Positions 1 through 64,000 are shown, counted from the stretch's first letter. The stretch is DNA of 64,000 nucleotides from Ostrea edulis (GCF_947568905.1 NC_079165.1:77624001-77688000); one strand, 5' to 3'. Numbers and translations: made by a program. The notes: generated from the letters alone by a model not told the origin.

Positions 1-745
1 CTTTGGCTAATATTGCTAACTTACTCCCCAAAACTTTTATTATTTGGTCTCACATTTTGCCTCGAAATAATTGGGTAAACTGCCTTGCGAACTCGGAAGG
101 TCAAAAGTGTGGACGTTGGATTAATGGTGCATGTGCAACATTTGTCATCAATACGTTTCGGGGACGAGGTGCATCAATCAGTTATCCAGATATAAAGGTT
201 CAACACAAGGAATTGTTTAATAGAAAAGACGGAGTACATTTGTCTGATTTGGGCAACAGCATTTTTATCAATACTTTAAGAAATGCCCTGGATCATTTCC
301 TTCATTGTAGTTTTGTTTTACCAACATTCCCTTAATGCTTGTCATGAGCCAATGTTGTGTTTGTGTGTGCAATTTGCATTTCATGTAATACATGTATACA
401 GTTTCATAGGGCGCGATTTGCGTCTTTTAGTAACTTATTTAGTTATGGGGTGCAATTGGTACCTGATTTCGGCACAATTGGTGCTTTTTGATATGCAATT
501 TGCATTTTCTCTTTTAAAATGCTGTTTCATAGGAAGCGATTTGCGTCTTTTCTGTAATTTTTATTGTCGTGCGGTACAATTTGTACCTAATTTCGGCACA
601 ATTGGTGTGCTTTGGGTTGTTATTTTGGGCAGCAAAATTGCCGCCTCAATTTTTGTGGCGGATGGGTCGTGCGACTCTGTCCCATTTTGTATTGCTTATA
701 GGAGTTATGAGATTGATCACCGTTCGTTATCTTCACCTTTCATGA
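1..745 (+). mobile_element. Probable 3' end of a tyrosine-recombinase retrotransposon (Ngaro-like)
   Basis: Hydrolase ORF followed by a ~125-bp imperfect tandem duplication (about 362-615) and the terminal-like motif GAGTTATGAGATTGATCACCGTTCGTTATCTTCACCTTT. Class inferred; RT and YR are not in the window. Confidence 0.4.
3..335 (+). CDS. C-terminal part of an SGNH/GDSL hydrolase-like ORF, cut by the window edge; probably transposon-borne (Ngaro/DIRS-type)
   Basis: IIWSHILPR and DGVHLSDLGNSIF (DxxH block V of the SGNH fold); intronless; followed by non-coding duplicated sequence. The TTG start is an edge artefact. Confidence 0.6.
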   Translation: MANIANLLPKTFIIWSHILPRNNWVNCLANSEGQKCGRWINGACATFVINTFRGRGASISYPDIKVQHKELFNRKDGVHLSDLGNSIFINTLRNALDHFLHCSFVLPTFP

Positions 746-2411
746 AAACAAATTGACAATAATAAAGAAGTAACTTATTATTACACACATCTCTTAGGTT
801 TAGTACCACCACAAACCACGATGGTTTTAAAGGTGTTTTCACACTATGTTTTTAGGAACTCTTATGCATGATTTGACTTTTTGCATGAAGATAATGAGAA
901 GAAGAAAAAAACATCGTTCTAGGTAACTTGTGTAGTTTTACAAATATGACTGAAATATTGGAAAGTTTTCATTTTAAGAACTTTAGAATGTGTATTGAGT
1001 AGCAATATTTCACTGGATTTACTCTCTTTGGGTATGGAAGGTCAAAATGATGTCATGTGATACAGATCCCCCCTCCGAAATTCTGAGATTAAGTCTTGAG
1101 ATTTAATACAGAAGAAATTACAAAACAAGAATTTGTGAAATTTTATTTCCTTGAAAAATTTATCACAGTCAACAGAACATACAAAAATAAATATATATTT
1201 TATACTGAACAATCTCCAAAGCAACAATGCATATATATAAATCTTGTATAAAAACATGTATATTATACAGCTGGATGGGACTGGTAGATAATACTAGGGT
1301 AAAGATTTCCGCTATCATTAAGATGTTGTCTCTCTGTTCAAAATGTTTCTTCCATAAAATTCCAGGAGATGACCACAGAAACATTCATTAAGAAATATCA
1401 ACAAAAAAAAAGGAAGTCTACAAAGAACAGTATTGAGAGATTGAAAAAACAACAACTGAGAATCTGAATGATGTAGAATACAAAATGGACCTTACACATA
1501 TGTGTAGTACAAGTTACATAGATGAGACAGCAGTCCAATGTGGGGTTTTTTATATATAAAAGAAAACAGAATTTTAATGTTATAAGTTTTCAGCAATATA
1601 CCAGCTATTATTGTATCTATACCTCACGCAGTTCGAGAATCTACACAGCGAGGTCACCTCCTATTGCAGCATGATCAAACAAACACCAATGTCAAGTTTG
1701 TCTTCATACACAGATAGAAATTCACACCGTAAAACAAAAGGATAAAACCTGCCATTCCAAAACGTATATATAAACTTTGAAATGTATACATTCAGCATAG
1801 ACAGAATAATTAACAGTCAAAATGCTCTAATTTTAAAACATTACAAAAGTTACCCATGAAACGTTAGGGCAGTATCTTATTCTACTGACGAGACTCAGAT
1901 CTATTCCTAATTCTACGTGAGTAATCAATATTCACGTTAATTCAAAAGAAGTCACCTGCAGAATATTAAGTCTCGTTTTAATAAATTCATCATTACTTTT
2001 GAAGTACATATAGCAATCATGATTTTATTTTCTCACAAATCTGATGTTAACGACAATTTTTCCAAGGTCGGTACTCGCAATAAAGATTCGCGCATACTGC
2101 ACCAGGAATCTTACAAAGCTGTGCACTTACTAAATCATCACACCCACGGGTGATGACAGGTCATAAATGTCTTCACAATAAGATTATCTGATTTGGATTC
2201 CTGTACATCACAACCCTAAATCTCTGATAACAATGGCCTTTTCTTCAAATAAAAGCTCAACCGGAGAACGCTACTTAAAATTACTGCAAGTAAAGTTGTT
2301 CATGATTTGTAAAATTGTATAAAAATCTATTCACATCATGCTTTTTTGCTCATAAAATTATTCCACACAATTTCCATGGCAACTTGAGATTATGTTGAAC
2401 TTCAAGAGGGC

Positions 2412-5400
2412 TTAAATTTCCAACGCAATGTCGAACGAATCGTCTTTACTTTTCTTCATGGATTTGGGTTTTGGGATGGAGGGTGGCTCCTGAATGGGGG
2501 ACCATTTTAGCATTTGATAATCGCTGGGGCCGCCTCGGTCAATCTCCTTTATCTTAGTTTTCTCATGACGCAACCTGCAGAGAGTGAATTCGAAAGAATT
2601 TGTTACTTCATAATAAATCAAAATGCAATGTCAATTCAAATGAACTTGTCTGAGACAAAAAGCAGAATTAGATGAGAATACTCCCTCCCCATCTAACATT
2701 CTCTGACAATACAAACACCAAGGACTCTCTGTAGACACCCTCCCCATCCATGGTTAACTTATACTATATTATTTTTAATGAAATGGATACTTGTTATGGA
2801 GGGGTTTAGGGTTTGGGGGGGTTGTGAAAGAAAGTTCATGGAAAAGTTGAACGGTATCCCAGCTTTTGTATGAAGTCTTGAAATAACTTGAACTTTGACC
2901 TTTTCACCCCAAAATAAATACAGTTCTTCCAGGTTTGATAACAAAGTTACATGTGAATTAGAGTGTCTACAAGCTTTTGCTATGAAGTCCCATCTTGACC
3001 TTGACTTTTTGACTCCAAATAATAGGGTTCTTCCTCCCTTAAGGTATCACACCGGTAATTATTTTCACTACATATTACTATCGAGGGAAAAAAATCATTA
3101 AAAATCAGTTTACAAAATTGATGCCGAATAATGCAGTTAGACATGTTCTATGTTACCTATCTCGTCTGCCGACACCAGAAAAACAATACCCTACGCGGCA
3201 TTTTCGAAAATAAATTGCCAGCAAACAAGACTATCCTCAAATCCACGTGTTTTTCACGTGTGTAAACAGCCGGAGTGCACCTCAGGAAGTAGCCTCAGCT
3301 ACCAACAGCAAATAGTTCCTTTGTATACACTTGGTTATTTCTACAAATTACACAAAATTTCCTAATCAGGGGTACAAAATTTTTTAGAAAAGAAGAAGAG
3401 GAAATGAGAAAAATCGTGCAAGGAAAAAAATATTTCTTTAAATATATGGAACTACAATTGACTAAGTTCATTTTGATTGGACAATTACTGGTGTGATACC
3501 TTAATAATGAAGCTACCTGTGAAGTATAAAATCAATCAAGCAAAACATGTGACCTACATGTATAGAATGTATACAAGCTCAGTGTTACACACTTAGTCTA
3601 GCTTGAATACACAATCACATACACAAACATTTCTGTTACTATGTCCCCTCTCACAATGAATTGCGATGGAATAATGAATCTGTGGTAAAGCTTATTTTTG
3701 CTGTCATTAAAAGCCTTGCAATTTTTGTTAACAAACAAAATGTGATGAAACCCACCATTTTCCTTTGTATGCCTTGGCCTGTTCTTCTGTGAGAGATTCG
3801 TCTTTGAGGATAGTCTGAAGTTTACGAAGTTCTGTAGCGATTTCTTCATCATCGATATAAAATTGCTCCTTCTTGAATGTAAACTGAGGAGCCTTCAAAT
3901 GACCCTGGATAATGGAAACATGCAGTGTCAGGTGCTATTAATAGCGATGATGTAATATCACTCAAAATTTGAAATAATGAGCATTACCAATACTCTGTCC
4001 TGAACTGGGATAATTATTTCAATACAGTAAAATGCAGTTATAGCAAACCTCCAGGGTCTGGGAAAAACAGTTTGTTATAACTAAATTTCATTATACAGTA
4101 AAACACAGTTATAGCAAATCTCCAGGGCGGCAGTGAAAAACAGTTCAATATAATAAAATTTTGTCATAACCAGTACAAGTTTTGTTATTTTCCTCTTACG
4201 GGGGAATGAACAGGCGTGCATTTGTTATAAGCATGTTCGTTATAAGTGTTTTCTTGTATCACCAATGTTTGGAATATTAACCACATAACGAGGTTTTACT
4301 ATACTGTAAAGTTCTTAGAAGGTTTCACTGTATAGACAGATAATCATATTTACAGACTTCATACCAACCAACCCTATCGCTCCCCATTTGAGGGGTCCAT
4401 TTCTGAATATTTTCAACTACAAAAACTCGCAATACCCACCTTCTAGCAAACTAATTGCCTACTTTCAGTTTGTTGAAGGTTGGCAACAAATATTAAACAA
4501 ATTAAACTTTCATTTTGTTGAAGGTTGGCTAGATATATTGGATAAATGAAAACAACAAAGTGACAGAAATTAGGGAACAGTTGTTTCCCTTACATTTTCT
4601 CCTTCGTGGATGATCTGTTGAGTATTTTGTTTCTCTTCTATCACGGGGTGCGATGGCAGGCTCATTGGGTCGATTAACACGTCATAGGGAACCATGGGAT
4701 GGCGATACGATGAAGGTTTATAAATGTCCCAAGAGTCAGGCTGACCAAATGTTCCTGGTGAAAACAGAAAAAGATAGTTAATTGCCTTTGAATATTTATT
4801 ATATATTTTTAACAGGAGTACTGCAAACAGTACATCATATACCTGTTGGACAGTGCTGAAAAAATTTCAGTGCAATATCTGTATCCATAATGAGTAAAAA
4901 GTCTAGGAAACTATTTGACCTACTCTTAGCCCTAAAGTAGGTCAAGGTACACCAATACAGCGAAAATGTGAACTGAACTTGTATTCCTCCGAGAGGAAGG
5001 TTGTGACTACATTTCTGGGCAATATCTGCATCCATTATGAAAAAAAAAATCTGGAAATCTCATCTACTTTTAGCCCTAAAGTAGGTCATGCATGCATCGT
5101 CGGATACCCACGGCTGATCTCGTCTGACGAGATCAGCCTCGGTATCCGACGATGTAGGTCATGGTGCACCAATCCAGCTGAAATACATACTCAATCTTAC
5201 ACTTCTCGAGGGAGAAATTGTGACCAAATTTCAACACTACATGCATCCATTATGGAAAAGTCCAAAAAACCTTACCTCGATGCAGACAGACAGCACCATA
5301 ACATAATATGGGGTGTCTGCCAACTGATGTATAAAAATTATATCCAGTGAAGTGACGTTTTAATCATTAAACCAATACTATATGCACTTCTTGTGGAAAA

Positions 5401-8070
5401 AGCTGAGAATTGCATATAAAGACTGAAATATTTACACAGTGGAAATAATTCAAAACTCTTATATGACATATATTTATGATCATTTTTTCCTTTCAAATTT
5501 CTATAGAGCTTCATGTGTCAAAGATGCATACAGTAGTTGACAGTATTTGGCAAGATGCCAAACACCGATTTGAATGGGCTGCATGTCAACTGCTGAAACA
5601 TGGAAAATGATCGGTGTTAGTATCTCTTGATCTAAAATACAAGTTGTTTATAATTTTATGAAAATATAAAGTTAACTGTAAATTTTCTTAAAATATTTCT
5701 CAGTAAATCATCAGAAGAACCCAAAAGAAACAAACTCCAGTTTTCCATCAACTAAAAATCATGTGACCTGTCTTTGCTGTTCCATTCAGTATTCTCACTT
5801 TAATACATGTTTATTATCAGAGATCTAAAACATAGTCAGTTGGTGTCGATGTAAAGAGCGACATTTATATGTATTTTTATTGTCATAATTAGTGGGGTAC
5901 GACTGTCACCAGCAATGTAAGAAAATTTTCATAATGTGCTTGCACGCATCATTTAATTTCCCTGTAATGCTGATGATTTGTCTTTATGACACAAAACCAC
6001 ACCTCAATACCCAAATAACTTCAATTAAAACCCCTATTATGAATTTCTTGATTAAAAAAATATTCACAATAAAGACCATAAAAAAACTAATTCCTTTCAA
6101 AGCCAAAACAAAATAAAACCAACAAATTTTCACTGATCGTGAAAATTGATTTTTCTGTGATTATTTTCTAGATGACAGACTTACCTATGTAGTCACCGTC
6201 GAAGTTCCACATGCGGACAGTGCAGTCGTTGGAGGCAGTCATCAATAGTCTGTGTTTCTCCACCAGCTCCATACACGTGATGCTGTCCACGTGTCCACGC
6301 CAGCTGTGTAGCACTGAAAGACAATTCAACTCCAATCAACACGGAAATAGTTACCTTATTCACCAGAATAGAATAATCTAGAATGTTCTACACTAAGTGG
6401 AAGTAGGTATGGGGGTTCACAATTTTATATCTGGATTTGAATTTCACTGAATCAGAGATAATTTAGCCCAAGTCCCAAACAGATTCATATTTCATTTACT
6501 TAGCTTATTAAAACCTAACAGGTGCATTGACAAAGCAACTGCATTCATAAATAAGAGGGCAACAACCACAGAGAATGGACAATTTTCAGTCACAAAAACT
6601 CATTCAAGGCTATCGGCTCGGGTGAGCTAAAAAACGGCATGGTGTTATGGGTGCATATTTATATGTGAATACAACATATTCCTCTAATCCTTTATAGTGC
6701 ATGATAGTATTGATGTAGTACACGATAGTATTGATGTGTATCGGTCAGCCGGGTTCGATCGCCGGTGGCCAGACAGCTCAGTTGGTAAAGCACCTGACTA
6801 GAGATACAGGGGGCCTGGGTTCGAATCCTGGTCTGGTCCGTTGCGTTTTCTCCCTTCCTGTTACATTTGGTGCCGTAGACCAGCCCCTGGAACTGACAGG
6901 TGAAAATGCCTGCCAGGGGATTAAGATCCTAGGTTGATGTCTTCAGGTGTGAAGACATTTAAGTAGGGAGGAATAAAGCGGTCAGCCGGTTTCGATCGAC
7001 TGTGGCCAGATAGCTCAGTTGGTAGAGCTCATGACTAGAGATTCAGGGGGCCTGGGTTCGAATCCCAGTCTGGTCCATTGCATTTTCTCCCTTCCTGTTA
7101 CAGATGTAGTACATGATAGTATTGATGTAGTACATGATAGTATTGATGTAGTACAACACATGTAGTGCTAATTCATGAGAGTACGTGCCAAACAAACAGT
7201 AGCCTAAAATTCCACTAAATTTTGAATTCACTAAAAATAAGTACATAATACAGAAGTTGATTCCTTTATGCTACAAACATTCATGACAAACATTTGTCTT
7301 TTTTCATTCTAAACAAGATATACTGTGAGCAATGCTCACTAAGAATACCCCCTGCTTACCCCAATCTCCCAAAGGGTGTTGTTAATAGGTATACATTACC
7401 TCTTTCCTGAGTGTAAAAATATGGTATGCATTTGTAGAAGAAAATGGAAGATATAGTCCAAACACAAATCCATGGCATAAACCTATAATTTTGACCTTGA
7501 GATCAAAGGTCAAGGTCATAAAGAGGTCATGAATGTACATGACACATGGTGATACACTCATGTCTTATGGTATGACTATGTCAAAACCCTATAATCAATT
7601 TTGACCTTGAGGTCAAAGTTCAAGGTCATATAGAGGTCATGAAGGTACTCGACACATCGTCTCATGGTGATACACTCATGTGTCAAATATGATATGCCTA
7701 TGTCAAAGAACAAAGAGGTCATGGCCCGGACATGAATCCATTGTAAAAACCTTTAATTTTGACCTTGAGGTTAAGGTCATATGGAGGTCATGAAGGTACA
7801 TGACACATCGTCTCCTGGTGATACACTCATGTGTCAAATATGGTATGCCTATGTCAAAGAACAAAGAAGTTATGGCCCGGACACGAATCCATTGTAAAAA
7901 ACCTTTAATTTTGACCTTGAGGTCAAGGGTCAAGGTCATATGGAGGTCATGAAGGTACATGACACATCGTCTCATGGTGATACACTCATGTGTCAAATAT
8001 GGTATGCCTATGTCAAAGAACAAAGAAGTTATGGCCCGGACACGAATCTGCACAGACGGACAGACGGATG

Positions 8071-8103
<33 letters not shown>

Positions 8104-11100
8104 ATACCCCCCAGAACTTCGTTCGGGGGGTATAATAAAGACTCACACACACATGAAGACATGGACACATTCAAACCTTGAAGATGGGGTTGAGGTTAGG
8201 TGGGCCGTATGAAAAGTGAGGAGTTTTATGATGATACGTACATTCCGGGGGGTCCTCTTCTGCTGCAATCAGACAGTACCCAGAGATGTCAAACAGGAAG
8301 ATGAACCCCAAGCTGTCCCCCACCATCAGCGTGATGCTGTCCTCGTTTCCTTCTGTCGTATCCGTGATGGCCATTGTGCTGATCATTGCACCCCGAGTAG
8401 TGGACTGTAAAATCAAATTCTCCTGATGAGTGATGAATATTGCCTTCTCTTTTTACATAAAACAACTGAAGTATCCGCAGTGAATACAGTAAAATACAAT
8501 TACAGTGAAGTGATTTTTATTCCTTGTAGTTTTATTAATGGATATTGGATATAACAAATTACATTTATAATGAATCAAAACGGTTCATACCCTGTTCTTC
8601 GCTATAAGCATGTTTTACTGTAAATCCATTATATCTACCGATACCTGAGAAAACTATTGTTAATGGATTCTAAAGAAATCATTGAATAATTAGAGATAAC
8701 CTTGATACCTTAATTTTAAACAAGATGTATTTGTAAAACACAGATGCCCCCGACAACAGCAGAGCGTATATTAGCAAATCAGTGGACACCTACAGCATGT
8801 ACAATGTACCGCTGAAACGGTCTTGTTTCAGGAATTAAAGCGAGGGTGATTCTCAAGTTCTTTGGTGTTTGTCAGTATTTTAACTTACCCTGGGAACTGA
8901 GCCATGAGGGTGCTGTTTTTCAGTATTTTAACTTACCCCTGGGAACTGAGCCATGAGGGTGCCGCCCTGGAAGACGTTCCAGAAATGAATGTGCGCCCGC
9001 GGCCCACTGGCAATCAGAGAGGCCGAGTCCTTGTTGTACGCACGACTCTGGATAAACAGCAGCTTGTTGATACTCAGGTCTCCATCCACTGTGAAAAGTG
9101 AGTTCATTAATTAAACCCATCTCACGACAAAATAAAATTTGTTTGCTAAAAAAAAGCTATGAGGCGAATACCGAAGAATATATATGCTGAACAAATCCAC
9201 AAAATTTAATGACAATGTGTTAAAAAATAAGAAGAAATAAGGGTGTAGACCTCCACAAAATGGTGAGAGTGGGTGATACACAAGACAACTCACTGTATCT
9301 CAGTCATAATAGTATAGTCTCCACACACTATCAACTAGCTTATAATAGTATAGTCTCCACACACGATCAACTACCTTATAATAGTATAGTCTCCACACAC
9401 TATCAACTAGCTTATAATAGTATAGTCTCCACACACGATCAACTAGCTTATAATAGTATAGTCTCCACACACGATCAACCAGCTTATAATAGTATAGTCT
9501 CCACACACGATCAACCAGCTTATAATAGTATAGTCTCCACACACTATCAACTAGCTTATAATAGTATAGTCTCCACACACGATCAACTAGCTTATAATGT
9601 TTCTGTCCTCAAACCATTCAAATCTTACAGATTTTACAATTACCATTACAATGTTCATTAGATAGAAATGATTCAGTTTTACTCCTTTTGAAATAAGAAA
9701 ATTACCGTACATAAAATGCATTACTTATCTGTGCAGTAATATTGTAGAAAAAAATATGATTATGATTGAGCTTACATGATTGGTCCTCGTAGTCACTGGG
9801 TAACGGCGCAGAAAGATGACAGAAGATGTGACCAGAAACCATGTTCCACACGATGATTTCTCCGTCGTATCCGGATGTCGCCAGCAGATTTGGCGGACAT
9901 TGGGAGACAGACAGGATGTCTTCCCTGTGACCGTCCTTCTACAAAACAAGAAATCCTTCAAGGATGACTGACCTTACTCAGGATATTATGACTTCTTTAA
10001 TCACTGAATCTCCCCATTTCTTGTGAATACCAGTTATAATAGAGGTCAAAGTCACAAGGTCAAGCTGAAATACTGTAAAATCATCAAGGGGGTGGGGTAA
10101 TTTTTGGAGTTTTCTATCTACAAATTCAAATTTCTCCACAAATAAAAGAAACCAGGCAAAGGATAAAGGAATATGTTTGTATCAGCTCATTGATCATCAT
10201 AATTACATATATGGCCTTATCAACGCTTATGCTTATTTTTCTCAGGTCAAACTACGAAAATATGGTCCAACAAAAGTAACTGACTCTACAGCATCACAAA
10301 GAAATGACTGACTCTGCAGAATTCATAAAACAGGGATTAATTGCTGTCATTCTCACAAAATAAATGTTGGTTTTCCTCAACTTACCAGATCATCCGACCA
10401 GTTCGGATTCGGATGCTGTACATGATGGATGTTGACATCAGTCACAGAATCCGAGTAAATATTGATTCTTTTGTCCCATCCAACAGACACCACATATCTG
10501 AAACAACACATACACATACTGTAAATCATTTTATTTCAACAGTGCTAAATTTCATGGATTGATAAAAGGGTACTATTTAACATTATAGTTTTGATTTCAA
10601 GCTATCTGAATTTTTTCATCATTGTTGGACTATTACAAAATCAACTTTGGATTTAACTTCGAAGATAATTCTTCAACCATGCAGCAAAGACAGGTAGTAT
10701 TTCCCTCAGCCTACAAAACTTTGTGTTATTGCCCTCAACCTACAGAGCTTTGTGTCTTATTGCCCTCAGCCTACAGAACTTTGTGTTATTGCCCTCAGCC
10801 TACAGAGCTTTGTGTCTTATTATTGCCCTAAGCTTACACAGCTTTATGACGTGTTATTGTCCTAGTTTACTAAGCTTACATAGCATAGCATTATTTTAAC
10901 AACATGGAGCAGGTCCTCCATGAGCATTCAACATAAGATCTGGGAATATTTTGTGTTACAACAGAGATTTTATATCTTTTCCTGTATTCAGGTTCCCATC
11001 AAAAGTACAGCCATACTTGTGATTCCAGATCAAAAGTAGTCAATGTCACTCAAATGTTTGAAAACAAATAATCATGGTCATTTGAATGTTTGATGCTATA

Positions 11101-34189: not shown

Positions 34190-35310
34190 TGTGAGGTGTG
34201 TGTTGTACAAGTATCCCTCAAACAAACTCTCAGTCAGACTGTCCTCGCTCTCGTTGATCAACAGACTTCCATCAAACAACGGCGTCCATGGATTTACACT
34301 GCACTTCCGTTGACCTGCTTCCGTTGACCCTCTAAACACGTGATTAATTAGTACTTACAGGTGCGAAATTTAAATGACATTTTCATGTGAATACGACGAA
34401 TAGGTCTTGACGAAGTAAGACATTTACTGACTGTTTCCAAATCAGTCCTTTAATTTAAATTTTCCTAAATGTATCATTTTCTTCTTTAAAAAAAAAAATC
34501 ACGAATGATTCGATCGCATGTACATAAAATGACCAACGTTTAGACAAATTTCATTCCGGGCTCAATTTCATTAGATCTAATCATTACTATAACATTATTC
34601 AAACTTATTTCTGGATCGTAATTATAAGGCCACCTGCTTTTATCGAGAAAACAACCCAGAGCGCCAAGTGACAAAACTGTCAAAGCTAATCTAAATGGCG
34701 GTGTCTCAATTTTTATCTTTTGGCTTTCTTTCCTTAGACCCTGTCGGTTTCGACTCTGAATTTGAAAAAAAAGATCTATTCTATGTAATTAAGAGATTGG
34801 CATTATAATGCATTATAATCCTTTATTCTTGTTTTATCATCAGAAGACCCAGTATACCTGTGTTTGACCAGTGTTTGGTCTGGTATTGAGTCATCAGGTG
34901 TGTGCATGAATGAGGTTGTATGCAGATCTACTTTCCTGTTTTGGCTTTTAAATTCAGACTTTGATGATAAAAATCGTTCTACTGATCATCATAGCTTGTA
35001 TCAATGTCAATTAGTAACAGTTGTCACAGAAAGAGGGGGAGGGGGCGTAAATGGCGGTGGTCTGAAAATGGGATTTCGTTTTATCCTTTATTTCGTTAGA
35101 TTTATGCAATTAAACCAAAGTTTAATCATGATCAGTTAAGGAGTTCCCGTGTATTTCGAAGCGTACTTGTTTTAACAAACTACCTTTTCCCCCATATTGA
35201 TGCCTCAAAAAGATTGATGTTCACCATGACTGCCGTGATATTTGGGTTCGGAAAGCCAATTGATGACATTTTCTTGACCCTGTATTTTAAGTTTTATGTA
35301 AGACTGGCAT

Positions 35311-35465
35311 CAGTGGCGTAGCTTCCATTGAGGCAACCGAGGCAGCTGCCTCGGTAAAAAAAAAAAACCCCACCTTTTACGTTGTTAAAATGTCGATAGC
35401 TTCTGGGGGGCACAGCCCCCCAGACCCCCTGCCTCGGTAATATTCGAACCCAAACTACGCCTATG
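35311..35465. mobile_element. GC-rich CAGTGGCGTAG-type MITE (PIF/Harbinger-like)
   Basis: CAGTGGCGTAGC ... ACTACGCCTATG termini with a GGGGGGCACAGCCCCCC internal hairpin. Confidence 0.55.
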
Positions 35466-36238
35466 GGTATGTTTCCCAATCTCTTCTACGAGGTACATTT
35501 ATATCATGTATATTGTAAAACAATATCATAATCAGTCAATAAATATATTAATAATTAATAATCTGAAAACCCTACCTCCTGGATCTAGTAACATCCATCT
35601 TTTGAAACACGTATCAATAGACAGATTCTTGATGCATTAATCTCACAGAATGGAATGGGAACAAACGCCTAATTTTATGTTATTTGTAAAATAAATTGTG
35701 TACGTGTCTAGACTCCCGCCATTGTGATATCACAAGAGCTCGTCTTGCAATTATGACGTCATAATGTACTGGTCATCACCGCCCACGCAAATTATTACCG
35801 ATCTCCACTATGAAACGTCATTGTCAATCGCCAACCAGTTTTGAACAGCTAGTGTACGTTGAATGCTAGAACGTGTCAAAATCAATTAATTTGAAATATA
35901 ATCATCATTTTCAGCTGTGGTGTATGACATAGTGCAGTATTTTTATTACGTGTCGATCCTTCGAGATTTTTTCACGCCGTCACCAGAGTTCTGTGGATGA
36001 AGTGCTATGTATGGCGTTCAGGTCGTAGCAGTGAGGCCATTGCCTGCTGCAACACGAAACTTTGGCTTATAAAGCGTTTTGTGAATGAATAGTCAATATC
36101 TATTTTTAAGGGTACAATCGGGGTTCGGCCCCAGAAACACTTGAATTGTAATATACATGTACTCACAAGTAGACACAACAAACACATCGCATTTATAAGT
36201 GCAAAAAATAGAAGGGGTTACAACATGTGTACAGTAGC

Positions 36239-36552
36239 CAGTGGCGGATCCAGGAATTTCATAACGGGGGGGGGGGGCGCAGTAGAAGGCTGGGGTTGCC
36301 TTGAAGCTTTGCACTGATGGGGGTGCAGGGGGCAAAGCCCCCAGAAGCTAACGAAATTGTGCCAATAAGAGATCGAGTAGGTTCTTTTTCATTTAGATAA
36401 TGAACATATAACGTCTACATACGTATATTTTGCTCTTTTGTGGACGTTTGTAATTTTTTTGGTAATGAATAAAACATATAATTGTAGGCTTTAAATTCAA
36501 ACAGGGGGGGGGGGGGGGGGGGGGGGGCGCACCGGCGCTGGATCCGCCTTTG
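36239..36552. mobile_element. GGCGGATCCAG-TIR MITE (PIF/Harbinger-like)
   Basis: CAGTGGCGGATCCAGG ... CTGGATCCGCCTTTG; internal GGGGGCAAAGCCCCC and poly-G. Confidence 0.7.
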
Positions 36553-36671
36553 GTAGCTCTGACTTTAATGACATATGCACTTTTGTCTCAATCGCTCCGA
36601 CTCGTGTTAACCTATGTACATAATGGGGATCTTTCTGTGTCCGTTAGATACAATTCTACAACGGTTATTGT

Positions 36672-36706
<35 letters not shown>

Positions 36707-36764
36707 ATATACCTTCATACGTACTAAATTAACTGATAATGAGAAAATTGATACACATCTCTAT

Positions 36765-37779
36765 GGAGCGCCAAATTAACATAAGCTCAAATAATTGAAG
36801 ATATCTTCAATTATTTGAAAACATCATCAATTCAATTATTGCTCTCTTTAATTGAATTAATGCGCGCATTAAATCAATTATTGCTCTCATCAAATGAATT
36901 AATGCGCGCTTTGAACAATTCAATTATTGCTCTCATCTTTGATGAGAGCATCAATTTAATAGAAATATTGCTCGCAATAATTAATTTAGAGCTCGGTATA
37001 AATAATTTGATGGTCTCTTTAATTCAATTGAAGATATCTTTAAATCATTTACAATGCTTTTGTATAAGGAATTAATGCGAGCATCAATTCTTTTAAAGAG
37101 AGCAACAATTCAATTAAAGATATCATTAATTCAATTGTGGATATGTTGAATTGAAGATATCTTTAATTATATAGTTGCTCTCTCTAAAAGAATTATTGCT
37201 CTCTTCAAATGAATTAAAGATATCATTAATTCAATTAAAGAGAGCAATAATTGAATTAATGCGCGCACAATCTGATTAAAATCAGCTCCTCGATCCGCTC
37301 CTTTATTTCTTTTGATTTGTCGCTACTCGAGTAGCGACAAATCAAATGAAATAAAGGAGCGGATCGAGGAGCGGATTTTAATCAGATTTAATGCGCGCAT
37401 TAAATCAAGTATTGCTCTCATCAAATGAATTAATGCGCACATCAATTCAATTATTGCTCTCATCAATTGATTTAATGCGCGCATTATATCAATTATTGCT
37501 CTCTTCAATTGAATTGTACATAGCGTGCATCAATTCAATTGTTGATATCATTAATTCATTTGAAGAGATCATTAATTCAATTAAAGCGCGCATCAAATCA
37601 GCTGAAGAATTAATTCTCTCATCAATTCAATTAATGCGCGCAATAATTCAGAATTGAAGATATCATTAATTATTTGAAGAGATCTTTGATTCAATTGTTG
37701 CGTGCATCAAATGAATTGATGATATCTTCAAATAATTGAAGATATCTTCAATTATTTGAGTTTGTTAATTTGGCGCTCC
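36765..37779. mobile_element. ~1-kb foldback element with internal AATTAATGCGCGC subrepeats; AT|GG..CC|AT termini (ISL2EU-like)
   Basis: TATGGAGCGCCAAATTAAC.. at left is the reverse complement of ..GTTAATTTGGCGCTCCATA at right; long imperfect mirror structure. Confidence 0.8.
37269..37388. mobile_element. 120-bp spacerless palindrome nested in the foldback element
   Basis: AATCTGATTAAAATCAGCTCCTCGATCCGCTCC..GTCGCTACTC|GAGTAGCGAC..GGAGCGGATCGAGGAGCGGATTTTAATCAGATT; flanked by TAATGCGCGCA on both sides. Confidence 0.75.
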
Positions 37780-38277
37780 ATATATCTCGCTTGCACTTCG
37801 AGTTTTTCTAATGCAACAATAAAGTCGATGACTGATAATTCAATTTTATAATCATAAAAATCAGTCAATATATGTTGTAAAACAAATCCATAAATGACTG
37901 AAGAGTATATAAACCATTCGTCTGCATTCCGAGAGCTGTATATCCATGTAAACACGGCGATGCACGGACAAGTTTTCCGTCAACTGTGTATCCAAAACAA
38001 TTGATATATGGATTAACATTAAACTAAATACATGAATTTTTTTTTTTCAAAATAGATTTAGAATACCCCTAGTCCCCTACCATCTCACCTTTTTCGCCAG
38101 CAAAAATCAATGTTGGCCGTTTCGGAAAACTGCCATGACGTCACCGTGACTTAATTCGTAGCTATATAAGAAAGCGATCGGCTGTATATTTCTGAGCCGT
38201 AGTAAAATAGAAATAAAGTTCTTGTTTTTATGTATGTTTCAGGATAACCTCCTTGGTCTCGAAATGTTGTTTGAAAT

Positions 38278-38502
38278 CACAGGGGCTAAGCCCGTTTTGG
38301 GCCTGAACTATATAGAAAGGGGTCTAACTCTGACACAGATAAAAAAAACTAACCACTCGCTTCAAATGCCTAAAAAATCTTAAACTAGGTAAGCTATGCG
38401 TAATTTGTCGTTTTCCTTGCATAGATTAATGTTTTAACTACTTGCATGCCAAATTTCAAGTCACTGGTTTTTAAAATAACAAAAACGGGCTTAGCCCCTG
38501 TG
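38278..38502. mobile_element. hAT-type MITE, 8-bp TSD
   Basis: TTTGAAAT|CACAGGGGCTAAGCCCGTTTT ... AAAACGGGCTTAGCCCCTGTG|TTTGAAAT. Confidence 0.88.
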
Positions 38503-39059
38503 TTTGAAATGTAAAAGCCTCGGCTAACGCCCCAGCTTTTATATTGTCGTCAAGGTCAAGGGGTGCATTGGCTGTCCCGTTTACAGTAACGAAATGGTCA
38601 ACTATATGATATTTCAGTTAAATCTAGTTTAATTATATTTAAATTTTAATAGATACATATAAATATAAACAATGAAATGTCACTCTTTGTTGTTTTATAG
38701 GGTGATAAAGGTAGCTAGCATTGCAGGGGAAAAAATCATAATTGTATGACGCCAAATAGTAAAGGGTGAAAATTAGCCAAATTGTGTTCGTTTGTTCTTG
38801 GCAGAATGAGGGAGGCATAACTATCATTATTACTAACAGTGAAGACGCTTGAGCAGATTTTTGAAAAGAAAATTTTAACCTCATTATTCCCACGAAAACT
38901 TTTGAACCCATGTTAAAACCCAACCTAAGACAAAAGCGGTTATGACTTAACCCAACTTGAAACGCAACTTGTATTCCCTTATGTTCATGTATCATGTAAA
39001 ATTTTACCTTTTTTCCATATGTAAAGAAAATTCTAATTTCCCAACCATGTAAAACTTGG

Positions 39060-40158
39060 AATCAGTATATTCACGACTTATCATAGCATAGCTGTTCAAA
39101 CAAAAAAAAGATTTCTAAAGACTTTTTATTATACATATATTACCATGTAAACTTTGAACCCCTGTTGTGGCCTCATCCAACCTCCGGGAGTCACAAATGG
39201 AACAAACCTGACTCCATTACTTGAGGATATTTGCATTTATGACTTATCATGACCCTGTTGTTCTTGAGAAAAATATTTGATAATATATTGTGATCCCGCC
39301 CTATCCACTGTAATAATGATTTAAACAAACTTGAATATGTACTACATCGGGATGCTTGCACATGCAGGGGCGTAGCCAGGGTACTTTTGATGTCGACACC
39401 CTATTAGGCAGTGGGGGTGGGGGGGGGGGGGGCTTAAGGCCCCAATGAGTCCCGGGCAAAGCCCTGGTGGGGGCCCAGGGGCGAAGCTGGTAAATTTTAG
39501 GCGATTTCGATGTGTATATTCGACCCTCCTGAACACATTTTTCGTACACTTTATAAAATTTGTTACGCAGCCATATTCGAGGTCTGTTCTGTTTTTGTAC
39601 GGAATGCGGAGAAACACTTGTAAACTCTCAAAAATGAGAAAGATAGAGTGTTAACTGGTTTTGACAGACCAAGTAATTGACTGATTGTAGGAGAAGACAA
39701 ATATAATTGTCATATATATTGCCCTTCACTACCTTTTGATATTTTAACCCCAACCCCCCCCCCTCTCTCTCTCTCTTTGTTCTTGTTACAAAAACGATTG
39801 TACGCCTGGCTACGCGCCTGATATGAATATGATTTATTAAGGCCTTGTTGTAATCCGCTATTGTGGCCCCTACCACCCGAATCAATTATTTGAACGAACA
39901 ATTTCGAATTCGAATCTGCATTCTTAAAGAAAGATTTCACATAGGTTTTGTCTTTTCTGGTCCAGTGGTTCCTGAGAACATATTTTAAAGACGAACCATC
40001 ATTTCGCTATTTCTTGATCATCTCCTCTTTAAAAAAGGATGTGACCCTTCAACATGGACTAATGGCAAGTTCGGTTGAAATTGACCCAATGGTTCTGGAG
40101 ATGTAAATTATGTGTAAACTTTGAAGACGGACGAAGGACGATAGGTGATCAGGAAAAT

Positions 40159-40189
<31 letters not shown>

Positions 40190-40190
40190 T
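39060..40190 (+). mobile_element. Degenerate Helentron/HINE interrupted by a MITE at 39365-39820
   Basis: Cg170-like units and terminal CTCACTTGAGCTTTCAGCTCAGGTGAGCTAA; insert with termini CAGGGGCGTAGCCAGG / CCTGGCTACGCGCCTG. Confidence 0.65.
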
Positions 40191-41767
40191 AAGTGGACCA
40201 AGATAAAGTAAGAGACCGCCATACACAGGCTCGTGATGAATACCAGTGACTGACCTTCACAAAGGATAAAGGCCTGACACCTTAACCATCATTGTCAAGT
40301 TTTTAATGTCTCACAGCATCATTAAATAGTCACATTTGTACCAGACAGGGTTACACCCATGTCGGGTTCGGCCACAACATTCAAGATTACGAAAACGAAA
40401 CTTTAGAGTTGAAATAAGTTTATTTGAATTAAAGTTCCTGTGATGTCATCAGATTTTGCAAAATCAATGATTTGTTTAGATTTATGCATGATATGAACAT
40501 AAATTTTGTTAGAGTCTTTTCCGATAGTTATTGTACAAAATCTAGTTAAAAATAAACTATTTCAAAAGTCTAAGTTATAGATGAATAATCCATGATACTT
40601 TTTAAAATATTGAATCCAATGGCAATAACTCGGGTTTTTTTTTATTGATTTCTTTGTCAAGTCTATTATGTGATAGATTTCCTTTATTTTTATAGACATT
40701 TTGTATATTTTTGTGAAGATAGTTTCATAAAATTGTTATGAATGCAATTATATCGTCATAACCAGTTTGTATGAAATTTTGATAAGGCTGTTTAAGGAAA
40801 ATTGCATGCAATTTTCTGACGGTGCCATATATGATTCTGTTTAAGTACGTCTCTCGCATTTTAAAAAGTGTGATGACCTATATATTTTAATTGATAATTT
40901 GTTAGTTTTAACTCTAATAAATGGAAATAAATACACTTTTAAAATTTGTATCAGATAAAACTACGAGTATGGATTTACCTTAATGGTGGGAATATCTCGT
41001 GCTATATTTAACCGCTCCATATCCCGACACTGAGAGGCCGGAACGCACCCGTCATCGAGTCAATATTATACAATTTGCTTGATATCAGTTACGAAAATTA
41101 ATTTAGACACTCGCCCGTTCATCCCCCCAGTGGATTTCCCCAAACATTTTACAACGAGATTACAATTTGGGACGTTTTAGTATACTAAAGGAGGTATACT
41201 GCCTAACCTACTACGGGGACATAATCGCTTCCTGTAGATTCCTCTGCATCTATATTTCATGAAAAGATGTTTTAAAATACTTTTAGTGTACGATATAGCA
41301 GTGGTCATTTTGAATATACGAGAGTAGTGTAAAGCAACAACAGAAAATGAACGATAATATGTCTAAAGTTAGAAATCACCTACATTAATTTGGCAAGGAA
41401 AATACAAAAGAGATTCCCTGGCTTAGTGCATTTAGACTAATGTTTCAGTACTGAAGAGTTTTCAGGTGTTGATCGAGTACCTATACAATCTCTTCAATCG
41501 TCTAAAATCGTTACTGTTAGGGTGGAACTATGTTGACGCCTTTGACAATTCTTCGTCCCATGACTTTGTACGACTGTGAAGCTGTCACTTTAGACACAAA
41601 GAGGAACGCCCATTAGGGTAAAAAGTCATTTTGATTTTATTAGGCTGATACAAGACGTACATATCAAACAACAATATACTTTAAACAGAGACAGTAATGG
41701 TTACATACTACTTAAATGTATATAGGCATCTGCAACTTGGTTTACATTGTGAAATTAATACATTGTA

Positions 41768-41993
41768 CAGAGGCGGACCCCCTTTCGTAGGATAATTTTT
41801 ACCCAGAAAATGGTTAATTTGTGTCATCTTTATGGTGCAATTCCCTTTCCGTATCATCTAGTGGTATTGCTGTTTTAATGTAAAGCGCTTAGAGTAATTT
41901 GTTTTATTATATAATGCGCTATATAAATACTGTAAATAATAATAATCTAAGGTAACAACACACACCCCTGAAAATATTTTGGATCCGCCCCTG
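41768..41993. mobile_element. GGCGGA-TIR MITE (PIF/Harbinger-like)
   Basis: CAGAGGCGGACCCC ... GGATCCGCCCCTG. Confidence 0.55.
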
Positions 41994-42695
41994 TTGTGTA
42001 TTTCAAATTTGCTTGGACTAGTGGTCATGGACTTCATAAAGCATCTACAATATTTTTCTTAATCATGAAAATCAGAAAGAATATTATTCTACATAGCTTT
42101 CCGTGGATCAACACATCAACAGCTTCAAATGGAATGTATGAAAGTACAAAACTTAACTTAGTATACATGTATTCAACAAAAGCATAGCCCCCTTAAAACT
42201 TAAACACATTTTCCACACTGGCTTTCTGATAACAAATATTTCTTACAAAAACTGAATTAACAATCATCTTAATAATTCCATTGCTTGCGTAATCCAACAA
42301 ACATACACACAAAAAACTATGACTAATCAGACCTGAATAAAACATACACAAAATATTGGAGTACAAAATTTCGTATCATTAATACACAAACCGGTTACAT
42401 CATTTAAATGCTATAGTTTTTTCCCCTGAAAACATACCGGCACACATACAAGCATGACACAATGACATAAATCTACTACCTGGATTTTGTAGAATATTCA
42501 CCTAGACTTGCTGTCATATTTCTTTTTCCGCTTTGCAAACAATATCATCAATGTTTAAATATCAGAGAAAACTGTTCCATTGGATAATACTGAACACGTG
42601 GTACACTTTGATTATCTGACAGCAGATGGCACTAGCAATGGCGGGTAGAATGCCGAGGTGGATGTGATATCTTACTCTCAACGATGATGGCGCCG

Positions 42696-45600
42696 TCAGT
42701 CCAGGATAGAGCGTGTTTTACCAAAGTTCATCCCACTTTGAGAGGCCCCCCGATTTGACCCTGCTTGTAGACCTATCACTGTCTGTCCCGCCTTCATTGT
42801 ATCCTCATCAAAATTCCTAGGGTTGTAGTCGGCCTCTTTGGGACCTAACGCAGGACCCTGAAAACCGTTCTTCTGGGTCTGCAAATGCAAAAATAATTAA
42901 GATCAGCCAAGTCAAAACTATATCTTTAATTTGTAATATAAAATGCGTTCTGCTTTAAGATACATATATATTTTCAATGACATTCTAATCAGAACATTCC
43001 AAGGTCTTCATTAGCGAACGTTTGTCATTTCATAGTCTTGTCCCATGATCCCCTGTTCTACGATTCGTAGCCATTTCATAGACCGTATTCGTGGAAAAAC
43101 GCTTGACGACGTCGTACGTTATCGAACATCACAGAAATGAAATATGCGCGTATGAGCATGCGCAATATGATTGATTTACCTTCTCGACTAGACTCAGGGT
43201 GAGTATATTATACACACGTGTCTAACAGTTACATATGTACGAACATCAGGGGCGGATCCAGGAATTGCGGTTAGGAGGGGCGTCACTTTGTGAGGCAGTG
43301 GGTCCAGGGCGAAGCCCTCATGGGGATCCAGGGGGCGAAGCCCCCGGAAGCTCCTGGATTGTACAGATTTATGGGGCTTGAAATATTTTTCCTATTTAGT
43401 CATTTGTACTATTTACTATCATTTTTTAAAGGTGAAATTAATAAAATGACCCAAATTTTAAGTTTTTTTTGGGGGGAAAATTAAGTTCTCCCAATAAAGT
43501 AATTCAAGAAATCAAAAGATTTTGTAATCTATTTCTCCGGGAGTGGAAGAAATTATTGCTTCTTTTATCGTTTAGTACATTTTCCGAAACAAGATACCGC
43601 GATTTACCTTAAATTTGAAAATTTTAGGGTGGGGGGTGCTAAATCCCCCAATGAACATGCACAGCTACAATCGACAAGAATAGCGTATAGCCTACTATTC
43701 TTTAAGTTGGATCATACTATTAGTATGTTTATTGTCTTAAATTGGTTTTACTAAAATCTGTCTGTCTGCATTTCGTGTTACCGTTGCTCGCTTTATATAT
43801 GCTTACAGCATGAAAAGATTGGAATTTTCATGTGCAGCGACTGTCAGCAAGCGTTATTTAAGAAGTGAATATTGCACTTCCTGAAGTATACCGGCTTGAA
43901 GCATTGCAGTTCATACCCTGATGTATTTTCAAAAATGAAATTTATATTTTGTATCATTTTTGTCGGAACTCCCAGCCGTTAAAGTAGACATACTGTATTT
44001 ATATGTATTCAGACATGCATTGCTCACACGCACCCATGAGGAAATGGCTCTTGAAGGCCCATTGGAAATGTAAATAATACGGAATGAACATGTTAATTTC
44101 AATCACGGCGCTGTTGAAAGCAATATCTGAGCTAAATGTCTCGTCCGAGAAATACTGACACTAACCTCGGACAGTCAGCATAAAGCGATAAACGTTTACA
44201 AAATAAAGAACAGAATTTGACTAAGCGCATGCGAGGCGGTCAAGTCGCTATAGGAATAGCAACAATGTATAGAAAGGGGAAAATCGAACTGTAATGAAAG
44301 TTTCAAGCTGTTCAAAATACTTTTTCATTCTGGTTCCTTACCAATCGCCCCAATGCAAAAATTCCGTTAACAACTTGCGTCATATTTTGCCGTTCATATA
44401 GGTCCACTACTTGGAAGAGATCGATCTCTCTGCAGCCATAGTCCTGGGCAGCTTTCAGGAAACTCTCAATATTTTCCATCATTTTAAAGGCCATAGTGTT
44501 TTCATTAATTTTCCTTATGGTACCTGGTTTTATGGCATTCATTAATCTGAAATAAATGGGCGATAAAAAATTCTTTAAATTCCATGTAATGCTAAATTAT
44601 ATTGGATGTTTTAAAAATTAAAACAATCATCTCTATGCAATATTCCACAGAACATATCTCTCGGGAATCCTGGGCCCCAGAGAGCTACAGGTCTGCAGTC
44701 ACATTCCCATCTCCCCCTAAAACAATTAAATATCTTTTAATCCGGAGTGCCGATCCCAAATCTTTTCTATATACATTTTTACCGGTCACAATCATTTCTT
44801 TAGGCCATCATTAAAAATATTTTTGTTTGATGTACTCCGACCCACATTTTTCAAGGTGGGTCGGTAGGTAGGTGTTTTTGTTTGTTTGTTTTTTAATGTC
44901 ATGAAATTTTTTAATATTTAGTTTTAAAGTAAGGAGAATTTTCTATTTTTCAAGGGAACCAAAAAAAAAAAAAAAAGAAATTTAAAATTGCTGCAAAAAA
45001 ATGATCGGGTAGGAGCAAATTTGACGGGTCGGTCGGAGTACATCAAACAAATCAATTTTTATTTTGGGCCTTATAAAGAACTTGAAATTACTGATAAAGT
45101 CTATACGACCTACTTAAACTATACACACAAAGATCTACTAGGAGTGTCAAGAAACAAAACAAAAACAAAAAAACAAAAAACAAAAACAAAAAACAACCCT
45201 GATCCTAAAAACTGGAACACTTCCCTATCTCTTTTTTCCAAACAAACACGGAAATATACTATCTTTTGCCTATAAATAGAATTCATTTAGTAAACTTACC
45301 TGCACAGAATAACACCATTCTTAAGGGCCCCCTGGAAATCTCGCTCTCCCAACGGCGTGTTTTGATCCGCTCCCTTAATATATAAAATGACAGAAAATTG
45401 TGAACGAACTATAAATAATAAAAGAGAAAGAGAGAGAAGGTAGGATTCATTAAATTTTAAGTTCAGTTGACAGGAGGACTCCTGAGAGTACGCATCGCAA
45501 CTTCTCGGGTCTTTCCGGACAGCGGAAATTCAAATTACATGCACGGCACTAGCACGGAGTACATGCTTTGGTATTCATTTTATCTGAGTGGAGTTGAGTT

Positions 45601-46922
45601 GCGGGCCCACAGTTAGACACAAAGTATATATATTATAGTGAATTACAAGCACAATGATTATGGCAATTTCTTTCCTATGTCAGTCTACATATACTTACCG
45701 GTACCAACTCCATATCCAGTACTGCTTCAATCCACAGGCGGGCACCTTGCTCCAATTTCTCGTCGTATTTTCCCTTAATCTACGACAAAATTGGTAAAAC
45801 AGTCATCCATTTAAAACTGCATTTTACGAAAAATGATAGGTTACTTCCCTTGACAGGGTGAAAAACGCGTTTATGTCAGTATTGTATGATTATCTTGTTT
45901 GTGTGCTTATGTTTATAAAGTTTATGGTTTCATTTTACACTAGACAGACATGATATTATACTAATTTTGATTAATTAGGCAGTGTACTGTGTTTTATATC
46001 AGAATATCAAGGAGATATGTGGAATTTTTACCATTCAGCATCAACAAGAGACAGACTAATAATGAGCTACATCATGCAACAAATATTAAAGTCTAAATAG
46101 AAATTGAGAGTAGACTTGAAAGCAACAAACGGTTTTTGTCCGAAAAACTTATTTCCTAGGGTCTACTGACTCATAGGTCAAAATTGTGGGTCAGAAAGAA
46201 TATTAACAATTTGGACACAGTTACAGACTAATATTCATAAATAATTTCTTTTGTTCTGACAAGGATTCATATCTCCAAAGATTTTATGAAGATCGATGCT
46301 AATGATATTGATTATATATGAAGTATATGGAGACAATCTAAGAAATATGCTTCAAACCATTACTTTATTAATCCTGAAACACGTTTGCTACGACCCACAT
46401 TTGCTACGACCCAGTTTAAAGGGGCAACCCTGTATCAAATAATTCACTGGTGCTTGGGTTAAGCCCCACCCCCGGGTAGCCTACAAGAGTTGATTTAATG
46501 TTGAAAATCTCTCTAATGCATGTCAACTAAGTCTTACATATCCTCAAAATTCCAAAATAACTTAATTCCTTTCAAAAAATACCCTCACTGGATATTATAA
46601 CAGAAAAGGTATTTTGTTGACAAGCATTATAGAGATTTTCAACAAAAAATAATTAAATCAACTCATGTAATTAGTTATTCTGGGGGATGAACCCACGAAC
46701 CTGTGATTATGGGGGCACCTTCACTAACTAAGGCCTGGGGGTGACGCTCCACGGCGTGGAAAGAAACACCGCGCGGCGTCACCCTTGGTTGGCGAAAAGT
46801 GTCATTGGGAACTATACTGATTTTGTGCATGGGAGAAATTTTATGCTAGGACACCACCCGTCATTTCTCACCTTCCTCTGCACTTCACCCGTCAATCCAT
46901 AGGCATGGGGCCTATGTGCCAT
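42696..46922 (-). CDS. Myophilin / muscle-specific protein 20 / transgelin-like calponin-homology protein, 5 coding exons, 197 aa
   Basis: Exons 46922-46872, 45779-45699, 45373-45300, 44546-44342, 42878-42696; GT-AG with matching phases, 594 nt. MAHRPHAYGLTGEVQRK start, CH domain (ALKNGVILCRLMNAIKPG, MENIESFL, DLFQVVDLYE), one calponin repeat VIGLQAGSNRGASQSGMNFGKTRSI. Confidence 0.96.
43246..43635. mobile_element. AGGGGCGGATCCAGG-type MITE in myophilin intron 4; right end degenerate
   Basis: CAGGGGCGGATCCAGGAATT start and GGGGGCGAAGCCCCCGGAAGCT internal motif. Confidence 0.6.
44803..45070. mobile_element. MITE with TTA TSD (Harbinger/Zator-like)
   Basis: TTA|GGCC..TTTGTTTGATGTACTCCGACC ... 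GGTCGGAGTACATCAAACAAA..GGCC|TTA. Confidence 0.8.
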
Positions 46923-47046
46923 GTCGTCTGCAAAATAAAACAAAAAATAATTATATAAGTTAGATTTATTGATAAGAAACGAATTTGAAATATATGCACT
47001 AGTATGTGAAGAAAACATTACCAACAAATTATCTTTCATGTTATTC

Positions 47047-47122
47047 AATCTAATTAAAATCAGATCTTTGATCCGCTCCTGTAATATCATGATCACTTAC
47101 GAGCGGATCAAAGATCTGATTT
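47047..47122. mobile_element. Short palindromic remnant related to 37269-37388
   Basis: AAATCAGATCTTTGATCCGCTC ... GAGCGGATCAAAGATCTGATTT. Confidence 0.6.
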
Positions 47123-47410
47123 CAAATTGTCATTTTATTGTACTTTCTATTTGAAACTGACAAACACAAAATGAATAATTTTGTTCATGCTATTTGTGTG
47201 GGGTTTTGAGTTTCACACAGAAAAACGGTCAGTACCTGTTGAGGAAACCAATTGGGGCATGAAGAACATAGATCTTGTTTAGCAATTACGTTGACAGGAG
47301 GTATATAGACTTGAATGAGTTTCACCGTCATTTGAATAGCGAAGAACATAAGGTGGCAATGAAAGCTGGTAACTGGATAGACTTTCACAGATGTAGTGCA
47401 TTACATGTCT

Positions 47411-47412
<2 letters not shown>

Positions 47413-47482
<70 letters not shown>

Positions 47483-47490
47483 AATATATA
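47413..47490. repeat. Compound (TC)n(TA)n microsatellite
   Basis: Directly visible. Confidence 0.95.
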
Positions 47491-49573
47491 TAAACAGAAA
47501 ATCACTCATCGTTTGCTTCGATCATTAATTCTGTTAAGTTTATGAATTAAATTATAAGAACGCATATGTAAAAGCTGGGAGCCGCTTTTCGATTTACCAC
47601 AAAACAGGATCAATTACAAGGTGCTAAAACCAATCGAAGCAGAATGATTCATTATCAAAACACATTAACAAGCATGGCAGAAATGGCATGAAGACATATC
47701 AGTTGCATAATAATTCTGTATTTATCAATGCAATCTTTTAAAAGTCTAATCTCGATTTAAAAGTCCTTGTATACCCCAGACTCTCCTATCGCCATGAAAG
47801 GCCTGTTTATACAGACCATCTCTAAACTATTCTTTGCTTTAATCTAGAAACATAACACTTAATATGCTTTACACTGTCCAATCAGAAAAGACTCATCTTA
47901 AGAAGGCTGGGACACTTGTTTAAATATTTTGTGGAGTTATCTCTGCACAAGTACTATGTCATAAAGTACTTAGACTGAAAGCCATGGCGTGATGTTTTAC
48001 AAAGTACCCACGCAAGATAACAGAAATAGTACATAAGTCAACCATAAACTACAAGAAATTTACACGAGTCTACTCAAATCCATCGTGCGCAGTTAGATAA
48101 GTTCCATTACCAGTGCGAGTTAGTACTTAAACTCGAGTTTTATATTAAATATATATTACCAACGAGCACATGTTATGTGAACTATTTCTCCCACTTGCAG
48201 GACTTCCGGATTTTGTGAAAACGTCTTTCCTTCAGATGTCAACTCTGCATGTAAACATGCAATAGACAGATCATGTACAAGGGAAAAGTTCAAAGATTGT
48301 AAAATTAAAAACAACCAATCATAATCGCCCCAGGTGTTTCATAACATGATTGAAACCAAAAGAAGAACAAAATTGATAAATAATTCTCTTACAACTGGAA
48401 CATACACGTACAGTTACTGGAAGTGAAGTTGGTCTCTGCGGACTATAAATACAATTCATTTAATATACACAGTCCATTGAGTCCAACTGAACATTTCCTG
48501 TTGTCTAGTTAATATTACTGAACATTTTAGGGGAGGGACTTGTATTAAAGTTCTTAGAACTTGTTCCCAATCCTTTTTATTTCTTCAATAAAATATGTTC
48601 AAAACAAAACTACTGAAAGCACTGGGTAAAAATCTGTATATTGTTTTCGCTTCCTTACATAGAAAAGTTGACCTAAACTGTTTTTAAAACAGTTGTATTT
48701 GCTGCATGTTAAAGTACCATAAAGCAGGATTCGAGGGGTGTGACGGGTCAACCTATATATCATTAGGATTTTTATGGCACAAATACCAACAAAGGTTTAA
48801 GAGGACTTTAAACAATTCGATCCTAGCCTTCGTTTTGTTAGTGAGTGGTTAATCTGTTTATGATGGTCGTTTTGCCAGTTCTTCCTGTTGTTAAAAATGA
48901 CCCCCCAGACATATCTGTACATCAGAAACATGTACACTTTCTACAAAAACAAAAAACATCAGTATTACGTTAAAAGTTCTGTCGCATGAAAAAAAAAAAA
49001 ATCCCCAACAAAATGAAAGAGGATTCTGAAGAGCGCCTTCAGTGTTAATCATATTAATTACAGTAAGAACAAGTAATCAATGCGGCGTGGGTTCTCAACA
49101 GGAAGGACTACAGAGAAGCTAAGTACTGAAAGAATGCAGTGCGGTGGCGTGACGGGCATTCCTCGCATTCGCAGGTAACCGACCATGGCACATGGCGTGA
49201 AATCGTCCCCGCTAGACCCGTTCCCAACATGCAGCGTGTTCACACGAACGCTGTTAATCATGCTATATAAATAATTTTTGACTTTTTGTGCAAGAAAAGT
49301 TTTTAAAAACACATTATATAGTCTCGATCTAAAATTAACCCCCCTGTGCTGCCTTGAATACGCCGGTATGTTGCAAGGCAGGGGTGACCTACCTGTTTTA
49401 CACCTGTCCCAGGTACTGCAGGTAATCCACAGAATTGTTCTGAGTGTGTAACGATCCCTCGATAATGTTCAACAAATTAGGACGCGTCTATAGTACTCTA
49501 GTACTGCAAAAGTTATGTCAACTGGTCAATGAACTACTGTCAATGCGAAGTGCCTAATCACAGAGTAACATTT

Positions 49574-49583
49574 CCTTATTTGG
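49574..49583. promoter_or_regulatory. CArG box (SRF consensus) upstream of the myophilin gene
   Basis: CCTTATTTGG matches CC(A/T)6GG; about 2.7 kb upstream of the ATG; function unproven. Confidence 0.35.
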
Positions 49584-49949
49584 AAACTAGGTGGCGCTTA
49601 GGAAATAAATTATGGTGGCCCATAGGGGCCTAGTTCTAGACTCGGGACAGCAGGTCTGTTGGCACACATTGGTATAGAGTGACGTAATTACCTGATGATA
49701 GAAGGGACATGCAGTCAATATCACGAGAGACATATATAACATGTTATATCTCTCTGGATCTTTCAAAAACAAAACGTTGGGACATTTTAAAACTTTCGTC
49801 GACATCGTGAAAAAATAAGTACGACTTCAATTCAAATCAAATGGGGTTATTTCAAAACAGATATATACATGTATGCAATAATTACTGCGAATCATTATAT
49901 AAGCAGTCGAGACTTCAGGAGAGGATCGCGACTTGTACCAAGTTAGAGA

Positions 49950-50310
49950 ACGGACGTCCTAAATTACAGAACTCTCTTTGTAAGGAGCGGACGTCCTAAG
50001 TTACAGAACTCTCTTTGTAAGGAGCGGATGTCCTAAGTTACAGAACTCTCTTTGTAAGGAGCGCATGTCCTAAGTTACAGAACTCTCTTTGTAAGGAGCG
50101 GATGTCCTAAGTTACAGAACTCTCTTTGTAAGGAGCGGACGTCCTAAGTTACAGAACTCTCTTTGTAAAGAGCGGACGTCATAAGTTACAGAACTCTCTT
50201 TATGGGGAGCGACCTGTATTACGTGACGGAACTCTCTTTGTGGAGAGCAGCCTCTGTTACGGAACTCTCTTTGTAGGGCAGACATTGTTAGCTACAGAAC
50301 TCTTTGTAAA
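49950..50310. repeat. 37-bp minisatellite, ~7 good copies plus degenerate ones
   Basis: Unit GGAGCGGACGTCCTAAGTTACAGAACTCTCTTTGTAA. Confidence 0.93.
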
Positions 50311-50611
50311 GAGATGTCTTTTAGTCCTAAGCTACGTCACTGTTTGTTGGGTGAGGATTTTCAGAGTTACTTTATGAGGACACTCAGAGCACCATACACA
50401 TAGAGCTTTATAGATTTGTGGCATGTCATCTGTGACTGGTGACGTCTCGATATGAGTGGGAAATTCTCGTTGGGATGCAAAGCAAATACACAATCAAATT
50501 GATTTTCTAATCTGTTTCAATGCATTTTGTTGGACTATATTTAGGTTCTGTATAGCTATTAAATCGTGTTGTGATATAAAGACACAGGAGGCGGACGCTC
50601 TGTATCGCGCA

Positions 50612-50612
<1 letters not shown>

Positions 50613-50672
<60 letters not shown>
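50613..50672. repeat. (TC)n microsatellite inside a degenerate GGCGGA..TCCGC MITE (about 50584-50872)
   Basis: Directly visible; flanking CAGGAGGCGGA and CTGGATCCGCTCCT. Confidence 0.8.
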
Positions 50673-51703
50673 CGTGCGAGTGACGTTTTAATCGATCTAT
50701 AAAACTATATAAATGGTAGGGGACTGGGAGTATAGGGGGCGGAAGGTCTCGATTCCAGCAAATCTAAAGAAAATGATATTCAACGAGTCTTCATATTTCA
50801 CTCTTTCAATATAATTTTCTTCACTGAAAAATGTAAATAGGGAATCAGACGCCTCTTCTGGATCCGCTCCTATATGACCACGTTCTTAAAAAAATATTTA
50901 TTTTAAAACATTAACTGCGATAGAAATTGTTCCATTCCCCTTTAATTTATCTTGTGGATTTTCTTACTCAGGTTTACCAGTATCTATTGGGGGGAAAACC
51001 GTGGTCATTCACTATTAATTGTGTAAAATATCGTGTGGTGGTAAACAATGAGGTACATGGAAAAATATTAAAAGTTGCATCTTTTCTTTTCACCTTTTCC
51101 ATGAAAATCAAACGTCAATACCTATACTCCGTCCCAGAATTTGGTTTTTATCCCGAAAAATTGTTCTTTTGAAGTTTCAACAATTTTGTGCAAGTTATAT
51201 AGACAAAATGATCTTGAAATTTCATATTTTTCATTAAAACAATACCAAGAGGTGGTTTAAAAGCTTATCTTTAGCTCTCTGGGGAAATATTGGGACAGAC
51301 CAGAGAGCAACAGATCCACCCTTTATACATGGAAAACCCCTCGCTTTACGGCACAGAAAAAATGCGCACGGTTGGGGCTTTATATAGATGTATTCTTACA
51401 TCGCTGTCTCAAAAATATCATAGATATATATTGATATCAAAAACATTCCTAACATATTTTCCCACTATACTTGTGTATAAATATACCTTCAAATATTCAT
51501 CAAATATGCGAACAGAAAACTCACAACTGCAACTGTGCAGCTAAGGGTGTTTATGATATACCGTGTTAAGATTAAGGGTCAATGTTTTTAATGAGAAGTA
51601 AATTAGAATAAAACCACACAAGGTCTTTACTGATAAAACCTTTATGAGTGTAAACATATGTATAAATAGGTATTGGATTATATTATGAAAAAGGTGAAGA
51701 TAG

Positions 51704-52415
51704 ACAATAGGCCCATGGGCCACATCGTTCATATTTAAAGATTTCCCCTATATATTCGCATGTAAAGCTTTGATCCCCTATTGTTGCTCCAACAAACTTG
51801 AATCTGCACGATGTCAGGAAGCTTTAATGTAAATTTCCACTTTCCTGGCCCTGTAGTTTTTGAGAAGATTTTAAAAGATTTTCCCTATATATATATATGT
51901 GTGTGTATGTAAAACTTGGATCCCATATTGTGTACCCATCCTACCCCTGGGGGCCATGATTTTGACAAACTTGAATCTGCACTATGTCAGGAAGCTTTCA
52001 TGTAAATTTCAGCTTTCCTGGTTTAGTGGTTCTTGAGAAGAAGATTTTTAAAGAATTTTTTCTATATATTTGTATGTAAAACTTTGATCCCCTATTGTGG
52101 CCCCATCCCGATCCCCGATTGTGGCCCCATCCTACCCTCAAGGGCCATGGTTTTAACAAACTTGAATCTGCATTATCTGCATTCTTCTGGCTCAGTGGTT
52201 CTTTAGAAGAAGATTTTTAAATGATCCCACCCTATATTTGCATTTTTCTGATTATCTCCCCTTTAAAGGGGGCATGACCCTTCATTTGAACAAAAGTGAA
52301 AGCCCCTCACCCAAGGATGCTTTTGGCCAAGTTTGGTTATAATTGGCTCAGTGGTTCTGGAGAAGTCGAAAATGTAAAAAGTTTACGGACAGACGACGGA
52401 CAATAGGCGATGAGG

Positions 52416-52452
<37 letters not shown>
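51704..52452 (+). mobile_element. Helentron/HINE carrying Cg170/HindIII-like satellite units
   Basis: ACAATAGGCCCATGGGCCACATCG start; ~3 units with AACAAACTTGAATCTGCACTATGTCAGGAAGCTTT; GACAGACGACGGAC; terminal AGCTCACTTGAGCTTTCAGCTCAGGTGAGCTAAAA. Confidence 0.85.
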
Positions 52453-52456
<4 letters not shown>

Positions 52457-53494
52457 AATCAAATAGATTAAATTCGGTGTTCGCTTAAAAATGGAATTAC
52501 AGTAGGAAACTGATTGCTTGGTCTTTACGGAGAGCAATTTCACACGTGATTGCAATTGTCAACTTTGACACCTCTTTCCTGTTTCACTGTGGCAATGGAA
52601 ATTGGTTTTTACAAGCTATCAAATTTATGCTCAGAACTGGGATTTCGTTTTGCTTATCTCTCACTAATTTACCTTTGAAATTCAATGTCATGTGAGGTTT
52701 CCACTTTTCATTAATTCGCAACTTTCTTTAGTTTATTCAATTGCAAGTAGACAGATCTGTCAAAGTCAACCGAGACGCTCGTATTTAGAAGTTTGGATAA
52801 AAGGGCATCTTTTAGTTTTATCTTTCCATAACTCATACCTATAATCTATTTTTTTCTCTCGCTTCCTTCTTTTCTGTCCTGTCCTGATGTGAACATGATT
52901 ATGTTTGTGTCTCTCTTCCCTGTATCTCTTTTCCCTTTGGAATGTATCACATGTACTTGACCTCATGTACCACGTATTGTTGGTTTGAGTGAAACACTAG
53001 TTTTTGTGACATGTTAACTACACTTGTCATTACCACAGAACATCAATTCATCCACGTTTTAAAAAAAAAATGTCTTATCCCACTGATTCAGATGTTAATC
53101 AATGAAAGAACGATAAATCTTACAAAACCTTCCCATATACTGGTCTATATATATATGTCGATAAAGAAACTCTCAAAATACAAAGATGCTACTTAATTAA
53201 AAGCACTGAATTAGAAATAATATATTAGATTTCAAGTATGTTTGTTTAGTCAACCTGATAAGAAATATGAATTTCATTTTTTTGAAAATAGACGTGGGTC
53301 TGAACTGCGATACGTTGGTGTACTTCATGTAGTACACTGGCAATCATACCCTCATGGATATTCAAAAATGAAGTTTATATTTATTGGCTTGCGGTAATTT
53401 ATGGAGTGGAGTGGAGTGGAGTCGTGGAGTCATGGAGTCGTGGAGTCTCTGTGCTTCATAACTTTATTATCCCCCACTACCACTCTCTATTTTA

Positions 53495-54113
53495 GAATTT
53501 TAAACTATGTAGAACAATATGCTAAAATATACTAATACTTCTGGCAATCTGACTAGAATGGCTCTTACTAATATGCCAAGAAGCCGTGGACAGAAGCCTA
53601 AAGCCGTGGACAGAAGCCTAAAGCCGTGGACAGAAGCCTAAAGCCGTGGACAGAAGCCTAAAGCCGTGGACAGAAGCCTAAAGCCGTGGACAGAAGCCTA
53701 AAGGAACCTCTATAAGAAAGGGACTAAACAGCAAGATAAACAAAGAAGTCCAAAATTATGTGTCACCACAAAAAAATCAGATAGAGCAACCCTTTCATTT
53801 GACATTTTTAGCAGGTCTTGTAAAAAAAAAATGTTATGGTTGTGGCCAACTCTTTTCAGACGCATTTCGTATTCCACCAAATGATATTGTTCTAAAACGA
53901 TTTGATTATAGGAAATATTTAAGTCCAATTAAAAAAAAAAAAAAAAGTTTCGCTAACCCTTCAAAATACTTATTATCATCTTAATACTGACTGCTGCAGA
54001 AGACAATGCCCAATGTTTGAAATGTCCCGAGATGTGATAATTCATTCCGAGATAAAATCTCAATTATCCAAAGAACACAAAGATACCCTCAGAAAATGTA
54101 GCTTACCTATTTA
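53495..54113 (+). pseudogene. Frameshifted relic of a Cys/His-motif protein, probably transposon-associated
   Basis: NTSGNLTRMALTNMPRSRGQKPK / PFHLTFLAGLVKKKCYGCGQLF..PPNDIVLKRFDYRKY / QNTYYHLNTDCCRRQCPMF; frame broken by a VNTR and a poly-A run. Confidence 0.5.
53581..53700. repeat. Perfect 20-bp tandem repeat x6
   Basis: AAGCCGTGGACAGAAGCCTA. Confidence 0.98.
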
Positions 54114-55352
54114 GTATAATGATCTAAAATGTACAACGTACCAGACTTTATGGGAAATTTCACATTTAGAGAAACAATGGTATATGCTACTTTTTTAAAA
54201 TACCAGACATGTCAACGTTTGTGATTGTTATGCATGTTAAAATTCATTATTTGAATGATAGCTATAATCAGTGTGAGTGCACATTAAGATCATAAACATT
54301 TATCCAATTTCAATAAATGTCGATTTTGATCAAAGTTTCTTTTAACATCTGTTCTACAATTATTGATAGTGTTAATAATTCTAGATAACAAATTTGAAGA
54401 CTTTGCTTTTCCTGTCTCATTCATTCTTGTTTTTTTTTTTTTTTTTTTTTAGAAAGTTAAGGTGGGTCCCTAGTCCTGGATTTTTGGGGTTTAGGTAGCA
54501 TTTTTTTGTTTGGAATCAATAAATTAATATTCAGAGTAATGAAAAAAGGCAAAACAGTTAAGGATTTCCATATTAATTTTCATTACAGACACTACTGAAG
54601 TCGTGTACCCCTATGTAGAATTTCATGAAATTCATTGGAAACAGTCATTTGTTGTTATTCTAAAATAAAAACAACAAAATATTTTTGAATTGCATTTATT
54701 TATCGGGAAACATATCAATAACTAAAACACATGTCATTTTCAATATGTTCATCAAGTTTTAGAATGATATGTGCAAAATTATTGAATTAGCGTTATTCTC
54801 CAATATGTTAAAAAACAAGCAAATGTGGACGCATTTTCCTTATTTCATGGTTTACATATCATTTTTTCTGTTTATATTAGTAGATGTACATCTGTTATAG
54901 TTATTTATGGGGAAAAATCCATACCTTTCCTTAATAATTTCAAATCTATAGCTTCCAGAGTATGTATACCCCCATAAAAAACCAAAGTCTGGCACTATAC
55001 AGTTGAGCTATTCAAAATCACTCGGGATTAAAATTTTATGTAATTTCATGAAAAGACACAGATAATGATTCCTTATCACCTTGGTAAAAGGTTTGTCAAA
55101 AATAAAGGAAATCTATCGCATAATGGACTTGATAAATAATTTAATGAAAACAGAGTTATTGTCCTTGGATTCAATATTTTAAAACATATCATTGACTTTT
55201 CAAATATAACTAAGGCTTTTGAAATATTTTATGGCTAACAAGATTTTTTAAAATAACTATTGAAAAAGGCTCCAACAAAATTTATGTTCCTGTCATTAAA
55301 TCATTGACTTTGCAAAATCCTATGACGTCACAGGAGTGTGGAACTACGTTAA

Positions 55353-55940
55353 AGCTGTATGGTCCGAATTACAATATTTTTTCCCATCTCCTAAAAACGC
55401 TATTAAATCATCGCACGTATGTAGTTATGAGACTGTATGACATATCATGAATTATTTCACCTGTTTTAACCCAAATAATTTGATTTTTAAATCGATGTTT
55501 ACAAATCACTCTGCCATTTCAAGTGACAGTCACGTGACCAGTTCAAACTTTCAGATCATCGGTGGTCTTATCTGTGTAAAGCTGTGTATTTTGTTATAAC
55601 AGTACCGTACCATAAGTTTAATAGAAATAAAAATATCAAATACCTCTTAGTAATTCGTTGTTTACGCTCTTTCAGCCTTAAAACTAGACATTTGCGTATG
55701 AGTTAATACATCATGTTGGGATTCCCCTGACGCGCGTGGGTTTATTTATAGACGTCTATTATGGGATGATTTATATATGTAGCCACTATATTTACTTTCT
55801 AAATAATATTCGCACTGTTTTCTTTTACATGCAGATGTTTTCAAGCATGTAATTAAGGGAAAGTTAATAACTTTATAAAGTAATTAATCTGGTTTAAAGT
55901 ACAAAAACAATACAATACATGAACATCGGGTCATACAGCT
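55353..55940. mobile_element. Kolobok-type non-autonomous transposon, TTAA TSD
   Basis: TTAA|AGCTGTATGGTCCGA ... TCGGGTCATACAGCT|TTAA. Confidence 0.85.
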
Positions 55941-56774
55941 TTAATAGTTATCTGGGACACCTATTCATAGATGTGATAAGGGGTCCAATTAAACTGTCCA
56001 CAACAGTGCGAAGTAGATCAAAGAGTAGCTGTGTTACATTCCAGGGCTGATTATATAATACACGCACTCAGTAATTAAATTTCAAACAAAATATTGCTCT
56101 AATATTATACACACATAAATTAATAACTGTAAAGATATTCCGAGTTGATTATATTTTTTTCACTAGAAATACTAGCATGCGTTTCTTGAGAATTGTTTAT
56201 ATATACCTTGGTTTAATTTTTTGCAGTCCCTCTCTCTCCAAAATCATGAATTAATTTTTATTGGCTATAATAATTCTTTTAAAAAAGCTACTTCTTATTT
56301 CAAAAACGAGAAACATCTGTTGGGGCAAGAGGTGTAACATGTGATGAAAAGAGGTGTGTGTGTGGGGGGGGGGGGGGGGGATTCAAATCCAAGAAATACA
56401 AATAGATGGACTCAAATCACAGTTCAATGACGAACGAGCAAATAAGTTTGAATAGAAAGAAATTTAATGATGATAAATTTGGCCTCATTTGAGTAGTGTT
56501 GATAAAGGTGTGTTTCTGTTTGTAAGAGGGGATGTTACTTCACCTATGAAGGCTAATTATATATTTAAATTTTACTCTTAAAATCACTTAAATTCAGGAG
56601 CTTCCAGGGACTTCGCCCCCTGGCCCCCCACCAGGACTTTGTCTCTAGAAAAAATTACATGTTCCCTAACCAGAATTCCTGGATCCGCCCCTGGTATTCA
56701 TAATCGCGCTGTTCACAATTTATTACAACACATTGATGAGGAAATGGCCATCATCATGATCATCATAATTTGTG

Positions 56775-56872
56775 TGAGTTCTCTCTTCCACCAATAATTA
56801 AGCTGGGCGCCACCAGATGATTATCAAATTGTTGAGTGTGGCGGAAAACAGCAAAACAATCAATCAATCAAT
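56775..56872 (+). mobile_element. 3' fragment of a second SINE family, (TCAA)n tail
   Basis: CTCTTCCACCAAT..CTGGGCGCCACCAGAT..TTGTTGAGTGTGGCGGAAAACAGCAAAACAATCAATCAATC. Confidence 0.6.
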
Positions 56873-57351
56873 GTACAGATATCAAAGGCAAAATCAATGG
56901 AAATGTCCTAGTTGTTTAATATACAGTTGAAACATCCGGTTGTTGAAATAGTCGCTAAATTGCCCAGCTAAACCCGAGAAATTTTTTTCAGGACCCCCCC
57001 CCCCCGTAATTCCGTTGCCATCCTGGTGTTTTTTTGTATAGAAAACAGTAAAAAAAAAAATCCGGATTTTTATTTCAATCTAATTAATAAAACATCACAG
57101 ACTTCTGCTGTTATACTTGCCGTTTTATATATCAGATATATACAATATTGTACACAACATCAGAACAGAGGCATTCTATAAATCTTCATAAGCATTACAT
57201 CATATAGGTCTACCTCTAAGTAAGTATTACAAGGCTACATCTACAAAAAATTACCATTATTGGTTCCTCGAATAGAATTTGAAATCAGGCTCATTTGGTA
57301 ACTTTCTAAACTACGATGTAACTTCCTAAATCTAAATCCAGTGGTCTAGTG

Positions 57352-57493
57352 CACAGGCACTCGACGTTTTAAATATCTATAATTAAAAAAAAATTGTCTT
57401 CCTGTAAACATAATACAAATGTATTGACAATATTATGTTTACAGGAAGACAATTTTTTTTTATTATAGATATTTAAAACGTCGAGTGCCTGTG
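57352..57493. mobile_element. hAT-type foldback MITE, 8-bp TSD
   Basis: GTCTAGTG|CACAGGCACTCGACG..(~63-bp arms)..CGTCGAGTGCCTGTG|GTCTAGTG. Confidence 0.9.
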
Positions 57494-57781
57494 GTCTAGT
57501 GCCTGTGCTTGAACATAGACACATGGCTTGAATAAGGAAGAGTCACGATCTAAGTTAATTTCTTAGGTTTGACGTGGCGACGTAATCGAGAATTGACAAC
57601 ACCACCCACCCCCACCCCTGGTTAACAAGCAAGCACTTTTACCACTATAGACTAGTGGAAACGGTTATTTTAACTATTTTGAAAATTTTCCTAAATTGCT
57701 AACGAAATGTCTCTATAAAGTAAATGAAGGCAAGGTGTTTTATATAAACTTTTGAAGAAAGGGGTAGATGGATCTTTCTTC

Positions 57782-57814
<33 letters not shown>

Positions 57815-57819
57815 AACCA

Positions 57820-57990
57820 TGCATCAACGAATATAGGTGTATACTGGAAAGGGAACATGTATACTGAATATTTCAAAATTAATCTAGGGGTTGAACAGGG
57901 AGACCATCTAAGTTTAACATCATTTGATATCCTCTTGATGATTCGAAACTTTTAATGATGAGGAAACGACTTGCTCTGTATCATTAAGTG
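57820..57990 (+). pseudogene. LINE reverse-transcriptase relic
   Basis: YTEYFKINLGVEQGDHLSLTSFDI resembles the RT motif GVRQGDxLSPxLFNI. Confidence 0.6.
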
Positions 57991-58270
57991 GCCTAGCTTT
58001 TGATCATTGTGTTAATAATTTGATCTTGGTATCAGAATCTATTAAGTGGCCTAGCTTTTGATCATTGTGTTAATAATTTGATCTTGGTATCAGAATCTAT
58101 TAAGTGGCCTAGCTTTTGATCATTGTGTTAATAATTTGATCTTGGTATCAGAATCTATTAAGTGGCCTAGCTTTTGATCATTGTGTTAATAAGTTGATGG
58201 TATCAGAATCTATTAAGTGACCTAGCTTTTGATCATTGTGTTAATAATTTGATCTTGGTATCAGAATCTG
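57983..58270. repeat. 58-bp minisatellite x5
   Basis: Unit ATTAAGTGGCCTAGCTTTTGATCATTGTGTTAATAATTTGATCTTGGTATCAGAATCT. Confidence 0.95.
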
Positions 58271-58408
58271 ATCAAGACTTCCCATACTACTTGTATGTAC
58301 ATGGGAAATGAAAATATTTTTTTTTTAGACCAAACACAAAGGTTATGGTTTGCACCAATAAAACAAGAATAATAATTTGTTTTATATTTTATTACAATTT
58401 GACATAAT

Positions 58409-58412
<4 letters not shown>

Positions 58413-58458
<46 letters not shown>
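58413..58458. repeat. (TA)n microsatellite
   Basis: Directly visible. Confidence 0.95.
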
Positions 58459-58463
<5 letters not shown>

Positions 58464-58602
58464 TATCTGGGTATTATTTTACATTCTACACGCTATTACT
58501 TGTATCAAATAACGACTTGTCTCTGGACATGTACTGTATTATTTTTATGCAAAATGATTTCTAACATCACGCAATTTGTCAATGTTTGTTGACATATGAT
58601 TT

Positions 58603-58638
<36 letters not shown>

Positions 58639-58972
58639 GTCTTAGTACATTAATACTTAAAAAATCCGTCCAAAATGACACACCACACGATGCAATGTTT
58701 GCTCCATCTTCATGTGACTTTGCGTTATTATGGACTTAAAGTAGAAAATCTATATTAATTTGTTTGATTTAATCAATAACCAAAGAAAATAAATACATTT
58801 CTAACATACACAATATCTAATTTTTTCGTTTTGCTAAAAGCTATGACGTCACATGAGGATAAAACTACCAAGGTAGATGTACCGTTAGCGCTTTCCGCAG
58901 ATATAAGTGACTTTATACTGACAGTTTTCAAAAACGATTGTCAAAACTTTGCAGAGAATGTTTAGCAATTAT

Positions 58973-59809
58973 GGCACGCCAAATTCACAAAAATGAGCTA
59001 AACATAGCTTAACAGTTGATAAACTTGGTTTATCGACTGTAAACTATAGTTTACGGACCGTAAACTATAGTTAACGATTCGTTAACTATAGTTTTCATCC
59101 GTAAAACTATATCTAACGGTTGTAAACTATAGTTTACAAATGCTAATCCAAGTTTATCTGTCTTTGAATAAACGTTAACAATAGATTGTGCTGATAAATA
59201 CAGATTCACATTTGTAAACTATAATTTACATTCGTTAACTATAGTTCACAATTGTTAATCCTAGTTTCACAAATTGTATTACTATATTTATCAGATAAAC
59301 TATGTTTAACATTCGTTAATTATAGTTTTTGATCGTAAACTATAGCTAACTGCCATTTTCACTCATAAACTATATTAAACAAAACTGTGTTTATCACTTT
59401 TTTGTGAATTCGGCGCATTAAATGACTATAAACTATATCTTACAAAACTGTGTTTATCACTTTTTTGTGAATTCGGCGCATTAAATAACTATAAACTATA
59501 TCTTACAAACCGTAAACTATCATTTACATTCGTTAATAATAGTTTAGACTTTAAACCGTAGTTTACAATCGTGAAACCGTATTTATCAGATAAACTATGT
59601 TTTGCAATCGCTAATGATTGTTTCCATTGTTAATTATAGTTTACGCTTGTGAAACATAGATTATCTGTTAACTATGGTTTACAGATGTGAAATATAGATT
59701 AACGTCGTTAACTATAGTTTACGGTCCGTAAAGTATAGTTTACAGTCGATAAACCTAGTTTATCAACTGTGAAACTATGCTTAGCTCATTTTTGTGAATT
59801 TGGCGTGCC
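58973..59809. mobile_element. 837-bp foldback element with AAACTATAGTTT subrepeats; AT|GG..CC|AT termini (ISL2EU-like)
   Basis: TATGGCACGCCAAATTCACAAAAATGAGCTAA.. mirrored by ..TTAGCTCATTTTTGTGAATTTGGCGTGCCATA; arms of more than 100 bp. Confidence 0.88.
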
Positions 59810-59995
59810 ATATACAATGCTGACAGGTACATTGACATTTTGCATATCGTATAAAACAAAGTGAATTTTGACTCATTTTCCTTTGTATCACAGAAATGAG
59901 AGACTCGTCGACCACAACTGAAATTTGGTCCGTAGAATAGTGGAATGTTCGCCCTACTTTCTCTCTCATCCATGACACAACAGAGTTATCCCCCT

Positions 59996-64000: not shown

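Follow-up and report, generated by a model that had tools for sequence, protein, structure and literature searches.

The 64,000-nucleotide stretch of Ostrea edulis DNA analysed here (the window; C2:77.62 Mb in the 894.8-Mb assembly) contains two direct repeats that each resemble a tRNA. The locus raises the question whether these repeats are tRNA genes, SINEs, part of a satellite or the termini of a retroelement, and, if the last, how such an element would be transcribed and primed. With high confidence, we read positions 6737-7102 as an old and fixed Helenus-type TRIM insertion, a gene-less LTR retrotransposon with a tRNA-derived unit in its LTRs.

The element, its insertion site and its lineage

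The element measures 366 bp and has the form LTR-interior-LTR in direct orientation. A direct-repeat comparison aligned 6742-6865 with 6979-7102 at 90% identity and an offset of 237 bp; extended to the termini, the LTRs are 129 bp each and diverge by 11.6% (K2P 0.127), in agreement with the approximately 12% given in an earlier note on this DNA. The same note had described an LTR-PBS-PPT-LTR mini-element, and all of its parts were located, including the 108-bp interior (6866-6973) and the flanking GATG duplication. The features are as follows.

6695-6736, no strand: left part of a 21-bp minisatellite; its final 4 bp, GATG (6733-6736), are the left target-site duplication (TSD)
6737-6865, plus strand: 5' LTR, 129 bp, TG...CA ends
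6752-6760, plus strand: second B-box-like motif GGTTCGATC, read from the sequence and kept across the family alignment
6767-6839, plus strand: tRNA-like unit in the 5' LTR, A and B boxes present (39.9 bits with Rfam RF00005, E 1.8e-6)
6846-6849, plus strand: TTTT run in the 5' LTR, 7 nt past the tRNA-like unit, resembling a Pol III terminator
6868-6883, plus strand: primer-binding site (PBS), preceded by a TT spacer and complementary to the 3' end of the host tRNA-His-GTG plus CCA
6884-6919, plus strand: interior hairpin 1, outer stem of 7 bp and inner stem of 5 bp (fold prediction)
6936-6959, plus strand: interior hairpin 2, 10-bp stem and tetraloop, immediately 5' of the polypurine tract
6961-6973, plus strand: polypurine tract (PPT), AAGTAGGGAGGAA in the window copy, adjoining the 3' LTR
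6974-7102, plus strand: 3' LTR of 129 bp, its first 5 nt being mutated in the window copy
7004-7076, plus strand: tRNA-like unit of the 3' LTR (Rfam RF00005, 50.7 bits, E 2.1e-9)
7083-7086, plus strand: TTTT run in the 3' LTR, 7 nt past the tRNA-like unit
7103-7155, no strand: right TSD GATG (7103-7106) and resumed 21-bp minisatellite (TRF, empty-site rebuild)

The mutated start of the 3' LTR reads TAAAG in place of the family form TGTAG. The interior was predicted to fold with a minimum free energy of -41.3 kcal/mol (z -3.9) into two strong hairpins. The element has no coding capacity, its longest stop-free stretch being 66 aa. Within the 30 nt 5' of the tRNA-like unit lies a CCGG/CCGG hairpin (window 6749-6765) with GGTTCGATC in its loop; it is kept in the family, is also present in Helenus-1_SaGl and may be a remnant of the T arm of another tRNA.

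The element sits within a minisatellite (TRF period 21). When the element and one GATG were deleted, the rebuilt empty site consisted of four successive units in perfect 21-bp register. Exactly 4 bp were therefore duplicated at insertion, and the restored register confirms the GATG TSD that had been proposed inside the tandem repeat. Together, the TG...CA ends and the exact 4-bp duplication show that the element entered the minisatellite by an integrase-type reaction. Two separate studies each supplied DNA contigs that contain the left insertion junction, hence the insertion is not private to one of them. Given the LTR divergence of 11.6%, the mutated 3' LTR terminus and the damaged stems described below, the window copy has most likely lost its mobility. 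Downstream, a very abundant repeat starts at ~7311/7312, with contig loose ends and a summed depth far exceeding those of the TRIM; beyond it comes a tandem repeat with a 151-bp period (2.6 copies, window 7597-8000).

Helenus elements are TRIMs with tRNA-derived LTRs (Kojima 2024, PMC10886601). In pteriomorph bivalves 51 families have been described, all with 4-bp TSDs and some with tRNA-His PBSs, and Gypsy elements have been proposed as their partners (PMC10886601). Ostrea edulis is absent from Table S1 of that study, and no paper in the literature searched links Helenus with this species. Two published oyster families, Helenus-1_SaGl from Saccostrea glomerata (LTR 129 bp, interior 103 bp, 4-bp TSD) and Helenus-2C_CGi from Crassostrea gigas (LTR 128 bp, interior 101 bp, 4-bp TSD; PMC10886601), were compared by eye from DataS1, without an aligner, with the majority line of our family alignment, which also served as CpG mask. 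By this count the O. edulis LTR differs from that of Helenus-1_SaGl at ~8/129 positions (~94% identity) and from that of Helenus-2C_CGi at ~17/129 (~87% identity). All three families have in common a tRNA-His PBS starting with TTTGGTGCCGT (an assignment also made in Fig. S2C, PMC10886601), two interior hairpins and a PPT ending in AAGGAGGGAGGAA. The O. edulis family is set apart by its 108-bp interior and by an extra A in the PBS after TGGTGCCGT. Further differences lie in the hairpin stems, which vary compensatorily between the three families (by eye), and in the LTR outside the tRNA-like part. The 8-nt anticodon loop CTAGAGAT is identical in Helenus-2C_CGi and differs at three positions in Helenus-1_SaGl. 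Judged by these sequences, the O. edulis family plainly belongs to the same lineage as both, which bears out the Helenus/TRIMp3 identity put forward for the window copy, its layout and 4-bp TSDs recurring in the genome and its LTR and interior being homologous to those of published oyster Helenus. The Helenus kind and this lineage were thus already published for oysters.

The TRIMp3 class, i.e. [quoted passage not shown] Both share this kind of unit with Helenus but derive it from 5S rRNA instead of tRNA, are flanked by 5-bp TSDs and have no sequence in common with the O. edulis element.

The tRNA-like unit and transcription

Both LTR units exceed the gathering score of the Rfam tRNA model (29). 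The 3' unit has its A box at 7011-7022, its B box at 7055-7065 and the 8-nt anticodon loop; the box motifs TAGCTCAGTTGG and GGTTCGAATCC (A and B boxes) are present in the LTRs. ARAGORN called the 3' unit alone, as tRNA-??? with a 4-base anticodon that corresponds to the 8-nt loop, and the variable loop is short in both units, as expected from the earlier description of an 8-nt anticodon loop and no long variable arm. The unit may derive from a tRNA-Thr(AGT). The earlier description had further claimed intact stems. The tRNA resemblance stands, given the Rfam scores and the A and B boxes, but the stems of the window copy are damaged: the 5' unit has one D-stem mismatch and G-U pairs within the T stem, and the 3' unit has an anticodon-stem mismatch. 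The cloverleaf was obtained as minimum-energy fold for neither window unit; in a less decayed family member it is the minimum-energy fold (-29.6 kcal/mol).

The stem-covariation check suggested in the earlier note was run within the genome. For the cloverleaf, 93% of cells were paired, with compensatory counts no better than those of slid controls; RNAalifold predicted only 4 pairs on 25 interiors, and the two specified interior hairpins showed no significant covariation and no excess over shuffles. Because the copies decay neutrally, covariation within the genome is uninformative rather than negative. Between oyster genera, only 1/73 positions of the tRNA-like part differ from Helenus-2C_CGi, against ~16/56 in the remaining LTR (Fisher p 4e-6, by eye), and selection in the replicating lineage has therefore constrained the tRNA-like part much more strongly.

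The two TTTT runs are the only runs of at least four T in the element, and the TTTT after the tRNA-like unit is retained in >90% of 100 LTRs. With A box, B box and conserved TTTT, each LTR would by sequence form a complete Pol III gene. As the TTTT follows the 5' unit by just 7 nt, a Pol III transcript should often stop after ~85 nt. Cassandra LTRs reportedly also carry a Pol III terminator. The terminator problem is not taken up in the published work consulted; Kojima (2024) acknowledges that the promoter function of Helenus is unvalidated (PMC10886601).

On these features a coherent model of the template RNA can be built. The A and B boxes of the tRNA-like unit would act as internal Pol III promoter, and the genomic RNA would begin near position 31 of the 5' LTR, with its 3' end at the TTTT in the 3' LTR. 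The LTR would accordingly divide into a U3 of ~30 nt, an R formed by the tRNA-like unit and a U5 of ~16 nt. To make such a template, Pol III would have to pass the first TTTT, the identical run in the 5' LTR, and stop at the second. As suggested in the earlier note, the fold may also serve RNase P/Z processing or packaging. The two interior hairpins are candidate signals for the proteins of a partner element. A bolder extension, which we regard as rather improbable, is that each of the ~2,400 LTRs in the genome releases a tRNA-shaped RNA of ~85 nt with the conserved 8-nt anticodon loop, while the rare read-through RNA serves as template and the tRNA fold acts as R in strand transfer or packaging. 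If this were true, the leakiness of a Pol III terminator would set the transposition rate, and the small RNA could affect the host, for example as a source of tRNA fragments or as a decoy for tRNA-binding factors. In one run labelled 'RNA?' (X1, from another organism) the contigs are just 90-95% alike to the repeat and give no proof of expression.

Alternatively, the element could be a conventional TRIM that owes its transcripts to Pol II or to host-gene read-through, with the tRNA-like unit as the fossil of a SINE or tRNA insertion that has no promoter role. The TTTT directly after each unit, which would end Pol III transcripts early, speaks for this explanation, as does the unvalidated promoter function noted above. 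Against it, the LTR extends just 30 nt 5' of the tRNA-like unit and so gives a Pol II promoter little space, T runs of four or more are confined to the two positions behind the units, and the unit is the better conserved part of the LTR between oyster genera. We consider this alternative unlikely.

It is very improbable that the LTR units are working tRNA genes and the element a vehicle of tRNA gene expansion. The Rfam scores above threshold, the perfect cloverleaf of undamaged copies and the terminator-like TTTT after each unit would all fit a tRNA gene, but a functional one would have a 7-nt anticodon loop and an isotype-consistent body, and the 8-nt loop is the same throughout the family alignment. 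Non-CpG variation is 4.8% inside and 2.7% outside the tRNA-like part, i.e. the two decay about equally, and most Helenus units have been judged non-functional (PMC10886601).

The family in the Ostrea edulis genome

With the whole element as query, 3,275 first-look candidates were obtained from the genome; 56 of them were scored, and every one was full-length with 88-94% identity. Signature 25-mers, searched with at most 2 mismatches (reversed controls gave 0 matches for both), occur 2,357 times for the anticodon arm of the LTR with the 8-nt loop and 966 times for the interior. The LTR:interior ratio of 2.4 implies some solo LTRs, consistent with contigs that depart from the element exactly at 6865. 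The copy number is about twice that of Helenus-2C_CGi, for which 1,124 LTRs and 402 interiors have been reported (PMC10886601).

The detailed comparison set comprised 19 loci of simple LTR-interior-LTR form. All start with TGTA and finish with GTTACA, and none lacks the TT spacer or the PBS. The PPT, likewise present in all, reads AAGGAGGGAGGAA in 17/19 copies and is otherwise a one-base variant. Perfect 4-bp TSDs flank 15/19 copies and three more match at 3/4 bases, an agreement with a chance probability of ~3e-33. In the other 18 copies the LTRs of one element diverge by 1.6-7.0% (mean ~3.5%). This is near the 4.5% that separates different copies and fits a burst with neutral decay thereafter. 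At 11.6%, the window copy is among the oldest of the family.

A reading as a fragment of 1.5 units from a satellite whose 237-bp unit is LTR plus interior, and which spread through recombination and not through retrotransposition, gains from the existence of arrays with period 237, such as that with 7 LTRs at C8:57.55 Mb. It is nonetheless highly improbable: dispersed copies share exact end nucleotides and carry 4-bp TSDs, contig loose ends accumulate exactly at 6737, 6865 and 7102, and tandem arrays are a known secondary product of TRIMs (biv-TRIM, PMC6934838). The biv-TRIM of bivalves (Satovic et al. 2019, PMC6934838) occurs, like the O. edulis family, as solo repeats and LTR(n)-interior(n-1) tandem arrays; it is a different family, whose repeats measure 202-218 bp and whose interior measures 77-80 bp, and it has neither a clear PBS nor a tRNA-like unit.

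Besides the array on C8 (L002), LTR-interior arrays of this period were seen at L009 (C4:43.24 Mb), L018 (C9:1.135 Mb), L030 (C9:29.67 Mb) and L040. LTR divergence within the array is 1-3% in four of them and ~20% in L040. At G000:C1:96013836-96014391, ten exact 25-nt anticodon-arm signatures at a spacing of 59 bp make up a short-period array that comprises only a portion of the tRNA-like unit. The genome also holds a second Helenus family (L053:1341-1465, equal to L033:1142-1214, as well as L070 and L071), characterized by the loop CTAGTAA(T), the ARAGORN anticodon 'agta', an LTR end in CTACA and the PBS TGGTGCCGT-T-GACCA.

Two independent insertions of tRNA-derived SINEs, coincidentally 237 bp apart, are excluded by the 15/19 perfect TSDs and the recurring layout, and we give this reading practically no weight: either repeat by itself does resemble the head of a tRNA-derived SINE, but dozens of loci show the same LTR-interior-LTR unit, enclosed as a whole by the 4-bp TSD, TG...CA ends, PBS and PPT are present, and neither a poly(A) nor a LINE-type tail is. 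The earlier note had proposed to look for copies that lack this layout and these TSDs as a sign of independent SINEs; the copies examined share the layout, and 15/19 have perfect TSDs. Like the Helenus LTRs, SINE2 elements contain A and B boxes in tRNA-derived sequence, in their case the head, and tRNA-derived SINEs are a likely evolutionary source of the Helenus LTR insert (PMC10886601). SINEs differ, however, in being single units that are mobilised by LINEs and have TSDs of variable length and 3' tails, in place of LTRs, PBS, PPT and 4-bp TSDs.

The tRNA-His primer and the search for an autonomous partner

Matching of the PBS to host tRNA 3' ends, which had been suggested for the Helenus-type element of the window, identified tRNA-His-GTG. 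A host gene for this tRNA lies at L032:1501-1572 on the minus strand, with the 3' end ...GGTTCGAATCCTGGTCACGGCA; the PBS of the element is complementary to the terminal sequence ...TCCTGGTCACGGCA. The family PBS, TGGTGCCGT-A-GACCAG, comprises 9 nt complementary to tRNA-His plus CCA, one extra A and 6 further complementary nucleotides. A tRNA-His variant with a base that would absorb the extra A was not found in the genome. The LTR end followed by an A-less form of the PBS occurs at 85 places, and in 35/85 the perfect complementarity runs on for 18 nt or more. Part of these A-less junctions are older subfamilies with an 18-nt PBS.

At some junctions the identity with the reverse complement of tRNA-His plus CCA continues further. 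By locus, the tRNA-His copies measure 18 nt (L050, L069, L078), 19 nt (L049, L073), 20 nt (L054), 22 nt (L059), 27 nt (L061) and 39 nt (L053:1521-1649 with the adjoining stretch), the four longest lengths occurring once each. The search pattern demanded 18 nt, and the mode at 18 is thus partly built in, shorter products being unsampled. Copies of 20-39 nt exceed any PBS encoded by the element, and the primer tRNA itself must therefore have been the template for their reverse transcription, which is direct evidence that tRNA-His primes the reverse transcription of elements with the LTR type of the window. The expected length of plus-strand strong-stop DNA is 18 nt. The 18-39-nt copies look like captured plus-strand strong-stop DNA, or like products of read-through past the usual stop at 18 nt. 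These junctions provide direct genomic evidence of the primer, which published work had inferred from PBS complementarity alone.

Some of the tRNA-His copies of 18-39 nt lie between inverted LTRs (L057, L071, L074, L075/L076, L077, L066 and L053) in the layout LTR, TT, PBS, AA, inverted LTR, which also occurs in LTR families that have no tRNA-like unit. A direct arrangement, LTR-PBS18-LTR, was seen at L058 and L067. Both forms are probably aberrant products of reverse transcription, i.e. snap-back or end-joined strong-stop DNAs.

The enzymes for this TRIM would be supplied in trans by an autonomous LTR element, probably a Gypsy-like one in view of the 4-bp TSD and the tRNA-His PBS. The genome was scanned for perfect tRNA-His PBSs. 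Three 9.9-kb loci with such a PBS (L079-L081) contain no ORF of at least 150 aa and no LTR pair. At two others, L084 and L085 (C3:89.45 Mb and C7:1.12 Mb), an LTR end ...ACTACTACA is followed by a G and an 18-19-nt tRNA-His PBS, and ~60 nt past the PBS an ORF starts with MATFGPSGKGKHDE. This ORF may represent gag from an autonomous element that uses tRNA-His as primer; it had no Pfam match, the LTR ends of both loci are unlike those of the TRIM family, and no link to that family was seen. The match to autonomous Gypsy/BEL families envisaged beforehand thus yielded no partner among the candidate loci examined (L079-L081, L084/L085).

For the annotation of Ostrea edulis, the family belongs in the repeat library under Helenus, and its ~2,400 tRNA-like LTR units will inflate the tRNA gene counts of the genome. 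For the TRIMp3 class, it offers clean material for two questions: how a Pol III transcript would pass the terminator in its own 5' LTR, and which autonomous element mobilises it.
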